Shown: one piece after another, positions 1 through 64,000 of the stretch
Layout of the letters: each line of letters opens with the position of its first letter
Position numbering within the stretch: the stretch's first letter is position 1
Source: a phage
Strand: one strand, 5' to 3'
DNA: 64,000 nt
Sequence record: PZ386953.1
Position numbers and translations under genes: made by a program
Notes under the pieces: generated by a model
Database searches by the model: none
The model's input: only the letters and a program-made list of their open reading frames with translations
What the model was told of the DNA's origin: nothing

Positions 1-1
1 T

Positions 2-2590
2 ACTAAAAAGGGTGGTGTCAAGGTAAAACTTCGTCAGGATGCTAAAGAGTGGAATGATGCCACAGGGCAACTTCCGGATTCTGGCGATGTAGATATTCCA
101 ATATCTCCATCTGGTGTAGCTCAACCGCAAAACTTCAGATATTCCGTTCTCCAAGCTGGAGAAGTAACTCACGGTGTTTTGGCTTGGGACAACGTTGGGA
201 CATACGCTCAAAATATTGTGCAGGTAAGAAAGAACGGAGAGATTGTTTGGACAGCACAGACAGTTGAGCAGTTTGTCCGTGTTGAGGGTCTGACTAAAGG
301 ATTCTACACAGCCACTGTTGTTGCAACATCTTATAAAGGTGGTGTATCTCCGGAAGCATATTGTGAGTTCAACATTCAGGCACCTGAAGCTCCTGTTTCT
401 GTGGAGGTTAAACAGGGATACTTTGCTATTACCCTGATCCCGCACAGCAGAGACTTGGCTAGTGTAAGCACCCAGTACGACTTTTGGACATCTGGGATGA
501 CAAGATTGCCAGATACCAGTGATGCAACCGTTACTTCAAAAGCCACGCGTATGGGTGTTGGTTCAACTTGGACATCTGAAGGTCTGCAGAACGATAAGAT
601 TTATTATTGGTACATTAGAACCACAAACGCTTTTGGTAGTTCTCAGTTTGTAGAATGCGCTGCACGCTGCTATACATCCATTGAAGATCTGATGCCTCAG
701 ATAGATGCTGAATTTAAAAAGACAGAAACTTATAAAGAGTTGATGAGCACTTTAGATTCCTCTATCGAAGAGGTTGAAAATCGGGTCACAGAGCTCAATA
801 AATACATGGATGGTAGGGTAGATGAAGCATTCCAGCAACTCGGAGATAGGATAGGCGCGGTAGTTACAGAGACAACTCAGAAGTTTGAGGATGTCAATGG
901 TAACATTACAGCACTGGATAAGAAACTTGTTGCTGCACAAAATAAGTTTACTAACGACCTGAACACTGAAAGTGGTAGACTGGCATCCCTGATCGAGACA
1001 ACCAATAAAGCAACTACTGATCTTTTGAACAAAAAGACAGAGGCTTTAGATGAAAAATTGGTTGCCGCCAAGGGTGAGCTGGTAGAGCAAATAGGGGGTG
1101 TTGAGAGCGGATACCTTGCTGGAGATAAAACTCTAGATGGCAAGATCAATACTCAGAGAACAGAGCTTGATGCAAGTATCCTAAGCACCAACAAGGCAAC
1201 AGTGGATCTTTTGAACAAGACCTCTGAAACCCTGGATCAAAAGATTAGTCAGACAAATGCGACGGTATCTAAGAACTATACCACGTTAGATGGTAAGATA
1301 ACCACTGCAAAAACTGATCTCAATACTTTGATCGCTAATACCAATAAGGCCACCACAGATTTATTGAATCAGAAAACATCTGCACTGTCAGAGCAGATAA
1401 CTTCTGCCCGTGGAGAGATCTCTACCAACAAGCAGGCAATTAAGGACTTGGATGGGAAACTTACCTCCACAAAAACAGCACTTGATGCTACAATTTCTGA
1501 TACTAATAAAGCCACTGTGGATCTTATTAACGGTACCGCGTCAGCTATTCGCCAAGAACTTGCGGTTGCTAAACAGGAAATAATTGATGATGTTGGTGAT
1601 GTATCTGAGCTTAGAGCTGCAGTAGCTACAACATCTAAGGCTGTAACCGACTTAGAGGGCAAAGTAAATGCTCAATGGGGAACAAAGATACAGGTAGACT
1701 CCGCAGGGAATAAGTATGTTGCAGGTATCCAGCTGGGCATGGAGGGGTCTGGGGGACAAGTTCAATCATACTTCATGGTTAGTGCAAACAACTTTGCGGT
1801 ATACAACCCCGGAAACGGAACAGCAACCCTTGCTTTCGCAATCAAGAACAACCAAGCGTTCTTGAAAGACGCTTTTATAGAGAATGGCACAATCTCCTCT
1901 GCCAAGATTGCACAAGAAATTTCGTCAAACAACTACGATGGCAACGGGTACCATAAATACGGTTGGTATATTAACAAGAACGGGCATGCCCAATTTATGG
2001 ATGTGTGGGTGAAAGGCAACATTAACGCCAGTTCTGGTAACTTCACAGGGGCAGTTAACGCCACTAGTGGTACCTTCCGTGGAGATGTTTATGCCAATAA
2101 TGGTAGCTTTAGAGGCACCATAGATGCAACCGGAGGTACATTCCGTGGTCGTGTAGAAGCTTCTGTTATCCGTGCTAACCAGTTTGAAGGTGCAATTGTT
2201 GCACACAGGACTTACGGAGATTGTGCTCCAGTATATAACTCCCAGCAGAGGGTTTGCCGTTGGAGGTGGAGATACGTAGATAACGTTTCAGGTCAAGGTA
2301 AGAACGTAACATTCTTCTTTAAACTGAACGGTACTCGTGCCAACTCCCAACTAAATGCGTGGATAGCTGGTCATCAACTCCTTGCTGGCAAGAAGTACGG
2401 AAACGACAATGATGGCATGTGTGCAGTTGGGATAACAGGTCTAGGTGAACAGACTATAGACATTATTATTGAAATCTACACCCCGTGGTCAACGTCAAAC
2501 GTGACAGGTATTACAATATCCTGTCCTACTGTGGTTGTTAGTCGTTCTAACTCCAGCTTCCAGGGACCTTGGAACGAGTCTCACGACTAA
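2..2590 (+). CDS. tail fibre protein, 5'-partial, coiled-coil shaft
   Basis: Frame is open from the window edge (tool start 179 is an internal TTG); about 4 tandem ~60-aa repeats (TNKAT-DLLNK); G/S/T/N-rich C-terminus; hairpin terminator follows. Confidence 0.6.
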   Translation, partial: TKKGGVKVKLRQDAKEWNDATGQLPDSGDVDIPISPSGVAQPQNFRYSVLQAGEVTHGVLAWDNVGTYAQNIVQVRKNGEIVWTAQTVEQFVRVEGLTKGFYTATVVATSYKGGVSPEAYCEFNIQAPEAPVSVEVKQGYFAITLIPHSRDLASVSTQYDFWTSGMTRLPDTSDATVTSKATRMGVGSTWTSEGLQNDKIYYWYIRTTNAFGSSQFVECAARCYTSIEDLMPQIDAEFKKTETYKELMSTLDSSIEEVENRVTELNKYMDGRVDEAFQQLGDRIGAVVTETTQKFEDVNGNITALDKKLVAAQNKFTNDLNTESGRLASLIETTNKATTDLLNKKTEALDEKLVAAKGELVEQIGGVESGYLAGDKTLDGKINTQRTELDASILSTNKATVDLLNKTSETLDQKISQTNATVSKNYTTLDGKITTAKTDLNTLIANTNKATTDLLNQKTSALSEQITSARGEISTNKQAIKDLDGKLTSTKTALDATISDTNKATVDLINGTASAIRQELAVAKQEIIDDVGDVSELRAAVATTSKAVTDLEGKVNAQWGTKIQVDSAGNKYVAGIQLGMEGSGGQVQSYFMVSANNFAVYNPGNGTATLAFAIKNNQAFLKDAFIENGTISSAKIAQEISSNNYDGNGYHKYGWYINKNGHAQFMDVWVKGNINASSGNFTGAVNATSGTFRGDVYANNGSFRGTIDATGGTFRGRVEASVIRANQFEGAIVAHRTYGDCAPVYNSQQRVCRWRWRYVDNVSGQGKNVTFFFKLNGTRANSQLNAWIAGHQLLAGKKYGNDNDGMCAVGITGLGEQTIDIIIEIYTPWSTSNVTGITISCPTVVVSRSNSSFQGPWNESHD
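900..1560 (+). repeat. tandem in-frame coding repeats (~180 bp period)
   Basis: Four imperfect copies encoding TNKATxDLLNKxTxALxxK in the fibre shaft. Confidence 0.55.
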
Positions 2591-2598
2591 CCTTTAAA

Positions 2599-2626
2599 GC
2601 CCCGCTTCGGCGGGGTTTATTTTTAT
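2599..2626 (+). terminator. intrinsic terminator
   Basis: CCCCGC-TTCG-GCGGGG hairpin then TTTATTTTTAT. Confidence 0.7.
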
Positions 2627-2695
2627 GCTCAGATTGACTATTGTTACAAAATTTGGTAAAATACCTTGTAGAGATTTTCATACCGGAGGAGTGAC

Positions 2696-4186
2696 GTGGC
2701 TAAGTATGGATTGACAGAGGCTGGTTTCGTTATACCAACCCTAAATGACCTAATCGTTGAAACTAAGCAAAGCCTGATCCGTGCTTTTGGCGAAAACTTC
2801 AACGTACAGAGTAACTCCGTTGCAGATAAGCTGACCACTATCTTCAACGAGCGAGAGTATCAACTTATTCTTATGGCAGCATCTGTATACGCATCACAGA
2901 CGCTGTATGGGGCAGAAGGTATTTACCTGGACGAACTTCTTGGAAGACAAGGTATTTACCGAAGAGGCCGTTCTAAATCATCAGGTACCTGCCAGTTGAC
3001 GATCAACACAACTGTGCCGTACAATATGATTTATGATTCCAAAACTTATACGCTGGATAGTGGCAACTTTGTTCTTAGCAATGATGTGCAAGTGGCAGGG
3101 AATCTTATTGCCCACAGAATAAATGCTCCAGACCTAAGGATTGGTAAATACAACTTTCAAATTACCAACCAGACAGATGGAAGTATCAAAACAAAAAGTT
3201 TGGTTTTAACAGATAAGGCTCTGGACTCTTCTGATCTGCCAAGCTTTTACGGAGAGATTAAGCAATTCATTGTCGATAATACAACCCTGTTGAACGACGA
3301 TTTGATTCAGATCGATATGTTGACAGGAACGTTGTGGATAGGGTACAATTCGAATCTTGATCAAGTTGGACTTAATAGTAGGGTAGATTTCAGAGTATCC
3401 CCGATTGTAGGGGAAAGAACCATCACCCTGGATGTTATCGCTAACGAGGCTGGTGAGCTGTCAAGAGAGGCAGAAACCGTGACAACAATGTCACCTACTC
3501 CCAGTGGATTTATCAAGCTTACCAACCGCGAAAGATTCAACGAGGGCAGGGATGTTGAGAAAGATTCCGAGTATCGCTTAAGAGCTTCCAGCACTAAACA
3601 GTTAACATCGAAGGCTACCCGTCCTGCAATCCTTAGCGCGGTAAGCGAGGTGAAAGGTGTTGAGAAAGTGAGAGTGTTCTCCAACAACACCGATAAAACT
3701 GATGCTAAAGGTATACCTCCTTACAAGTTCCAAGTGGTTGTGTTTGGTGGTGCAACGGAGGACATTTGCCAAGCACTTTACCAAACTATAGCCTGTACGA
3801 ACAGAACTTATGGTAATATTTTCTACGATGTAACTACATCTGACGGTCAAACTGAAAGAATTTATTATTCCAAGGCAAATACCTACCGCCTGGATGTAAG
3901 AATTACCTACTCAGGTGCTGCGCTTTCCACAACCGAAAAAGATGCCATTGTAGAGGCTCTTTTGCAGGTTGTTAACGGACTGGATGTTGCAGATACGTTG
4001 TACAATATCCAATTGGTTGGTGCTGCATCTGCTGCTGTGTCGATAGGTAGATTTAATAGACTGGTAATTCAAGTTAAACCTGTGGGGGCTTCTGATGAAG
4101 CTTACACTGCAAACGATATTGTTGCAAACATGACCGAGGTGTTTGACCTCGATGAAAGTAATATAACTTTCCAACAAACTATTTAA
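2696..4186 (+). CDS. hypothetical virion/tail protein
   Basis: 496-aa ORF, GTG start 6 nt after GGAGGA, inside the structural block; no recognisable motif. Confidence 0.4.
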   Translation: MAKYGLTEAGFVIPTLNDLIVETKQSLIRAFGENFNVQSNSVADKLTTIFNEREYQLILMAASVYASQTLYGAEGIYLDELLGRQGIYRRGRSKSSGTCQLTINTTVPYNMIYDSKTYTLDSGNFVLSNDVQVAGNLIAHRINAPDLRIGKYNFQITNQTDGSIKTKSLVLTDKALDSSDLPSFYGEIKQFIVDNTTLLNDDLIQIDMLTGTLWIGYNSNLDQVGLNSRVDFRVSPIVGERTITLDVIANEAGELSREAETVTTMSPTPSGFIKLTNRERFNEGRDVEKDSEYRLRASSTKQLTSKATRPAILSAVSEVKGVEKVRVFSNNTDKTDAKGIPPYKFQVVVFGGATEDICQALYQTIACTNRTYGNIFYDVTTSDGQTERIYYSKANTYRLDVRITYSGAALSTTEKDAIVEALLQVVNGLDVADTLYNIQLVGAASAAVSIGRFNRLVIQVKPVGASDEAYTANDIVANMTEVFDLDESNITFQQTI

Positions 4187-4197
4187 GGCGGCGAGAT

Positions 4198-4884
4198 ATG
4201 GCAGAGATTAAGTCGGATGTTAACCACATCCACACTCTGCCAGATTTTGTTCAGGGAGGTCTTGACTACCTGCCTGGAGATTTTCTGGCTGAGAAGGTTA
4301 ATTTAGTCACATTCTTAACCGTGTACCTTAAAAGGTTGGAGGATGTTGATAAGATGCTGGTAGGTTTGGCTGAAGGAAGATTGCTTAATAATGCCAGCGG
4401 AAGATACCTTGACGAAGTTGGTAATCAACTCGGTATTCTTAGGAATGGACTTTCAGATGCTGATTTTCGTGCCACACTAATTATTCAGCAGGCCGCAGCA
4501 TCAAGGGGCGGGACTCGCGAAGATGTCATCTCCACCTTGCGACAATTGTTCGGAAGAAACAATTTCGATACGTGGAAAGGAGACAACTTCAGGTTTGACA
4601 TAAATATTAGAAAAACTTGCTTTGACATATTGCAGTCTATTGATCAGATCTTAGACATGCTACCACTGCCTTGTCATTTGCGTCTTACAGAATCGCAAGG
4701 GCAAGCTTTTGGTTTTGAAGGTGACTCTACAGCTCTTGGCTTCGGATCAGTGTGGGAAGAAAACCAATTCGGAGTTGGTGGGCTGGCTACTTTGCTGTAT
4801 GTTCCTGACGTAAGACCTGATTGGGACACCACAACCATTTATTGTGAAAGTATTACAGTAAACGCAACTAGACAGGAGGGTTAA
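4198..4884 (+). CDS. hypothetical structural protein
   Basis: 228-aa ORF tightly packed in the structural operon. Confidence 0.4.
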   Translation: MAEIKSDVNHIHTLPDFVQGGLDYLPGDFLAEKVNLVTFLTVYLKRLEDVDKMLVGLAEGRLLNNASGRYLDEVGNQLGILRNGLSDADFRATLIIQQAAASRGGTREDVISTLRQLFGRNNFDTWKGDNFRFDINIRKTCFDILQSIDQILDMLPLPCHLRLTESQGQAFGFEGDSTALGFGSVWEENQFGVGGLATLLYVPDVRPDWDTTTIYCESITVNATRQEG

Positions 4885-6956
4885 TGGCAACAGCTGTTTT
4901 TAAACCTTACCGTGATTACTCTACAATGGCTGCACGGTTTCATTACCGCACAGTTCAGGATACTGCCGTTCCTGGTAGGGATTATGATCATGTTGAGGGC
5001 GATATAACTATCCCAGTTGGGGCAACCAGTATTGAAATCCCAGTGGAAATTGTTGACAAATTACCCAACAGGTTACCAAGAAGCTTCTTTATGGAGTTTT
5101 CATCAAAATCTCAAGGGGTGATGATTGGGACACAAAGGGCGAAATGTACAATAGTTTCAGATGAGAATCTTGACAGAATATCTTGGGATACTGTCGAGGA
5201 GAGAATGTTTCACCCAAGATATTGGGTTACAACCACTCAGCAGACTGAAAGTACCTGTATTGTTGCAGATGACAACTGTTGTATTAACCGTTTAGTGTCA
5301 AGAACATATGGAGGTATGGCTGGGTGCATTTGGGAAACAGTTGACAAGTATGACCATTTCGGTATTGGGTTTGATGATCACTATGAGATGAGAAACACCA
5401 AGCTTTGGTTCAGAATGTCAATAACCAATGCCAGCAACTTCTCCACTCCTGAAAAGATGATTATGACTGTAGACCTTGTTGATGGTACAATCATCTATGT
5501 TCCTTTAGCTCAATATGCTGTCAGCATCTCAGAGGATAAGAATGTTGCAGAGATTCATATTGATTTCGAGGACTGCGTCGGGATGGATCAGAACAACAAC
5601 ATGATGGGTGTTGATCCTCGACAGGTGAGAAGAATTTTAATACCGCTCATGCCTAAAGACTGGGTAAGTAATAGCACAGACCCGAGAACGGAAAATGTAG
5701 AGTGTGAGTTGCGCCTAGATCTGCTTCAGCCAGACACGGGCTGGAAAATGATGCAACTTAACAATATTCAGGTTAAAGAGCACGACGTTGGGATCTGCAC
5801 CGCATATGACGATATGTGGAACGTATCTCCTTTAAGGGTGTTGAACAATATCAAGCGTCTGGGCTATACCGGAACCATAAACCATTATGTTGGTATGAGT
5901 CATTATTATGACTACACATGGTCAGGAACCCAATGGTCTATAAACAGAACAGGAGCGCTAAACGCTGCAGCTTATAAATGGCATGATGATTTTATGTACA
6001 ATGCCAAACGACATAACTTCGACGTTATGCAATCTGTAAGTTTTGAGCTTTTCAGCGATGCCTGCCCGTTGGAATGGACCCAAAGAGACTGGAACGATAA
6101 CTACGCTAAAACAGGGTATACACCTTGTAGCTACCTCCTGTCTCCAACCATTGAAGAGGGTATGAATTTCCTTACTGCAGTATTTAAGAATTTTGCATCA
6201 GCCGCTATGAGAAACAACCTGCCAGTGATTATGCAGGTTGGTGAACCGTGGTGGTGGTACAATACCGATACTCGTAGACCTTGTATTTATGATTACCCTA
6301 CAAAACAGGCGTTTTATGATGAGACAGGCGAGTATGCCTTAGATATTGGGACTATTGACGATCCTAAAACTGGAGGTGTTTACGACAAGTATGTAGCATT
6401 TTGTCGTGGTAAGCTTGGCGCTCGTATTGCGGCTATTTCAAAGGCAATAAAGGCACACGCTGCATCAGCTCAGATGACAGCTCTGCTGTTTTTCCCAACC
6501 ATTATGGAAACCGAGCTTACGCAAAAGCTTAACCTTGCTGACCAATATAAAAAAGAAGCAGGCGCTCTTGATTTCTTCTGCACTGAGTGCTACGATTGGG
6601 TGATGCAGGGAGGTATTGAAAAGGCAAAAGAGTCTGTAAACATACCTATCGTTAAGTTAGGTTGGCAACCGTCTGAAATACAATACCTTGCAGGGTTCGT
6701 TCCTAGTAAAGAGCTTGCTCCGGTATATGGATACGACCCAACTAGGAATTACCAAGAATTTTTATGGAGATGTATTTGCGGAAACATGGCAACTATAGAG
6801 TATAGATACCCTGAGGTAAAACAGTATGTGTGGGCATACCCGCAAGTAATGTCTGACAGCATCACTGTTACCGCTAGAGATTCTACCGTGCTTCATATGG
6901 GGCAGGTTGCTCTGAAAGGGTATGTAGAAGATGTTGTCCCGCCAGACTTCTCATAA
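4884..6956 (+). CDS. hypothetical structural protein
   Basis: 690-aa ORF; TAATG stop-start overlap with upstream gene; AGGAGGG RBS. Confidence 0.4.
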   Translation: MATAVFKPYRDYSTMAARFHYRTVQDTAVPGRDYDHVEGDITIPVGATSIEIPVEIVDKLPNRLPRSFFMEFSSKSQGVMIGTQRAKCTIVSDENLDRISWDTVEERMFHPRYWVTTTQQTESTCIVADDNCCINRLVSRTYGGMAGCIWETVDKYDHFGIGFDDHYEMRNTKLWFRMSITNASNFSTPEKMIMTVDLVDGTIIYVPLAQYAVSISEDKNVAEIHIDFEDCVGMDQNNNMMGVDPRQVRRILIPLMPKDWVSNSTDPRTENVECELRLDLLQPDTGWKMMQLNNIQVKEHDVGICTAYDDMWNVSPLRVLNNIKRLGYTGTINHYVGMSHYYDYTWSGTQWSINRTGALNAAAYKWHDDFMYNAKRHNFDVMQSVSFELFSDACPLEWTQRDWNDNYAKTGYTPCSYLLSPTIEEGMNFLTAVFKNFASAAMRNNLPVIMQVGEPWWWYNTDTRRPCIYDYPTKQAFYDETGEYALDIGTIDDPKTGGVYDKYVAFCRGKLGARIAAISKAIKAHAASAQMTALLFFPTIMETELTQKLNLADQYKKEAGALDFFCTECYDWVMQGGIEKAKESVNIPIVKLGWQPSEIQYLAGFVPSKELAPVYGYDPTRNYQEFLWRCICGNMATIEYRYPEVKQYVWAYPQVMSDSITVTARDSTVLHMGQVALKGYVEDVVPPDFS

Positions 6957-6968
6957 TCAGGAGATAAA

Positions 6969-8009
6969 ATGTCAAAACCTAGTTTTCCATTAGAGATTTG
7001 GGCAGAGGAGGATCAGGTTCTGCCTAACACCCACAGACAGAACAGGCTACGCCCGATTGATGATTTGTGGAGAAAAGGTTGGGATCTTGGTCAAAAGCCC
7101 TCATGTGAAGAACTTAACTATATTTTCAATATGCTCGGAACTTGGGCAAAATATATTGCTGACGAGCAGATCCCCGCTCAAGAAGGCCGTTATCTGGTAC
7201 GCGATAATAACTTGAGTGATCTTTTGAACATTCCTGTTGCCCGTAGAAACCTTGGGATTATTACTAAGGAAGAGGCAGACGCCAGATATGTAAAAGTTAC
7301 AGGTGATACAATGACAGGCCCACTGGGTTTGCAACGTATCAACTTTAAAGCTGCCGAGACAGATAAGGCTTGGATAGAGACAACTATTGGCCCAGATAAG
7401 ACAACTCTCGACTTTGGGTTAAGTGATAATACCGGGTCGTTTGATGATGGTGGTACATCTACAGTAGATGCGTTCCGTTGGAGATTCCAGCCAACTCAGC
7501 CGGATATTAATCCAGAGTTCACTTTGATGTACCTTAACGCGATCACGGCTAACCGTGCGCTGTTGAAAGTGGTAGGCAATGTTGAAGTTGTCGATAACAT
7601 GAGGTGCAATAACCTTACTATCAGCAATACAGCAACATTCACCAACTGTAATGTGGCTAGTCAGTTGACGGCTGGGTCAGTATATGTTAATGGTGGTGCA
7701 AGTTGTGACAGCATGGTTGTAAGAAGCCAGCACTGTGTTGTCGGTAACAGAAATGTGGTGCGCTCTGTGAATGGGGTGACGGCTAACGGTAACGGTGATG
7801 TAACAATCACTATCCCGCAGACAGGTGTGCAAGACATCAGAATCGGTGCAAGACTTGTTGACGGCGTTTCTGAATCTCCAATTCGCAACGGCTACGTTGT
7901 CACAGGCTGGCATTTCGGTGACAAAAAAGAGATGCGTGGTTCAACCTACTGGGCAGGACCTTTACAAAAACTTGTAAATGGTCAATGGATCACTGTTAAT
8001 TATGCATAG
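6969..8009 (+). CDS. tail fibre / receptor-binding protein, paralog A
   Basis: 346 aa; N-terminus, central FRWRFQP motif and C-terminal LVNGQWIT shared with 9024..10067. Confidence 0.5.
   Translation: MSKPSFPLEIWAEEDQVLPNTHRQNRLRPIDDLWRKGWDLGQKPSCEELNYIFNMLGTWAKYIADEQIPAQEGRYLVRDNNLSDLLNIPVARRNLGIITKEEADARYVKVTGDTMTGPLGLQRINFKAAETDKAWIETTIGPDKTTLDFGLSDNTGSFDDGGTSTVDAFRWRFQPTQPDINPEFTLMYLNAITANRALLKVVGNVEVVDNMRCNNLTISNTATFTNCNVASQLTAGSVYVNGGASCDSMVVRSQHCVVGNRNVVRSVNGVTANGNGDVTITIPQTGVQDIRIGARLVDGVSESPIRNGYVVTGWHFGDKKEMRGSTYWAGPLQKLVNGQWITVNYA
7965..7994 (+). repeat. 30-bp direct repeat, copy 1 (3' end of fibre gene A)
   Basis: CAAAAACTTGTAAATGGTCAATGGATCACT, identical at 10023..10052. Confidence 0.8.
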
Positions 8010-8023
8010 ATCGGAGGACTAGC

Positions 8024-8608
8024 ATGAAAATACTTCAAGAGTTTAAACTTTACCAACCGGGATCTGGCGAATACCACCCTAACAAGGGAACCAAGGAGCT
8101 GACCCCTCAAGAGGTTGAGGATTACACCGCATACACTGGGTATTTTTTACGTAATGATGATGGCGATTGGTATGTGCAGTCACGAACATTACGACAAGAA
8201 AATCCGGGTTGTATCTTCCTACTTGTTGACGAGAAGGGAATTCTTAAGACATCTACAGAAGAACCTGATGCCCTATGGCCTGCTCCAGGTCTTCGTGTGG
8301 TTATCGCCAAAAAAGAAGAGGTACCAGAAAACATTATGCTTCACCACGACGCTTTGCGTTTAGTTGGTGATGAATTTGTCACAGACAATGAATTCTTTGT
8401 TCAACAGGCAGAGGGTGTCATAGAGACAGAACTTGCTTGGGCTACTGCTAGAATTGGTGCCTATCAAGACATGATTGACCTTGAATATGATCTTACTGAT
8501 GACCAGAAACGTAACATCAGAGATTTGAAAATGTACAGGGTAAAACTTCTTGAAATAGATACATCTAAAGCCCCTGACATTTTCTTCCCGGAGCGACCTA
8601 CCCTCTAA
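8024..8608 (+). CDS. hypothetical protein (fibre-associated?)
   Basis: 194-aa ORF with GGAGGA RBS directly after the fibre gene. Confidence 0.35.
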   Translation: MKILQEFKLYQPGSGEYHPNKGTKELTPQEVEDYTAYTGYFLRNDDGDWYVQSRTLRQENPGCIFLLVDEKGILKTSTEEPDALWPAPGLRVVIAKKEEVPENIMLHHDALRLVGDEFVTDNEFFVQQAEGVIETELAWATARIGAYQDMIDLEYDLTDDQKRNIRDLKMYRVKLLEIDTSKAPDIFFPERPTL

Positions 8609-8619
8609 GAGGAGGTGTT

Positions 8620-8934
8620 GTGGAGTTGGATTTGGCGGCATTGTACGGTATCTGCATGGGTACCGTTGTCCCGATCTGTGTATGGGCTTTCAACCAGTGG
8701 CACACCAAATGGAAAGGCATTTCCAAGAGGTTGGATGAACTGGAGAAAGACCTCATCTTAGTGAAAAACAGTATGGTTACAAAAGATAAACTTGATTCTA
8801 TTATCGAGACCCGGTTAAGCAAGCTAGAGGCCGATATTAACGACCTTAAGCAGGATGTTAGGACAGATGTCTCCGGCATCAGAGCTGATGTACAAAAGAT
8901 TTTGCACATGCTTGTAGAGCATAGTAAAAGGTAA
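8620..8934 (+). CDS. small membrane-anchored coiled-coil protein
   Basis: GTG start after GAGGAGG; N-terminal hydrophobic segment followed by heptad-like sequence. Confidence 0.3.
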   Translation: MELDLAALYGICMGTVVPICVWAFNQWHTKWKGISKRLDELEKDLILVKNSMVTKDKLDSIIETRLSKLEADINDLKQDVRTDVSGIRADVQKILHMLVEHSKR

Positions 8935-9023
8935 ACAAAGGTCAGGACGGAAAGGACTCCGTTCTTGCATTTTGTTCACTAAAGTGTTAAAATAGTCCTA
9001 AGGAATTTTCTCAGGAGAACGTG

Positions 9024-10067
9024 ATGACTAAACCAGTTATCCCTCTTGATATTTGGGCCAATCAGGATGTTGTGCTTGAAAATACGGGAGAATTGAATAA
9101 GTCCCAACCAAAAAAAGAAGAGAGACTGAAAGGTTGGGATATGACACAAAGAGTGGCATGTGAAGTTGTTAACTTTGAACTTCACATGCTTTCTGCGTGG
9201 TTAAAGCATTTAACAGAAGATGTTGTCCCAGGATGGGATAATAGATTCTTAAGGGTCACTAATAATCTGGCAGACGTTCCAGACAAAGCTGCTGCACGTC
9301 AAGTTCTCAATGTATACTCGCCTGAAGAAATGGATGACCTTTATGTTGACAAGGCTGGAGACACAATGATCCAGACTCAAACTTTAGGTCTTCAAAGAAT
9401 CGAGTTTGCATCCGCGTCAACAGACAATGCGGCGATATACACCACCATAACTTCAGACAAGACGATGATGGATTTCTGGATTATGGACAACATCGGTGGT
9501 GCTGACGGCACAGACCTTGATGATCCCTCTCACCAAATAGACGGTTTCCGTTGGAGATTTCAACCTTCTGGTGGGCAGCCTGTGTTTTCAGCTATGAAGC
9601 TCAATGCTATAACTGCCAACCGTGCAAGACTGGCTATCCAAGGAAATCTTGAATGCAACGACGCAAAAAGTTCCTCTGCAAATGCCAATGCAGCTACGAT
9701 ACCAAGAGCCACTGTTAATGGACAACAATCCTGTGGAAGCGCTCAAATAGGTGGAAGAGTTGATTGTAACGATGAAACCGTCAGGGGCCAATATGCAACA
9801 GTTGGTGGAAGAAACGTGGTCCGCAGGGTAAATGGTAACAGCGCAGACGGTAGTGGTAACCTTACTATCCCTATGCCCAGCAGAGGGGTTGATGATGTGA
9901 GGATAGCAAACCGTTTCAAAACCACCTACAGAGAGTCAAGAGTCTACCCTGGACATGTGATGTGCTCGGGTAACTACGCTTATAAACACCCTTATCAAGG
10001 TGATTACTGGACAGGTGCTATCCAAAAACTTGTAAATGGTCAATGGATCACTATATCTTATGCTTAA
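9024..10067 (+). CDS. tail fibre / receptor-binding protein, paralog B
   Basis: Paralog of 6969..8009 with identical 30-nt 3' segment; ATG 3 nt inside tool GTG start, CAGGAGA RBS. Confidence 0.5.
   Translation: MTKPVIPLDIWANQDVVLENTGELNKSQPKKEERLKGWDMTQRVACEVVNFELHMLSAWLKHLTEDVVPGWDNRFLRVTNNLADVPDKAAARQVLNVYSPEEMDDLYVDKAGDTMIQTQTLGLQRIEFASASTDNAAIYTTITSDKTMMDFWIMDNIGGADGTDLDDPSHQIDGFRWRFQPSGGQPVFSAMKLNAITANRARLAIQGNLECNDAKSSSANANAATIPRATVNGQQSCGSAQIGGRVDCNDETVRGQYATVGGRNVVRRVNGNSADGSGNLTIPMPSRGVDDVRIANRFKTTYRESRVYPGHVMCSGNYAYKHPYQGDYWTGAIQKLVNGQWITISYA
10023..10052 (+). repeat. 30-bp direct repeat, copy 2 (3' end of fibre gene B)
   Basis: Identical 30-mer. Confidence 0.8.
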
Positions 10068-10078
10068 AAAGAGGGTAA

Positions 10079-10345
10079 ATGAAACTAACTCAGTTTTTAT
10101 GGGGACTGGTTGCGGCATCTGATGACCCTACGAAAGTGTCCCAATCTAAGCTATGGTCAAACATAGGTATGGCGGTGATGACTGGGGTGTTTATTCATAT
10201 GGGGTATAATGATACGCTTCCTGAATGGTATGCGTGGATATATGCGCCTTCGGTAGCTTGCCCCCAGCTTATTAGCAAATTCATCTCGCTCCGGTGGGGT
10301 TGCCAGCACCCTGACCACGTTAAAAACGAAGAGCAAAAAGCTTAA
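10079..10345 (+). CDS. small membrane protein
   Basis: 88 aa with 2-3 hydrophobic segments; follows fibre gene. Confidence 0.3.
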   Translation: MKLTQFLWGLVAASDDPTKVSQSKLWSNIGMAVMTGVFIHMGYNDTLPEWYAWIYAPSVACPQLISKFISLRWGCQHPDHVKNEEQKA

Positions 10346-10354
10346 GGAGAGATC

Positions 10355-12100
10355 ATGGCGCAAGACATGACAAGCTTTGAGCAGGCGGTAGATCAAGTAA
10401 TTGTTGATTCTGAACGTTTGCACCTGATTGTCAACGGTAACGCTGTGGATGAGGTTGTCGTAGAGGATGGGACCACCATCCCTACGGTACGAAAAGCCAT
10501 GCTTGACACCCTTTATTTTAAAACGCCGCCGATCCCTTGGGCGTATGGTGCATCCACAACAGTTTTTAACCAGCTATATGAGTTTAAAGGGGACACAGGG
10601 CCCCAGTGGTGGTACGCTCCCGCAGCATCAAAATCTAACCCGGTTAGAATGCCAGCAGATCCTTCACAATCCCCAAACTGGAGATTATATACTGACTCTG
10701 CAGTAATGGCAAAATACTATGCAAAACTTAACAGCCCAAGGTTCGAAGGTGACCCGCGAGTACCTACACCTCCAATGGACGATAAGTCAGAGTCTATAGC
10801 AAACACAGAGTTTGTTGTTGACTATGTTGATAGTATATTTAAAGCCATGGAGGGGATGAAAGTTACTGTAGGATCTTTGGTGGTGAAAGGTCTTACAGAA
10901 CTCGCTAACACCATAGTTGGTGGCACCCTTACCTTACATGGACCTGTTAATGGGGCAGATTCTACTGCACGCTTTAGGAATCTAATCCTCACGGCAAATA
11001 CTTCTACACTTACTTTTGCGTGGAGCGATCCTAAGCATGCAGACTGGAGAAGTACAGAGCTGCAACCTCATGAAGTGTCCACCCACAGGGTTATAGCTGA
11101 CACTATAACTTCTGGGAAACCAGTGGCTAATAATAACGATGTACATTTTGATGGTCTGGGTAATAACTTTTTTGACTACGTGTACATTCGTGGTAATGCC
11201 ATGAAGGCAGCAACCGAACCGACATTGCAGGTCGATGGGACCACCAGGGTTAAGAACCTTGAGGTGACAGGTACCGTTACAGGGATAACCTACTCTGTTG
11301 ATGGCACCATGATCTACCCTAGCTATATTGAAAGCACGGGCGATGCATTGATAAACGGCGATTTGGAGGTTGGCGGGTCTGTAGTTATCCGAGGTACAGC
11401 CTCTATCCAAAATATAGCTCTGAATACTTTAAGAGTCAATGAGCGTGCAACTTTTGAAGGAGAAGGGCTTACAGCCAATAAAGGTACAATTACTGAGCTG
11501 ACCACCACCACTTTAACTGCAACAACTGCAAACTCTGAAAACTGCAACATTACCAGAAACTTGCAGGTAAATGGAGATGTTAGTTTAAACGCCGCAGGGA
11601 CTGGCACCACCTACCTTCACAATCTTGAAATATCCGGCACAGTGACCGGATGGCTGCCAGACTTCTCTAATGTCAACTTTGTCTGTAATGGTATTAACTC
11701 CAGTGGTAAGATAACCACCTCTCAAGAAATTGAGGCTGGTAAAACCATCACTGCCCCTACTTTCCACGCAGGGAAGGTAGATTTCGATTTAGAGGAGGTT
11801 GACGCGTCCAGTGGGACATGGACACCTAACGGGCAGGCCAGTATGTATGTTGTCCACGCTAAAGGGGATTTTACAATAGGGCAGTGGCCTGGGACATCAG
11901 CGGAAGATAAACCTTATCCATTTACTGCGGTTATCTATGTAATTCAGGATGCTGTAGGTCACAACGTGACTTTGCACGATAAGTATGCTATCCTGTCGGC
12001 AACACCTGTTATTAACAACAAGGCTAACAGTGTTACCTTGCTGCAATTAACGTATTGTGGTGTTGGTGATATCGTAGATGTAGTAATTGCACAACGTTAA
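10355..12100 (+). CDS. tail fibre / tailspike-like protein
   Basis: 581 aa, G/T/N-rich repetitive beta-type sequence; AAGGAGA RBS; terminator follows. Confidence 0.45.
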   Translation: MAQDMTSFEQAVDQVIVDSERLHLIVNGNAVDEVVVEDGTTIPTVRKAMLDTLYFKTPPIPWAYGASTTVFNQLYEFKGDTGPQWWYAPAASKSNPVRMPADPSQSPNWRLYTDSAVMAKYYAKLNSPRFEGDPRVPTPPMDDKSESIANTEFVVDYVDSIFKAMEGMKVTVGSLVVKGLTELANTIVGGTLTLHGPVNGADSTARFRNLILTANTSTLTFAWSDPKHADWRSTELQPHEVSTHRVIADTITSGKPVANNNDVHFDGLGNNFFDYVYIRGNAMKAATEPTLQVDGTTRVKNLEVTGTVTGITYSVDGTMIYPSYIESTGDALINGDLEVGGSVVIRGTASIQNIALNTLRVNERATFEGEGLTANKGTITELTTTTLTATTANSENCNITRNLQVNGDVSLNAAGTGTTYLHNLEISGTVTGWLPDFSNVNFVCNGINSSGKITTSQEIEAGKTITAPTFHAGKVDFDLEEVDASSGTWTPNGQASMYVVHAKGDFTIGQWPGTSAEDKPYPFTAVIYVIQDAVGHNVTLHDKYAILSATPVINNKANSVTLLQLTYCGVGDIVDVVIAQR

Positions 12101-12107
12101 TATATCT

Positions 12108-12136
12108 AACCGCTCCTGACGGGGCGGTTTTCTTAT
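12108..12136 (+). terminator. intrinsic terminator
   Basis: AACCGCTCC-TGAC-GGGGCGGTT hairpin then TTCTTATC. Confidence 0.6.
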
Positions 12137-12148
12137 CTGGAGAACACA

Positions 12149-15100
12149 ATGCTTCCAATCCCTTTGCTAAAACTTGGTCGTCATTTCCTCGATAAGAGGG
12201 GTGGAATTAAGGAACTTGCTGTTCTGTCATACCCAATAGACAACAGTGATGGTACAAGCAATACAGTATCCTATGTAAATAGCTTAGCTATACTTTTTGA
12301 TGATGGTCAGCTTAATATTACTGGTTATAATAGGTTCGGAGAGTGTCGGACTGGAGATCTTGATACAATAAACTATCCTAATGAGGCAGCTTGGAACGTA
12401 GACCATGTTTGGAGAGCTGACCGTGCATTTGTAATCCGCACATTCGATAATAAATTTTTCTATATTGGTTGCACAGCTGGTCTTATCGGATCGGAGGCAG
12501 CAGGTGGAAACGATGTTTGTGTCAGAGAGTGGACACCTTTGCCGGAACAGATCGTAACAGGGTTGCATTTGGACACCCATCCTGAGAGACTTGTTGAAGT
12601 AATGGGTGGCGTAAACAATACAGTGTGGGTAATTGCTGCACCAGAGGCTGATGGTATGCTTCACCTGTACGGCTCTGGCAATAATACTTACGGCTCTCTT
12701 CATGTTGACAAAAATCAACACGCTACTCCAGTTAAGATTGGTGAAACATCTGAAAGTCCAGAGACAGGTCCTTGGAAAAACCCAAGAATTAATTGTGAAG
12801 TTCATGACAACTCGGTTATTTTTGGTGGTCCTAACGGATTCTGGATTGCAGGTTACGATTTCTTAAGAAATAACAGCAAAAACACACTAATTTATCCAGC
12901 CGAGCATGCGACTCTTGACCAGTTTAAAGGCATCTCGGTGGGCGAGACATGGAAAGGGTTTATGTGTGGACCTAATGGTGCAATTATAGCCACAGAAAGG
13001 ATGCACAAACCTGATGACCAACAGCTTGTTAATGTGTTTTATGGTCAGGATGTTTGGGGTGACGACACGTGGAGAAGCCTTAACATCACCTATACCCATG
13101 AAGTAATTATGGCTCGCGGGTACGGGACTAGTGGAATTTTCTTCAATAATGGTACAAAACAGTACCGTGGTTTCTCCAGAAACCTGTGTAACGATATTGG
13201 TGCTCAATCTGCTAATAATAATCCTAGGGCCAATTTTATTCATTACAGAGCGCTGGCAACAGCTAAGTTTGTTGAACAGACAGAGCCAGTAAGCTGGACA
13301 GAAAGCGTTTATTTTCAAGGGATCCACAGGGAAGGTTTCTTAGGCACATTCTGTGTGGTAAATGGAAAGCTTTGGTGGTCAGGTATCCCAAGGGGCAGTT
13401 TTTCAGGCTCTAATAACCTGTTCGGCGGCAGACTTAACAGCCAAGGGTTCACAGAGATTCCTGAGAATTGGTATAAAAATGTTCCGGTAGATAGCTGGAG
13501 TATCGAAGACATCTTTGATGTCAATGGTGTAAGCAGTGTTAGCAATATATACATTGGCGACACTGTCAAAATGAAGTTGAAACCTCAACCGGAGGGTGCT
13601 ACGTTCATTATTGACAAGATTGAGCTCGTGAACGCTGCAGGTACTGTTGTTACAGATGCAAACTATCAGTTCTCTACTAGCTGGAACCATGGCGGTGCTA
13701 ACGAGGTTGTGGTTACCCAGCATAACCGTAACATCAACAGACGCGGTCTGTATTCTGTCAAGATCACCTATCATGATAAACATGGCGCTGGAAGAACCCA
13801 CACCACACGAAACTTAAACTGGAACATTGTAGTTCCTGCATATCCGTCAGACGGCAAATGGCACACTGTTGGCAGGAAGAAACAGTTCCATGTAAACGAT
13901 ACTGTATACTTTGGGCTTAACGGCTCTCAGCCTGCTCCAGAAAGCGATACAGCATATATGGTTAGGCTTCACAGGCAAGATGCCGGATCTACCACGTATG
14001 ATGTGACCCAGGAGATCTACGACCAGAGACGCAGTATCTATGACAATCTTGTGAAAACACAAGCCTTGTGGGAGTTCAACCCTAACGGCAAAGGCGGGAA
14101 GATGCTGCAGGTTAACGAGCAGAACGGAACATCGTTAACAGTGCACGAGCATGCTGATCCATGGCCTGATCCTGGTAAGCCTAACCCAGGTGCTCGCACA
14201 CTGAAAGTTGTTAGCCACAACGCAGGGTATTTCGGGATACGTTGGGAAGCTACAGTAAAATATGTTGATGGAACAACAAACAATATAGGTATTACTCTGG
14301 GTGGTACCAGTGAAGATAGTTCTCTGAAAATTGCCTACACCCCTAGAGGCATCTCTATTGACAATATGGATATAGTTCGTAACGGTTACGGTGATGTAAA
14401 CATCAAAGTTACCCTCGGTGAACATCTTGGTGGAGAAAGGATCATCATGTATGCCTTTGACCATGATCCTCGCACCAATGGAACCTATGCAAATCAGGCG
14501 TGGAGTTACCTGATAAATGCACCTGAGCCAAATACTAAAGAGTTTTATTATGGTATGAAGCGCGATGTGTGCAAGAAAACAGGAACACATGACTGGATCG
14601 CTATCTGCGTTAAAGATGAGCGGACAGCTTGGGACGAGCCTGTTAACAGATGGTTCATAGGAATCCCAACCAGAAGTGATAAATATGTCACAGAATATAT
14701 TGTGTGCATGGGCGGCACCAACCTGAACCTGTGTTGGAACGAAGATGCAAACAAATATTCCGATTATGACTATATGAGAGATATCTCTTGTAATCAGTGG
14801 TTTAACCAGACTACAGGTTACCCTCCGCGTCAGGCGAGAGTAAACCCTGCAATCTTCACAGATACGCAGGTTTTCTTGACAAAACAGGCCAACGAGGTTC
14901 AGACCTTCAAGAACAAATACGACCCTAACAAGTGGTTTTATAACTGTTATGGCGCATTTTTCTGGGGTCCGGGGGAACTACCTAACGGGGGATCTTGCTT
15001 CGAGGCTGCAACCTATGGCAGCGACTATATTATGGGGCAAGTCAAGAAATACAAAATGATCCCTGGTCCTGAAACCCTGGGTAATGCTGTTGACCCGTAT

Positions 15101-17785
15101 ATAGTCTTCTCGTCTGTCCATGCAAATATGAACGGAGAGAAGTATCCGTTCGACGTTCCGGTAGCCAATGGATACAGACGTGTCGTGATGATCATTAAGT
15201 GCGACCTGATAGGTAAGCAAGTTCCTGCTGAAAACGGAACATCAACACACCCGTTTGAAATTGCTCTGCACTACCAATTTGCAGATTCTCCTTTTGCAGG
15301 GGATAAGAGAATATCTGATACAGATGCACAGCGTTGTAAGAAGGTATTGTTAGGTGCTGGATGGTGGTGGTATGAGTTTGACTTGACAGACAAACTCACA
15401 GACAACACAAAAACTCTTACAGGTATTCGTCTGGACCTTGGTGAAAACATGCACAAAAGTGTCTGCGATGGCACCTATGGTGATCCTACAGTACACTTGA
15501 AATATGTTTCTCTTGAGCATCCGGAGGAAACTGTTATTGGCCCCAAACTGAGACTGTTTGGCAGCTGGATTGCTAAAGACAGAGTAGGAATGGGTAAAAA
15601 GGTAAGAGGATTCCTGATGGATGCGGGGACAGAAGACATGCTGGTTAATGCAGTGTGGCCTACTCTAGAGGGAACCGACTACAACAATGCTGCAAGATCT
15701 GTCAACTGGTTTAACATCCACAGAGCCATGTGGACTACCAACTGCTATTTGTGGAGAGAGCTTAACGATAATGCCTTCGGCTTCAGCAATGGCAGAAGGA
15801 TGGCTATCATTTGCTGGACAACACTGCAACGTTGCTATGACCACAACTATGAAATAGGTGGTAGAGCGTGGAAAGACACCAGGGATAGAATTGTGTACAA
15901 CTTTGCAGACGACAACGGTGGTGGAGCGTATAACTTCGGCACAAGCAGACTTATCCACTTAAACGGATCCTCGGCCTACAAGAAAGAAGGTTACTCTGGA
16001 TCCATGATTGAGTGGGGTCTGGTAAAAGATGCTCGCGTATTGATGGGCCAACAACTTGCTGCTGCAATAGGTCCTAACGCAGTGCAATCTGTTAAACCAG
16101 CGTGGTTCGATATTCCATTGTGGTCATCCGGCACACCAGGGACTGCTGCAATCAATCCTACCACGGGAGATCTGGAAATCTCTTGGGAAGACTTGAAGCA
16201 GGTTGGGGGCTGGGATAAGACAGGGTATCAGGTGCAGTGGTGGAAATCTGACGGATCGTTAGCAGCTGATGAGTTTGTTAAGGACAATTTCTACACCATG
16301 TCCTCTGCAAAAGCACAGGAATTGTTCGGTCAGGCAACTCCGTCAACGATCACCATGTCCATGTGCTGTAAAGACAACAGGACTGGAGCTTTGGGGCCAA
16401 GGGTTGCTAAGGTTTTCTCAGGTATTAAATGGAATCCCTCTGTTCAAAGTGTTTCATGGAAGCAAATAGGTGATAACAAGCTGCTAGTTACCCCCGCCTG
16501 TCAGTTCAACGCAACTCTTAACGTTGATCCTGCTGCTGCGGCAAACTCAGCTAAAGCTTCTGACTTCTCTGTGTCTAACACTGCTATGGCAGATGTGAGG
16601 AAGATTGACACACTGAACGCCAGAATTACCTGTAAAAACACTTATGGCACATTCCAAATCATCAACAACTTCACAGATGCTGATTCTAAGGTAGTGAGGA
16701 CAGCAAGCCAGACTCTGAGTTTAGGAACTCTGGCCTATGCGGCCCTGATCACCGAACAGTCGGCAACACTCCAAGGAGGTGGTGTAGGCAAGTCCATTAC
16801 AACACCTGTGTGGAAGCCAAATGAGTGGGTTGTGTTTGATTTGACTGTGGACTTCTCCAGCGATAATAACTGGACATGGGTAAGGAATTGCTTGTCACAA
16901 CTGATGGGTGGTCCAAGCTCCGTTAGTGATAGCTACGACTCCACTGACCCGAGTGTGTTTCAGGTGGGTAAAACTCACCCGGAGACTGGAGCAACGTTGC
17001 CTGACAGGAAGTATGCTTTGGTTTGCATCTCTTACGGGAAGGCAGATGTCACCTTCTCAGGGACACACACTTATAACGGAACCTACAACTTCTCAAGGAA
17101 GTATAGTCTCAAAGCAGGGAACATTATAGACGAGGTTGGTGTGCTGTATAATCCGGGCAACGGCATAGGGATTGTGGGTGGTAAACTGCAGATGCAGGAA
17201 CCTTCTATTACCCCTTCCAACGTATCCGGGATTAGAAAGACTTGGGAAAGTAGTAATACCAACATTGCAACAGTGGATGCCACCACAGGACTGGTAACAT
17301 TTAAAGCTACTGGGAATGTCACCATAAAGTTTGTAGTTACAGATGATGCAGGGCGCAAAACGTCTTCAACATCTTTTACTGTCAAACAGATGGCACCACA
17401 GTGGAGAATGTGGATAGGTACAGCAACAAACGGGGCATACCCTAATCCGGCAGGTACTTCTGGTATGAAGACTTTCTCTACAAGCAAACCGATGGAGTAC
17501 GGCAGCGGTCCTAAGGTAGGGCAGATGGTGTACTTTGGTGCGTATATTCCTGAAATTATAGGGCTTCCGAGAAGTCAGCTTCAGTTGCTGTTTGGGGCTG
17601 GTGTTGACGATCTTGCCACTTTCGGGTATAGCGACAACATCGAGGCTGCAAGGAGTTCAGGATGGGTAGGGTTCAGAATGGAGTCTGGAAAGGAAGGCAG
17701 GATTCTAGGGACAGCCTCTATAGGTGTTATGTTCCCTGGTGACCAGCAGTATCGTCTAGAAGCCTACGCAACCTTTTCTCGTTAA
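12149..17785 (+). CDS. giant virion protein with Ig-like segment
   Basis: 1878-aa ORF; Ig-like (Big_2-type) stretch near C-terminus (VTFKATGNVTIKFVVTDDAGRKTS); bidirectional terminator follows. Confidence 0.5.
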   Translation: MLPIPLLKLGRHFLDKRGGIKELAVLSYPIDNSDGTSNTVSYVNSLAILFDDGQLNITGYNRFGECRTGDLDTINYPNEAAWNVDHVWRADRAFVIRTFDNKFFYIGCTAGLIGSEAAGGNDVCVREWTPLPEQIVTGLHLDTHPERLVEVMGGVNNTVWVIAAPEADGMLHLYGSGNNTYGSLHVDKNQHATPVKIGETSESPETGPWKNPRINCEVHDNSVIFGGPNGFWIAGYDFLRNNSKNTLIYPAEHATLDQFKGISVGETWKGFMCGPNGAIIATERMHKPDDQQLVNVFYGQDVWGDDTWRSLNITYTHEVIMARGYGTSGIFFNNGTKQYRGFSRNLCNDIGAQSANNNPRANFIHYRALATAKFVEQTEPVSWTESVYFQGIHREGFLGTFCVVNGKLWWSGIPRGSFSGSNNLFGGRLNSQGFTEIPENWYKNVPVDSWSIEDIFDVNGVSSVSNIYIGDTVKMKLKPQPEGATFIIDKIELVNAAGTVVTDANYQFSTSWNHGGANEVVVTQHNRNINRRGLYSVKITYHDKHGAGRTHTTRNLNWNIVVPAYPSDGKWHTVGRKKQFHVNDTVYFGLNGSQPAPESDTAYMVRLHRQDAGSTTYDVTQEIYDQRRSIYDNLVKTQALWEFNPNGKGGKMLQVNEQNGTSLTVHEHADPWPDPGKPNPGARTLKVVSHNAGYFGIRWEATVKYVDGTTNNIGITLGGTSEDSSLKIAYTPRGISIDNMDIVRNGYGDVNIKVTLGEHLGGERIIMYAFDHDPRTNGTYANQAWSYLINAPEPNTKEFYYGMKRDVCKKTGTHDWIAICVKDERTAWDEPVNRWFIGIPTRSDKYVTEYIVCMGGTNLNLCWNEDANKYSDYDYMRDISCNQWFNQTTGYPPRQARVNPAIFTDTQVFLTKQANEVQTFKNKYDPNKWFYNCYGAFFWGPGELPNGGSCFEAATYGSDYIMGQVKKYKMIPGPETLGNAVDPYIVFSSVHANMNGEKYPFDVPVANGYRRVVMIIKCDLIGKQVPAENGTSTHPFEIALHYQFADSPFAGDKRISDTDAQRCKKVLLGAGWWWYEFDLTDKLTDNTKTLTGIRLDLGENMHKSVCDGTYGDPTVHLKYVSLEHPEETVIGPKLRLFGSWIAKDRVGMGKKVRGFLMDAGTEDMLVNAVWPTLEGTDYNNAARSVNWFNIHRAMWTTNCYLWRELNDNAFGFSNGRRMAIICWTTLQRCYDHNYEIGGRAWKDTRDRIVYNFADDNGGGAYNFGTSRLIHLNGSSAYKKEGYSGSMIEWGLVKDARVLMGQQLAAAIGPNAVQSVKPAWFDIPLWSSGTPGTAAINPTTGDLEISWEDLKQVGGWDKTGYQVQWWKSDGSLAADEFVKDNFYTMSSAKAQELFGQATPSTITMSMCCKDNRTGALGPRVAKVFSGIKWNPSVQSVSWKQIGDNKLLVTPACQFNATLNVDPAAAANSAKASDFSVSNTAMADVRKIDTLNARITCKNTYGTFQIINNFTDADSKVVRTASQTLSLGTLAYAALITEQSATLQGGGVGKSITTPVWKPNEWVVFDLTVDFSSDNNWTWVRNCLSQLMGGPSSVSDSYDSTDPSVFQVGKTHPETGATLPDRKYALVCISYGKADVTFSGTHTYNGTYNFSRKYSLKAGNIIDEVGVLYNPGNGIGIVGGKLQMQEPSITPSNVSGIRKTWESSNTNIATVDATTGLVTFKATGNVTIKFVVTDDAGRKTSSTSFTVKQMAPQWRMWIGTATNGAYPNPAGTSGMKTFSTSKPMEYGSGPKVGQMVYFGAYIPEIIGLPRSQLQLLFGAGVDDLATFGYSDNIEAARSSGWVGFRMESGKEGRILGTASIGVMFPGDQQYRLEAYATFSR

Positions 17786-17794
17786 CAAGGGGGT

Positions 17795-17830
17795 AAATAA
17801 AAAGGGGCCAAACGGCCCCTTTCTTTTTAT
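17795..17830. terminator. bidirectional intrinsic terminator
   Basis: AGGGGCC-AAAC-GGCCCCT hairpin flanked by A-tract and T-tract between convergent genes. Confidence 0.7.
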
Positions 17831-17832
17831 AG

Positions 17833-18033
17833 TTAGTAATACTCCCAACATGCCCCATCTTCAGACGGCTTGACGCGCTTACCTTTATGGTCAACATAGG
17901 TATAGCCACAACCTTCACAAATAACAGGTGCTGCATAGCCTTCCTTCCACTGATCCTCAGTGATCAGACCTTCCAAATCTTTGCAGTCAAAGCCAAACAA
18001 CTCTTCAGAGCAATCTTTACAAAAATCAGCCAT
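17833..18033 (-). CDS. zinc-ribbon protein
   Basis: 66 aa with two CxxC pairs; starts just after the bidirectional terminator. Confidence 0.4.
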   Translation of the reverse strand: MADFCKDCSEELFGFDCKDLEGLITEDQWKEGYAAPVICEGCGYTYVDHKGKRVKPSEDGACWEYY

Positions 18034-18036
18034 TTC

Positions 18037-18444
18037 TCAGTCCTCGCATTTAACAAATTTTTCTATAGATCCACCAAGCACAGCTTGTTGTTTGATGGCA
18101 CTTTCTTCATCATAGTGGATAGACTTATGTTCCGTACCTCCAAACTTACCTGTGTGGAAGGTGTGCACCCAAATCTCTTTAGGAAGGTATTTATTCTCTT
18201 CCTCCACCAACTCCCACATACCCCACAAGTGATCTGTGATATCTCTGATGAAATATCCCTCGCCGAGGTTTGTATTCACACTGTAAGCTGATTCGTGATC
18301 TCCGCAAATATAACGGAAGGCAGTGTACTCTTTACCTGGTGTGAAGTGAGTATCCATTAGTATGGCTGTTAAAGAATAAGGGTCTCGAAAGCCCAAGAAC
18401 TTTAGTTTAACAATTTCGACATTTACATCTGCAAGATTATCCAT
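18037..18444 (-). CDS. hypothetical protein, weak metallophosphoesterase-like motifs
   Basis: ATG preceded by AGAGGAG on the - strand (tool start is 57 nt upstream); MDTH and GDHE motifs. Confidence 0.3.
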   Translation of the reverse strand: MDNLADVNVEIVKLKFLGFRDPYSLTAILMDTHFTPGKEYTAFRYICGDHESAYSVNTNLGEGYFIRDITDHLWGMWELVEEENKYLPKEIWVHTFHTGKFGGTEHKSIHYDEESAIKQQAVLGGSIEKFVKCED

Positions 18445-18605
18445 GACGATCTCCTCTGTTTGGTTGGTGAGAATTATATATAGATCTGGTGGTGGTGTCA
18501 AGCTTAATTTTAAGAGATCTGAGAGGGTATTTTATTCAGGAAGGCAATCGCACAGGGTGGAGAAATTTATGAAGGAACAGGCCTCGTTTGAGGCCTTAAA
18601 TTCTA

Positions 18606-18986
18606 TTATGACACTTTGACATAGCGCTCTGACAAAGCTGGGAAGCCAAAAGTAGTGCCGATACTACCATAGGCTATCCACCATTGGAGTTCATCGTGAC
18701 ACCATTTTCCGATCAGGAAGGTGCTGGGATAGCGGGTCAGTATTTTGGCATAAGCTTTAGGATCTACATCTTCTGGGATAATGATGCTTGGAATATCTTT
18801 GTTATGACCACAGCAGCAGTTTAGCGTTTTCAAACCTGCTGCCCACAAACTCATGATAGGCTTAGCCATACACTTATCAAGGCACACACGTTTTTTGCCG
18901 TCACGAAGATTTTTAGGCACATCAACGATAACATTTGGATGCTTGGCACCTTTCACTTTCCAATTATAGGATTTACACTTGCACAT
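18606..18986 (-). CDS. Cys/His-rich protein, possible HNH-type nuclease
   Basis: 126 aa, CKCK...CCCGHN cysteine cluster; GGAGA RBS. Confidence 0.3.
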   Translation of the reverse strand: MCKCKSYNWKVKGAKHPNVIVDVPKNLRDGKKRVCLDKCMAKPIMSLWAAGLKTLNCCCGHNKDIPSIIIPEDVDPKAYAKILTRYPSTFLIGKWCHDELQWWIAYGSIGTTFGFPALSERYVKVS

Positions 18987-19036
18987 TTAATCAGTCTCCG
19001 TCTAGAAAGCCGCACTATACGTTTTTGAGGTATACT

Positions 19037-19207
19037 TTACTTAAAGTCTTTATCACCTGCCACGATTGCATGAATCCACTCATTGTGATGCTCAATAGCG
19101 GTGAGATGTAACATGATGTAGTGATCGTCATTGCCAAACATGATATGATAGGCTTTGGCAGCATTTTGATATAACTTCCACATCAGGTAATGATATCTTC
19201 GCCTCAT
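19037..19207 (-). CDS. small hypothetical protein (56 aa)
   Basis: ORF fills the intergenic gap, GGAG about 9 nt upstream; below tool size cutoff. Confidence 0.25.
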   Translation of the reverse strand: MRRRYHYLMWKLYQNAAKAYHIMFGNDDHYIMLHLTAIEHHNEWIHAIVAGDKDFK

Positions 19208-19212
19208 GGCTC

Positions 19213-19683
19213 TTACTCCGGTTCAGGATCTGGGTAATCTTCAATAATAAAGGGCCATCCGTTCCGCTTAGCCTCAGACTTATACTCAATCTCCTTCATT
19301 GCAAACTCTAACTGATTCTTAGCCGGAATACATGCCGGAGAATCATCAATCCAGATATCTGGGTAGATATCAAACTGCGCCAGGTAGGCTGCCTTCTGAA
19401 CACCACCTGTGTAGAACACACCAACATCGAGCTCCTTGCGCCAATACTCAATGTCTACATTGTCTTGAGTAATGAATCGGAAAGTCACAAGGTAGACTGT
19501 CCACCCCTCCTTCTTCAGATCCCTGATCAGGCTGGAGAAGATGAAAGGGCTCGCATTAAACGTTCCATCAAAGTCGATGGCAATGATGTGCGTGCCGTGG
19601 CGAGTCTCATATGGATTGCTCGTGGTAAGATTGCTGTAATTAAAAGGGACTTCTTCCCCGCAGTAGCTGTAGTCCATATTCAC
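19213..19683 (-). CDS. HAD-superfamily phosphatase-like protein
   Basis: IAIDFDGT near the N-terminus matches HAD motif I (DxDGT). Confidence 0.45.
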   Translation of the reverse strand: MNMDYSYCGEEVPFNYSNLTTSNPYETRHGTHIIAIDFDGTFNASPFIFSSLIRDLKKEGWTVYLVTFRFITQDNVDIEYWRKELDVGVFYTGGVQKAAYLAQFDIYPDIWIDDSPACIPAKNQLEFAMKEIEYKSEAKRNGWPFIIEDYPDPEPE

Positions 19684-19955
19684 ACCTTCTCGTTGATAAA
19701 TTTACGGGCGGTTTGGTGAGTTGTTTCTGCTGTCTTCAGAATGATATTAATTTTATCGTCAAGATCATTCATCTCGGCAGTTAATTCAGGAATCTCTCCG
19801 GCATGCATGGTGAAATCATACATAGACATGCCCAAGATCTCATTGATGCGGCGGTTGCATTCTGCAGCACGCTGGTTCATTTTCCAAGCTAACACCAAAG
19901 CCTCCTGCGTAGCCTCTAGTGCAAAATCTAATACGTCGGCCTCTTCTTTCGTCAT
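19680..19955 (-). CDS. hypothetical protein
   Basis: 91-aa ORF, 4-nt overlap with downstream gene. Confidence 0.35.
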   Translation of the reverse strand: MTKEEADVLDFALEATQEALVLAWKMNQRAAECNRRINEILGMSMYDFTMHAGEIPELTAEMNDLDDKINIILKTAETTHQTARKFINEKV

Positions 19956-20012
19956 CTTAGTCTCTCCTGTTGTATTGTTGGTAGGTGTATGAATACCTTA
20001 TAACTCACCTTT

Positions 20013-20579
20013 TTATTCAAACTGCAATAGTAAGTCCACCACCGCGCTAGGTCTGTCAACAAATTCCCCAGGTCCACATGCCCACAGAGGGTATCCGTCT
20101 ACATACCGCCAAATCCAACCTGCAGTGTGGAGTTCGAGCAGGGCAGTACCGTCCTTACTGTCAACCACTCTTTCCCACAGTGTCGGGCAGCGAAGCTTGA
20201 GGATCGGATCCCCTCCCTTATACCCATCCATGTAGATACCCATTGCAAAGTTCAGCATCATCTTTTTGTGCACTGATCTTTTACTGAGGGTACTCATCAC
20301 TTCCTCTTTGTGAATGTTTGTAAGCTTCTCCTTGGCTACCCGCAGATCGTTGCAACCATTGTTCAGCAGATCTTCCAGACACTTGATCCGAAGGTCGTGA
20401 ATGTCTTTGTCGTGTACCGTTGGCACAGGGTCGTAGCGGTATAGCACTGTTGATACAAGGTTGCTCGGGTGTGGGTCTGACAGCAACCCATAACCCCAAT
20501 ACTCTTCTGTATCTGAAAGGACAAGACACCCAATGTCTCTGTCAAGCTTTCCTGTGTTGTAAGCCACATTGACCGCCAT
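20013..20579 (-). CDS. hypothetical protein
   Basis: 188-aa ORF in co-directional packed block. Confidence 0.4.
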   Translation of the reverse strand: MAVNVAYNTGKLDRDIGCLVLSDTEEYWGYGLLSDPHPSNLVSTVLYRYDPVPTVHDKDIHDLRIKCLEDLLNNGCNDLRVAKEKLTNIHKEEVMSTLSKRSVHKKMMLNFAMGIYMDGYKGGDPILKLRCPTLWERVVDSKDGTALLELHTAGWIWRYVDGYPLWACGPGEFVDRPSAVVDLLLQFE

Positions 20580-20581
20580 GA

Positions 20582-20827
20582 CTATAGCTCCACTAGCAAA
20601 GTGCTTTCAAAGTGCCGTTCATGCAAACCGTTGTAAGGGACCACTTCTACAACGCCATCACGGACATATGGGGCCATCATGGTGGTATAATCTCCAAACG
20701 GGTTGGTATTGTCACTAACCACAACCACCTTCTGCCCTTCCTTGGCAGAGTGCCAAATAGATCTGCACTTCATCAGGTGTTCGAGAGCTCCAGGTAAAAT
20801 TTTGTTACGTTCTTTACGGGTCTTCAT
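20582..20827 (-). CDS. hypothetical protein
   Basis: 81-aa ORF, 4-nt overlap with upstream gene. Confidence 0.35.
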   Translation of the reverse strand: MKTRKERNKILPGALEHLMKCRSIWHSAKEGQKVVVVSDNTNPFGDYTTMMAPYVRDGVVEVVPYNGLHERHFESTLLVEL

Positions 20828-21273
20828 AGCAGGTATAGCTCCTTATGAAAGTGATCTTTTAATTTCTCACTGAGAAACCTCTTGATACCTTCCTCTAAAG
20901 TGTTTTCGATGTAGTCCAGCTTAACTGCTTCGATGGACATATCATAGATTGCCAGCTCTAAGCTGTCAAGTCCCATCATAGCATGAACCATAAGATTTTC
21001 ATCTTCAGATACATTCAGGGGACTTCCTATAACATCTGGAGGCAGAATAGTTTCCCAATTATTCTGGGTGGTAGTTCTCCCGCCATCTACTTTACGGCGC
21101 AGTTCGAATGTGTTCTTAGTGTAGAACACTTCATAAGAAACGATACGACTGTCACTCTCATAATAAACGAAGTTCAGGTAGGAGCCTAGCCGCAGTCGGC
21201 AAACTTCCACCCCAAACCATTGTTTCTTATAAGAATTCAGGCTAATGCTGTCGCATTCACGTTTGCTCAACAC
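20824..21273 (-). CDS. hypothetical protein
   Basis: 149-aa ORF. Confidence 0.35.
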   Translation of the reverse strand: MLSKRECDSISLNSYKKQWFGVEVCRLRLGSYLNFVYYESDSRIVSYEVFYTKNTFELRRKVDGGRTTTQNNWETILPPDVIGSPLNVSEDENLMVHAMMGLDSLELAIYDMSIEAVKLDYIENTLEEGIKRFLSEKLKDHFHKELYLL

Positions 21274-21289
21274 GGCTATCTCCTTTTTG

Positions 21290-21523
21290 TTAATCTTCGT
21301 AAATCAGGATTTCTGCTTTAGGTTTTCGTGCTTTCAGGTCCAGCTCTATCCAGTGCACCATAGCTGTTTCAAGAAAAACAGCTTGGATGCATCCGTCCTC
21401 AGCGTGCCCCACCAACATAACGAGATCTTCACCTTCGTCATCTGCATCACGAACATAAAGAATCTCTCCAGATTCGAAGTCTTTCACAACCTGATTGCTA
21501 GATAATTTTCTAATTTTTGCCAT
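21290..21523 (-). CDS. small protein, divergent member of tandem paralog family
   Basis: 77 aa; shares G-x-V/I...V...F/L...D...IL pattern with the three 87-aa genes downstream. Confidence 0.4.
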   Translation of the reverse strand: MAKIRKLSSNQVVKDFESGEILYVRDADDEGEDLVMLVGHAEDGCIQAVFLETAMVHWIELDLKARKPKAEILIYED

Positions 21524-21524
21524 A

Positions 21525-21788
21525 TCAGAAACCCTCTAAAAAGCTCTTGTAGAAAACAATCTCAGTATCCACACCAGTCACAATCTTGTCGTTCCTGATT
21601 TCATCGGTAAGATAGGTGTCAAAACGCAGAACCTGTGTGGTGTTGTCACACATCCACTCAGCTGTGACCATTGCGAAAATCTTAGCATCTTCATTATCTG
21701 GTGTGAATGTTACCACCTCACCGCACTTAAACTTTTCGATAGGCTGAGTGTTAGCTTTCGGTTCTGCGATAGTGATTTTTGTGGTCAT
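21525..21788 (-). CDS. small protein, tandem paralog 1
   Basis: 87 aa; FxCGxVV...FD...VTxxD pattern. Confidence 0.4.
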   Translation of the reverse strand: MTTKITIAEPKANTQPIEKFKCGEVVTFTPDNEDAKIFAMVTAEWMCDNTTQVLRFDTYLTDEIRNDKIVTGVDTEIVFYKSFLEGF

Positions 21789-22051
21789 TATTCTCCTCCT
21801 TCTTTTGAATAGCTTGTCTCTCCAAGGATGGTAATTTTGGTGTCAAGCTCTGTAACTTTCATGTTTGGCGGCAGATCGTACAACTCATTATTTTCTAAAT
21901 CGAACCCCCACACACAATGTTCTCCTGTTTTGACAATCATAACTATGTTTTGAATGCCGTCTCCGTCGCAACTTACCACGGTCCCACACGGAAAACTGTC
22001 TGCACGCTTTTTGTTCTTCACCTTAGAATTGAATACAATGCTGGTAGCCAT
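21788..22051 (-). CDS. small protein, tandem paralog 2
   Basis: 87 aa; same pattern; 1-nt overlap with neighbours. Confidence 0.4.
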   Translation of the reverse strand: MATSIVFNSKVKNKKRADSFPCGTVVSCDGDGIQNIVMIVKTGEHCVWGFDLENNELYDLPPNMKVTELDTKITILGETSYSKEGGE

Positions 22052-22314
22052 TATTGTTCCTCCACCATAACTTCGCCAAGAATTTCTATGCAGGCATCCA
22101 TTTCTGTAACAACCAAACTGTGAGGCAGTTCTACAAACACCTTTCTGAACAGGTCAAATACCCCAACATATATGTTTGCAGGATGTGATTTTACAACAAG
22201 TGCTGTATTCACATCCCCAAGTTCATCAACAAACATCACCACAGTGCCTGGAGCTACTGAGGACAGATACTTCTTAGTTTTACGGTTTGATGCAAATTTT
22301 AACTCTGTTGCCAT
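22051..22314 (-). CDS. small protein, tandem paralog 3
   Basis: 87 aa; same pattern. Confidence 0.4.
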   Translation of the reverse strand: MATELKFASNRKTKKYLSSVAPGTVVMFVDELGDVNTALVVKSHPANIYVGVFDLFRKVFVELPHSLVVTEMDACIEILGEVMVEEQ

Positions 22315-22329
22315 AAATAACCTCCTCTC

Positions 22330-23811
22330 TTACTTAGCGTACTCGATTAATTCCACAGTTTTCCCAAAGCTCGGGATATAATTTTTATTATACCCCTCAG
22401 TGAGGACCCATAGAGTATCGTACTTTTTCCACTTGTTGTCAACAACCTTTTGTTCAAAGTTATGCTCAAAGTATAGGTCGGTCAGGACGATGACATCTTT
22501 TGCATTAGGTATGTTGGCATCCAGATACTCGAACACGCAAGCAGCTGTTGTGCCCCATGTTGAGTGGACCTCATAGTTGACCATCTCGTCTATGTTGCCG
22601 CGAGTGTATACTTTAACCTCTCCAACCTCAGTTGACCAACAGAACATTGTAACCTTAAACTCTTTATACAGATTGCACAATCCGGTGATTTCATTGAACA
22701 TTTTCTTTAAAGTTCTTTGAGAGATCGAGCCAGAAACGTCTAAAGCCACCACAATATCTATAGTGTTTTCCGGATTACGACCAGGAACAATAACGTGCTG
22801 GTTCTTGTTTATAGCCCCAACTTTTCGCATTGTGCTGGTCAAAGACCCAGATCGGCGACCAGGTTTTCTGTAGGTCAGTTCGGCCTTTCTTTTAGACAAC
22901 ATACGTTGCTTAATGATGTCTATATAGTTGATTACAGGCTTACCTCTGTTCTTGACAAACTCACGCACCGCCTCAGGGCAACGGCCTCCGGACGCTTGCA
23001 TTGCTGCCTCCAGCATATCACCAGAGTCCTGCATGGCCTGATCTTTATCAGATTGGCTGATTACAGGTTGTGGCTGATCATACCCCATAGCCTTTCCAAG
23101 ATTATCACTGGTGCCACCGTTCCCACTCATGTGATCATCGGTTTGTCGCTTATCACTTTGAGAGTTCTCACCTTTACCGTTCTTACTTTTACCGTTATTC
23201 TGATCTCTTTGCTTATCAAGAACTGCATAAACGTTCTCAGCAATCCATCCATGAAACTTCATGTCGCAGTAGCAGCTGGCTAAGAAGCCAAAAGGCTTAC
23301 CTTTCATGAACGTAGTGCTTTTCCCCTTCGGGAAGAAAACACAAGGAGGTTTGCTAAAGTCAACCACAAGGCCTGTGTTGATAACGTGATCACAAGCAAT
23401 ATTGAACAGTTCCGGCTCAAAGCTTTTACCACGGACTAGGTGATCACAGATAATATGCCCCACCTCATGTGACAGAAGGAAGGCCACCTCTTTCACAGAT
23501 TTTGGGGAATAGAAAACTTCAGCCATCTCAAACTGCTCGTCAGTTAGAGAAGCCTTAAGAATAGCCTTGCGTTCATCAGCCAATCCCATAATGAACTCAG
23601 GACTGTAATAGATGCGTTTATGGTCGGTTGCCATGGTGGAGCACCATGTGTGGTTTTCTACGAACTGCAACCCTGACAGTAGTGTGCCATAAAACGGCAA
23701 CTTTTCAAGGAGATACATACGTGCAGCCTGCAACATTCTCAGGGCATCATCTTTCTGCGAGGCAATGATTTCTGAACTTCTGCTATCCATTAAAACTCCA
23801 GGAGGGGCCAT
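22330..23811 (-). CDS. putative zinc metallopeptidase - vWA domain protein
   Basis: HEVGH (HExxH) in N-terminal half; DVSGS (vWA MIDAS DxSxS) in C-terminal half; alternative start at 23790 has a better RBS (first ATG lies inside a hairpin). Confidence 0.6.
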   Translation of the reverse strand: MAPPGVLMDSRSSEIIASQKDDALRMLQAARMYLLEKLPFYGTLLSGLQFVENHTWCSTMATDHKRIYYSPEFIMGLADERKAILKASLTDEQFEMAEVFYSPKSVKEVAFLLSHEVGHIICDHLVRGKSFEPELFNIACDHVINTGLVVDFSKPPCVFFPKGKSTTFMKGKPFGFLASCYCDMKFHGWIAENVYAVLDKQRDQNNGKSKNGKGENSQSDKRQTDDHMSGNGGTSDNLGKAMGYDQPQPVISQSDKDQAMQDSGDMLEAAMQASGGRCPEAVREFVKNRGKPVINYIDIIKQRMLSKRKAELTYRKPGRRSGSLTSTMRKVGAINKNQHVIVPGRNPENTIDIVVALDVSGSISQRTLKKMFNEITGLCNLYKEFKVTMFCWSTEVGEVKVYTRGNIDEMVNYEVHSTWGTTAACVFEYLDANIPNAKDVIVLTDLYFEHNFEQKVVDNKWKKYDTLWVLTEGYNKNYIPSFGKTVELIEYAK

Positions 23812-23823
23812 TGGCCCCTGTCA

Positions 23824-24864
23824 TTATTTAACGTGTTTGAAAATACCTGCCAACTCGGTCATTGTCATGCGGGTGGTCTTCATAAGATCTGTCATAGCTT
23901 TCTCCATAATTGGAGATACTACCATAAAGTTTCCTTTAGTGAAACCTTTATTCCAGTCGGTCACCAACAGGGGTTTAAGTCCAGCTCCAAGACGTTCACC
24001 AGTTAAAGCACAGCATTTGCGAATATACGAACTCTTAAATTGGCTGAACGACAGATCAACTTTCATACCTACATCGTAGAACGTTTGACAATAGAAAGTG
24101 TAAGCTTTGGCAATCTCAACATCATCAGGTAGTGCAGGAACCTCTTCTGTAAGCCCCTCTTCGACCTCCTGAGTCTCTTTTTCCTCTTCATGCACCTGTT
24201 GCGTCATTTCTTCAATCTCTTCTGTGATAGGCTCGTTTACAATGTCGGAAATGTGCTTCTTGGGTGCACGATAAGTAACTTTAGACATCGGTAGCATATC
24301 TTCCTCCTCTTCTTCGTCAAAGAGTGCTAGTTTATCCTCTTCCGTTCCATATTGCAAGATGAAATCTTCAAAAGTATAATCACCTTTCAATTTCTCCATA
24401 CGCTCTTCGCTCAGGTGGAGCATCATCTGCTGGACAATTTTTCGATCAGTTTCGTCTTTAATCAAGACTGCAGTCTTTTTATCTACCAGACAGTCCTTTA
24501 GAGAGTTGCATCTCAATCCCACCACACAACAGTTATCAACCGCATAAGGACCTTCATCATCTATCCGCTCCAGGGATGGGTAGAAAGGATTCCCCAGCCC
24601 GTTTTCATCTGTGTGCATGTCAAAAGGTATAAGGGTATAGTCGCATACTCCATCTCCTAAAAGTTTTTTACCAAATAGGAGGTATTCTTCCCATGACAGG
24701 TCGAACTCTATATCTCGTTTCCGTGCGTTATTCTGTTTGCGTCTATATTTTTTGAGCAAGCGCTCTAACTCTTCTGGTGTATAATATTTTTCAAGATTCA
24801 TGAGTCGTCTCTCGTGCTCTGTAAGTGAAGAAATCGTATCAATTGTCTCAACAGATGTCAACAT
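23824..24864 (-). CDS. acidic protein with two related Cys-containing segments
   Basis: 346 aa; poly-E linker; N- and C-terminal segments both begin LSW/FxxY/F; internal MSKVTYRA encoded by a 29-bp repeat. Confidence 0.4.
   Translation of the reverse strand: MLTSVETIDTISSLTEHERRLMNLEKYYTPEELERLLKKYRRKQNNARKRDIEFDLSWEEYLLFGKKLLGDGVCDYTLIPFDMHTDENGLGNPFYPSLERIDDEGPYAVDNCCVVGLRCNSLKDCLVDKKTAVLIKDETDRKIVQQMMLHLSEERMEKLKGDYTFEDFILQYGTEEDKLALFDEEEEEDMLPMSKVTYRAPKKHISDIVNEPITEEIEEMTQQVHEEEKETQEVEEGLTEEVPALPDDVEIAKAYTFYCQTFYDVGMKVDLSFSQFKSSYIRKCCALTGERLGAGLKPLLVTDWNKGFTKGNFMVVSPIMEKAMTDLMKTTRMTMTELAGIFKHVK
24265..24293 (-). repeat. 29-bp inverted repeat, arm 1
   Basis: Reverse complement of TACCGATGTCTAAAGTTACTTATCGTGCA, inside the 346-aa - strand gene. 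Confidence 0.8.
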
Positions 24865-24874
24865 CAAAAACGTG

Positions 24875-24903
24875 TTGACTTTACTCTAACTCCACAATAT
24901 AGT
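24875..24903 (+). promoter_or_regulatory. sigma70-like promoter
   Basis: TTGACT-17 bp-TATAGT at the strand-switch region. Confidence 0.5.
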
Positions 24904-24943
24904 GCACCCATTCGAAAGAAAACTAACATAGGAGCACTTACTT

Positions 24944-25843
24944 ATGGCAAATCTTAACAGTTTTAGTACGCGGTGGAAACAGGACATAACAACCAATCTT
25001 TCAGCTGGGGACATCCTTTCTGCAATTTACGAGGCTTTAGATGATAAAGCTACTTCAAAAGCGGTTTGTACCAACCCATTAATTCCTATAGTGATGAAGG
25101 TTATTGAGCGTAGATTGGTATCTGGGTCTGATAAGTGGACATATTTAGATAATGAAGGACACACCTATTCCAATGGGTATGTCGATATAAAAGTAGAATA
25201 CGCGGTATCATACCGCCGGAGCGGTTCTGTAACTTTCAACTTCTCTGGAGGTTTTCGATCTCTGGCTACCTCACCTTTTGTTTCCTCGGAGGAGAAGTAT
25301 GAGCTGCCATTTCTTTGGATGATGGCTAACGCGACAGGAAAAACCCCCGTTAGCATCCGAGTAAAATACAACTACAACGGATCTAGTAAGATCTATGCCG
25401 AAAGTGTCTCAGCAAGTTTTTATTTTGTGATGGGGGATGGAATCCTCAAACATATAAAGATGTGCGATATGCATGATGTTATAAATGAAGTGACTGATAA
25501 GAATGTTCTAGTGAAAGACCTCAACAATTTTTATACACCTGGAGACTATTACGTCAGCCGTCCACTGTGCATCTTTAATGCCGCACACCCTCTAGGTGAG
25601 TATTTGATCGCCAATAGCGATATTGCCAATAACCGCTTCGAGGTAGCAAGAGTTCAGAATGAGGTATTGACATCTTGCAAGAGCGGTGATAAGTTTACCG
25701 AAGAAGAGATGGGTGTTTTAGAAATGATGGGATATAAGTGTAGCCTTTGGGTAGATGAGGTGTTTAATGATTGCATCTATGGACAGGATATTTACCCATT
25801 AAAGAAGTATACTGATACAAGTTTAATTTATGCGAGGGTTTGA
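24944..25843 (+). CDS. hypothetical protein
   Basis: 299-aa ORF; AGGAG RBS; consensus-like promoter 24875-24903 upstream. Confidence 0.45.
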   Translation: MANLNSFSTRWKQDITTNLSAGDILSAIYEALDDKATSKAVCTNPLIPIVMKVIERRLVSGSDKWTYLDNEGHTYSNGYVDIKVEYAVSYRRSGSVTFNFSGGFRSLATSPFVSSEEKYELPFLWMMANATGKTPVSIRVKYNYNGSSKIYAESVSASFYFVMGDGILKHIKMCDMHDVINEVTDKNVLVKDLNNFYTPGDYYVSRPLCIFNAAHPLGEYLIANSDIANNRFEVARVQNEVLTSCKSGDKFTEEEMGVLEMMGYKCSLWVDEVFNDCIYGQDIYPLKKYTDTSLIYARV

Positions 25844-25845
25844 CT

Positions 25846-26118
25846 ATGATGAAGGCATGTGGTAATGTATATTACGTCGGTGAACATGTTCAGGCAGACA
25901 GTGTGTGGAAATCTATTAAGTCCACCACTGACGATGCCTTTCTGAGTGGACTATGTTTCCCCAATCCGGGAGACATCCTCCCTCATCCTGGAGATTTTGT
26001 TGTCAACAAGATGGACGGTTATACCGTGTGCCTGATGGTTGAAAAAATCTTTTTAGACACTAGACACAATCACCGTCTTGTGTTAAAATTTCAAGAATGT
26101 AAAATGACAATTGCCTAA
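25846..26118 (+). CDS. hypothetical protein
   Basis: ATG 7 nt after GAGGG; overlaps upstream stop. Confidence 0.4.
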   Translation: MMKACGNVYYVGEHVQADSVWKSIKSTTDDAFLSGLCFPNPGDILPHPGDFVVNKMDGYTVCLMVEKIFLDTRHNHRLVLKFQECKMTIA

Positions 26119-26126
26119 GGAGACCT

Positions 26127-26155
26127 TACCGATGTCTAAAGTTACTTATCGTGCA
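26127..26155 (+). repeat. 29-bp inverted repeat, arm 2
   Basis: TACCGATGTCTAAAGTTACTTATCGTGCA spanning the start codon of 26132..26488. Confidence 0.8.
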
Positions 26156-26488
26156 GCTATTTACTGCAATGAACACCCAATCAATAATGATGGTCACTGC
26201 CTTTTTAAAGAAAATCAATTGGGCTGTATTGTCCTCCCCGATGAAGGGGAAGGTTATCTGATTGCATTGACAGGGTTTGAACCTGAGGCTCTGGAAGCCA
26301 ATCTGGACTACCTGGTAGAAGAGGGTGCTGCAGACCTGGTTGCCAATGGCCTCTCCATAAGCCTTGACGAAGTAGAGCGCTTCATGGGCAATTACCGTGT
26401 AGTGCGTGAGTTTACTATCGAGGTGGAAACTCCCGAGTGGGGTAGCCATGAAACTAATGCCGAAGAAAAAGAAGAGGAGGTAGAATAA
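26132..26488 (+). CDS. hypothetical acidic protein
   Basis: ATG after AAGGAGA; first 8 codons lie in the 29-bp inverted repeat. Confidence 0.4.
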   Translation: MSKVTYRAAIYCNEHPINNDGHCLFKENQLGCIVLPDEGEGYLIALTGFEPEALEANLDYLVEEGAADLVANGLSISLDEVERFMGNYRVVREFTIEVETPEWGSHETNAEEKEEEVE

Positions 26489-26745
26489 TGAAAGTGCAGA
26501 TCTTGACTAATGCTGAGAAGATGTTTATTGAAGATACACCTTTTGAAGCTGGTGAGCTACAGTTCGTTTATTTTGTTGACTTAGATAAGGTGTTTCCTGC
26601 ACTGAATCTAGGTTTGGATGAAGTTCCTCATAAGGTTTTGTGCCGAGTTGTTCGTGCCTTAGCGGCAGAGGGGGAGTTCCACACCCTTCAAGATGTCCAG
26701 ACCTACGGGTATCTTGAACTACAACGAGAAGAAGAGGTGGACTGA
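26488..26745 (+). CDS. hypothetical protein
   Basis: 85 aa; ATGA stop-start overlap. Confidence 0.4.
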   Translation: MKVQILTNAEKMFIEDTPFEAGELQFVYFVDLDKVFPALNLGLDEVPHKVLCRVVRALAAEGEFHTLQDVQTYGYLELQREEEVD

Positions 26746-26747
26746 TA

Positions 26748-27128
26748 ATGGCTCAGTGGAAGACAACAGTTGACCTTCATGATCAGTGGTTAGGACGCAT
26801 CACTGAAGACGGGAAGCTAGTGGAGTGGGACAATAAGCATGTTAGCGAGTTGGCAAGTATTGTGGCTGGCAAGTTACGCTCCAAGTTCCCTGAACAACTG
26901 GATCCTGATAGTTCAAAGTTCGATCCTGAGTTAGAGGATGTTGTATACTACTTCGACACCGTTGATGACTACGACGCGTGGTTTGCAGCACGGGAGCTTT
27001 ACCCACAAGGCTCTGCTATGCGCCAGATGGAAGAAGATTATCCTCCGTGTGAGCAATTCAATAGTGCAATGACTTGCCTCTATGATTGGGCAGATAAGAA
27101 CCTTGTCTGGATTCGGACTGCATTTTAG
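26748..27128 (+). CDS. hypothetical protein
   Basis: 126-aa ORF. Confidence 0.4.
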   Translation: MAQWKTTVDLHDQWLGRITEDGKLVEWDNKHVSELASIVAGKLRSKFPEQLDPDSSKFDPELEDVVYYFDTVDDYDAWFAARELYPQGSAMRQMEEDYPPCEQFNSAMTCLYDWADKNLVWIRTAF

Positions 27129-27172
27129 TGGGCAGGAATGGCGGCAAGGATGCTGCTTAAGGAGTAGTAGAG

Positions 27173-27442
27173 ATGTTATACCAGCAATATGAACTTCGTG
27201 CAGAAAAAGAGTTAAATTTTGACAAAGATATTCACAGATATTATTATGGGAAAGTTAGAGGGCAAGCAAGAAAGTGTACTCCAACACTCTTTTATGCCAG
27301 CAGACGACTAGCGCCAGAAGAGGCAACAGCAGAAAGGGTTGCGTACAACTGGAGAGTCACGTATGATATTGACAGATTCGATGTGATATCTGTTTTGGAA
27401 AACTTTGAAAACACTTACACACAAGTAGAGGACTTTTACTAA
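27173..27442 (+). CDS. hypothetical protein
   Basis: 89-aa ORF. Confidence 0.4.
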   Translation: MLYQQYELRAEKELNFDKDIHRYYYGKVRGQARKCTPTLFYASRRLAPEEATAERVAYNWRVTYDIDRFDVISVLENFENTYTQVEDFY

Positions 27443-28626
27443 TGTCAAGAAACGTATTCGAAAGTGGTCAAATCACTGTCCGTGAGTTGCCAGCTATTAT
27501 TCAGTTTGCCCAACGTCATAGCCGATCTGTCCTAATTTTGGGACCAATGGGTGTGGGTAAAAGCCAGGTGATGAAGCAGATCGCTGATAATATGTTCGGT
27601 GAGCGAGATGACAACCTTGTTGACGTGCGACTGTCAGATAAAGATCCTGCCGACTTATCTGGGCTACCTATCCCTGTAGAAGCGGATGGAACTACACGTA
27701 CAGTGTTTGCAATTCCAGAATTTTGGCCTGCGAATCCTGACTGGAGCGGAATTATCTTTCTGGATGAGCTCACTCATGCAGATAACTACCTGCAAAAGGT
27801 TGCAATGCAAATTATGCTTGACCACAAGTGCGGCACCTATGCATTCCCTAAGGGCTCTGTTTTTGTGGCTGCGGGTAACCGTTCTACAGATGGTGCGGTT
27901 CTTTCGGCGCTCGAAGCCCCTCTGGCTAACCGTTTTATCATTGTAGAGGTTACAAGCAATGCAGAGGTGTTTATTGAGGACTACGCATTCCTCAACGGGG
28001 TTCACTCCTCTGTAATTGGGTATCTGAAAAGAGTTCCATCAGCTATTGATAATTATGAGGCTATGGCTGAGATTAATTGTCCATCTTTTGCCACACCACG
28101 ATCTTGGGTTGCTGCATCTGACATCTTGCACGATTTTGACAGCGGTATTATTTCTGACGCTATGGCCCGTGTTCTTCTGCAAGGTGCTATTGGTCACACT
28201 GCAGCGGTAGAGATCTGGACTTACCACACCAAGAAACGTAATTTACCGGAAATCGGTCGGATTATGGCAGGTGGCTGCAAAGAATATGTAGGTCCTAAGC
28301 AGCCAGACATTTTGTGGATTCTTGGATCTGAAGGTTGTATCGCTATTCGCAATATGATGGAAAATGCAAGTATCTCAGACGAAGATCTTGTCAGCTGCGT
28401 GGCAAACTTCCTCGATTTCCTTTGGGAAAACTTCAAGGACGAGAACCGAGATTTTGTATTCTCAGTCTTTATGGCGATGATGAAACCTAATGCCTTAGGA
28501 AATGCCTTGCTTATCGGTAAAGGGCGTGACAAGATTGTTGCTCAGCTGATCAAAGCATACCCAAACCTGATGAAGATTGTAAAAGAGTTTGGTGAAGAGT
28601 TTAGCGCCATTTTGGCTAAAGCTTAA
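27442..28626 (+). CDS. AAA+ ATPase, MoxR-like
   Basis: Walker A GPMGVGKS, Walker B IIFLDELTHA; TAATG overlap with upstream gene. Confidence 0.6.
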   Translation: MSRNVFESGQITVRELPAIIQFAQRHSRSVLILGPMGVGKSQVMKQIADNMFGERDDNLVDVRLSDKDPADLSGLPIPVEADGTTRTVFAIPEFWPANPDWSGIIFLDELTHADNYLQKVAMQIMLDHKCGTYAFPKGSVFVAAGNRSTDGAVLSALEAPLANRFIIVEVTSNAEVFIEDYAFLNGVHSSVIGYLKRVPSAIDNYEAMAEINCPSFATPRSWVAASDILHDFDSGIISDAMARVLLQGAIGHTAAVEIWTYHTKKRNLPEIGRIMAGGCKEYVGPKQPDILWILGSEGCIAIRNMMENASISDEDLVSCVANFLDFLWENFKDENRDFVFSVFMAMMKPNALGNALLIGKGRDKIVAQLIKAYPNLMKIVKEFGEEFSAILAKA

Positions 28627-28636
28627 GGGGGGTTGT

Positions 28637-29017
28637 ATGGCTAAAGTAGGTAAGCGGGGAAACTACCTGGTGGTATTGACCGAGGAGCCGGAGAAGGAGT
28701 ACGAATGCAGCTCCACTTGCGTGATCGATATCCGAGAAAAAGATGTAGATGAAGTCTGGTTTAAAATATTGGACGCTTGCGATAGCAGTGATTATTTCTT
28801 CATTTATGTCAACGATAAGGCTGGATTCTTCCATGACGACGGAGAGTTGCCGTATGAAATCTATGAACTTGTAGAGGCTTGCCATCGTGGAGATGCGGAG
28901 TTGTTTGGCCTACGGCTGAAAAGCGGTAAATTCTTCTATCAAGATGAGTGCATGAATCTTCATAACTTTGTAGAGGGAACTTGCAACGATGGAGAGATTT
29001 TGGCACACTACGATTAA
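28637..29017 (+). CDS. hypothetical protein
   Basis: ATG after AAGGGGGG; tool start 28589 overlaps upstream gene; terminator follows. Confidence 0.4.
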   Translation: MAKVGKRGNYLVVLTEEPEKEYECSSTCVIDIREKDVDEVWFKILDACDSSDYFFIYVNDKAGFFHDDGELPYEIYELVEACHRGDAELFGLRLKSGKFFYQDECMNLHNFVEGTCNDGEILAHYD

Positions 29018-29028
29018 TTTCTAAGACC

Positions 29029-29057
29029 TCCCCCGCTTCGGCGGGGATTTTCTATTT
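29029..29057 (+). terminator. intrinsic terminator
   Basis: CCCCGC-TTCG-GCGGGG (same stem-loop as 2599) then ATTTTCTATTT. Confidence 0.65.
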
Positions 29058-29066
29058 GGAGTCATT

Positions 29067-29567
29067 GTGAAAATTAAGATCTTTGCTATTATTTTGAGCG
29101 CACTTTTATCGCTGCCTGTTGTTGCAGCACCAAAACAAAAAGTATATCATACTTGCAAGCCATCAGATACTAAGGAAAACATTCTGGCATGCAATATCTA
29201 CAGGGAAGCTAGAGGAGATGGCACGATGGGTATGCTGGCATCTGGGTTTGCCACACTAAACAGGAAATCCCACCCTAAATACCCAGACACTATAAGAAAG
29301 ATTGTCTACCAACCTAACCAGTTTTCGTGGACAAACCACGGCAAAACTTTTAAGGTGACAGAAAAAGATTCATGGGATCACGCTAAAAGTCTTGCAAAGA
29401 TGCTTCTAAAGGTCTATAATAACAACCATGTTGCATACATGGCTATGGACATAACAGGTGGAGCAACACACTACCATACAACCAAAGTACGACCGAAATG
29501 GGCAAAAAAGATGCAGAGGACAGCTCAATTCGGGAGCCATATCTACTACAAGGAGCGCAATAAATGA
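29067..29567 (+). CDS. secreted cell-wall hydrolase, SleB-like
   Basis: N-terminal signal peptide (MKIKIFAIILSALLSLPVVAAP); LNRKSHPKYPDTIRKIVYQPNQFSW resembles the SleB/CwlJ hydrolase core. Confidence 0.5.
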   Translation: MKIKIFAIILSALLSLPVVAAPKQKVYHTCKPSDTKENILACNIYREARGDGTMGMLASGFATLNRKSHPKYPDTIRKIVYQPNQFSWTNHGKTFKVTEKDSWDHAKSLAKMLLKVYNNNHVAYMAMDITGGATHYHTTKVRPKWAKKMQRTAQFGSHIYYKERNK

Positions 29568-31546
29568 TTGTAAACAGTAATGAAACTAAAGCAGTGCTGA
29601 CCGGAAATATGGAGGTCACCAGGGGCTCAATTTCTCTGAACAAAGAGACTTTTGGGCTAATCATTAAAGGGATTTACGAAGATAAGGTGCTGGCAAGCTG
29701 CCGTGAACCAATCTTCAATGCTGTGGACTCCCATGTTGAGTCTGGACGGGGTGATGTACCGATCATCATTCACTCTCCTACAGACCTTGAACCATACTTC
29801 TTTGTGCAGGACGTTGGATTGGGCATGTCAGAAGAGATGGTCCGCAACACTTTCATGAATCTCGGGGAGTCAACCAAGCGCAACAGCAACGCTCTGGTAG
29901 GTAATAAAGGTGTTGGTTCAAAGGCTCCGTTCAGTATGGTGGACACTTTCGATGTTATCAGTGTGCACAATGGTGTTGAAAGCACATATCTATTGTTCTT
30001 GGATCAGGGTATCCCAAACGTTACCAAGATCCGTGAGCGGAAGACTGAAGAGCACAACGGGGTAAAAGTTCAGTTCCATGTTAAGAAAGAGCATGTCCTG
30101 AAATATCGCACTGCTATTGCATCGTGCTTACGCTATGCGAAGTTTCCGTTCATCGTCACCGATCCTATGACCAGTAAGATGTTAGAAGGTGACAAGGTTG
30201 AGGCACAGTATCATTACGAGAAGGATGGCTGGAAAATGACCATCCTGAAAGGTTATACCAGTTCTGATGAGAGCCGTGTTGTGATGGGTCACCAACCTTA
30301 CCGCTCCAAGTTCCTGGAGACATTGACCGATTACCCTGCAATCTGCGTGGAAATTCCTATTGGGGATTGCAATATTAACCCTGGGCGTGAATGGACCATA
30401 GAGGGCCATGACGACGGTGGATTCCAGGATCGCCTGGAGGCCTTTGTCAAAGAAGGTATACGTCTTCGCGGGGCAGAAGTTATTGCAGAACTGGAGACGG
30501 CAAAAACCTCCGCAGAAGCACGTGAAATGATGAAGAATAGTGGAGTGTTCGGACACATCTTCGGCAAAAACTTTATGTGGAACCGTTGGGAAGAAACAGG
30601 GCTTGGCGACTTAGGCGATTGTGAAATTTTCGCTGGCGGCTTAAATAAAGGCCGCATAGGCTATGCTCGTTACGGAAAGTCGGAGTTCTTACGAGGTGTA
30701 TACCTTGTATTTAACGACGGAGATGGTAAATATAACCGAAATAAGTGTAACTACTTAAGCGAAATCACCGGACGCAACGTTTTCTATTGCCGGAACACGG
30801 ATCTGGTGAAAGAGTTTAAAGAGGCGGCACACCATCCGTTCTTTGCAGATACTGTCAAATTGTTATCAGAGCTCCCTCGCCGACCTGCGAAGAAAGGTGA
30901 AACAAAAACTCATTACGAGCCAGGTTATTGGGTTAAAAAGCTTGAGAAGGATGGTTACTTCCGTCGTGAACGTATTACTAAGGCAGAGTTCAAGAAGATT
31001 AAGCACTGCATTCCTTATGAGGGTGATATCCAACGTGGAAGTTGTTGGCTGGGACAGCTGAGTAACATCTACCAGCAAAATTATGACCGTGTGCGTGCTG
31101 CACTCCAGATTCCTGAAGGTGAAGATCTGTACTTGGTATCAGAATCTCGTCTGCTTTGGACTGATCCTGATTGCCAGTATGTTACAGAGAAGAATGTGGA
31201 ACACTTGTTGAAAGAGGATGCTTGGAAATTCTTACTGACTCGCGCAGCAAATGAAACTTCATATGACAGCTTGTATAGACAATTAGGGAAAATTATCCCC
31301 ATGCAGGATTTTGGAAATTATCGGCCACATTTCCACAAGTGGGAAGGTAACACCGCGTGGAAGCACAGTGAGCTAAATCATCGTGCCAAAATCTTAATCG
31401 CCAACCGGGTTAAGTGCGGGAAGGCCTATATTGCAAGATTGGAAAAGAAATATCCACTTTTGAAGCATGTGGGCTTGAAATATTGGGACACCCCTGCTAT
31501 GATTGAATACCGTGAGCTGATCGATACAAAGAATAACATCAAATAA
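29564..31546 (+). CDS. GHKL-type ATPase-like protein
   Basis: Bergerat-fold motifs in order: N-box EPIFNAVDS, G1 DVGLGM, G2 GNKGVGSK. Confidence 0.5.
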   Translation: MIVNSNETKAVLTGNMEVTRGSISLNKETFGLIIKGIYEDKVLASCREPIFNAVDSHVESGRGDVPIIIHSPTDLEPYFFVQDVGLGMSEEMVRNTFMNLGESTKRNSNALVGNKGVGSKAPFSMVDTFDVISVHNGVESTYLLFLDQGIPNVTKIRERKTEEHNGVKVQFHVKKEHVLKYRTAIASCLRYAKFPFIVTDPMTSKMLEGDKVEAQYHYEKDGWKMTILKGYTSSDESRVVMGHQPYRSKFLETLTDYPAICVEIPIGDCNINPGREWTIEGHDDGGFQDRLEAFVKEGIRLRGAEVIAELETAKTSAEAREMMKNSGVFGHIFGKNFMWNRWEETGLGDLGDCEIFAGGLNKGRIGYARYGKSEFLRGVYLVFNDGDGKYNRNKCNYLSEITGRNVFYCRNTDLVKEFKEAAHHPFFADTVKLLSELPRRPAKKGETKTHYEPGYWVKKLEKDGYFRRERITKAEFKKIKHCIPYEGDIQRGSCWLGQLSNIYQQNYDRVRAALQIPEGEDLYLVSESRLLWTDPDCQYVTEKNVEHLLKEDAWKFLLTRAANETSYDSLYRQLGKIIPMQDFGNYRPHFHKWEGNTAWKHSELNHRAKILIANRVKCGKAYIARLEKKYPLLKHVGLKYWDTPAMIEYRELIDTKNNIK

Positions 31547-31556
31547 GGAGACCAAG

Positions 31557-32762
31557 ATGATTTTCATCTACGAACATTTCAAAACCCGTAAAGAAGCACG
31601 AGACCGCCGTGCAGAACTTGAGAAGAAGGGTTTCACATGTGCCGTTGAGAAAGGCGACACAACCTGGACACTGGCAGTTGGTGCCCCAGAGTTGTTCGAT
31701 CCTGACCGTGACAGCGTCTGCTACACCCGTGAGGATTTTGAAACCCGCGAAGAGGCCCGTTTATTTCGATACGGTCTGGAAGATAACGGTAAGTACGCTA
31801 TGATCTTAGATTTAGGCGAAGGTTCCGTTAAACGTTGGGGCGTGGTATACCCACTGTGTGTTGTTCACGGTGTGGGGTTCACTGGGGTGGCAATCAAGTC
31901 AGAAGAACCTTTAGTAGAAGTCAAAGATCCGGTGCTGGAGGTGGTGAGCAGTGTGTCTCAGCAACAGACTCGAAACATCGAGCCTTTGGTGGTTATTTGT
32001 GGGGAACTCCTCCAGATCACCTGCAACGAAGGCATTTTTGAAATTCGCCGCAGCGAAAGTGAGGAAGTTTACCAGAAAGTCTTCGACCATATCTCTGTTC
32101 AGGAATATGACGAGGCAATTGGTGAAATCCTTGTCTGGTTGGAACGCAAGAATGAGTTCACTACACTTGCAGACAACCTGATTATGAAAGATGGTAAGCT
32201 CTATTACTACGGTGTAGAGATGCAATCTACCATTGCAAAGAAAATTGAGGAAGATTATATAGATGGAACACTGGACGACCGATATGTTAAATTCCTTGTC
32301 CGTCTGCTACGCAACCCGTCTGCAAAATCTGTGAACATGCTCTACGATTTCATGCAGGCTAATGACATCCAGGTTGCAGAAGATGGTCGAATCATTTGCT
32401 ATAAGGGGGTTCAGTTTAACGGAAGCAAGTGGGTGGATTGGCACAGCGGTAAAGTTCCACAATACCAGGGTGCTTTTGTATCCATGCCTCGTAACTTTGT
32501 AGAAGATGATCCGGAAGCTGCGTGTTCTTATGGCCTGCACTGCGCCAGCAAAGAGTATGCAGCGGGCTATGGCACCGTAATGATGGTTATGGTTGACCCT
32601 GCGGATGTGGTTAGTGTGCCATACCAACACAACAGTGCTAAGTGCCGTGCATGCCGCTACGAAATCGTAGCAGCACCGGAATCACGCAAAGATGGCGATC
32701 CGATTGAATACGTGGTTGACCGTGATGGTAACACTATCGACATTCTTTACGAGGAGGCGTAA
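31557..32762 (+). CDS. hypothetical protein
   Basis: 401-aa ORF, AAGGAGA RBS, tightly coupled to flanking ATPase and helicase genes. Confidence 0.45.
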   Translation: MIFIYEHFKTRKEARDRRAELEKKGFTCAVEKGDTTWTLAVGAPELFDPDRDSVCYTREDFETREEARLFRYGLEDNGKYAMILDLGEGSVKRWGVVYPLCVVHGVGFTGVAIKSEEPLVEVKDPVLEVVSSVSQQQTRNIEPLVVICGELLQITCNEGIFEIRRSESEEVYQKVFDHISVQEYDEAIGEILVWLERKNEFTTLADNLIMKDGKLYYYGVEMQSTIAKKIEEDYIDGTLDDRYVKFLVRLLRNPSAKSVNMLYDFMQANDIQVAEDGRIICYKGVQFNGSKWVDWHSGKVPQYQGAFVSMPRNFVEDDPEAACSYGLHCASKEYAAGYGTVMMVMVDPADVVSVPYQHNSAKCRACRYEIVAAPESRKDGDPIEYVVDRDGNTIDILYEEA

Positions 32763-34132
32763 TGGAAAAAGGGCAGTATGATGTAGGCACAGATGCTGCC
32801 CTCGTTGCAATCATGAGCGGTGAGAATGTCTTCGTTTCAGGACCCGCAGGTTGTGGGAAGACGTACCTCATCAACATGATCCAGTCAATGTATGGAGACT
32901 CTTGCATAACGGTTGCCCCGACAGGGGTAGCCGCTTTAAACGTTAATGGAGCAACAGCACACCGAACCTTCGATCTTGCAGCAGGTGTGAGCATGGAGTC
33001 AGACTGGACCGCAATAAGGGCAAAAACAGCAAAGCCTTTGAAGAGCAAGGCATTTACCATCCTAATTATCGATGAAATCTCTATGATCCGTGCTGATAAG
33101 TTTATAGAGATGGATAGGAAACTCCGCTTCCTTCGAAAAAATGACAAACCTTTCGGAGGCATACAGGTCATATTGTTTGGCGATTTTTACCAGGCACCTC
33201 CTGTTGTCTCTTCTATGGAGAAGGAAGCCTACTTCAACTTCTACCATACGGACTTGTGTTGCTATACCGAATCTTGGAAAGAGCTTGACCTCCACAACAT
33301 AGCCCTAATAGATCAGTTCCGACAGGAGTCTATTCGATTTGCTACAATGCTCAACTGTGTTCGTGAGGGTCGTCGTATAAAAGAGGTTGTAGCAGAACTT
33401 AATGCTCGCTGTTACAAAGGAGGTGTACCAACAGACGCTCTCACAATTTGCGCCACCAACAAACAAGCAGAGGAAGTGAACAGAAGGTTCTATGATGCCA
33501 TCAACGCCCCAGAGAAGGTATACACTGGTGAAATGAAGGGTAAGTTTCCCTCTACCTTGCCAGTTGAGCAGGAGATGAAGTTGAAAATTGGCATGAAAGT
33601 TATGATAACCGCCAACGATGTTGACCCGACGCACAAAGTACCTTATTATGTTAACGGAACACGTGCCACAATTGTTAAATTTAAGAACAAGGCGGTGGTG
33701 GTGGAGCTTGAAGATGGAACACAGGTTGACATAGAACAAAGGTTGTGGGAGAATAACGAGTATAAGCCATCTCAAAGATACAACATTGCAGAAAGGAAGA
33801 TGGAGAAGTTTATAGAGAGGGTAGTGATTGGATCATACAAGCAACTCCCTCTGAAATCTGGGTACGCCGTAACATCTCATAAAAGTCAAGGACTTACGCT
33901 AGATTGTTACAACCTGGACCTTGGAAAGAACGGAGCTTTCTCTCCTGGGATGACGTATGTTGCTTTGAGTCGAGTTAAGACAATACAAGGAATAAACTTG
34001 TTGCGTCCACTAAGAGAAGTTGACATTATTGTTGACCCGCGAGTAGTAGAGTTTTACAATACAACCTTTCCTGACTTAGACAAAATTGTCAGGAAAGATT
34101 TTGAAACCAGAGCAGAAGAGGGGGACGTATGA
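32762..34132 (+). CDS. PIF1/RecD-like superfamily 1 helicase
   Basis: Walker A GPAGCGKTY; Walker B IIIDEISMI; C-terminal SH3-like core. Confidence 0.6.
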   Translation: MEKGQYDVGTDAALVAIMSGENVFVSGPAGCGKTYLINMIQSMYGDSCITVAPTGVAALNVNGATAHRTFDLAAGVSMESDWTAIRAKTAKPLKSKAFTILIIDEISMIRADKFIEMDRKLRFLRKNDKPFGGIQVILFGDFYQAPPVVSSMEKEAYFNFYHTDLCCYTESWKELDLHNIALIDQFRQESIRFATMLNCVREGRRIKEVVAELNARCYKGGVPTDALTICATNKQAEEVNRRFYDAINAPEKVYTGEMKGKFPSTLPVEQEMKLKIGMKVMITANDVDPTHKVPYYVNGTRATIVKFKNKAVVVELEDGTQVDIEQRLWENNEYKPSQRYNIAERKMEKFIERVVIGSYKQLPLKSGYAVTSHKSQGLTLDCYNLDLGKNGAFSPGMTYVALSRVKTIQGINLLRPLREVDIIVDPRVVEFYNTTFPDLDKIVRKDFETRAEEGDV

Positions 34133-34470
34133 GTTTGTGGAGAAATATAGTTAACTACGTGTGTGGCAATCCAACTCCTGAAGAGAAGGATGTTGTGATT
34201 CACGATTTTACTAAAAGATCTCGTGAAAAAGATCTACTGCTGACAAAGGTGACTGATAAAGATCCTGCAGTAGGGGACTGGGCAGGTTTTGCGTTTACAT
34301 CGGACAAATACACCTTTAACAAAGGTGACTATCTTGTTGTGGATTTTAACGAAGACATCGAGGGTGCTGAACCTTACTATCAAACCCTTATTGTTGCAGG
34401 GTGTGTTAATCTCTCTGCAGGTATGCACAGTTTGATTCTTTTTGAGCTTGACTCTGAAGACCTTGAGTAG
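34129..34470 (+). CDS. hypothetical protein
   Basis: 113 aa; ATGA overlap. Confidence 0.4.
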   Translation: MSLWRNIVNYVCGNPTPEEKDVVIHDFTKRSREKDLLLTKVTDKDPAVGDWAGFAFTSDKYTFNKGDYLVVDFNEDIEGAEPYYQTLIVAGCVNLSAGMHSLILFELDSEDLE

Positions 34471-34531
34471 TAAGATGTGAGTATAAAGGGGAGGCACTCC
34501 TCCCCACAAAAACTAAGGAGAGCACCAAACG

Positions 34532-35857
34532 ATGAGTAAAACCAAATTAGAACTAACCTGGATAGGTAAAAACGAGCGCAAAAAGTTAGAGCCGCACATT
34601 TTGTTAGAAGATTCTAGCAAGTCTTACCACAGCCAGAAAGTGACTGAAAACGATATTTTTGATAATAAACTGATTTTTGGAGATAACTTATTAGCATTGA
34701 AGGCGCTAGAGCAAGAGTATGCAGGCAAAGTGAAGTGTGTTTACATAGACCCACCATTCAATACTGGAAGGGCTTTTGAGCACTACGATGATAGCCTTGA
34801 GCATTCCATTTGGCTGGGCTTAATGAGGGATAGGTTAGAAATAATTCGTAATCTTCTAAGTGATGATGGGGTAATATTCGTTCACTTAGATGATTGCGAA
34901 ATGGCGTATTTAAAAGTTTTGATGGACGAGATTTTTGGTCGTGCAAATCAGTTAAATACCATATCGATGACCACAAATTCCCCTTCGGGATTTAAGGCAA
35001 TAGGAGCCACAGTTTTCTCCACAGCAAACTTTTTGCTTGTATATGCAAAAGATCGCACCCAGAAACCGCTTAACAAAATCTATATACCTAAAGGGTATGA
35101 TACAGGATATAACAAATACCTATTAAACCCGGATGACCATTATAAAAATTGGACGTGGTGCGGTATTGCCGATGCGTTTGCAAAGGCCAATGGCTATAAA
35201 GATGCAAAAGAGGCCAAGAAAAAACTGCCTGATACATTCGATGATGAATTAGCACAATTCGCAATTGATAATGCAGAACGTGTATTTCAATCTGTTGCAA
35301 TCGGCGGTGGTGCTAAAATAAAGAGAAAAGAAACTATCGAGAAGTCAAAGAAAGATAGGGATAAGGTTTATGTACATCCAAATGAAGATGTTGAAGGATT
35401 TTATATCGTAAATGGTAGGCAAATGGTCTTTTACTCCAACAGGCTTTTGGAAATTGACGGTGATATGCAACCTGCGGAACTAATAACTGATGTTTGGACA
35501 GACATTAGTTGGAATGGAATAGCAAATGAAGGCGGCGTTAGTTTCAAAAATGGGAAAAAACCAGAAGCGCTTTTGAAGCGAATTTTCGAAATGTGTACGC
35601 GAGAAGGCGATTTGGTATTGGATTCATTCGGTGGTTCGGGAACTACTGCTGCTGTAGCTCACAAGATGAAAAGACGTTGGATCTCAATCGAGCTGGGTGA
35701 TCATTGTCATACCCATATTATTCCGCGCTTGGAAAAAGTGATCGATGGTGAAGATCAAGGTGGTATTTCTAAGTCTGTAAACTGGCAAGGTGGTGGTGGC
35801 TTCAGTTATTACAAACTTGCCCCGACCTTAATTGCGAAAGATAAGTCTGATCAATAA
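34532..35857 (+). CDS. DNA N6-adenine (or N4-cytosine) methyltransferase, beta class
   Basis: Motif IV IDPPFNTG precedes motif I LDSFGGSGTT. Confidence 0.7.
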   Translation: MSKTKLELTWIGKNERKKLEPHILLEDSSKSYHSQKVTENDIFDNKLIFGDNLLALKALEQEYAGKVKCVYIDPPFNTGRAFEHYDDSLEHSIWLGLMRDRLEIIRNLLSDDGVIFVHLDDCEMAYLKVLMDEIFGRANQLNTISMTTNSPSGFKAIGATVFSTANFLLVYAKDRTQKPLNKIYIPKGYDTGYNKYLLNPDDHYKNWTWCGIADAFAKANGYKDAKEAKKKLPDTFDDELAQFAIDNAERVFQSVAIGGGAKIKRKETIEKSKKDRDKVYVHPNEDVEGFYIVNGRQMVFYSNRLLEIDGDMQPAELITDVWTDISWNGIANEGGVSFKNGKKPEALLKRIFEMCTREGDLVLDSFGGSGTTAAVAHKMKRRWISIELGDHCHTHIIPRLEKVIDGEDQGGISKSVNWQGGGGFSYYKLAPTLIAKDKSDQ

Positions 35858-35870
35858 AGAGTACAATCAA

Positions 35871-36176
35871 ATGATGAAATGTTATAAACCATACACTTTT
35901 GAAATCGATTTCGAACTTGACGATATGTTCACTGTGGAAGCTCAGGCAGTTGTCCAGTTGCCAGACCCAGAGTGCCGTGATTCTGATGTTGACTATTACG
36001 GATTTAGACAAATTACCGATGTGCATGTTTACCACAACGGTGAAGAGGTGGACTTCCACCAATTGCCAAACGATATGCGCCACTCAATTTACAAACGTGC
36101 AGCCCGTGAACTAGAGTCCTATCTGGATGCAGCGACGACAGCAGCTGCATTTGCTGAAGAAGTGGGAGGTTTCTGA
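35871..36176 (+). CDS. hypothetical protein
   Basis: ATG downstream of tool TTG start; avoids overlap with the methyltransferase. Confidence 0.35.
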   Translation: MMKCYKPYTFEIDFELDDMFTVEAQAVVQLPDPECRDSDVDYYGFRQITDVHVYHNGEEVDFHQLPNDMRHSIYKRAARELESYLDAATTAAAFAEEVGGF

Positions 36177-36571
36177 TGATTACAGGTGTGAAGATTATCC
36201 AATACCACTTAACCAAATTGGAAGATGCTGAAAAAGAGCTTGCAGAAGTTCTAAATAGTGGATATACTTTGCTATCATGCGCCTGCTCAGACACCTACGC
36301 TGTGTGGACACTTATCCGGAAGGAGGAGCCTGCAGGGATCTTGGTGCCAAACCCTAAGATTATCAGTGAAGTGGATGACTGCTCTCAGGACGGCCTGTCA
36401 GAAGACTGGGAAGCATGGGAAGGTGGTGAAAACCCTGCACCAGGTAAGTGGGTAAAATACAAACTACGTAGCGGTGCACAGCACGCTGGATACTCTGATA
36501 ACCTGGACTGGAGTCATTCTTCACCGGAATCATTGGTAAGTGCATATGATATCGTTGCTTTTCAGGAATAA
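36176..36571 (+). CDS. hypothetical protein
   Basis: 131 aa; ATGA overlap. Confidence 0.4.
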   Translation: MITGVKIIQYHLTKLEDAEKELAEVLNSGYTLLSCACSDTYAVWTLIRKEEPAGILVPNPKIISEVDDCSQDGLSEDWEAWEGGENPAPGKWVKYKLRSGAQHAGYSDNLDWSHSSPESLVSAYDIVAFQE

Positions 36572-36583
36572 GGAGAGAGTGTT

Positions 36584-37066
36584 ATGTCAGATTTTATGTG
36601 GAAAGTAGGTTATGCCTCTCCTGAAATGTGCGAGGCTTGCTTTGTAAAAATAGGCCGCGAGGATATTGACAAAGTGATCTTTAAGTTTCGTGATGTATCT
36701 GTGATCGGCAACCGAGTGCTTAAGCACTTAAAGAATCTGAAGCTCACCAAAAAGAAGTTCTTCGGACTTTTCGAAGAGAAAGTTGATGCTTGGACCCATT
36801 GCATTCAGGAAGCTAAATCTCACTACAGTGCTATCGTTACCCCAGAACGGGTAGCCAAGATGGAAGGATTCATCAACAGCACAGAGTTTGAGTGCCTAAA
36901 GGCTGCCCTTAATAGTTATCCAAAGTGCCTCAAACACCTTGACAAGTATGTAGAAAAGGATGGGGAAATGTATCTCACCCTGGATGCATACTATGAGATG
37001 CAAGAAATTTTAAATTTAGATTTGACATTGGTATCCACCGAGTATACAATAGGTATCCGGGTTTAA
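36584..37066 (+). CDS. hypothetical protein
   Basis: 160 aa; AAGGAGAGAG RBS; terminator follows. Confidence 0.4.
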   Translation: MSDFMWKVGYASPEMCEACFVKIGREDIDKVIFKFRDVSVIGNRVLKHLKNLKLTKKKFFGLFEEKVDAWTHCIQEAKSHYSAIVTPERVAKMEGFINSTEFECLKAALNSYPKCLKHLDKYVEKDGEMYLTLDAYYEMQEILNLDLTLVSTEYTIGIRV

Positions 37067-37070
37067 CACT

Positions 37071-37100
37071 AGGCCCTGCCCGAAAGGGTGGGGCTTTTTG
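37071..37100 (+). terminator. intrinsic terminator
   Basis: GCCCTGCCC-GAAA-GGGTGGGGC then TTTTTG; same 22-mer at 47206. Confidence 0.7.
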
Positions 37101-37117
37101 CATTAGGAGACAGCAAA

Positions 37118-37882
37118 TTGAAATTTATCTATAAAGAACACTACCACAAAGGTGTTGTGTGGAGTCTATTTGACGGATCTGGCGGTGCAGTCATTGACTG
37201 GGCAAAAGCTGGATATCTGTGCCTGTGCTTTAACGCAGAAGGTGCTGACCACGGCAGTTATGCAGAGGTGATCACCGATCATCCCAACATTCACTATGTG
37301 GACTATTGGATTGACCCGTGGTTCCCTCAGGAAACTTTTTGCATGTATCCGGCTCCAGATTTTATTCTTGCATTTCCTCCGTGCACGCATTTAGCGGTAT
37401 CAGGTGCTGCACATTTTAAGAAAAAGCTGGCTAAGGACCCCATGATCCAAATTAATGCTGTAAAGGATGCTCGGGTTGCGGAAGAGCTGGGAGAGATTTA
37501 CGATTGCCCGTGGCATGTAGAGAATCCTGTGGGTGTTATGTCCACACTGTGGCGCAAACCTGATTACCGTTTTCACCCTTCGGATTATGGCGGGTATTTA
37601 CCGGAAGATGATGTAAACCCATGGTTTCCTGAATTTATAGCTCCACGTGATGCCTATCCAAAAATAACTTGCGGCTGGATAGGTAATGGATTTATAATCC
37701 CAGCCACAAAACCTGTCCCGCAAATAGTTGACGCGGTTAGCGGGTATTCCATGCAACACGCCAAGCTGGGTGGAAAGAGTGCAAGAACGAAGATGATTCG
37801 AAGCCTCACACCACGTGGCTGGGCAAAAGCCGTATTCCTAGCAAACGAGCCTGTAGTAAGGAGCAGAATTAATGGGAAGTAA
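37118..37882 (+). CDS. DNA cytosine-C5 methyltransferase-like protein
   Basis: Motif I LFDGSGG, motif IV PPC, motif VI ENP in canonical order; TTG start 7 nt after AGGAGA (tool GTG start lies inside the terminator). Confidence 0.45.
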   Translation: MKFIYKEHYHKGVVWSLFDGSGGAVIDWAKAGYLCLCFNAEGADHGSYAEVITDHPNIHYVDYWIDPWFPQETFCMYPAPDFILAFPPCTHLAVSGAAHFKKKLAKDPMIQINAVKDARVAEELGEIYDCPWHVENPVGVMSTLWRKPDYRFHPSDYGGYLPEDDVNPWFPEFIAPRDAYPKITCGWIGNGFIIPATKPVPQIVDAVSGYSMQHAKLGGKSARTKMIRSLTPRGWAKAVFLANEPVVRSRINGK

Positions 37883-39950
37883 ATTTATGGCATCTGCATA
37901 CAACCGTTTCGGTGAGCCAAACCCGAAAGCAACTAAGTATAAAAGTGGGGGAAGTGTGAAACGAGACTATCGTGATGAAAAAGAAGTTGAAACTGTAGAG
38001 ACTGTTTTAGAAAATACTAAAATTGTCCCTGTCCCACAACAAAATATCGGTCTGATGGCTGCACAATATTTTGGTGTGCGATCAGCATTGTCCCAAGAAG
38101 ACGGTGTGACAGTCACTGCAACATATTTCCCATATTACGACCGCTACGGAAATCTGTCTGGTTTCAAAAAGCGTGACTGGACTATTCCTAAAGAGCAAAG
38201 GGGCCATTTCTCCGTTGTTGGCATCGTAAAGGCCAACTCCCAGATGTTTGGTCAAAAGCTGTGTGCATCTTCCAACAACCGTAAGCAGATTAACGTTTGT
38301 GAGGGAGAAGGTGATGTTATTGCAGCATGGCAGGCTGCATATCAGATACAAGTAAAAGGGATTCTCACCAACGCTAAAGCCCCGGCAAAGGTGAAGCAGT
38401 GGGCTAAAGAGGTCCAGGACGGGATCGACGCAGTTATCAACGGTGGTGATCTGGCAGGAAAACCCTGCCTGCCTTTTGTTGGAATTAACTGTGGATGTGC
38501 AAACGCAGTAGATACTTTTGCAAACAATGAGAAGTTTATCCGTAGCTATGGAACAGTTGTGCTGGCAATGGATAACGATGCAGCTAACGAGGTAGAGAAG
38601 CAAAAACACGTCATTAAAGGTGTTGAGGCCACGCACAATATCGCAGCATTTTTGATGGCTGATAACGTTTACCACGTAGAATACCCTGGTGAAGTAAATG
38701 ACCCTGACGGTGTAAAAGATATCCGAGACATGCTGAAGGCTAAAAAGCTGGAAGATATTGTCAACATGTTCCGGCACCCTGTTAAATATGTGCCTGATGC
38801 TGTGTCGGATTTAGAAGACTTCTCTATCGAGTCTTTGCGGAAAAAGACTTCCAACGGGGTAGATATCAGTGCAGAGTTCCCAAAACTGCAAAAAATGCTA
38901 AAAGGCTTGCACAAAGGGACACTTGTAATGCTTACAGGTCCATCAGGCGGCGGTAAAACAACCGTGGCTAAAAAACTGGAACACTGTATTGCAAGATACC
39001 TAATGGACCCGACATGCCCGAAGGCCGATGACTATGAAGAGGATGATCGTCTATGCATGATTCATCTTGAGGAGGACCCAGAGGAAGCAATTAACTCCTT
39101 GTATGCAAACCAGTTAGGGTTTGATGTTAAAGAGTTTGTTGAAGATCCTAGCCAGTTTTTAACTGATCAAGAACACGCAGAGATTCACCAATCATGGGCA
39201 AAAGCTGGAAAAATCAAAGTGTTCAAACATTTCGGGTCTATTCCAGTGGACGAGTTGATTACCAAGCTTAAGCAAATGGTTTGCCTGTACCATTGTCGTT
39301 ATATTGTGCTGGATCACCTGTCCATGGTAATTTCAGGGCTTAATGTTAAGGATGAGCGAAAAGAACTGGACATGGCTATGACCCAACTGGCTGCGTTTTG
39401 TAAGCAGTTTAACGTGTTTATCTTGGTGATCGCTCACCTCAAACGTACAGAGATTGTGCCCCCTAAGGACAAGGATGGTAACCCATTACCTTTCTGGTAT
39501 CCTGTGCGAAAAGAGAATTTGCGAGGATCGGCTGGGCTTGAACAGTTGAGTTGGGTAGTCATAGGTGTCGAGGCCGAAGAAATGGTGGATCGTTCTCGTG
39601 GACGTGTCCGTCTGGTAGGTCTTAAAAACCGTCCAGCAAAAACTTTAGGTATTGCTGACACTTTAGTTATGGATCCGCATACAGGTAAGTTCCATGATGC
39701 CAGTAATTGGTACTGGGACAAAGAAATGCAGATGTTTACAGACGGAGAAGGTGGGGAGGTTGTTTGGAGACCTCAGGCTATGTTTGAGGATCAGGAGCAT
39801 GCAGTTGTAGAAACACCTATGGGCAAGGTTGTGGCTGATAAGGTTGTAACACCCACTGTCAAGCCTATTGACACGCAGGAAGACCTCCAATACGATGATC
39901 CATCCTCTGATCCGGTCCCTGGTTTTGAGGATGATGAAACACCTTTTTAA
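37872..39950 (+). CDS. primase-helicase (TOPRIM + DnaB-like)
   Basis: TOPRIM-like EGEGD and DNDAANE; Walker A GPSGGGKTT; precedes the polymerase. Confidence 0.7.
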   Translation: MGSKFMASAYNRFGEPNPKATKYKSGGSVKRDYRDEKEVETVETVLENTKIVPVPQQNIGLMAAQYFGVRSALSQEDGVTVTATYFPYYDRYGNLSGFKKRDWTIPKEQRGHFSVVGIVKANSQMFGQKLCASSNNRKQINVCEGEGDVIAAWQAAYQIQVKGILTNAKAPAKVKQWAKEVQDGIDAVINGGDLAGKPCLPFVGINCGCANAVDTFANNEKFIRSYGTVVLAMDNDAANEVEKQKHVIKGVEATHNIAAFLMADNVYHVEYPGEVNDPDGVKDIRDMLKAKKLEDIVNMFRHPVKYVPDAVSDLEDFSIESLRKKTSNGVDISAEFPKLQKMLKGLHKGTLVMLTGPSGGGKTTVAKKLEHCIARYLMDPTCPKADDYEEDDRLCMIHLEEDPEEAINSLYANQLGFDVKEFVEDPSQFLTDQEHAEIHQSWAKAGKIKVFKHFGSIPVDELITKLKQMVCLYHCRYIVLDHLSMVISGLNVKDERKELDMAMTQLAAFCKQFNVFILVIAHLKRTEIVPPKDKDGNPLPFWYPVRKENLRGSAGLEQLSWVVIGVEAEEMVDRSRGRVRLVGLKNRPAKTLGIADTLVMDPHTGKFHDASNWYWDKEMQMFTDGEGGEVVWRPQAMFEDQEHAVVETPMGKVVADKVVTPTVKPIDTQEDLQYDDPSSDPVPGFEDDETPF

Positions 39951-40008
39951 TGTTTAACAAAGAGTGGGAGGGGTAGTACAACCGCCTCCCCTTTAAGGAG
40001 AACTGTAT

Positions 40009-42786
40009 ATGAGCATGTGGTCGTTCGACTTTGAGTCATCCGGTTTGCTGGAAGATCCAGATCTTTATTATCACTGCGGCCTGTTTAAAGAGCTGAATAA
40101 GAACCGTTTTATGCTGTTCCTTCCTCTAAATGACCGCACACACTACTCCGAAGAGGATATAGAGAAGGCTAAGAACTTTATTCTGGCAAAGAAAACTCTT
40201 CATAAAGATTTTGAAGTTCGCATAGCAGATTTTTCGGAGTTGGAAGGTTGGCTTACAGGCAATTCCGACTGGTCACCAACAGCTTTGAACTGCCATAACT
40301 GCTACAGTTATGACTTTATGCTGATGGAAAGATTATCCGGTATTCATTTTGATATGTTCCGTGATCCTAAATGCATGGGGACTATCAACGACCACCAGGT
40401 TAACCTGTTTGATACGTTGGCGATGAGCAGAATCTTGTGGCCTGATCGCCCTTTACCAAAAGGTTGTCCGGACTCTGTATTCAACCCGGTTACTAAGAAA
40501 ATGCAGCCTGTTGGTCCTCACGGCCTTATGGCATGGGGCTACGCCCTTGGTAACCAGAAAGTTCAAATTGATGACTGGCGCGATCTTCCGTTGTGGAAGT
40601 ATGTGGATCGTGTATTCGAGGACGTTATCATCCAGGAGCTGCTCTGGAAAGAGCTGGTAGCGGAATCAAAAGGTGTATTCTACGGCAAATCTGACATGCA
40701 GAACTTTATGTACGATCCAGCCAAAGAGAAGCCGAAAGGGTTCAAGAAAATCACCTGGAAGAACGCATTACGCCGAGGCATGCTGCAGCACTTCCTGATG
40801 GAGCTGCAGGCCCGTCAGGGTGTATACTTCGACATAGATGGAGCTATTGCTTTACGTGACCGTTGTGATGCGTGGATGAAAGAAATCGCTGATCGTGTTG
40901 AACCTCAACTTCCTTTAAAAGAGCTGTCAATGTCTCAGCGGCCCAAGTTCCCTGAAAAGCCGTTTAACCAAGATGGGACAATCTCCAACAATGGTTGGAA
41001 ATGGTTAAAAGATAAGCTTGGCTATCCTGTGGACATGAGTGCTTTGGAGTTCAAAGCCCCGCCTAAGCGAGCATTTACCTCCACAGGAGATGTCAGCAAG
41101 ATGGGGATAAAATGGTGTGAAGAGATGGGCTGCAAAGACCCTGATAAGATGGCTGATTTCTTGAGAGGCTATATTAAGGGCACTTCCACACCACAACCTT
41201 TACCTAAAGAGCTGATGGATCAGGCAATAAGTGATCTACAGCAGAAGCGAATGCCGGACTGCAAGATACCTATGAAAATCAGCAATCAGGACGACATTAA
41301 GCGATACCTGATCAGTGCTGGTTGGCTTCCGACAATGTGGAGAACTAAGGATGTAACTAAAGACAGCAAGAAGAAAGCTCTACCTGATGCAGATGTTGAT
41401 GCACGAGTATATGCATACATGGACGAGCTTTTAGAGTCAGAGTATTGTGACCTGATTATCAACTTCTGGAACAAAACTGATGCTAAGTTTCAGACAACCG
41501 TGCACAAGTTCCGAAGCTTTCCTAACTCCGAAAGGATTAAAAAGGAAGTATTCGGGAAAATACGTAGAAAAGCCAGAGCACTTATTACTTCTCCGCAGCT
41601 GAAAGATACGTTTGGACACCTATGCCCAAATCTTGAAAAATTGAACGGAGAGATGGCTAAAGATATCGTCTTGTGGTTATCATTGCGAAACCGCAGATCG
41701 GTCCTTGATCCAATCAAGGAGGATAAGGTTGATACTGGTCTTCTTAATCACCCACGTTTGAAGATTGACCATAAGCTTCCTGCTAAAAGTTCTGGATTAA
41801 CAAACACTTCCCGACAGAAACACAGTATTTGTGCAAACATGCCTAAACCATCTCCTAAAGTGGTTATGGGTAAAGAGATGCGCAGTCTGTGGGGTGTTCC
41901 TCCAGGATACTTTGAGATCGGTATTGACGGGTCCAACTTAGAGCAGCTTATCGGGGCTTGGGGTGCCTTTGAGTTCGACAACGGCCTGTATTACGATGTT
42001 GTAAGTAACGGGGATGCCCACCAAAACAATGCTGAGGCATATACGAAAGTAGCAGGTAGAGAGGTGTCTCGTAACGACGGTAAACCTATCACGTACGGGG
42101 TTATGTATGGGGCACAAAAAGATAAAGTTGCAGACATGCTGGATATCTCCCCAGAGTTGGGGCAAAGGGTAATCGATGCGCTTTGGGATGCCAACCCTGG
42201 TCTTAAAGGGCGTAAAGAGGATCTGGAGAAATTCTGGGAAGCAACGGGTAAGAAGTTTATCTACTCTTTTGATGGTCATGCTATCTGGACCCGATCTAAA
42301 CACTCTTTACTTAATGCATACCAACAAAATGGTGGTGCATCGTTGTGTGACTTAGTTGGGATACTCATGCACCACCAAATGGTGAAGCGTGGGTGGTACG
42401 ATGAAGGTGTTCGTCGTATTATTTATTACCATGATGAGTACCAACTTCAGGTCCCTGACACGCCTAAGTATAAGACTGTGTACACCTTCGACACAATTGA
42501 AGAATTGGAAGCATTTAAGGCAGAGCAGGAGGCCAAACTTCATGTGTTTGACGGTCATAAGTACAAAAAGGCACGCAAGGATGAAAACGGAAACGAAGTG
42601 GTTGACAGAGACGGAAACACGGTGTACGATCCTATCCTGAACGATGACGGAAAGCTTGAACTTATCTGGAGCCCTGTGGGTGAAATGGTGGTGCATTGCT
42701 TCTGGCAAGCTTCTAAAATGATGGGCGTTCCATTCCAGATCACAGGTGAATACTTGTGTGGTCGGAACTGGGGTGATTGTCACTAA
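40009..42786 (+). CDS. family A DNA polymerase with 3'-5' exonuclease domain
   Basis: Exo I FDFES, motif B K-x3-YG (RNDGKPITYGVMYG), motif C YHDE; AAGGAGA RBS. Confidence 0.8.
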   Translation: MSMWSFDFESSGLLEDPDLYYHCGLFKELNKNRFMLFLPLNDRTHYSEEDIEKAKNFILAKKTLHKDFEVRIADFSELEGWLTGNSDWSPTALNCHNCYSYDFMLMERLSGIHFDMFRDPKCMGTINDHQVNLFDTLAMSRILWPDRPLPKGCPDSVFNPVTKKMQPVGPHGLMAWGYALGNQKVQIDDWRDLPLWKYVDRVFEDVIIQELLWKELVAESKGVFYGKSDMQNFMYDPAKEKPKGFKKITWKNALRRGMLQHFLMELQARQGVYFDIDGAIALRDRCDAWMKEIADRVEPQLPLKELSMSQRPKFPEKPFNQDGTISNNGWKWLKDKLGYPVDMSALEFKAPPKRAFTSTGDVSKMGIKWCEEMGCKDPDKMADFLRGYIKGTSTPQPLPKELMDQAISDLQQKRMPDCKIPMKISNQDDIKRYLISAGWLPTMWRTKDVTKDSKKKALPDADVDARVYAYMDELLESEYCDLIINFWNKTDAKFQTTVHKFRSFPNSERIKKEVFGKIRRKARALITSPQLKDTFGHLCPNLEKLNGEMAKDIVLWLSLRNRRSVLDPIKEDKVDTGLLNHPRLKIDHKLPAKSSGLTNTSRQKHSICANMPKPSPKVVMGKEMRSLWGVPPGYFEIGIDGSNLEQLIGAWGAFEFDNGLYYDVVSNGDAHQNNAEAYTKVAGREVSRNDGKPITYGVMYGAQKDKVADMLDISPELGQRVIDALWDANPGLKGRKEDLEKFWEATGKKFIYSFDGHAIWTRSKHSLLNAYQQNGGASLCDLVGILMHHQMVKRGWYDEGVRRIIYYHDEYQLQVPDTPKYKTVYTFDTIEELEAFKAEQEAKLHVFDGHKYKKARKDENGNEVVDRDGNTVYDPILNDDGKLELIWSPVGEMVVHCFWQASKMMGVPFQITGEYLCGRNWGDCH

Positions 42787-42835
42787 TGTAAACTATCAGC
42801 ACAGGGAGGTGCTGTTGAGCAAAGAGGGGATTTTT

Positions 42836-43120
42836 ATGGTAGTAGAACCAACAAAAACATTTACATCTATGACTATCCCTGTTATTATGCAGGTGGAGTG
42901 TGTTCAGGTATCTCAAGTGTGGCCTGGCACCAAAATCCCAACAGGGCCTGATTTCTTTCAGGTTGGGAAAGTGTACAATGTCTGGAAGGCACCAGATTGT
43001 TACCCTTTCATTAAAGATGACCGTGGAATGTTGTGGTATCTTGGAAATGATTTGACACTGCACCTTGGGAATGCTATTATTGCAGTATTCAGACTTAACA
43101 AGAAGGAGACCGATCAATGA
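42836..43120 (+). CDS. small protein, paralog family 2, member a
   Basis: ATG after AAAGAGGGG; G-x-Y...KD..G..W pattern shared with next two genes. Confidence 0.4.
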   Translation: MVVEPTKTFTSMTIPVIMQVECVQVSQVWPGTKIPTGPDFFQVGKVYNVWKAPDCYPFIKDDRGMLWYLGNDLTLHLGNAIIAVFRLNKKETDQ

Positions 43121-43344
43121 CAACTTTGGTTAAAGCTACTTTTGTAGAAGAAAAGATGACAGACCTGTCCTTCTTTAAAGAAGGAAAGACCTACGAGGTT
43201 TATTACGATAAAGCTCGTGCAAACAAAATGATTAAAGACGAGGAAGGGGTTGCCTGGTATATCTCTCACCTGGCAAACGGTGAGTATCATATCTACGGAA
43301 CCACTTTGCTTGCCAAGTTTGTAGTTGTTGAAGAGGACCTATGA
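43117..43344 (+). CDS. small protein, paralog family 2, member b
   Basis: 75 aa; ATGA overlap; shared pattern. Confidence 0.4.
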   Translation: MTTLVKATFVEEKMTDLSFFKEGKTYEVYYDKARANKMIKDEEGVAWYISHLANGEYHIYGTTLLAKFVVVEEDL

Positions 43345-43535
43345 AAGTAAAGTATCTTGCTGAAGGTATGAATAGGTATTTTACCCTTGGGGAAGAATAT
43401 TGGCCCTTTACAAACAACGGTGATGTCTACGTGAAAGATAATTTCGGCACGCCGTGGTTTCTGCACTCTAATGGGCTGGGATACTCCATTTACTGCGGTG
43501 CAGTGAACAACACAACTCTTGCAGAGTTCGTTTAG
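43341..43535 (+). CDS. small protein, paralog family 2, member c
   Basis: 64 aa; ATGA overlap; shared pattern. Confidence 0.4.
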   Translation: MKVKYLAEGMNRYFTLGEEYWPFTNNGDVYVKDNFGTPWFLHSNGLGYSIYCGAVNNTTLAEFV

Positions 43536-43545
43536 AGGAGGTAGG

Positions 43546-43917
43546 ATGTTAGTAAAAGGTACCCACACAGTCAAACAACGTATTGAAGTTGAGATTGATG
43601 ATTGTGAGCTGAAGCATATTTTACGGTCATGCTCCAACGTTTTGCTCCTTAGTATTCTTCAGGAGCGAGCGGAGAACGAGTTCTTAAATGCATTGGCAGG
43701 CCGTCCCGGTGACTTCTGTGTGCGTAAGCGTGGTGACAACAAGTCATGGTTGTGGGAAATCGATGCCGACTGGGATTACCACAAAAATGAGGGTATAGAT
43801 GAGCCTATTCGTGAACTGACTGACAAAGAGATTCAGATGTACAATGAAGTTTGTCATTGGGCAACACGCCAACAAATTTACCTAGACCCTGTGTGGCTGA
43901 TTGAAAATAGCCATTGA
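43546..43917 (+). CDS. hypothetical protein
   Basis: ATG after AGGAGG (tool GTG start is 27 nt upstream). Confidence 0.4.
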   Translation: MLVKGTHTVKQRIEVEIDDCELKHILRSCSNVLLLSILQERAENEFLNALAGRPGDFCVRKRGDNKSWLWEIDADWDYHKNEGIDEPIRELTDKEIQMYNEVCHWATRQQIYLDPVWLIENSH

Positions 43918-43993
43918 CAAGAAGTAAGATTAGATATAAGATGCTTCGCACAAACAGAGTGTTGATTTTTAAATAACTAAGGAGACTGCTAAG

Positions 43994-44248
43994 ATGAAAA
44001 TTACTTTGAAGTCAGAATGCGTTGCAAATGACCGAGCTTTTAAAGATTGCACAGTCGGTGCAATTTATGAAGCAGAGTTTTGTGAGAACCCTCTGGTAAA
44101 AGCCCTCCTGGAAGAAGGGGCCCCTTTATCACAAGAAGAGATCGATGAGCTGGAAAACTCAGCACAGTGCCTTACCTTTAAAGATGATGAAGGAGACTCT
44201 GTCTGGTGCACTGTTAATGAAGTAGTTTTTGTAAAACCTGAACATTAA
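43994..44248 (+). CDS. small protein, paralog family 3, member a
   Basis: 84 aa; D-x-AF-x-DCT motif shared with 44312..44572. Confidence 0.4.
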   Translation: MKITLKSECVANDRAFKDCTVGAIYEAEFCENPLVKALLEEGAPLSQEEIDELENSAQCLTFKDDEGDSVWCTVNEVVFVKPEH

Positions 44249-44251
44249 TAC

Positions 44252-44280
44252 TTGACAACAGTGATGGAGCCTAATATAAT
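44252..44280 (+). promoter_or_regulatory. consensus sigma70-like promoter
   Basis: TTGACA-17 bp-TATAAT, perfect consensus. Confidence 0.6.
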
Positions 44281-44311
44281 GGCCCTATCAAAACGAAAGG
44301 GGACCACAGCA

Positions 44312-44572
44312 ATGACCAAACAATACCAACGAATTAAAGCCAAGGTTAAGCCAGACTATCTGGAGAAAGACTCTGCTTTTCGGGACTGCACAGCCGACAA
44401 AGTTTACACAGGGGCTGTCCTGTTGAACGATAAACTTGAAGTAGATGTGCTGGGTAAAGAGGCCGTTATCGAGGATGACAACGGTGACTGTGTTTTCTGC
44501 ACCACACGGGAGCTAGAAGTCTTAGAATACTTCGGTGAAATCTTCAACTCTTTAGACGACGAGGAAGCGTGA
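44312..44572 (+). CDS. small protein, paralog family 3, member b
   Basis: ATG downstream of consensus promoter 44252-44280 (tool TTG start is the -35 box itself). Confidence 0.4.
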   Translation: MTKQYQRIKAKVKPDYLEKDSAFRDCTADKVYTGAVLLNDKLEVDVLGKEAVIEDDNGDCVFCTTRELEVLEYFGEIFNSLDDEEA

Positions 44573-44961
44573 TGAAAAATATTTGGGATATTGATATCTT
44601 TGAAGCCTCTAAGCTTGACGGTGCTGATGGAGTTATTATGGTGTCTGATGGCAAGGCAACACTAACTTCCGGAGATATCATCTATGCCTTGGACGAGCTG
44701 GCGCTTCTGAAATCTACCGGTAACACTTTAGAGGAGCGTCTTCAAGGCTTCGCCTTCAAAGAAGGCACAAATACCGCCATGATGTGCACCACACGGACAG
44801 TTCAGGTTGGTAACGGTGTCTATATGATCATTGCGGTGTGTCCTAAATTCAGCAACGTCAATAAAGATGATGCTGACGCTGTCAACGATGTGGTTGTTCT
44901 CTTCGGAGGTGACGCTATGGCAGACCTGATGAATGCAGGAGAAGCGGCAAATGAAGACTGA
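44569..44961 (+). CDS. hypothetical protein
   Basis: 130 aa; ATGA overlap. Confidence 0.4.
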   Translation: MMKNIWDIDIFEASKLDGADGVIMVSDGKATLTSGDIIYALDELALLKSTGNTLEERLQGFAFKEGTNTAMMCTTRTVQVGNGVYMIIAVCPKFSNVNKDDADAVNDVVVLFGGDAMADLMNAGEAANED

Positions 44962-45253
44962 AAACATTACCCCAGCAGGGTTCTTAAAAGTATACCGTGA
45001 ACTGCTATATACTACAGAGGACAGTGTTCTAGAGTATCCAGAATATCTTTTGCTGTATAAGTATCTGCAGGAGGCTGGTGAAAATCTGCCAGTTAGTGCA
45101 GAAGGTGGTCCGAACTGGATATACAGCGCATGGAGAAAGGTTGACATTCTCCCAGATCCAGGTAAAGATATGGTAGTTTGGCAGCTTATCAACAACATTG
45201 GGATTCCAATCTTTGATGAAGCTGTTAAAATCTATTTTGAACTTGACGATTAA
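44951..45253 (+). CDS. hypothetical protein
   Basis: ATG about 9 nt after AGGAG; short overlap with upstream gene. Confidence 0.35.
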   Translation: MKTENITPAGFLKVYRELLYTTEDSVLEYPEYLLLYKYLQEAGENLPVSAEGGPNWIYSAWRKVDILPDPGKDMVVWQLINNIGIPIFDEAVKIYFELDD

Positions 45254-45270
45254 TATCAGGAGACCTTAAG

Positions 45271-45516
45271 ATGACTGAAGTAGTTGCTCGCGCAGGACAG
45301 AAAGTACGTTGTGTTGAAGTAGGTTTTGGTGGCAAAGGGTGTCAAAACTTGACTCAAGGTAAGGAATACGCTGTTATTTCTGGTGGTGGCGACGAAAGTA
45401 TTGTGTTCGAGGGCCACATCCTGGATGCTGAAAACTTTGAAATCTTTGACGACGATGGGGATCCGATCACCTGCCTGCTGGACGGGAATTGGGGAACTTT
45501 CGAAGTGATTGGCTAA
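45271..45516 (+). CDS. hypothetical protein
   Basis: 81 aa; CAGGAGA RBS. Confidence 0.4.
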   Translation: MTEVVARAGQKVRCVEVGFGGKGCQNLTQGKEYAVISGGGDESIVFEGHILDAENFEIFDDDGDPITCLLDGNWGTFEVIG

Positions 45517-45599
45517 CAAATACCTATTGTAATTTGCAGAAGGGGATGCTAAAATAGTGTCTCCTTCTATGTTGTTCAAATAAAATCGGAGATTCCATA

Positions 45600-45965
45600 A
45601 TGGAACAAATGAACGATCAAGCGTCGGTTGCGATGAACGAGCAAGAACAACCTCAAGAATTTTTCTTAGGGTTAAGTAAAGATCAAGTGTCTCTTCTACT
45701 AGTGCTTTCTTCTTTCATGGGAAGACTTCAGGAGCTCACACAACAACCAGAGGCTGAACAATTATTTCAAGCTCTGCGTGAAGAAGAAAAATATCGTCGT
45801 TTGGACTATGCCTTAGGTTGGGTAGCTCAACAACGAGATATGCTGATGGCCCTCTCTGGGACCACAAGTTTTGCAATGGGGCTGTTGGCTCAAGTTCAGG
45901 ACAAATTAATTCAAGCAGGGTTTGCACACACGGCAAACACTAACGAAGAACAAGGAGACAAATAA
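45600..45965 (+). CDS. hypothetical protein
   Basis: 121 aa; promoter-like TTGTAA-17-TAAAAT at 45527-45555 upstream. Confidence 0.4.
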   Translation: MEQMNDQASVAMNEQEQPQEFFLGLSKDQVSLLLVLSSFMGRLQELTQQPEAEQLFQALREEEKYRRLDYALGWVAQQRDMLMALSGTTSFAMGLLAQVQDKLIQAGFAHTANTNEEQGDK

Positions 45966-47191
45966 TGAGCGTTATTCAACAATTCGCTAACCCGATGAAT
46001 CCGCGTGAAACTGTTTTACTGGCTCACGGCATGATTAAACGTGTCAGCATCAAGCCTATCAAAGGTGCTGATCCTACAACAGGTATTAAAACCACTGTGT
46101 GGCAAGGTAAGAAAATTGAATCCAGCCACACCATCTCTTTACTGATTTCTGAACTGGATTCCTCTGATAACCTGCTTCAAGGTGGTGAAGAAGTTTGGAT
46201 CAGCATGGGTGATAAGCTGCTTAAACCTGGTCATCAAGACTCTGTCTCTGTTAAAATTGATGACAAGTGGGAAACCGTAACGCCGGGATGGATCGTAAAT
46301 ATTCCTTTGAAGGCAAACGAGCATAACGGTAAGACCTATTACAAAGGCTCACTGGCTAAGATGGTCAAGCTGGGTGCAGGAGAGGCTCCAGCAGCGACTC
46401 AGCAGCAAAAACAGCAACAAGGTGCACAATCACAAGGCCAGAAGCAGAAACCTCAGCAGAATGCCAATCAGGACGTTTTACGCATCTATGGTGATGTGAC
46501 TCAGATTGTTGGCAACGTGGTTACTGTTAATGACCACAAGATTGGCGAAGGTGCTATGGTTGTAACTGATGAGCAGCTTAAAGACCTGGTGGTAGGTGGT
46601 CGTGTTGCAGCCATTGTTGACAAAGACACCGGAAACATTATCAGTGGTTTCAAGGCCTATCCTCCTAAGGCAGAGAACGGCACTCAAGGCTCTGGTGGCA
46701 AGCGTAAATCCTCTTACGACCCTATCGGTGTGGAAACGGGGCATAGCATCAATGCGTTGCAGATCATCCTGGATCGCGGGTTTAAGGTAGACGACCCACT
46801 GGGCGTGGCTAAAACACTGCACGTAGTCACCATTGAGCTTAAGAAAGAGTATGCTCAAGCCACCAACCGAACTGAAGATGAAGTAGGTGCCAGTGTCGGT
46901 AATGCGGTGTTGAACGCTTGTCGCCGTATTGACAAGAAAACGAAAGTTGATGATTTTGCAGTGGCAATTACTGCAGAAGCAAAAGATGTCTTGACTAATC
47001 TAGCTGAGCCGTTGTACGATTGGATCAAGAACGGTGCTGAGTCCACTGACCATCAAGAACCTCAGGCTGCCAAACAGGAAGCAGCTCCACAGCAAAACAC
47101 TGTAGACGCTCCTCCTGTAAATGATGCGGAAGATGACCCAATGGATCAGAATCCAGCACAGTACGTCTTTGATGATGACATCCCATTTTAA
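45965..47191 (+). CDS. DNA-binding protein with SSB-type acidic C-terminal tail
   Basis: 408 aa ending ...YVFDDDIPF (E. coli SSB ends DDDIPF); Q-rich and G-rich linkers; TAATG overlap; terminator follows. Confidence 0.45.
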   Translation: MSVIQQFANPMNPRETVLLAHGMIKRVSIKPIKGADPTTGIKTTVWQGKKIESSHTISLLISELDSSDNLLQGGEEVWISMGDKLLKPGHQDSVSVKIDDKWETVTPGWIVNIPLKANEHNGKTYYKGSLAKMVKLGAGEAPAATQQQKQQQGAQSQGQKQKPQQNANQDVLRIYGDVTQIVGNVVTVNDHKIGEGAMVVTDEQLKDLVVGGRVAAIVDKDTGNIISGFKAYPPKAENGTQGSGGKRKSSYDPIGVETGHSINALQIILDRGFKVDDPLGVAKTLHVVTIELKKEYAQATNRTEDEVGASVGNAVLNACRRIDKKTKVDDFAVAITAEAKDVLTNLAEPLYDWIKNGAESTDHQEPQAAKQEAAPQQNTVDAPPVNDAEDDPMDQNPAQYVFDDDIPF

Positions 47192-47203
47192 CATTTAGTT
47201 AAC

Positions 47204-47234
47204 ATAGCCCTGCCCGAAAGGGTGGGGCATTTTT
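47204..47234 (+). terminator. intrinsic terminator
   Basis: GCCCTGCCC-GAAA-GGGTGGGGC then ATTTTTG. Confidence 0.7.
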
Positions 47235-47253
47235 GTATAAGGAGATCTAAAAA

Positions 47254-47670
47254 ATGACATTAGAAGATATCATTGTTAAACCTGAGAACTATGACCAATA
47301 CAACCTGTCAACTCAATCTGTAGACCTTGGATGCGCCACGGTCAGTGCGTGGCTGGTTAACGGAAAAGAGCTGGATAAATGCTTAGAAGCTCACATGTCT
47401 ATTAACAAGTTTCTGGATGAAAATACTCACTGGCTTGAGGGTGCAGGAGTATATGCTTCATGGTTGGAAAGTATGGGATTCGACTACCAATCTGAAGAAG
47501 GGTGGTGGAGCTATTTAGCTATCTGCCCAGAGACGCTGCAATGCTTCATGAAATATTCTGAAGATTTGGAGTACCGGGCGGTGGTTGATAGTGCTATTGC
47601 CCGTTATAGCCGTAAACCTTTTTCCCACGACATTAAAACTGTGGAAGAGTTTGTTGAAGTTTTCTGTTGA
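47254..47670 (+). CDS. hypothetical protein
   Basis: 138 aa; TAAGGAGA RBS. Confidence 0.4.
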   Translation: MTLEDIIVKPENYDQYNLSTQSVDLGCATVSAWLVNGKELDKCLEAHMSINKFLDENTHWLEGAGVYASWLESMGFDYQSEEGWWSYLAICPETLQCFMKYSEDLEYRAVVDSAIARYSRKPFSHDIKTVEEFVEVFC

Positions 47671-47766
47671 CACAGGTGGAAAGGTGTGCAATTATAACTT
47701 CATAGAACGGGAGGACGTGATGAACGAAGAAAACTGGGATGTATAACTAACAGGAGGCCACTGCCC

Positions 47767-47964
47767 ATGATTTATCGAATCCGTGTAAGAGAAGATGCAC
47801 CAGGCTGTTACTTTGACTGGCGTGGGTGGTGGTTTCTCCACCCAATGGATGGACTCACGGATAGAATGCTGGATGCTGCCCTTTATACAGATACCGACAT
47901 AGAATATAATCTCTATCTGAAGGACGGTATAGATAACGGCCTGTTTGAAGCAATTCCTGTGTAA
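47767..47964 (+). CDS. hypothetical protein
   Basis: 65 aa; AGGAGG RBS; promoter 47667-47696 upstream. Confidence 0.35.
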   Translation: MIYRIRVREDAPGCYFDWRGWWFLHPMDGLTDRMLDAALYTDTDIEYNLYLKDGIDNGLFEAIPV

Positions 47965-48029
47965 GAGACTGTGATAGCTATGTTTTATGATCTTCCTGTA
48001 ACACCACCTGTTGAACCCGGAGAACTAAG

Positions 48030-48455
48030 ATGATCTATGAAATGCCAAAACTGATTCGTGACGATGCCCAAAACGCCCACACCTTTATCATGGGCAAGCG
48101 CATGGATATTATTTGTCATAAAGATTTCTGGGAAGGTAGTTACTTCACAGAATATTTTGGTAAACTGGATAATGGTCTGCTGATCCAGTTCTACACCGAT
48201 GCGGAAAACAATATCTGCTGGGAGTTCGAAACTGAAGATATCCATAAACTTTTCACCTTCCTAGGTATTAAGGTTGAGGCCAAGTTTGAAGAAGGCGAGT
48301 GCGACGATTGTGGATTCTACGAGGTAACAGATTTCTATCTCCCAAGTGGTGAGAACCTTTACTATGAAAGCCACTTCGGCAACTCAAATATGCCACAAGG
48401 TTGGGATGAGTTTTTTGAAATTGCGGAAGAGGAGCTGACATACCGTGATTATTGA
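48030..48455 (+). CDS. hypothetical protein
   Basis: 141-aa ORF. Confidence 0.4.
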   Translation: MIYEMPKLIRDDAQNAHTFIMGKRMDIICHKDFWEGSYFTEYFGKLDNGLLIQFYTDAENNICWEFETEDIHKLFTFLGIKVEAKFEEGECDDCGFYEVTDFYLPSGENLYYESHFGNSNMPQGWDEFFEIAEEELTYRDY

Positions 48456-48903
48456 TACTGTAGCGGGAGATTTAATCTCCCTTTTTAAGAGCGGTGCTGG
48501 TCACCTGATCCACGGTTGTAACTGCTTTCATACAATGGGTGCAGGCATAGCGAAAGATATTGCCCGTGAGTTCCCTCAAGCACTGGCAGCCGACAAAGAG
48601 ACTGCCTATGGTAATCTGGACAAGCTGGGTATGTTTTCTTGTTGGGAGCATTTTGCCAAGAACAGGGTCGTATATGGAATCAACCTGTATACCCAGTTCT
48701 ACCCAGGGCCCAATGCTGAATACTTCTCAATAATGAAAGGTTTTGAGCGAGTCAACGAGGTATTCAAAGGTGTGTCATTGCCGTTCTACATTCCTAAAAT
48801 TGGATGCGGTATTGGCGGTCTAAAGTGGGAACATGTAGAAGATGTAATTAATCTTGCAACCACAGATATTGATGTGGTTGTAGTAGAGTACAAAAAGTGT
48901 TGA
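48445..48903 (+). CDS. macro-domain-like protein (ADP-ribose binding/processing?)
   Basis: N-terminal HGCNCFHTMGAGIAKDI and later IGCGIGGL resemble macro-domain glycine-rich loops. Confidence 0.4.
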   Translation: MIIDTVAGDLISLFKSGAGHLIHGCNCFHTMGAGIAKDIAREFPQALAADKETAYGNLDKLGMFSCWEHFAKNRVVYGINLYTQFYPGPNAEYFSIMKGFERVNEVFKGVSLPFYIPKIGCGIGGLKWEHVEDVINLATTDIDVVVVEYKKC

Positions 48904-48928
48904 CGACCATCTTCTGAGGTGATATAGT
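48900..48928 (+). promoter_or_regulatory. sigma70-like promoter
   Basis: TTGACG-17 bp-TATAGT. Confidence 0.5.
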
Positions 48929-48957
48929 TTCCACAACAACTAAGAGAGGAGAGCACT

Positions 48958-49128
48958 GTGGAGACTAAAATCTTAATTCTTGCTGTGGTAGATACAACCG
49001 AAGGAGCTATATTCGAATCTGCAGGGGGGTATTTCTACCTACCATACGGAAAAAGAACTTCCGAGCCAAGTAAAGATTCAATCCTCAAGGTGTTCCCGTG
49101 TGCTTTCTGGCTGGAGATTTTGGTATAA
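48958..49128 (+). CDS. small hypothetical protein (56 aa)
   Basis: GTG 8 nt after GAGGAGAG, downstream of promoter 48900-48928; below tool size cutoff. Confidence 0.25.
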   Translation: METKILILAVVDTTEGAIFESAGGYFYLPYGKRTSEPSKDSILKVFPCAFWLEILV

Positions 49129-49155
49129 GATTGCAGAGGATTTGGGAGAGAATTA

Positions 49156-49349
49156 TGAGAAACAAGAAAGAGCTTTACTCTGGTGAGTGGATCAACGATC
49201 AACAGGTGGGAGAGGTAACCTGCTTCCGATGTTTTACCAGGTACAATCTTAAAACTGCACCAAAAAGTGTTCCAAAGACTGATGGTTATTACATAAAAGA
49301 ACCTCATTGCCCAAAATGTAAATGCCGATTATACTGGAGTAACCTATAA
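49156..49349 (+). CDS. small zinc-ribbon protein
   Basis: ATG after GGGAGAGA; CFRCF...CPKCKC pairs. Confidence 0.35.
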
Positions 49350-49353
49350 AAGA

Positions 49354-49381
49354 TTGACATCTGAAAACTGCAGTGTATAAT
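49354..49381 (+). promoter_or_regulatory. consensus sigma70-like promoter
   Basis: TTGACA-16 bp-TATAAT. Confidence 0.55.
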
Positions 49382-49412
49382 ATATGCATAAACTAACAGA
49401 GAGTGATGTATT

Positions 49413-49604
49413 ATGGTAATTTTTAACCGGGATGGTATCATAGTTAGACAGCACCCCTTCCTTGAATACTATCAAATTGAGCAATGGTGCTACGGGGATT
49501 GCAGTCACTCCTACGGGCAAAGTTGGGGATATCGCACAGTTTTTGAATCAACAGATCTTGATAAAGTAAAACAGAAAGTTTTAGAACTTCTTAACAACAA
49601 GTGA
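49413..49604 (+). CDS. hypothetical protein
   Basis: 63 aa; consensus promoter 49354-49381 upstream. Confidence 0.35.
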   Translation: MVIFNRDGIIVRQHPFLEYYQIEQWCYGDCSHSYGQSWGYRTVFESTDLDKVKQKVLELLNNK

Positions 49605-49614
49605 GTATCGTGCC

Positions 49615-49947
49615 ATGGTAACTTTGGAAAGACGTAAAGCTATCGCCGCCACACTGGCAGACATCTTTTGGGATTGCAACTTAAAAGATACCCGAAATTG
49701 TGGCGCATCTGTAGATGTATTATTCCCACGGCCCACCATTGTTGCAATGGGAAACCTGTTAAACGTAGTGTACGGAGCATGGGACAAAGAAGGTGGATTC
49801 TATATCTGGCAACCTGACTACGGAGCCTGGAAAGAGGTAAGGGGTGCGGATGACTTTGGGCCTACAGTTGCTAAGATGGATGGCTGGGAAATTTATGTTG
49901 GAAACGACATGAAGCTGAAAGGCGAGATTGTTTACTGGTTACCTTAA
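49615..49947 (+). CDS. hypothetical protein
   Basis: 110-aa ORF. Confidence 0.4.
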   Translation: MVTLERRKAIAATLADIFWDCNLKDTRNCGASVDVLFPRPTIVAMGNLLNVVYGAWDKEGGFYIWQPDYGAWKEVRGADDFGPTVAKMDGWEIYVGNDMKLKGEIVYWLP

Positions 49948-49967
49948 GAAAGTGCAGGAGATAAAGT

Positions 49968-50213
49968 ATGAACAAAGGGTGGACATTTGTAGACGGCGTT
50001 AAAAACATGCCTCTAGGAAAGTATATCGTAGCCATGGCTGATGAGGATGGCAATGTAGATTTCGGAGCTTGCGAGGTTGTTCTTGCAGGATCTGGTAACT
50101 ATGTGAGTAAAACCGGGATAATTAACGGTCAGTTCTACTTTGATCACAACCCTGTTGTAGCGTATATGGCTATGCCAGAGTTCAAGTTCCCAAAGGAGGG
50201 TGCAGATGTTTAA
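49968..50213 (+). CDS. hypothetical protein
   Basis: 81 aa; CAGGAGA RBS. Confidence 0.4.
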   Translation: MNKGWTFVDGVKNMPLGKYIVAMADEDGNVDFGACEVVLAGSGNYVSKTGIINGQFYFDHNPVVAYMAMPEFKFPKEGADV

Positions 50214-50403
50214 GCTTAAATCTGCATGGAACATCGCTGTGGGGGACGAGATCCGTATCCCAGGTGGAAAGACCATTATGAAGATATCTCGTATTGAGTA
50301 CGAAGGTGACCGTGTATTCCACATCTTCGCAGAAGATGGTCGAGAAATTTATATACAGGCAGGTTCTCACATCTATATCCGTAAGAAAGGGGACGACAAA
50401 TGA
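50206..50403 (+). CDS. hypothetical protein
   Basis: ATG 5-6 nt after AAGGAGGG. Confidence 0.4.
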   Translation: MFKLKSAWNIAVGDEIRIPGGKTIMKISRIEYEGDRVFHIFAEDGREIYIQAGSHIYIRKKGDDK

Positions 50404-50729
50404 CAGAGATCATCATTTCAACTGCAGGGTATGTGTTCCTGACAATCATTGCACTGACTATTTTGGTGACAGTGTATGGGTTTGTTATCCTTCCTATCCT
50501 TGAGACATTTAGTTTGTGTCGGTGTTGGAGAAAAGCTTACGGTCCACAACCATGGAAGGACTGGCCCCACCTGGTGCGCTTAGCGTTCTCTTATGCTTAC
50601 GATCACTACAGTAGTGCATGCATAACCGGATACCACGCCCACAACTGGAGCTGGGAAGGGTTGAGGAAATGGAATGTTACAAAGACCATACCTCTGCGCA
50701 TGTACAAACCTAAAAACAAAGACAACTGA
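50400..50729 (+). CDS. membrane protein
   Basis: 109 aa with long N-terminal hydrophobic segment; ATGA overlap. Confidence 0.4.
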   Translation: MTEIIISTAGYVFLTIIALTILVTVYGFVILPILETFSLCRCWRKAYGPQPWKDWPHLVRLAFSYAYDHYSSACITGYHAHNWSWEGLRKWNVTKTIPLRMYKPKNKDN

Positions 50730-50732
50730 TAC

Positions 50733-50761
50733 TTGAAAATTCCTGGCATATCAAGTATAAG
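50733..50761 (+). promoter_or_regulatory. sigma70-like promoter inside a palindrome
   Basis: TTGAAA-17 bp-TATAAG; embedded in TACTTGA...TCAAGTA inverted repeat. Confidence 0.4.
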
Positions 50762-51036
50762 GGGGATTTCTAAAATGGATTTCCTCCTTTTGATATTTCA
50801 CCGGGCTGGATATTTTAAAATTCTTAGAAAATCAGAAAATGGATCGAAAACTAAAATGTATTTTTCAGAGTAGGCGCGACAAGCTGAATAACTCATCCTA
50901 TCGTTTGCACCATATTCCAGGCCACCATTATAGATTTTCCCACACATGCTCACATCCTTCTACCAGAACTTTCCCACTCGCCCTTGGCCTTTTATGGCAA
51001 TAATCCAGCCACTATCTTGAAGTTGCGGTACAGCTT

Positions 51037-51128
51037 TCCAAGTACTCGATCTGTTTTTCGTTTCAAAGATTGAATTTTCTGAAAATTTTTCTCGATAAAT
51101 TTCCAAGTACTCGATCTGTTTTTCGTTT
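51037..51128 (+). repeat. iteron-like direct repeats
   Basis: TTCCAAGTACTCGATCTGTTTTTCGTTT at 51037-51064 and 51101-51128; partial third copy TCGATTTTTCGTTTT at 51189. Confidence 0.7.
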
Positions 51129-51332
51129 TCTGAATCGGATTTTCTGGAAATCGTTCCAGCTCTCTACCTGAAATTTTTGGGGACGAAATCGATTTTTCGT
51201 TTTCAGAAATGGATTTTTAAAATTTCTATATGGGAATATTTTATGGGATACTGTTTTATAGGAAATTGTTACGGAGGGTAATTAGCATGCTAATTAAATT
51301 TATTAAATGCGAGGAGTTCTCATTTAGAATTT

Positions 51333-51350
51333 TGAATGATAATCATTCTC
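51333..51350 (+). promoter_or_regulatory. Fur-box-like sequence
   Basis: TGAATGATAATCATTCTC matches about 15 of 19 positions of GATAATGATAATCATTATC; weaker copy at 51464-51480. Confidence 0.3.
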
Positions 51351-51365
51351 GTTTGCAGAATAACG

Positions 51366-51388
51366 GGCAGGCCCGGTGATTGTCTCCC
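51366..51388 (+). repeat. 23-bp GC-rich element, copy A
   Basis: GGCAGGCCCGGTGATTGTCTCCC; exact reverse complement at 60968..60990; diverged tandem copy at 51505..51540. Confidence 0.75.
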
Positions 51389-51745
51389 GGCCCCTGTTGC
51401 CCCGGCTTGTTATTATAGTATCACACAGGACAAAGAAGGCAAGGATTTTTTGCATAAATTTTTAAATGATAATGATAACCGTTCTCATTTTATGCAGCGC
51501 CCATCCCCGGTGGTTGTCTCCCCCGTCACCGGTGCCTGCCGTCCTTTCGATAGGTATATTGTGCCCCCCCTGGCGGGGCCGCTGTCAACACCTTTTCAAA
51601 AAATTTTTCTAACCTGATGCGCTAACCGTTGCAACCTGGCGGGGCCAGCCTGGCAGGACCTAACTGACCAGGTGGGAGAGGGTGAAATCTTGCAAACCTG
51701 GTAGGCCCATGCTGTAGGGTAAACAATTGAAGAGGAGGTACAAAA

Positions 51746-51886
51746 ATGAAAGGTAATGCTACTCACCTGGGAAATGTAGTGATTAATGATACAGAAGCGC
51801 GGGAACATAAAGAAGAGTACGAAAAAATGGTGGTTAACCTGGCGGGGGCGGCAGGTGGATTCTATCATAAAAATAATTTAAAATAA
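51746..51886 (+). CDS. small protein (46 aa)
   Basis: ATG after GAAGAGGAGG; below tool size cutoff. Confidence 0.35.
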   Translation: MKGNATHLGNVVINDTEAREHKEEYEKMVVNLAGAAGGFYHKNNLK

Positions 51887-51889
51887 TCG

Positions 51890-51918
51890 TTGACAACAAG
51901 GTTAATCATGGTATTATT
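51890..51918 (+). promoter_or_regulatory. sigma70-like early promoter
   Basis: TTGACA-17 bp-TATTAT. Confidence 0.5.
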
Positions 51919-51967
51919 ACCCTACAAGGTGAACAACACCGCACTAACCAGTAAAGAGGATAAAATC

Positions 51968-52165
51968 ATGAACGCATACGGGATCAAAGTACGTCGCAAC
52001 ACTCGCCAGGTGGTCACCGATCAAATGGTTTGCCAGGTGGACGTAACCATCAACAACGGGCAAGGCCTTTATAAATTCCGTCGCGGTCAGAGCTATACCC
52101 GGCAACAGCTTAATCGTTGCGCCCTGACAAAAGGACAGATCAACCACTGGTTTAATAAAAAATAA
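51968..52165 (+). CDS. small basic early protein (66 aa)
   Basis: ATG after AAGAGGATAAAATC leader; promoter 51890-51918 (tool start 51890 is the -35 TTG). Confidence 0.5.
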   Translation: MNAYGIKVRRNTRQVVTDQMVCQVDVTINNGQGLYKFRRGQSYTRQQLNRCALTKGQINHWFNKK

Positions 52166-52168
52166 GTA

Positions 52169-52197
52169 TTGACATATAGTCCGACACCAAATACACT
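52169..52197 (+). promoter_or_regulatory. sigma70-like early promoter
   Basis: TTGACA-17 bp-TACACT. Confidence 0.45.
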
Positions 52198-52229
52198 AAA
52201 AGCACAAAAGACACTAAGAGGATAAAATC

Positions 52230-52628
52230 ATGAAAACCACCACCTTTAATTTTGATAATGCGGACTTTTCTTTTTCTGATGTCAAGAACTGCCGCCGTGA
52301 TCGTGGATTTTACAAGGCTTATAATCTGGTGGGCCTGGACGATGACAATAATTTGCACGAAGTAGCTGAGATCCGGTATTATGCCGCCGCCAGCGGGAAC
52401 ACTCACTACTGCGTGTTTTGGATTCACGACAACAAGAACAATAAGTACGGTTATACTGGCGGCAAGGCGAGCGGTCACGGTTACGATAAAGCTAACGCAG
52501 CACTTGAGAGCGCATTAAATGCTATGGGGATCACTGCCGACGGCTGGATCTACGAAGAAGAGTTTTTGTCGGCACTTGCTGACCACCTGGGCTATAAAAA
52601 ACACATTGTAACATGCGCCCACGAATAA
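52230..52628 (+). CDS. hypothetical early protein
   Basis: 132 aa; identical AAGAGGATAAAATCATG leader; promoter 52169-52197. Confidence 0.5.
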   Translation: MKTTTFNFDNADFSFSDVKNCRRDRGFYKAYNLVGLDDDNNLHEVAEIRYYAAASGNTHYCVFWIHDNKNNKYGYTGGKASGHGYDKANAALESALNAMGITADGWIYEEEFLSALADHLGYKKHIVTCAHE

Positions 52629-52710
52629 AAATCATTGACACGCTGCAAAATTTAAGTAAACTAGACACAAAAGGCGGGAATGTTTCCCGCCAGCACAAAG
52701 GAAAAAGATC

Positions 52711-53106
52711 ATGAATAAGAACGTACGCCGCATCATGAACGAACTGGCAAACGATGAAAAAATTATTGATATGCATTTGGTCAACATTTGCCGCCGTTGT
52801 GTAACATATAACAACCGCGCCGCAAAAGCGCGTGAGATGAACGCAAAAGGCACCTTAAAGCCCTTTCAGGTGGTTGTAAAATCTATAACTAGCGCAGCAG
52901 GCCAGGCGCAGGACCACAACAACGAGAGCGCTAATATTGATCCGTCTTACGTAATGAAACGGATCCGGACTTGCAAGAATAAAGAGCAGGTATATAACGT
53001 CATAGATTGGCTGGACTCCCTGGGCGATGTGGTTTACAATAGGTTTTCTGCAGCTATCGAGATCCAGCTTGACAGATTGGACGGGAAAGTACTAAAAACT
53101 TATTGA
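52711..53106 (+). CDS. hypothetical early protein
   Basis: 131 aa; promoter 52635-52662, leader hairpin 52673-52691. Confidence 0.5.
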   Translation: MNKNVRRIMNELANDEKIIDMHLVNICRRCVTYNNRAAKAREMNAKGTLKPFQVVVKSITSAAGQAQDHNNESANIDPSYVMKRIRTCKNKEQVYNVIDWLDSLGDVVYNRFSAAIEIQLDRLDGKVLKTY

Positions 53107-53108
53107 GT

Positions 53109-53154
53109 TTATTTTTAGATGGCCTTGACACCAGGGCCATCAATAAAGTAAACT
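53109..53154 (+). promoter_or_regulatory. 46-bp palindromic promoter box, copy 1
   Basis: TTATTTTTAGATGGCCTTGACACCAGGGCCATCAATAAAGTAAACT; 7-bp inverted repeat GATGGCC/GGCCATC brackets the -35 TTGACA. Confidence 0.55.
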
Positions 53155-53186
53155 AACCACAGTTGAGCGGAAAAGGAGGCTTAAAG

Positions 53187-53306
53187 ATGAGCACTACACG
53201 CCAGCACACAAAGGTAACCATCATCGTTTGCATCATTGGGTACATCCTGGCGCAAATGTTGATGGGTAGCGCCAACGGTGTCGCAAAATTTTTCTTAAAC
53301 TTTTAA
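53187..53306 (+). CDS. small hydrophobic peptide (39 aa)
   Basis: ATG 6 nt after AAGGAGG, downstream of promoter box 53109-53154; one hydrophobic helix. Confidence 0.35.
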   Translation: MSTTRQHTKVTIIVCIIGYILAQMLMGSANGVAKFFLNF

Positions 53307-53334
53307 TTGACAAGCTAACTTAAATCGATATAAT
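53307..53334 (+). promoter_or_regulatory. consensus sigma70-like early promoter
   Basis: TTGACA-16 bp-TATAAT. Confidence 0.55.
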
Positions 53335-53385
53335 AAGCACATAAACGGGAAAACTTCCCAGAACACACAAAAGGAGAAAAACACC

Positions 53386-53727
53386 ATGACTACTATGACC
53401 GCCTCAGAAAAAGCTATGCAGATCGCTGAACTGAAAAAACAGATCGCAGACCTTGAGAATAAGATCGATAACTTTGAAATCGACGAGGACAAGTACGACG
53501 AAAACTATGATGAATGGTTAGACGAGATCTACGGCGAAATTATGATCGGAAACATTTCTTTTCTTCCGTCGCGTATCCTCAAGGAGCTAGATCCTATCGC
53601 TTACCGCTGCGGATTTAGCGACTACATCGACAGCCTGGATATTGAGAACGATGAAGAATACCAGGAATTACAGACAGAGTTAGAAGAAGCAAAAGAAGAG
53701 CTTGCGGAGCTGGAAGAAAACGAGTAA
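53386..53727 (+). CDS. highly acidic coiled-coil early protein
   Basis: 113 aa, D/E-rich, ends EELAELEENE; consensus promoter 53307-53334. Confidence 0.5.
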   Translation: MTTMTASEKAMQIAELKKQIADLENKIDNFEIDEDKYDENYDEWLDEIYGEIMIGNISFLPSRILKELDPIAYRCGFSDYIDSLDIENDEEYQELQTELEEAKEELAELEENE

Positions 53728-53729
53728 GC

Positions 53730-53775
53730 TTATTTTTAGATGGCCTTGACACCAGGGCCATCAATAAAGTAAACT
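53730..53775 (+). promoter_or_regulatory. 46-bp palindromic promoter box, copy 2
   Basis: Identical 46-mer to copy 1, immediately after a stop codon. Confidence 0.55.
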
Positions 53776-53816
53776 TTATACTGTTAACACTGAACGAATG
53801 CATAGGAGTTAAAACC

Positions 53817-54062
53817 ATGGCAGCACTAATCACCAAATATTATGCCCCTACCAATACCAAAAGCGCCCGTATCATGGTAAAAGGCTTCGGACGTAAAAAG
53901 GTGTACACCTGGGATTATGCCTTAGACACGGAAGACAACTACACCAACGCAATGACCGATTTTATTAATGAACTAAATAAGCAGATCTTGACAAGTTATA
54001 AAGTGACCGATATTGCTTATATAGGTGAAGGCGGGATCTGTTTTGTAGGCATTGTGAAATAG
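53817..54062 (+). CDS. hypothetical early protein
   Basis: 81 aa; ATAGGAGTTAAAACCATGGC leader repeated at 58407; promoter box upstream. Confidence 0.45.
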   Translation: MAALITKYYAPTNTKSARIMVKGFGRKKVYTWDYALDTEDNYTNAMTDFINELNKQILTSYKVTDIAYIGEGGICFVGIVK

Positions 54063-54110
54063 TTATTTTTTCGGTGGTCCTGGTTGCAGGGCCATCTATA
54101 AAGATAATTT
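54062..54110 (+). promoter_or_regulatory. diverged promoter box, copy 4
   Basis: TTATTTTTTCGGTGGTCCTGGTTGCAGGGCCATCTATAAAG: same layout, degenerate arms. Confidence 0.3.
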
Positions 54111-54136
54111 ATTAACACCATGAAAGGAGAAAGTAC

Positions 54137-54490
54137 ATGATCAGCGGGGCAAGTTTTATTATTGGCGCTATTGCTACGGCTTTAATTGTAAATAAGATCC
54201 AGGATAAAAAGGAAAGAGGAAGTACCGCCCTTGCAGAATATCCATTTTGGGCATTCAACGATAACGAAGATTATATTATAAAGTATAAAAATAAAGAAGG
54301 TGACCAAGTAACACCGCGACCGATCCCGGCTTACAAAATGCAGGAAACACTATACCGCCTGAAGGCGGGGGGCGCAAAAATTGTAGACTTTTGGGGATAC
54401 GACCACACAGATCAGGAAGTTATAAAGCGCCGTATCCGGGCTATTCAGGCCAATATTGAAGTTAGCAAGGGGGGAATATATGAAAATTAA
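54137..54490 (+). CDS. membrane-anchored early protein
   Basis: 117 aa, N-terminal hydrophobic helix; GAAAGGAGA RBS. Confidence 0.45.
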   Translation: MISGASFIIGAIATALIVNKIQDKKERGSTALAEYPFWAFNDNEDYIIKYKNKEGDQVTPRPIPAYKMQETLYRLKAGGAKIVDFWGYDHTDQEVIKRRIRAIQANIEVSKGGIYEN

Positions 54491-54677
54491 TTTCGAGAAA
54501 ATTGTAAAGCGCCCTCATGATTCCGAAGAGCTGCCAGAACGCCGCCAGCGTAACAATAAACTGAATAAGCCAAAAAGGTTTGGGAAGATCTGGCGTAATC
54601 ATTATGATCGTAAATTGCCCGGCCTACTTTTGGAACGTGAACGACAGGCAGAACGATACCGCCATAAAGACAAATAA
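54480..54677 (+). CDS. small basic protein (65 aa)
   Basis: ATG after AAGGGGGG, overlaps upstream stop; terminator follows. Confidence 0.35.
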   Translation: MKINFEKIVKRPHDSEELPERRQRNNKLNKPKRFGKIWRNHYDRKLPGLLLERERQAERYRHKDK

Positions 54678-54685
54678 CAACCAAC

Positions 54686-54715
54686 TCCCCGCCATTGTGC
54701 GGGGCTTTTTATTTC
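54686..54715 (+). terminator. intrinsic terminator
   Basis: CCCCGC-CATTGT-GCGGGG then CTTTTTATTTC. Confidence 0.65.
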
Positions 54716-54836
54716 TATCCTACGAATAGCGCCCCTGGTTGGCCCTGTAAGCGCCAAAAAGGCCCCCACCTATGCAATCGCCCCCCTTTAACCTGAAAAC
54801 ATCGCCCATGGCCGTTTCATGGCGTTAAAAATATCA

Positions 54837-54864
54837 TTGACATCGTCAACAGGTTAGCTATACT
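54837..54864 (+). promoter_or_regulatory. sigma70-like early promoter
   Basis: TTGACA-16 bp-TATACT. Confidence 0.5.
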
Positions 54865-54896
54865 AACCACATCAAAGAGAGAAAGGAGTAAACGCC

Positions 54897-55157
54897 ATGC
54901 GTAAATTAAAAAATTTTGATAAAGTTGATGTTATCCTGAATAATTTTTACTACTGCAACAACAAGGCTATTTGGTGGCGTGATAGTTCCACCGATAAAGT
55001 TAAGGCGCGCTTTCTTCAAGGGCACTGGCAAGGCCGCCCAGTGATTAAAATCATGGGGCAATTGGTAGCTTTCAAAAATTGCCGCCGTGCTGATGATATC
55101 GAAGATATCTTGAACGTTTTACGCTACAACAATTTTAAAAATAGTGTTGACAAGTAA
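54897..55157 (+). CDS. hypothetical early protein
   Basis: 86 aa; promoter 54837-54864; GAAAGGAG RBS. Confidence 0.45.
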   Translation: MRKLKNFDKVDVILNNFYYCNNKAIWWRDSSTDKVKARFLQGHWQGRPVIKIMGQLVAFKNCRRADDIEDILNVLRYNNFKNSVDK

Positions 55158-55174
55158 GATTAAACAAGTATACT
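55147..55174 (+). promoter_or_regulatory. sigma70-like early promoter
   Basis: TTGACA-16 bp-TATACT, overlaps upstream stop codon. Confidence 0.5.
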
Positions 55175-55231
55175 TAATCACATAGGCGGGAAAAATTCCC
55201 GCCACCGCCGAAGAAAATAGGAGAAAATATC

Positions 55232-55855
55232 ATGACTACCGTTAACATTACCGCAGGTTACAATTTATCTTTCGACGTGCTGACCGACGAACAAAAAGAA
55301 AAAGCCGTTGAAATGGTCCGCGAAAGAGAGGAAAACAGCGGTGATAACTTTTTCGCAGAAAGCGTAATTGAATACTATAAAGAATATGTTTTTCCAGAGT
55401 ATGGCCTTGAAGATACCGAAGTACATTGGTCAGGCTTTTGGTGCCAGGGTGACGGCGCGTCAATCAGTGCTGAAAACGTGGATTTAGAAAAATTTTTGCG
55501 TAAAGTAAAGGCCCTGACCAAGTTCCGATCAATTCGTCACTTGTTCGGCACAATGCACGATGGCGAGTTATCAGCCAGTGTTGAACGCGACAAGTACAGC
55601 CATTACAGCCATGAAAACACTGTAAGCGGGTACATTGATACCACTTGGCTAGATCTGACCGCCAAACAAGAAAACAAAGTGGAAGACCTGGAAGAACTGA
55701 TCACCGAGACGGTACGGGAGCTATCCCGCAAGGTTTACGTAGACCTGGAGGAGGCCTATCTAGAACAGTTCACCGCAGAAAACCTGATCGGCCTTATCGA
55801 GGCCAATAACTGGCGGTTTGATGTCGATGAATATGGTGAGATGACTTTTTCATAA
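55232..55855 (+). CDS. acidic early protein
   Basis: 207 aa, net acidic; promoter 55147-55174 and leader hairpin 55185-55203. Confidence 0.5.
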   Translation: MTTVNITAGYNLSFDVLTDEQKEKAVEMVREREENSGDNFFAESVIEYYKEYVFPEYGLEDTEVHWSGFWCQGDGASISAENVDLEKFLRKVKALTKFRSIRHLFGTMHDGELSASVERDKYSHYSHENTVSGYIDTTWLDLTAKQENKVEDLEELITETVRELSRKVYVDLEEAYLEQFTAENLIGLIEANNWRFDVDEYGEMTFS

Positions 55856-55863
55856 ATAAAGTG

Positions 55864-55891
55864 TTGCAATAACCTAAAAACCTGCTATATT
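55864..55891 (+). promoter_or_regulatory. sigma70-like early promoter
   Basis: TTGCAA-16 bp-TATATT. Confidence 0.45.
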
Positions 55892-55945
55892 AAAACTCAA
55901 GGGGGCAAGACGTTTGCCCCAACACAAAACAAAGAGGATAACATC

Positions 55946-56326
55946 ATGAAAAACACTACCAAGGCTATTGACACCGTTATGTTTAACCTGGTTACATTCC
56001 GTGAAGATATGAAAGATCTTCCTCGTGAAACAGTGTGCGACCATATCGAAAACTATCGCAAACTAATCAAAGAGTTGCCTTTAAAACGTGATCAATATGC
56101 GGCTAACGCCATGCTTAATGCCATGATCAAAAAGATGATCCAGTGTGATTTAACCCTGGCCTATGATTATGCAGGCGGTCGTTTTGCAGTATACAATCAG
56201 CCCGTGCCCGGTATGAGCACCACCGAAGAATTGCACGCGCTCAATCTAAAACAAGACGTGTGGGATAGTATGCCTCGCGTGGTGGTATGGGTAGAAAGCG
56301 GAAAGATTTACGGCGATAATTTTTAA
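55946..56326 (+). CDS. hypothetical early protein
   Basis: 126 aa; promoter 55864-55891, leader hairpin, AAAGAGGATAACATCATG. Confidence 0.45.
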   Translation: MKNTTKAIDTVMFNLVTFREDMKDLPRETVCDHIENYRKLIKELPLKRDQYAANAMLNAMIKKMIQCDLTLAYDYAGGRFAVYNQPVPGMSTTEELHALNLKQDVWDSMPRVVVWVESGKIYGDNF

Positions 56327-56390
56327 TCAGGTAGCAGGCGGCATATTTGCCGCCTTATTGTTAATCAGAACTGTAAAAGAGGTACATAGA

Positions 56391-56762
56391 ATGGAATTTA
56401 TTATTTTGGCTGTATTGGTTGCCTTGTTTAACGCCTGGATCGCTGGCAAGATGGGAAGATCCGCCTTTTTATGGTTTATTATATCTATTTTCCTGGGGGT
56501 GGTTGCAACTATTGTATTGGTTATCCTTGCAATTGTTGACAAGGGGAATAATAGAAAGGGTAAAGTATTTTCAGACCTGTACGACGCTCAAACGTTTGTC
56601 AACGCCTATTATAGTGATCTTCCAGTCTCCCTACGCTGCAGCCTGGCACAACAGGTTTTTGATGAGGCTAAAACCAGAGATCAAGCCCATGAGATATGTT
56701 TAACTGAGGCGGATCGCCTATTTGAGAGGAATAGAAAATATGTGGGCCAACCGTTTAAATAA
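56391..56762 (+). CDS. membrane protein
   Basis: ATG after AAAGAGG; two predicted TM helices. Confidence 0.45.
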   Translation: MEFIILAVLVALFNAWIAGKMGRSAFLWFIISIFLGVVATIVLVILAIVDKGNNRKGKVFSDLYDAQTFVNAYYSDLPVSLRCSLAQQVFDEAKTRDQAHEICLTEADRLFERNRKYVGQPFK

Positions 56763-56985
56763 TGCCACGTTAATTAATCCCTTTAGTGAAGATTTGAAGC
56801 CAGCCGCCTGGCGTGACGGATTCAATAACGAACGCTTTATTTTCAGGCCTGATCTTGAGGAATTTTATAACAATGGATCGAACAACAGCGGAGATAATTT
56901 TTCTTGTGGTGTGCGTGGTGATGGTACTCCTGGGGGCCATTGTAAACCACGTCACTACTACCAGAAGGAAAGGGGGAGACGATGA
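56740..56985 (+). CDS. hypothetical protein (frame uncertain)
   Basis: ATG after GAGAGGA; TGA overlaps next start (ATGA); an alternative 41-aa TM peptide ORF exists in another frame (56873..56998). Confidence 0.3.
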   Translation: MWANRLNNATLINPFSEDLKPAAWRDGFNNERFIFRPDLEEFYNNGSNNSGDNFSCGVRGDGTPGGHCKPRHYYQKERGRR

Positions 56986-57101
56986 CAACCAAGGATAAGC
57001 CATGTACCGATAAGGTGCGCCGCGTTATGGTATGGCTTGAGATTATCGCCCTTGAAATATTGCTAGGCGTAGGGATGTACTTTATCGCTGTAAGTAACTA
57101 A
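56982..57101 (+). CDS. small membrane peptide (39 aa)
   Basis: ATG 6 nt after AAGGGGGAG; one TM helix; terminator follows. Confidence 0.35.
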   Translation: MTTKDKPCTDKVRRVMVWLEIIALEILLGVGMYFIAVSN

Positions 57102-57104
57102 GAA

Positions 57105-57134
57105 CGGCCCCCGATCATGGGGGCCTATCTTTTA
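57105..57134 (+). terminator. intrinsic terminator
   Basis: GGCCCCC-GATCAT-GGGGGCC then TATCTTTT. Confidence 0.6.
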
Positions 57135-57240
57135 AAAAAATTTTTCTTCCGTGGTGTTGCAATCCGATCCGGAATGTGGATAATAACAATCAACGGGGAG
57201 CTAATCCCCACCACCACAAAAACCAGAAAGGAGAAACAAA

Positions 57241-57441
57241 ATGAGCAACAATATCCGCGTTATTAACTTCAAAAAAGAAGAAAAAATTGCCGTGCTGATT
57301 GACGGTCAAGAAATCTTCAAGGGCGACTATGAAGATCATCAAACGGCGATTAGTATCACTCGCGTGATTGGTTACCATAATTTCTACCCCCAAGGCGCTG
57401 AGGCAGCAGTTAAACGAATCAAAGAGATTGTAGGCCTGTAA
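57241..57441 (+). CDS. hypothetical early protein
   Basis: 66 aa; promoter 57157-57186; GAAAGGAGA RBS. Confidence 0.45.
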   Translation: MSNNIRVINFKKEEKIAVLIDGQEIFKGDYEDHQTAISITRVIGYHNFYPQGAEAAVKRIKEIVGL

Positions 57442-57444
57442 AAT

Positions 57445-57490
57445 TTATTTTTAGATGGCCTTGACTTCAGGGCCATCAATAAAGTAAATT
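57445..57490 (+). promoter_or_regulatory. 46-bp palindromic promoter box, copy 3
   Basis: Same box with 3 substitutions (TTGACT, TAAATT). Confidence 0.5.
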
Positions 57491-57532
57491 TAAACCCTGT
57501 TAAAATAATCAGTGCAAAAAGGAGTAATGGTC

Positions 57533-57832
57533 ATGTTTATACCCGCCAATAATCTTTATTTCTTTGATGGTCAGATCGTAGACGGTGTGGAAGTGGAGAT
57601 CACTGGGTGCCCTGGTGGTCAGGCTATGACTTTTCGGAATAATGCCTTTGATGATTCTCGTATCGTTATGAGAATGGAAGTTACAAAGCTGGACGACAAG
57701 AAAACACTCATTGACTATTCCGTGAAAGATCATCCAGACCACCACATGATCTATGGTGATTTGTGCATTGTTGACCGTGACAAGGTGAGCGGCATTGTGA
57801 TCGCTATTGTGAACGATGTTTTCTCAAACTAA
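57533..57832 (+). CDS. hypothetical early protein
   Basis: ATG 8 nt after AAGGAG (tool GTG start is 21 nt upstream); promoter box 57445-57490. Confidence 0.45.
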   Translation: MFIPANNLYFFDGQIVDGVEVEITGCPGGQAMTFRNNAFDDSRIVMRMEVTKLDDKKTLIDYSVKDHPDHHMIYGDLCIVDRDKVSGIVIAIVNDVFSN

Positions 57833-57849
57833 TTTCAGCAGGTGATTTT

Positions 57850-58200
57850 ATGAAAGTTAAATTATATTACCTCAATGAGCTTAACCCGCTTGCACAAGTC
57901 CACGCCCTGGATAACGCTGTTTATTGTGAAAAGTCTATATACAGTGTTGAGCTTAACGCTATGCGTGAACGCCTTAAAGGCGGTTACTTTGACATCCATG
58001 CTGCAATCAACGGCCTGAATATAGAATTTATCCGCTTACGTAACAGCCGCCAGAATCTGGCAAGAATGGAACAAGATCCGGCCCACCTTCGTAAGCTGGT
58101 TATTGAAAATCATCTGATGTTTAATGCCGATGGTGATTATTACCATTTTCACCGTAAACGCTGGTACCGTAGCGGCAATATAGGAAAGAATGCAAAATAA
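57850..58200 (+). CDS. hypothetical early protein
   Basis: 116 aa; terminator follows. Confidence 0.45.
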   Translation: MKVKLYYLNELNPLAQVHALDNAVYCEKSIYSVELNAMRERLKGGYFDIHAAINGLNIEFIRLRNSRQNLARMEQDPAHLRKLVIENHLMFNADGDYYHFHRKRWYRSGNIGKNAK

Positions 58201-58236
58201 GGCCCCTGGCAGGGCCTGCAGCGATATAATCACATA

Positions 58237-58270
58237 AAGGCTATGCGGTTGCATAGCCTTTATTATTTTG
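58237..58270 (+). terminator. intrinsic terminator
   Basis: AGGCTATGC-GGTT-GCATAGCCT then TTATTATTTT. Confidence 0.65.
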
Positions 58271-58406
58271 GCGTTACAGCGGCCCCCAAGGCGCTTAAAA
58301 AATTTTTAAAGAAGTACTTGCATCAAGTCCTACAATATGGATAATAAAGGGTGTCGGGGGGCGGTGAGGCCTCCAATCATTAACCGGATAGATAGGAGTT
58401 AAAACC

Positions 58407-58691
58407 ATGGCTATTGTTACCGTTGGCGATGTAGTAGAAATGGAAGCCAAATACTTAAAAGCTGGTATGCATATCATACGGAATGATCAAGAATTGTTAT
58501 TAACCATGGTTGAATATAATCCCGGTCAGGATTATCCAAGCATTGACTACTTTTTCCAGTATGTTGATGAAGAATTAAAAGAGGATGAGGCTTATCAGGG
58601 TGAATTTTGTAATTTCTTTTGCTCTGATGAGGTTGTAAAAGTTATCTATCAACCTGGCGTACCTTTCCCGCTGCACGCTATCAATAAATAA
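58407..58691 (+). CDS. hypothetical early protein
   Basis: 94 aa; promoter-like 58318-58346; repeated leader ATAGGAGTTAAAACCATGGC. Confidence 0.45.
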   Translation: MAIVTVGDVVEMEAKYLKAGMHIIRNDQELLLTMVEYNPGQDYPSIDYFFQYVDEELKEDEAYQGEFCNFFCSDEVVKVIYQPGVPFPLHAINK

Positions 58692-58747
58692 ACCTGGCGG
58701 GGCCGAAAAGGCCCCCCAATTATGAAAATAAAGAGAGGCAAATCATC

Positions 58748-58981
58748 ATGATGGAACAAATTAAACGCGCCGAGGCTATTAATGGCAACGTGATCTATTT
58801 TGTCAGCAAAAACGAAAAAGGCGTACCCTATGCGGCGGTAATAGTACAGCCTGACGGCGATTATTGGTGCACTGTGTACGGCGCTTATTCTTTTGGGCGT
58901 CCGGTGCATGATAAAATTTTGAAAGTAGCGAACCCTACCGGGAAAAATATTACAGCAGAAAAATTTTTTGAAAATAGTTGA
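58748..58981 (+). CDS. hypothetical early protein
   Basis: 77-aa ORF after hairpin 58699-58715. Confidence 0.4.
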   Translation: MMEQIKRAEAINGNVIYFVSKNEKGVPYAAVIVQPDGDYWCTVYGAYSFGRPVHDKILKVANPTGKNITAEKFFENS

Positions 58982-59005
58982 CATGACTATATAAAACTGT
59001 AGTAT
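58978..59005 (+). promoter_or_regulatory. sigma70-like early promoter
   Basis: TTGACA-16 bp-TAGTAT. Confidence 0.45.
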
Positions 59006-59057
59006 ATAAATCAAAGGGGGCAACAAGCCCCACCAACCACAAAGAGGATAAAAAATC

Positions 59058-59237
59058 ATGGCTATTATTGCAAAGACCGAGATCGTAGGCTTAGATTCTA
59101 TTCTCCTCGCATATGAGGAAGCTATAGAAATGTATGTGGTTTCCTATGGTGAGTATATCCGTGAATATGAATCTATTGATCTAGCTTTTGAATGTTATAT
59201 TCGCCAGGTTAATAAAGCGTACGATGATTATCGTTAA
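59058..59237 (+). CDS. small protein (59 aa)
   Basis: ATG after AAAGAGGATAAAAAATC; promoter 58978-59005; below tool cutoff. Confidence 0.4.
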   Translation: MAIIAKTEIVGLDSILLAYEEAIEMYVVSYGEYIREYESIDLAFECYIRQVNKAYDDYR

Positions 59238-59328
59238 AATAGTTTGACAACAAACAACCATCTAACAAAGCATAATACATAAGGTGGTAGAATGATCCGC
59301 CACCCGGAACAAAGAAGAGGTAAACACC

Positions 59329-59574
59329 ATGAAAAGCAATAAAGGTTATAACGGTTACAAAAACAAAACTCATTGGAATGTAAGCCTTTGGATTAATAAC
59401 GATGAGTCATTGTACCGGTTGGCCCAAGGATTTATTAACGCTAATGCTAATCGTAATGATGCGGCGCGGGATATGATGCTTTTTCTGGAGCTAACCGGAC
59501 AAGATAAGACCCCGGACGGCTTCAAGTACAGCACTACGGCGATCCGTGCCGCGATGGTTGGAATGAAACACTAA
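59329..59574 (+). CDS. hypothetical early protein
   Basis: 81 aa; AAGAAGAGG RBS. Confidence 0.45.
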   Translation: MKSNKGYNGYKNKTHWNVSLWINNDESLYRLAQGFINANANRNDAARDMMLFLELTGQDKTPDGFKYSTTAIRAAMVGMKH

Positions 59575-59651
59575 AAGCACATAGCCGCCTTACCCTGGGG
59601 CTGTAGTAGCGGCCCCATGAATAAGGTTACTAACAGAAGAGAATAAACACT

Positions 59652-59756
59652 ATGAAACAGAAATTAATCGATGCAGTGATCTTGGTTATTGCCCTGGGTA
59701 TTGGCCTGATTGCAACCATGTCTAATATGATCTTGTCTTCCAACGGTATCGGGTGA
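59652..59756 (+). CDS. small membrane peptide (34 aa)
   Basis: Single hydrophobic helix; weak RBS; below tool cutoff. Confidence 0.25.
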   Translation: MKQKLIDAVILVIALGIGLIATMSNMILSSNGIG

Positions 59757-59765
59757 GGTTGGCAA

Positions 59766-59981
59766 ATGATCACTAACAAAACAGGCAAAACAGAATTTTT
59801 ACGCAACTTACAGATCGGCAAGCCTGAGATCTGGTACTGCACTAAAACACCGCGTGACGAAATGAAAGACTTCACCGCCACGCTGCAACGGGTAAAGATA
59901 TCTATCACGCAGAAAAAGGCCTTACTAGTGGTGGAAGGGGAGATCCCCCAAACCGTTGTTATAGTTGAGCGTACAGCATAG
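59766..59981 (+). CDS. hypothetical protein
   Basis: 71-aa ORF. Confidence 0.4.
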   Translation: MITNKTGKTEFLRNLQIGKPEIWYCTKTPRDEMKDFTATLQRVKISITQKKALLVVEGEIPQTVVIVERTA

Positions 59982-60072
59982 TTTAATTTATACCGATACC
60001 CGAAAATTAACCAACAAAGCATAAACAGGCGGTTACCGCCGCCTTAAACGTAGCAGAAAGAGGATAGACACA

Positions 60073-60363
60073 ATGAAAAAGATGATCGCAGTGGTTGCCC
60101 TGGTTGTTGGACTTAGTGCGCCTGCAATGGCTAATGAGCTGGCAAAAGAGGTTAATCTAACGGATATTCATGCCGTCAATCGAATCGGGGTTACTTATCG
60201 CTTATGCCTTGCCACTAAAACTTTTAATGACGGTACAACAGAGTACTACGGGTTTGAGGGTATCCGGTGCGGTGAGCTTGCTCGCGACCTTAAGGAAGAT
60301 CCAGACCTGGAAGATCTGCCCATCACCGTAAACGGTAAAGCTTACGTAAACCGCCAACAATAA
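60073..60363 (+). CDS. secreted/periplasmic small protein
   Basis: Signal peptide MKKMIAVVALVVGLSAPAMA; AAAGAGGAT leader. Confidence 0.45.
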   Translation: MKKMIAVVALVVGLSAPAMANELAKEVNLTDIHAVNRIGVTYRLCLATKTFNDGTTEYYGFEGIRCGELARDLKEDPDLEDLPITVNGKAYVNRQQ

Positions 60364-60379
60364 GTAAGGGAGATGTAAA

Positions 60380-60571
60380 ATGAATACTGAACAAGTTAGA
60401 AAGGTATTGGCGGTACTGCGTTATCATAATCATAGAAAGGTCATAGACGATCCTGATTATGTAGATTCAAGCCTGGAAGAAGACACGCTACAAGCTATCA
60501 GCCATATGCAAGAATTGCTTAAGCGCATGACAGAGAAAAACCGACCGGACTACATAGGGGGTAAAATATGA
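60380..60571 (+). CDS. hypothetical protein
   Basis: 63 aa; AAGGGAG RBS. Confidence 0.4.
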   Translation: MNTEQVRKVLAVLRYHNHRKVIDDPDYVDSSLEEDTLQAISHMQELLKRMTEKNRPDYIGGKI

Positions 60572-60879
60572 TCGCTATTACGCCAACCGTTTTAGATTGG
60601 TATCGGCAACGCATAGCTCCTCCGCTGGCTATCTTCAAAGATGCGGAATCAAAACAACGCCGGATCTCAATACATGAGATCATCAACCTTAACGCTGGAG
60701 GCACACCATACCGCCCAGGGCCTGGCCGTGAGATGGACAATACGTTAGCGATCCTGAAGATACGCCGTAAACGGTCCTCCCTTACGCTGGACTCCTTACA
60801 CACAATGCAGTCTCCGTTCCAGGTGACCGGGAAACGGATCGCCAGGTCCTGGACAAAGGCCAATGATCGGACCGTATAA
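60568..60879 (+). CDS. hypothetical basic protein
   Basis: 103 aa; ATGA overlap. Confidence 0.4.
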   Translation: MIAITPTVLDWYRQRIAPPLAIFKDAESKQRRISIHEIINLNAGGTPYRPGPGREMDNTLAILKIRRKRSSLTLDSLHTMQSPFQVTGKRIARSWTKANDRTV

Positions 60880-60967
60880 ATAAAAAGTGCTTTGGTACTG
60901 ATTTTGGGGGTTGACTTGTTCGGCCCCTTTTGCTATTCTTATTAAACGGGCGGCACTTGGGAACAGG

Positions 60968-60990
60968 GGGAGACAATCACCGGGCCTGCC
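60968..60990 (-). repeat. 23-bp GC-rich element, copy C (inverted)
   Basis: GGGAGACAATCACCGGGCCTGCC is the exact reverse complement of copy A. Confidence 0.75.
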
Positions 60991-61098
60991 TGTCATATAA
61001 GAACTATAAAAACCGTTGACATCTGCCAGGTGGTGGGGTAACATTTATCTTGAAGGGGCAAAAGTGCCCACACAACAACCAGAAGAGAGGAAAACATT

Positions 61099-61371
61099 AT
61101 GTCAAGCTGGATTAATCAAGAAGTCGAATCACGTTTTAATGCTATTTGGGATCTCATCGAAAAAGAGGACGGAACATCAAGCCCTTATCTCAATAATCTT
61201 GAATTCCATTTCGTGGAAGCGATGAACGCAGAACATGATCACGAAGGTGGTGCGGATGAGTTCGCTAAAGGGTATGGCTTCAACAATGCCAACGAAATGA
61301 TCGAGGCGGTTGTACTCCAGGCTGAGGAAGATTATCAATTAAAAACGCTTGAATTCTGCCGCCGTAAGTAA
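61099..61371 (+). CDS. acidic early protein
   Basis: 90 aa, D/E-rich; promoter 61005-61034 and leader hairpin. Confidence 0.45.
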   Translation: MSSWINQEVESRFNAIWDLIEKEDGTSSPYLNNLEFHFVEAMNAEHDHEGGADEFAKGYGFNNANEMIEAVVLQAEEDYQLKTLEFCRRK

Positions 61372-61433
61372 TAAGATAATGACACGGGCCAAAAGGCCCA
61401 CTAAACAAAAACCACATAAAGAGGAAAAACATC

Positions 61434-61697
61434 ATGAAACGTCTTGACCAGCTCAAACTAGTTCAATATATGGCTTATCGTGTTCTGGAAGTCCAGAAAG
61501 GTAGCAAAAAAGAGGTTTGCGAGAAAGCTTATAAGATCTTTACCCGCAAAAAAGATGACTGGATGCTACGCCAGACCAAAAAGGCTGACATCTTGGGGTA
61601 CCTGGAAGAAGAGATCCGACTTGAAGAACAAGAAGAGATCCGCCGTAGTGAGGCAGATTATCAGGCAGCTTGGGAAAACTGGATGAGCAACAAATAA
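61434..61697 (+). CDS. hypothetical early protein
   Basis: 87 aa; AAAGAGGAAAAACATCATG leader. Confidence 0.45.
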   Translation: MKRLDQLKLVQYMAYRVLEVQKGSKKEVCEKAYKIFTRKKDDWMLRQTKKADILGYLEEEIRLEEQEEIRRSEADYQAAWENWMSNK

Positions 61698-61763
61698 TAC
61701 AACAAGTTACATGGTCAGGGGCAATAAAGCCCCTTGATCACATAAAAATTATGCTATCCTTGG

Positions 61764-61792
61764 TTGACAGGGATCGGCAGTTTTGCTATATT
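61764..61792 (+). promoter_or_regulatory. sigma70-like early promoter
   Basis: TTGACA-17 bp-TATATT. Confidence 0.5.
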
Positions 61793-61842
61793 CTTTTTTG
61801 AAGGGAAGTTGTAAGAAAATTAACTGAGAGGTAAAAAACACC

Positions 61843-62262
61843 ATGAACATTAAATCTGATAATCCGGCATATAGCTTTGATAACGCTTTTTGTCACGGTC
61901 CGGCGGCGAAAGGATTCGAAATCGATGGTAAACTAATTATTGTCAATGTTGACGGGGAAGAGGTTGCAGTATATCCGGTGGCGGACGTTAAAAGCCGTCT
62001 ACAATGCCGCATGGATGTTACCGCCTATCAGCTTGATCCGGTCCGCGTAGTTGCCCTGGTCCTGGAGGAAGAGATCAAAGCCATGCATCATAGCAACAAG
62101 TTTATCGGTGACGCGCAAGATAATATGAAGGTATGCCGCCATAAAGTTAACGAAGTTCTTAAAGAATACGGCTTCAAAGATCTGATGATCAAGCGTGATG
62201 AAAAATTCCGCTATCGTAATGACCTGGCAAATCGAATCTATCAAATATACGAATCATTATAA
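61843..62262 (+). CDS. hypothetical early protein
   Basis: 139 aa; promoter 61764-61792; terminator follows. Confidence 0.5.
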   Translation: MNIKSDNPAYSFDNAFCHGPAAKGFEIDGKLIIVNVDGEEVAVYPVADVKSRLQCRMDVTAYQLDPVRVVALVLEEEIKAMHHSNKFIGDAQDNMKVCRHKVNEVLKEYGFKDLMIKRDEKFRYRNDLANRIYQIYESL

Positions 62263-62280
62263 TTTCTTAACTGAACTATC

Positions 62281-62310
62281 AGGGGCTTTAAAAGGCCCCT
62301 TTCTTTTTGT
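62281..62310 (+). terminator. intrinsic terminator
   Basis: AGGGGC...GCCCCT hairpin then TTCTTTTTG, ends the early array. Confidence 0.65.
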
Positions 62311-62879
62311 CTGTATTTCTCCTACCACAAACGGCCCCACCTGGCAAGTGGAATAATTGACTAGCCATCAATCCCACACACTGTACAAATATACATGTAA
62401 AATAGCTATTGCATAATCTTTCATTGTGTGGTAGCAGGGCCATTTTTACACGTTTTTCCTTCCAAAATTGCACGTAATGCCGCTATTGCACAAAATTTAA
62501 CCTGATGCATATCTTCAGTGTCTTGTCAACAACTAAAAATCTTTATAAGTCATACACTTACACACTCACAAAAGCGTGTTCTACGTGAAAAATCGAGTAT
62601 AACTATAGCCGCCAGATCTCAGAATTTACGTACGTTCACCATTCTATAGTCTGCTAAGTATTTATTCCAACCATAGAATAATGGAATAGTCAATACCTGC
62701 ATAAAATAATTATTCGTGTAAACTGCATAACATAAATCAGCTTAGGTGTCAACATTTTTCGTAAACAGCCTGAAATTATCACGGTGAGTTATCATAAACA
62801 GAGAAATCTTTAGTCGTCTAATGTTTACTGTACATTACTATACTTACTGGAATCATTAGATGACTAAGAGAAAGATAAG

Positions 62880-63360
62880 AAATAATTAACAATACAATTA
62901 TTTTATCTGTAACAATAAGGCAACTATGCAAACGAATGGCATGGCGCGACGGAGTCGCGACATAATATAAAAGCAGTAACCATCACCCCCGTGATAGTTT
63001 GTCTGCAAACTATTAATCAGATCATAGTTGCCTTGTATTTAGTTAATCATGACATAACAAGCAAGGCAACTATAGATCTGCTAATAGTTGCCCTGCTTTT
63101 ATATTATGTCATATATTATTAACCTGTTAATTGTCAGCTTATTGGCTGTTAGCTTGTCAATTGTTAACTTGTTAATTGTTATCATGCAAACGAATGTCAT
63201 GGCTTATCATCTTTGTGTAAACAGTCAATCATGTAAATGATAAGTATGTGAACAGTTATCCATGTAAACTATTAGACATGTAAACAATCAGGTGTGCAAA
63301 AGTGTCATAGTATGTCACTATTGTGTCTAAAGTGTCACCAGTATGTCAGACAAGTTTTTC
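62880..63360. repeat. repeat-dense AT-rich non-coding region
   Basis: AAGGCAACTAT in alternating orientation x4 (62918, 63026, 63063, 63085); GCAAACGAATG(G/T)CATGGC x2; several (T/C)GTAAAC motifs; TTAATTGT repeats. Confidence 0.6.
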
Positions 63361-64000
63361 TCCTCTTTGTCAAGTGCTGCATGAAAAATTTACAAACTGG
63401 TATGGTAGCATTTTTGCGGCCCTGTTTACATTCAGCGATGTATGTATAAACCTTGCTGTGTGGGCGTTTAGACGTCTAGACGGTTGGAAGTCTGCAGGTC
63501 AATATCTAATCTATTGGCTGCTAACCATATCCCACACAAATAGTAATAAATATAATTGTTATATGCGTAAACAGTAACTCATGTTATCAATCCCTGTATG
63601 TATCGCCAGTGGTGCGCATAATGGGTATTATGTTAAATTGCCCGTAATGATAACTATTCTCACAATGATAGGTATTCTCATTCACCCCCACAAGATAGGT
63701 TGCAAATGTTGTGCCACTGTGTGAACGGCCTAGCCTATTAATTTGCCTCACTGCCTTGATATTTGAGAATTGTTATAAGAATGAGAAGTATTCCCATTTC
63801 GTCCGCTTGGCAGCACTCCAGTCGCTACCGGCTCCTGACAGGGCAGCACTCCTGTCGGTCAGGTCAAAATCGTGGTATAACTGGACCTGTTCAGATATTT
63901 CTGGCTGACTCTTCAGGCCTGTGTGGGAAAAGCCGACCCCTCCGGCGGCGGGGAGGGGGTCAATTAAAAAATTTACGGGGTATATGAAGCGCTCTTCAGG

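Follow-up and report, generated by a model that had tools for sequence, protein, structure and literature searches.

The gene-free zone between two convergent transcription units of a Vequintavirus probably contains the genome-end junction, in which a 459-bp terminal repeat is accompanied by a branched palindrome and oriented repeat arrays

The phage represented by the 64-kb window (the whole stretch of DNA that was analysed) is a Vequintavirus, an rV5-like myovirus of E. coli, and the region studied here is placed between two convergent transcription units, the counterparts of rV5 genes 163 and 164. The gene-free zone comprises 2.5-2.6 kb and runs ca. 0.8 kb past the end of the window, which thus stops in the middle of it; the preliminary description had taken the region for the terminus of the given sequence, a view that has to be abandoned. 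The region is matched over its whole length, at 85-95% identity, by 120 phage records, all of them from Vequintavirus; a sensitive blastn search returned the same 120 records and no further genus, and a scan of IMG/VR with a 34-mer gave two contigs and nothing else. In rV5 the locus was drawn as a "non-coding" box without ORFs (Figure 2 in PMC3606486).

The non-coding and AT-rich character that had been ascribed to the region was upheld by several analyses. The longest ORF encodes 84 aa, and 3-base substitution periodicity is absent throughout positions 62300-64000 among 16 related genomes (p 0.19-0.94), whereas it is strong in two upstream genes used as controls (p 2e-5 and 4e-10); a hidden gene was rejected on these grounds. 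A tRNA search of the region found none, and Rfam gave no match at E <= 1 in positions 61000-64000 of the window or in the extended locus. The G+C content is 0.376-0.400, as against ca. 0.42-0.47 across most of the window, whose G+C minimum falls in the 62900-63350 zone and whose cumulative GC skew has its maximum at ca. 62000. Sigma-70-like promoters are not enriched in the region (12 found, 8.1 +/- 2.7 expected), and no IHF consensus site was found in it; a putative promoter lies ca. 0.7 kb past the end of the window. The features that could be delimited are collected in Table 1.

Table 1. Features of the gene-free zone and its borders, in window coordinates.
Feature	Position	Strand	Basis or remark
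Intrinsic terminator of the last + strand gene	62281..62300	+	Terminator scan; AGGGGCTTTAAAAGGCCCCT followed by a T-run
Non-coding spacer	62301..62904		Single GTAAACAG/CATAAACAG/CTGTTTAC-type sites and one TCCCACACA
20-bp direct repeat ATGCAAACGAATGKCATGGC, left copy	62926..62945	+	One end point of the FV3 deletion
Small G+C hairpin GCGCGAC-GGA-GTCGCG	62944..62961		Adjoins the palindrome
Branched palindrome, 152 nt	62959..63110		Inverted-repeat search, DNA/RNA folds, conservation
TTAATTGT / TGTTAACTTGTCAAT short tandem array	63114..63183	+	Tandem Repeats Finder; hypervariable
20-bp direct repeat, right copy	63184..63203	+	Conserved island in a variable zone, identity 0.80
(C/T)(A/G)TGTAAAC-type array	63210..63295	+	Spacing ca. 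15-16 bp, copy number variable
(G/A)TGTCA array	63296..63348	+	Copies every 9-11 bp, roughly one helical turn apart
Direct terminal repeat (DTR), 459 bp, by homology	63349..63807		GACAAGTTTTTC… to …CGTCCGC(T/C); single copy here
Hypervariable right flank	63808..63880	+	Opens with conserved TGGCAGC; GGTCAGGTCAA after GGCAGCACTCC(A/T)GTCG
Conserved non-coding block (TTCAGATATTTCTGGCTGACTCTTCAGG…)	63881..63939		Identity 0.96; - strand TCCCACACA inside
G+C hairpin followed by GGCTTTTCC on the - strand	63940..63962	-	Stem sequence variable among relatives

The terminator of the last + strand gene is kept in relatives with compensating changes in its stem, and its counterpart is annotated in Gotham, EdH4, Alma and Murica. 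The spacer that follows it, with 27-36% of columns variable, no 3-base periodicity and a pairwise identity of 0.85-0.96, seems to evolve at roughly the neutral rate. At the other border, the G+C hairpin that had been noticed beforehand is indeed present and is a likely stop for transcription that enters from the right; an equivalent - strand terminator was found in a terminator scan of naswa. The sequence TCCCACACA is present at 50938, 62372, 63530 and 63920(-), four copies where 0.68 are expected; its occurrence in both non-coding regions had been described correctly for the first three, and the fourth had been overlooked.

The branched palindrome is closed by a perfect outer stem of 18 bp (GACATAATATAAAAGCAG / CTGCTTTTATATTATGTC, 62959-62976 with 63093-63110), which was missing from the preliminary description, and it encloses an inner long hairpin bearing four (A/G)GGCAACTAT arms as well as a small hairpin, ACCATCAC-CCCC-GTGATAGT. 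Its DNA fold has an energy of -48.4 kcal/mol (z = -10.1), and the RNA folds have z = -9.3 and -8.0. Since each strand ends in a T-run, both strands look terminator-like, and the annotations of Alma and Murica mark the palindrome as a terminator. Copies of AAGGCAACTAT at 62917(+), 63024(-) and 63063(+), together with AGGGCAACTAT at 63084(-), had been read as four operator-like sites. The copies are where they had been placed and are beyond chance (with up to one mismatch, the 64-kb window holds 7 matches against 0.96 expected, and none of 100 shuffles held as many), but they are paired arms of one large palindrome, and operators were rejected as an explanation for this reason. The small G+C hairpin adjoining the palindrome, likewise seen beforehand, was recovered at its place and is unchanged in 15 genomes, except for a single-base insertion in Alma.

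The palindrome, located 239 bp to the left of the terminal repeat, has the lowest proportion of variable columns among the segments tested (8%); it is found in 118 of the 120 records, with at least 99% identity in 53 of them. An insertion is tolerated only in its apical loop, exactly where rV5 and phita32 carry one of 33 bp. No compensatory substitutions were seen in the palindrome, the few variable sites being unpaired or pair-breaking and the variation too scarce. In FV3 (two records of one genome) a 258-bp deletion between the 20-bp direct repeats has removed positions 62946-63185, including the whole palindrome; if the record is correct, the palindrome is therefore not essential. SYGMH1, of the same species as FV3, carries the palindrome. 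A miniature transposon with 18-bp terminal inverted repeats was also considered and rejected, since the arms are not bordered by a target duplication and do not adjoin the 20-bp direct repeats.

Several short repeats of the left flank had been pointed out in advance, and counting substantiated them. The (G/T)CATGGC-type repeat said to occur twice is GCAAACGAATGKCATGGC, at 62928 and 63186 (0.02 expected); the short tandem repeats are those of a TTGTTAA/TGTTAACTTGTCAAT array at 63147-63181; and the recurrence of (T/C)GTAAAC is reflected in RTGTAAAC, with 12 occurrences in the window against 5.2 expected, 5 of the 12 lying within the 1.7 kb of the region. Among the k-mers of the region, GTAAACA and CATGTAAA show the strongest enrichment with respect to the remainder of the window (p ca. 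1e-6 to 1e-7). In 14 genomes, from one to eight copies of GT(A/G)AAC lie between the palindrome and the terminal repeat, always on the + strand and never on the - strand. The TTAATTGT / TGTTAACTTGTCAAT array is swapped out, shorter or longer in relatives, with a pairwise identity of 0.12-0.29, and bov11CS3 is almost devoid of arrays. The TGTCA array (63300-63348), which had escaped the preliminary description, runs up to the terminal repeat, its last copy ending precisely at the putative cut site (…TGTCA|GACAAG). Among 16 genomes GTCA has a mean of 3.25 per 60 nt, compared with 0.2 expected, and both the TGTCA motif and the copy abutting the cut are kept in 16 of the 16 despite the turnover of the sequence; the last 5 bp of the left flank before the repeat are conserved.

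The position of the terminal repeat is provided by sister phages. For Gotham and EdH4, two laboratories independently inferred direct terminal repeats of 458/459 bp by experiment, the starts being fixed and the coverage doubled (PMC7471380, PMC6563267). Each of the two records holds two 459-bp copies that are 100% identical. Position 1 of the Gotham record corresponds to window position 63807 and its last base to 63349, and EdH4 maps likewise. The repeat of the window aligns end to end with the termini of both records, its first 32 bases being identical and its last 32 showing two differences; the last base is T in the window and C in the other 15 aligned genomes. In HdK5 the palindrome is found at record coordinates 657-819, identical to those in EdH4, which indicates that both records start at the same point. 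The revised records of the bov phages also start at the repeat edge; they were withdrawn as independent evidence of the ends, since permuted termini are given in the corresponding paper (PMC8407724) and the revision came afterwards.

Both edges of the repeat could be placed in 14 genomes, and in 13 of these (the window and 12 of 13 others) its length is exactly 459 bp; it is free of indels, with a pairwise identity of 0.92-0.97. Conservation rises 5 bp before 63349 and drops 7-9 bp after 63807. The flanks, by contrast, are ridden with indels, measuring 164 to 336 bp on the palindrome side and 49-99 bp on the right side in relatives. The hypervariable right flank, of 49-99 bp and with an identity of 0.18-0.62, contains two copies of GGCAGCACTCC(A/T)GTCG in this phage (63809 and 63842, not listed previously) and one in the others. 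A long non-coding RNA to the right of the repeat was rejected, its fold being no better than that of shuffled sequences (z = +1.47).

We consider it very probable, by homology, that the region is a genome-end or packaging junction with its terminal repeat at window positions 63349-63807, a degree of confidence that applies to what the region is and where the repeat lies, and not to the roles proposed below for its parts. The ends are transferred to this phage from relatives at ca. 90-95% identity. In the orientation of the window, 63807 would be the end of one genome and 63349 the start of the next, and virion DNA would carry the repeat at both ends; the single copy in the given sequence would be as expected in a replicating concatemer or in a collapsed assembly. 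A genome end or packaging region had been among the suggestions made from the window sequence, and this one proved right, since the physical ends of Gotham and EdH4 map inside the region; the repeats then stressed, however, fall outside the terminal repeat. The repeat itself has already been published for sister phages, so that the region is a known genome-end/packaging region; the fine anatomy around the repeat is, to our knowledge, undescribed to date.

The region is best explained as the concatemer junction of a Vequintavirus that packages exact-length DNA with short direct terminal repeats. By analogy with T7-type phages, genomes would be joined head to tail via the repeat after replication, terminase would recognise sites adjoining the repeat and cut at …TGTCA|GACAAG and …CGTCCGCY|TGGCAGC, and the repeat would be copied so that each daughter end receives one. 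The TGTCA array abutting the left cut, perhaps together with the GTAAAC array, could quite possibly be a binding platform for the small subunit of terminase, a proposal that we make tentatively. For the palindrome two roles were considered, which might be alternative or additional to each other. It may well serve as a two-way transcription stop, a role to which we give somewhat less than even weight. It is more doubtful that the palindrome acts like the T7 inverted repeat, in which case an extruded hairpin would prime synthesis through the repeat and so duplicate it. We further propose that convergent transcription is kept off the cut sites by terminators to the left and right of them, namely that at 62281-62300, the tails of the palindrome, and the - strand one at 63940-63962. 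That the palindrome and the oriented TGTCA and GTAAAC arrays make up a T7-like end-duplication machine, in a large myovirus without an RNA polymerase of its own, seems rather unlikely; in such a machine, the arrays would load terminase at TGTCA|GACAAG and the palindrome hairpin would prime the copying of the 459-bp repeat.

Other explanations have to be weighed against this one. The 62900-63350 segment could be a replication origin, with GTAAAC and GGCAACTAT as iterons and the palindrome and A+T-rich arrays as the unwinding element, which would be compatible with a genome end. Short repeats of several families are far more frequent there than chance would allow, the G+C content is the lowest in the window, the cumulative GC skew peaks at ca. 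62000, and the palindrome is strongly conserved; in addition, the rV5 authors, who searched for an origin by skew, saw the skew change where the units converge here, but they ascribe such changes to the direction of transcription changing (PMC3606486). The arrays, however, are the least conserved part, differing in copy number and sequence and being almost missing in bov11CS3, and therefore fit poorly with a site for a sequence-specific initiator; the GGCAACTAT copies are wholly explained as stem arms, FV3 lacks the palindrome, neither an adjacent initiator gene nor an IHF consensus site in the region was found, and it would be uncommon for an origin to lie 240 bp from the end of a chromosome. 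An origin and a regulatory region had both been suggested from the window sequence; none of the tests spoke for an origin, which we regard as quite improbable. Another possibility is that the conserved block is a transcription feature only (a gene for a small structured RNA, or two terminators placed back to back) that would stop the convergent early units and have no part in the formation of DNA ends, the other repeats being the result of neutral slippage. A hairpin followed by CTGCTTTTATATTATG on each palindrome strand, the very stable RNA folds of both strands, the terminator marked by the annotators of Alma and Murica, the viability of FV3 without the palindrome, and the expectation of the rV5 authors that bidirectional terminators would be found between genes 163 and 164 (PMC3606486) are in line with it. 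Against it, a strong terminator is already present 660 bp upstream, at 62281-62300; the identity of 99-100% over 152 nt in half of the 118 records exceeds the usual constraint on a terminator, and the stems at 62281-62300 and 63940-63962 vary, unlike the palindrome; Rfam gave no match, and no conserved promoter was found ahead of the block, the sole good -35 being in an insertion specific to the window. Such a reading would also leave unexplained the oriented arrays abutting the cut and the layout shared with T7 and KPP-1, and we consider it improbable.

Headful packaging from a pac site in the region would yield DNA that is terminally redundant and circularly permuted; the 459-bp repeat seen in some records would then be an artefact of assembly or of preferred first cuts. 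Many records of the genus are indeed opened at arbitrary points. PhageTerm is not known to detect fixed ends in libraries made with transposase. Four bovine Vequintaviruses were called "circular permutated" by the program (PMC8407724), and a headful/PAC call was given for BpE1AUH, which was, however, assembled from a phage cocktail (PMC13211470). To this are opposed the fixed starts and doubled coverage of the 458/459-bp repeat reported from two laboratories (PMC6563267, PMC7471380) and a third report, of a 514-bp T7-type repeat in the same subfamily (PMC9862379). Moreover, both repeat edges lie within a few bases of the conservation edges, and the length of 459 bp is fixed across diverged genomes; the headful mechanism would give neither, and is accordingly disfavoured. 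Judged indirectly, from those edges and that length, the ends would not be permuted and the second cut would be fixed, and we hold headful packaging to be highly improbable.

If the region is a concatemer junction, the ends at 63349 and 63807 would give the correct orientation of this genome and of those Vequintavirus records that have been opened arbitrarily. The region is prone to assemble as a false circle, and the junction would have to be kept intact when these therapeutic-candidate phages are rebuilt or engineered. About 120 natural variants are available, with the length of the repeat fixed at 459 bp and the flanks turning over, and FV3 represents one natural deletion of the palindrome that can be used as a test case. 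Should the palindrome and the arrays indeed work as an end-duplication machine, a three-part layout present in T7, Vequintavirus and Mydovirus without sequence similarity would represent a general way to short direct terminal repeats.

The closest known systems are Gotham (MT682716), EdH4 (MK327930) and HdK5 (MK373780), which are orthologous at this locus and share the repeat edges, the 459-bp length, the flanks and the position between convergent units. The window differs from Gotham and EdH4 in having one copy of the repeat instead of two and in the copy numbers of the arrays; the papers on these two phages give the length of the repeat only, and the palindrome and arrays are not described in them (PMC6563267, PMC7471380). 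In rV5 (NC_011041, ca. 104,014-106,617) the same locus is 85-92% identical, and differs from that of the window by 33 bp inserted into the palindrome loop and by having 8 GTAAAC copies; no function was assigned to the box, and the termini were not located (PMC3606486).

The concatemer junction of T7 has the same order of elements, namely an inverted repeat, an array of short repeats, the terminal repeat and a further array, its named counterparts being the SRR/SRL short-repeat arrays and the pac sites. Both phages have exact-length genomes, short repeats and transcription stop signals adjoining the repeat; that the ends of this phage are fixed, as in T7, comes from homology. In T7 the inverted repeat, which we verified as a sequence feature only, is centred at 39588, ca. 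190 bp to the left of the right repeat, and a ACCTAAAG array lies between them; here the inverted repeat at 62959-63110 is 239 bp away, and arrays are found on both sides of the terminal repeat (GTAAAC and TGTCA on the left, GGCAGCACTCC / GGTCA on the right). The differences are also clear: there is no sequence similarity between the two loci, the T7 repeat is of 160 bp instead of 459 bp, its inverted repeat is of ca. 40 nt and not a branched one of 152 nt, and the carrier of the present locus is a 137-kb myovirus. T7 processing also uses the phage's own RNA polymerase, with a promoter and a pause site (phiOR, CJ) within the packaging signal; neither a phage RNA polymerase nor a counterpart of phiOR/CJ was identified here, where the promoter scan covered sigma-70-like sites. 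The work on the T7 hairpin intermediate is reportedly that of Chung, Nardone and Hinkle (1990, J Mol Biol 216:939). A hairpin-ended intermediate of T7 is mentioned at second hand in a passage of PMC4281155. rV5 encodes replication proteins of the T7 type, with a gp4-like primase-helicase and a family A polymerase, and no phage RNA polymerase was reported for it (PMC3606486). Finally, the Klebsiella phage KPP-1 (Vequintavirinae, Mydovirus) has a 514-bp repeat called T7-type by PhageTerm (PMC9862379). This repeat, at 116,316-116,829, lies in a convergent gene-poor zone, as here, with a 206-bp branched palindrome (21-bp perfect arms, z = -10.5) ca. 310 bp from one of its edges and a tandem repeat of 27-bp period abutting the other. 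No DNA or flanking-protein similarity to our locus was detectable and the gene order around the KPP-1 locus is rearranged, so that the likeness is one of layout, holding without a matched orientation of the ends.

The segment 62263-64000 matches 120 phage records at 85-95% identity, practically all from Vequintavirus (rV5-like myoviruses), and lies at the right edge of the 64-kb window, which breaks off midway through a gene-free zone. In annotated relatives the + strand genes stop just left of the region and the - strand genes stop 0.8 kb past the window end, so that the gene-free zone spans 2.5-2.6 kb between two convergent transcription units. In the rV5 paper this locus was drawn as a grey "non-coding" box, and bidirectional terminators were expected there (PMC3606486). 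The G+C content descends to 0.38-0.40, and the non-coding character put forward in the preliminary description was confirmed: the longest ORF has 84 aa, Rfam and tRNA searches of the region gave no matches, and no part of 62300-64000 has a 3-base substitution periodicity in an alignment of 16 genomes (p 0.19-0.94), in which the two genes directly upstream, used as a control, have a strong one (p 2e-5 and 4e-10). The last gene before the region (61843-62262, + strand, 139 aa) is accessory; ca. 44% of the 16 aligned genomes lack it, Gotham and EdH4 among them, and a 'Rel homology domain' was noted in it by the Murica annotators. Eighteen GenBank records (MG065635-MG065690) named 'Campylobacter phage', with C. 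jejuni as host, are 88-96% identical to 62263-64000 and look like mislabelled or contaminating coliphages.

Korf et al. described 458-bp terminal redundancies in the Vequintaviruses EdH4 (MK327930) and HdK5 (MK373780) (PMC6563267), and Dias et al. described 459-bp terminal repeats in Gotham (MT682716), with an identical start sequence in all virions (PMC7471380). The records of Gotham and EdH4 were compared at both ends, and each has two 100% identical 459-bp copies, which map to a single window segment, record position 1 corresponding to 63807 and the last record base to 63349; the direct terminal repeat (DTR) was therefore placed there. The palindrome (see the table) has equal coordinates in the HdK5 and EdH4 records, implying the same record start. 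Since these record ends fall inside the region, the genome-end or packaging option of the preliminary description is upheld, and it is very likely, judging from sequence comparison, that genome ends are made here, with the DTR at this position. The only reports against fixed ends are the bov phage paper (PMC8407724) and that of one cocktail-derived genome (PMC13211470). The former gives permuted termini and 135,960-bp 'circular permutated' genomes (PMC8407724). The four bov phage records begin at the same repeat-edge base: in version 2, MT884008-MT884011 have a length of 135,883-135,884 bp, and their first base is exactly that of the terminal-repeat edge. The records were thus revised after publication, and given this and the published permuted termini they were not counted as independent support.

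Features of the genome-end junction, in window coordinates
Feature	Position	Length	Characteristics
Terminator	62281-62300		Strong; terminator of the last gene
20-bp direct repeat, left copy	62926-62945	20 bp	ATGCAAACGAATGKCATGGC
Branched palindrome	62959-63110	152 nt	Perfect 18-bp inverted repeat as outer stem
Hypervariable zone	63114-63348		Starts with a TTAATTGT-type tandem array
20-bp direct repeat, right copy	63184-63203	20 bp	ATGCAAACGAATGKCATGGC
DTR	63349-63807	459 bp	From GACAAGTTTTTC… to …CGTCCGC(T/C); Gotham and EdH4 record ends
G+C hairpin	63940-63962		Preceded by a conserved block; T-run after the hairpin on the - strand

The conservation profile was taken from the 16-genome alignment. 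Conservation rises 5 bp before 63349 and falls 7-9 bp after 63807; inside the DTR pairwise identity is 0.92-0.97 with zero indels, and of the 14 genomes in which both edges could be located, 13 have a DTR of exactly 459 bp. Among genomes, the segment between palindrome and DTR ranges from 164 to 336 bp, and that to the right of the DTR from 49 to 99 bp. The repeat edges set by other laboratories from read data coincide with the edges of selective constraint. Within the DTR, 63646-63680 holds 1.9 copies of an 18-bp tandem repeat (AATGATAACTATTCTCAC), and at 63780 there is a third copy that has diverged; the repeat carries a repeat_region annotation in naswa, Alma and others. In phage I29 (ON286975), a ca. 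620-bp tandem duplication (positions 2062-3070 of the compared locus; second copy 86% identical) spans the right 217 bp of the DTR plus flank (window 63591-64000), and is either a real genome-end rearrangement or an assembly artefact.

During ca. 600 bp after the terminator, 27-36% of the columns are variable, roughly the rate of third codon positions. In the hypervariable zone the 20-bp repeat recurs as a conserved island; after it comes a GTAAAC-type array of 1-8 copies, on the + strand in every case, and the DTR is directly abutted by an array of (G/A)TGTCA, spaced at one copy per 9-11 bp. The TGTCA motif recurs in 16 of 16 genomes although the array sequence differs (mean of 3.25 GTCA per 60 nt, 0.2 expected), and in all 16 the last copy stops exactly at the cut (TGTCA, then GACAAG). 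The right flank of the DTR is variable, opens with a conserved TGGCAGC and contains GGCAGCACTCC(A/T)GTCG once or twice; the hairpin beyond looks like a terminator for transcription from the right. The stretch 0-0.8 kb past the window right end (6700-7500 of the naswa locus) is non-coding, and its identity among 15 genomes (0.90-0.99) is above that of neighbouring genes. It rendered no Rfam match, and the fold of its putative 712-nt transcript does not surpass those of shuffled sequences (z = +1.47). On the - strand, naswa 7370-7343 is a near-consensus sigma-70 promoter, which has an extended -10 and is directed toward the DTR.

Every short repeat named in the preliminary description was found where it had been placed, and above chance. 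The (A/G)GGCAACTAT motif has 4 copies in alternating orientation (7 matches in the window, 0.96 expected), the 18-mer GCAAACGAATGKCATGGC has 2 (0.02 expected), 5 of the 12 window copies of RTGTAAAC fall within the region's 1.7 kb, and TCCCACACA has 4 copies (0.68 expected), one more than initially seen. The GGCAACTAT copies had been taken as possible operators, which was not borne out: all four make up the inner hairpin of the palindrome, as stem arms. The top k-mers of the region versus the rest of the window are GTAAACA, CATGTAAA, GGCAACTA, AATTGTTA and CCCACACA. The latter has 4 copies (62373, 63457(-), 63531, 63920(-); 0.18 expected), two of them within the terminal repeat and invariant in 7 genomes, and further CCACACA-like sites lie past the window end. 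The sole TCCCACACA copy outside the junction region is in a second gene-free stretch, 50730-51336, which also has 2 copies of TTTCCAAGTACTCGATCTGTTTTTCGTTT ca. 60 bp apart and more 'GATTTTC/GAAAAT' repeats.

The palindrome is the most conserved piece (8% variable columns), being found in 118 of the 120 records, with at least 99% identity in 53, and its DNA fold has -48 kcal/mol (z = -10.1). In rV5 and phita32 a 33-bp insertion lies exactly within its apical loop; no compensatory changes supporting its pairing were found in the compared genomes. On both strands it finishes in a hairpin followed by a T-run, and it was labelled a terminator by two annotation teams. FV3 (JQ031132 / NC_019517) is the only genome without it among the 120 records, lacking window 62946-63185 in a deletion that runs from one copy of the 20-bp repeat to the other. 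Long palindromes are often lost during cloning or assembly, and either the palindrome is dispensable in the laboratory or that of FV3 was lost in such a step.

Headful packaging appears highly improbable, as it conflicts with a fixed, indel-free DTR; since the read-defined edges match those of constraint, headful packaging or an assembly artefact is hard to reconcile with our results. That the region is an origin of replication is quite unlikely: the candidate iterons are its least conserved part, the GGCAACTAT copies belong to a stem, no initiator gene is adjacent, no test run here favours an origin, and the rV5 authors explain the skew change at this place by the direction of transcription (PMC3606486). 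It can also be the case that the palindrome block acts mainly as a two-way transcription stop. A purely transcriptional role of the region would account for the palindrome tails, but it leaves unexplained the extreme conservation of the palindrome, the oriented arrays at the cut and the parallel with T7 and the Klebsiella phage KPP-1, so that we consider it unlikely.

If the production of genome ends follows that of T7-type phages, replicated genomes would be joined through the DTR, terminase would bind beside it and cut at both edges, and the DTR would be copied, each product keeping one. Since the TGTCA array lies on one helix face, touches the cut and is kept despite sequence turnover, it would make a candidate site at which the small terminase subunit is loaded. 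The same layout, without sequence similarity, is present in KPP-1, which belongs to another genus of the subfamily and whose locus may have either orientation relative to the present one. The published 514-bp repeat of KPP-1 was classed as T7 type by PhageTerm and is located in a gene-poor zone between convergent units (PMC9862379); ca. 310 bp from one repeat edge there is a 206-bp palindrome whose 21-bp arms are perfect (z = -10.5), and a tandem repeat with a 27-bp period adjoins the other edge. The proposed mechanism is weakened by this ambiguity of orientation, by FV3, by the lack of compensatory changes and by the possible role of the palindrome mainly in stopping transcription.

The element is already known, since publications on sister phages with 90-95% identity presented the gene-free box in 2013 and the 458/459-bp repeat in 2019 and 2020; it is an ordinary genome-end region, rightly flagged in the preliminary description. 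To our knowledge, the exact mapping of its parts, the palindrome, the arrays abutting the cut and the T7-like layout are undescribed in the literature. In T7, whose sequence was checked, an inverted repeat centred at 39588 is the precise counterpart of our palindrome; it is found ca. 190 bp to the left of the terminal repeat at the right end, and an array of ACCTAAAG repeats separates the two. Chung, Nardone and Hinkle (J Mol Biol 1990, 216:939) reportedly found a hairpin end at the site of this inverted repeat, and are said to have proposed that the hairpin primes the duplication of the terminal repeat. The T7 hairpin is also mentioned in a secondary source (PMC4281155), and the replication proteins of rV5 are of T7 type (PMC3606486).
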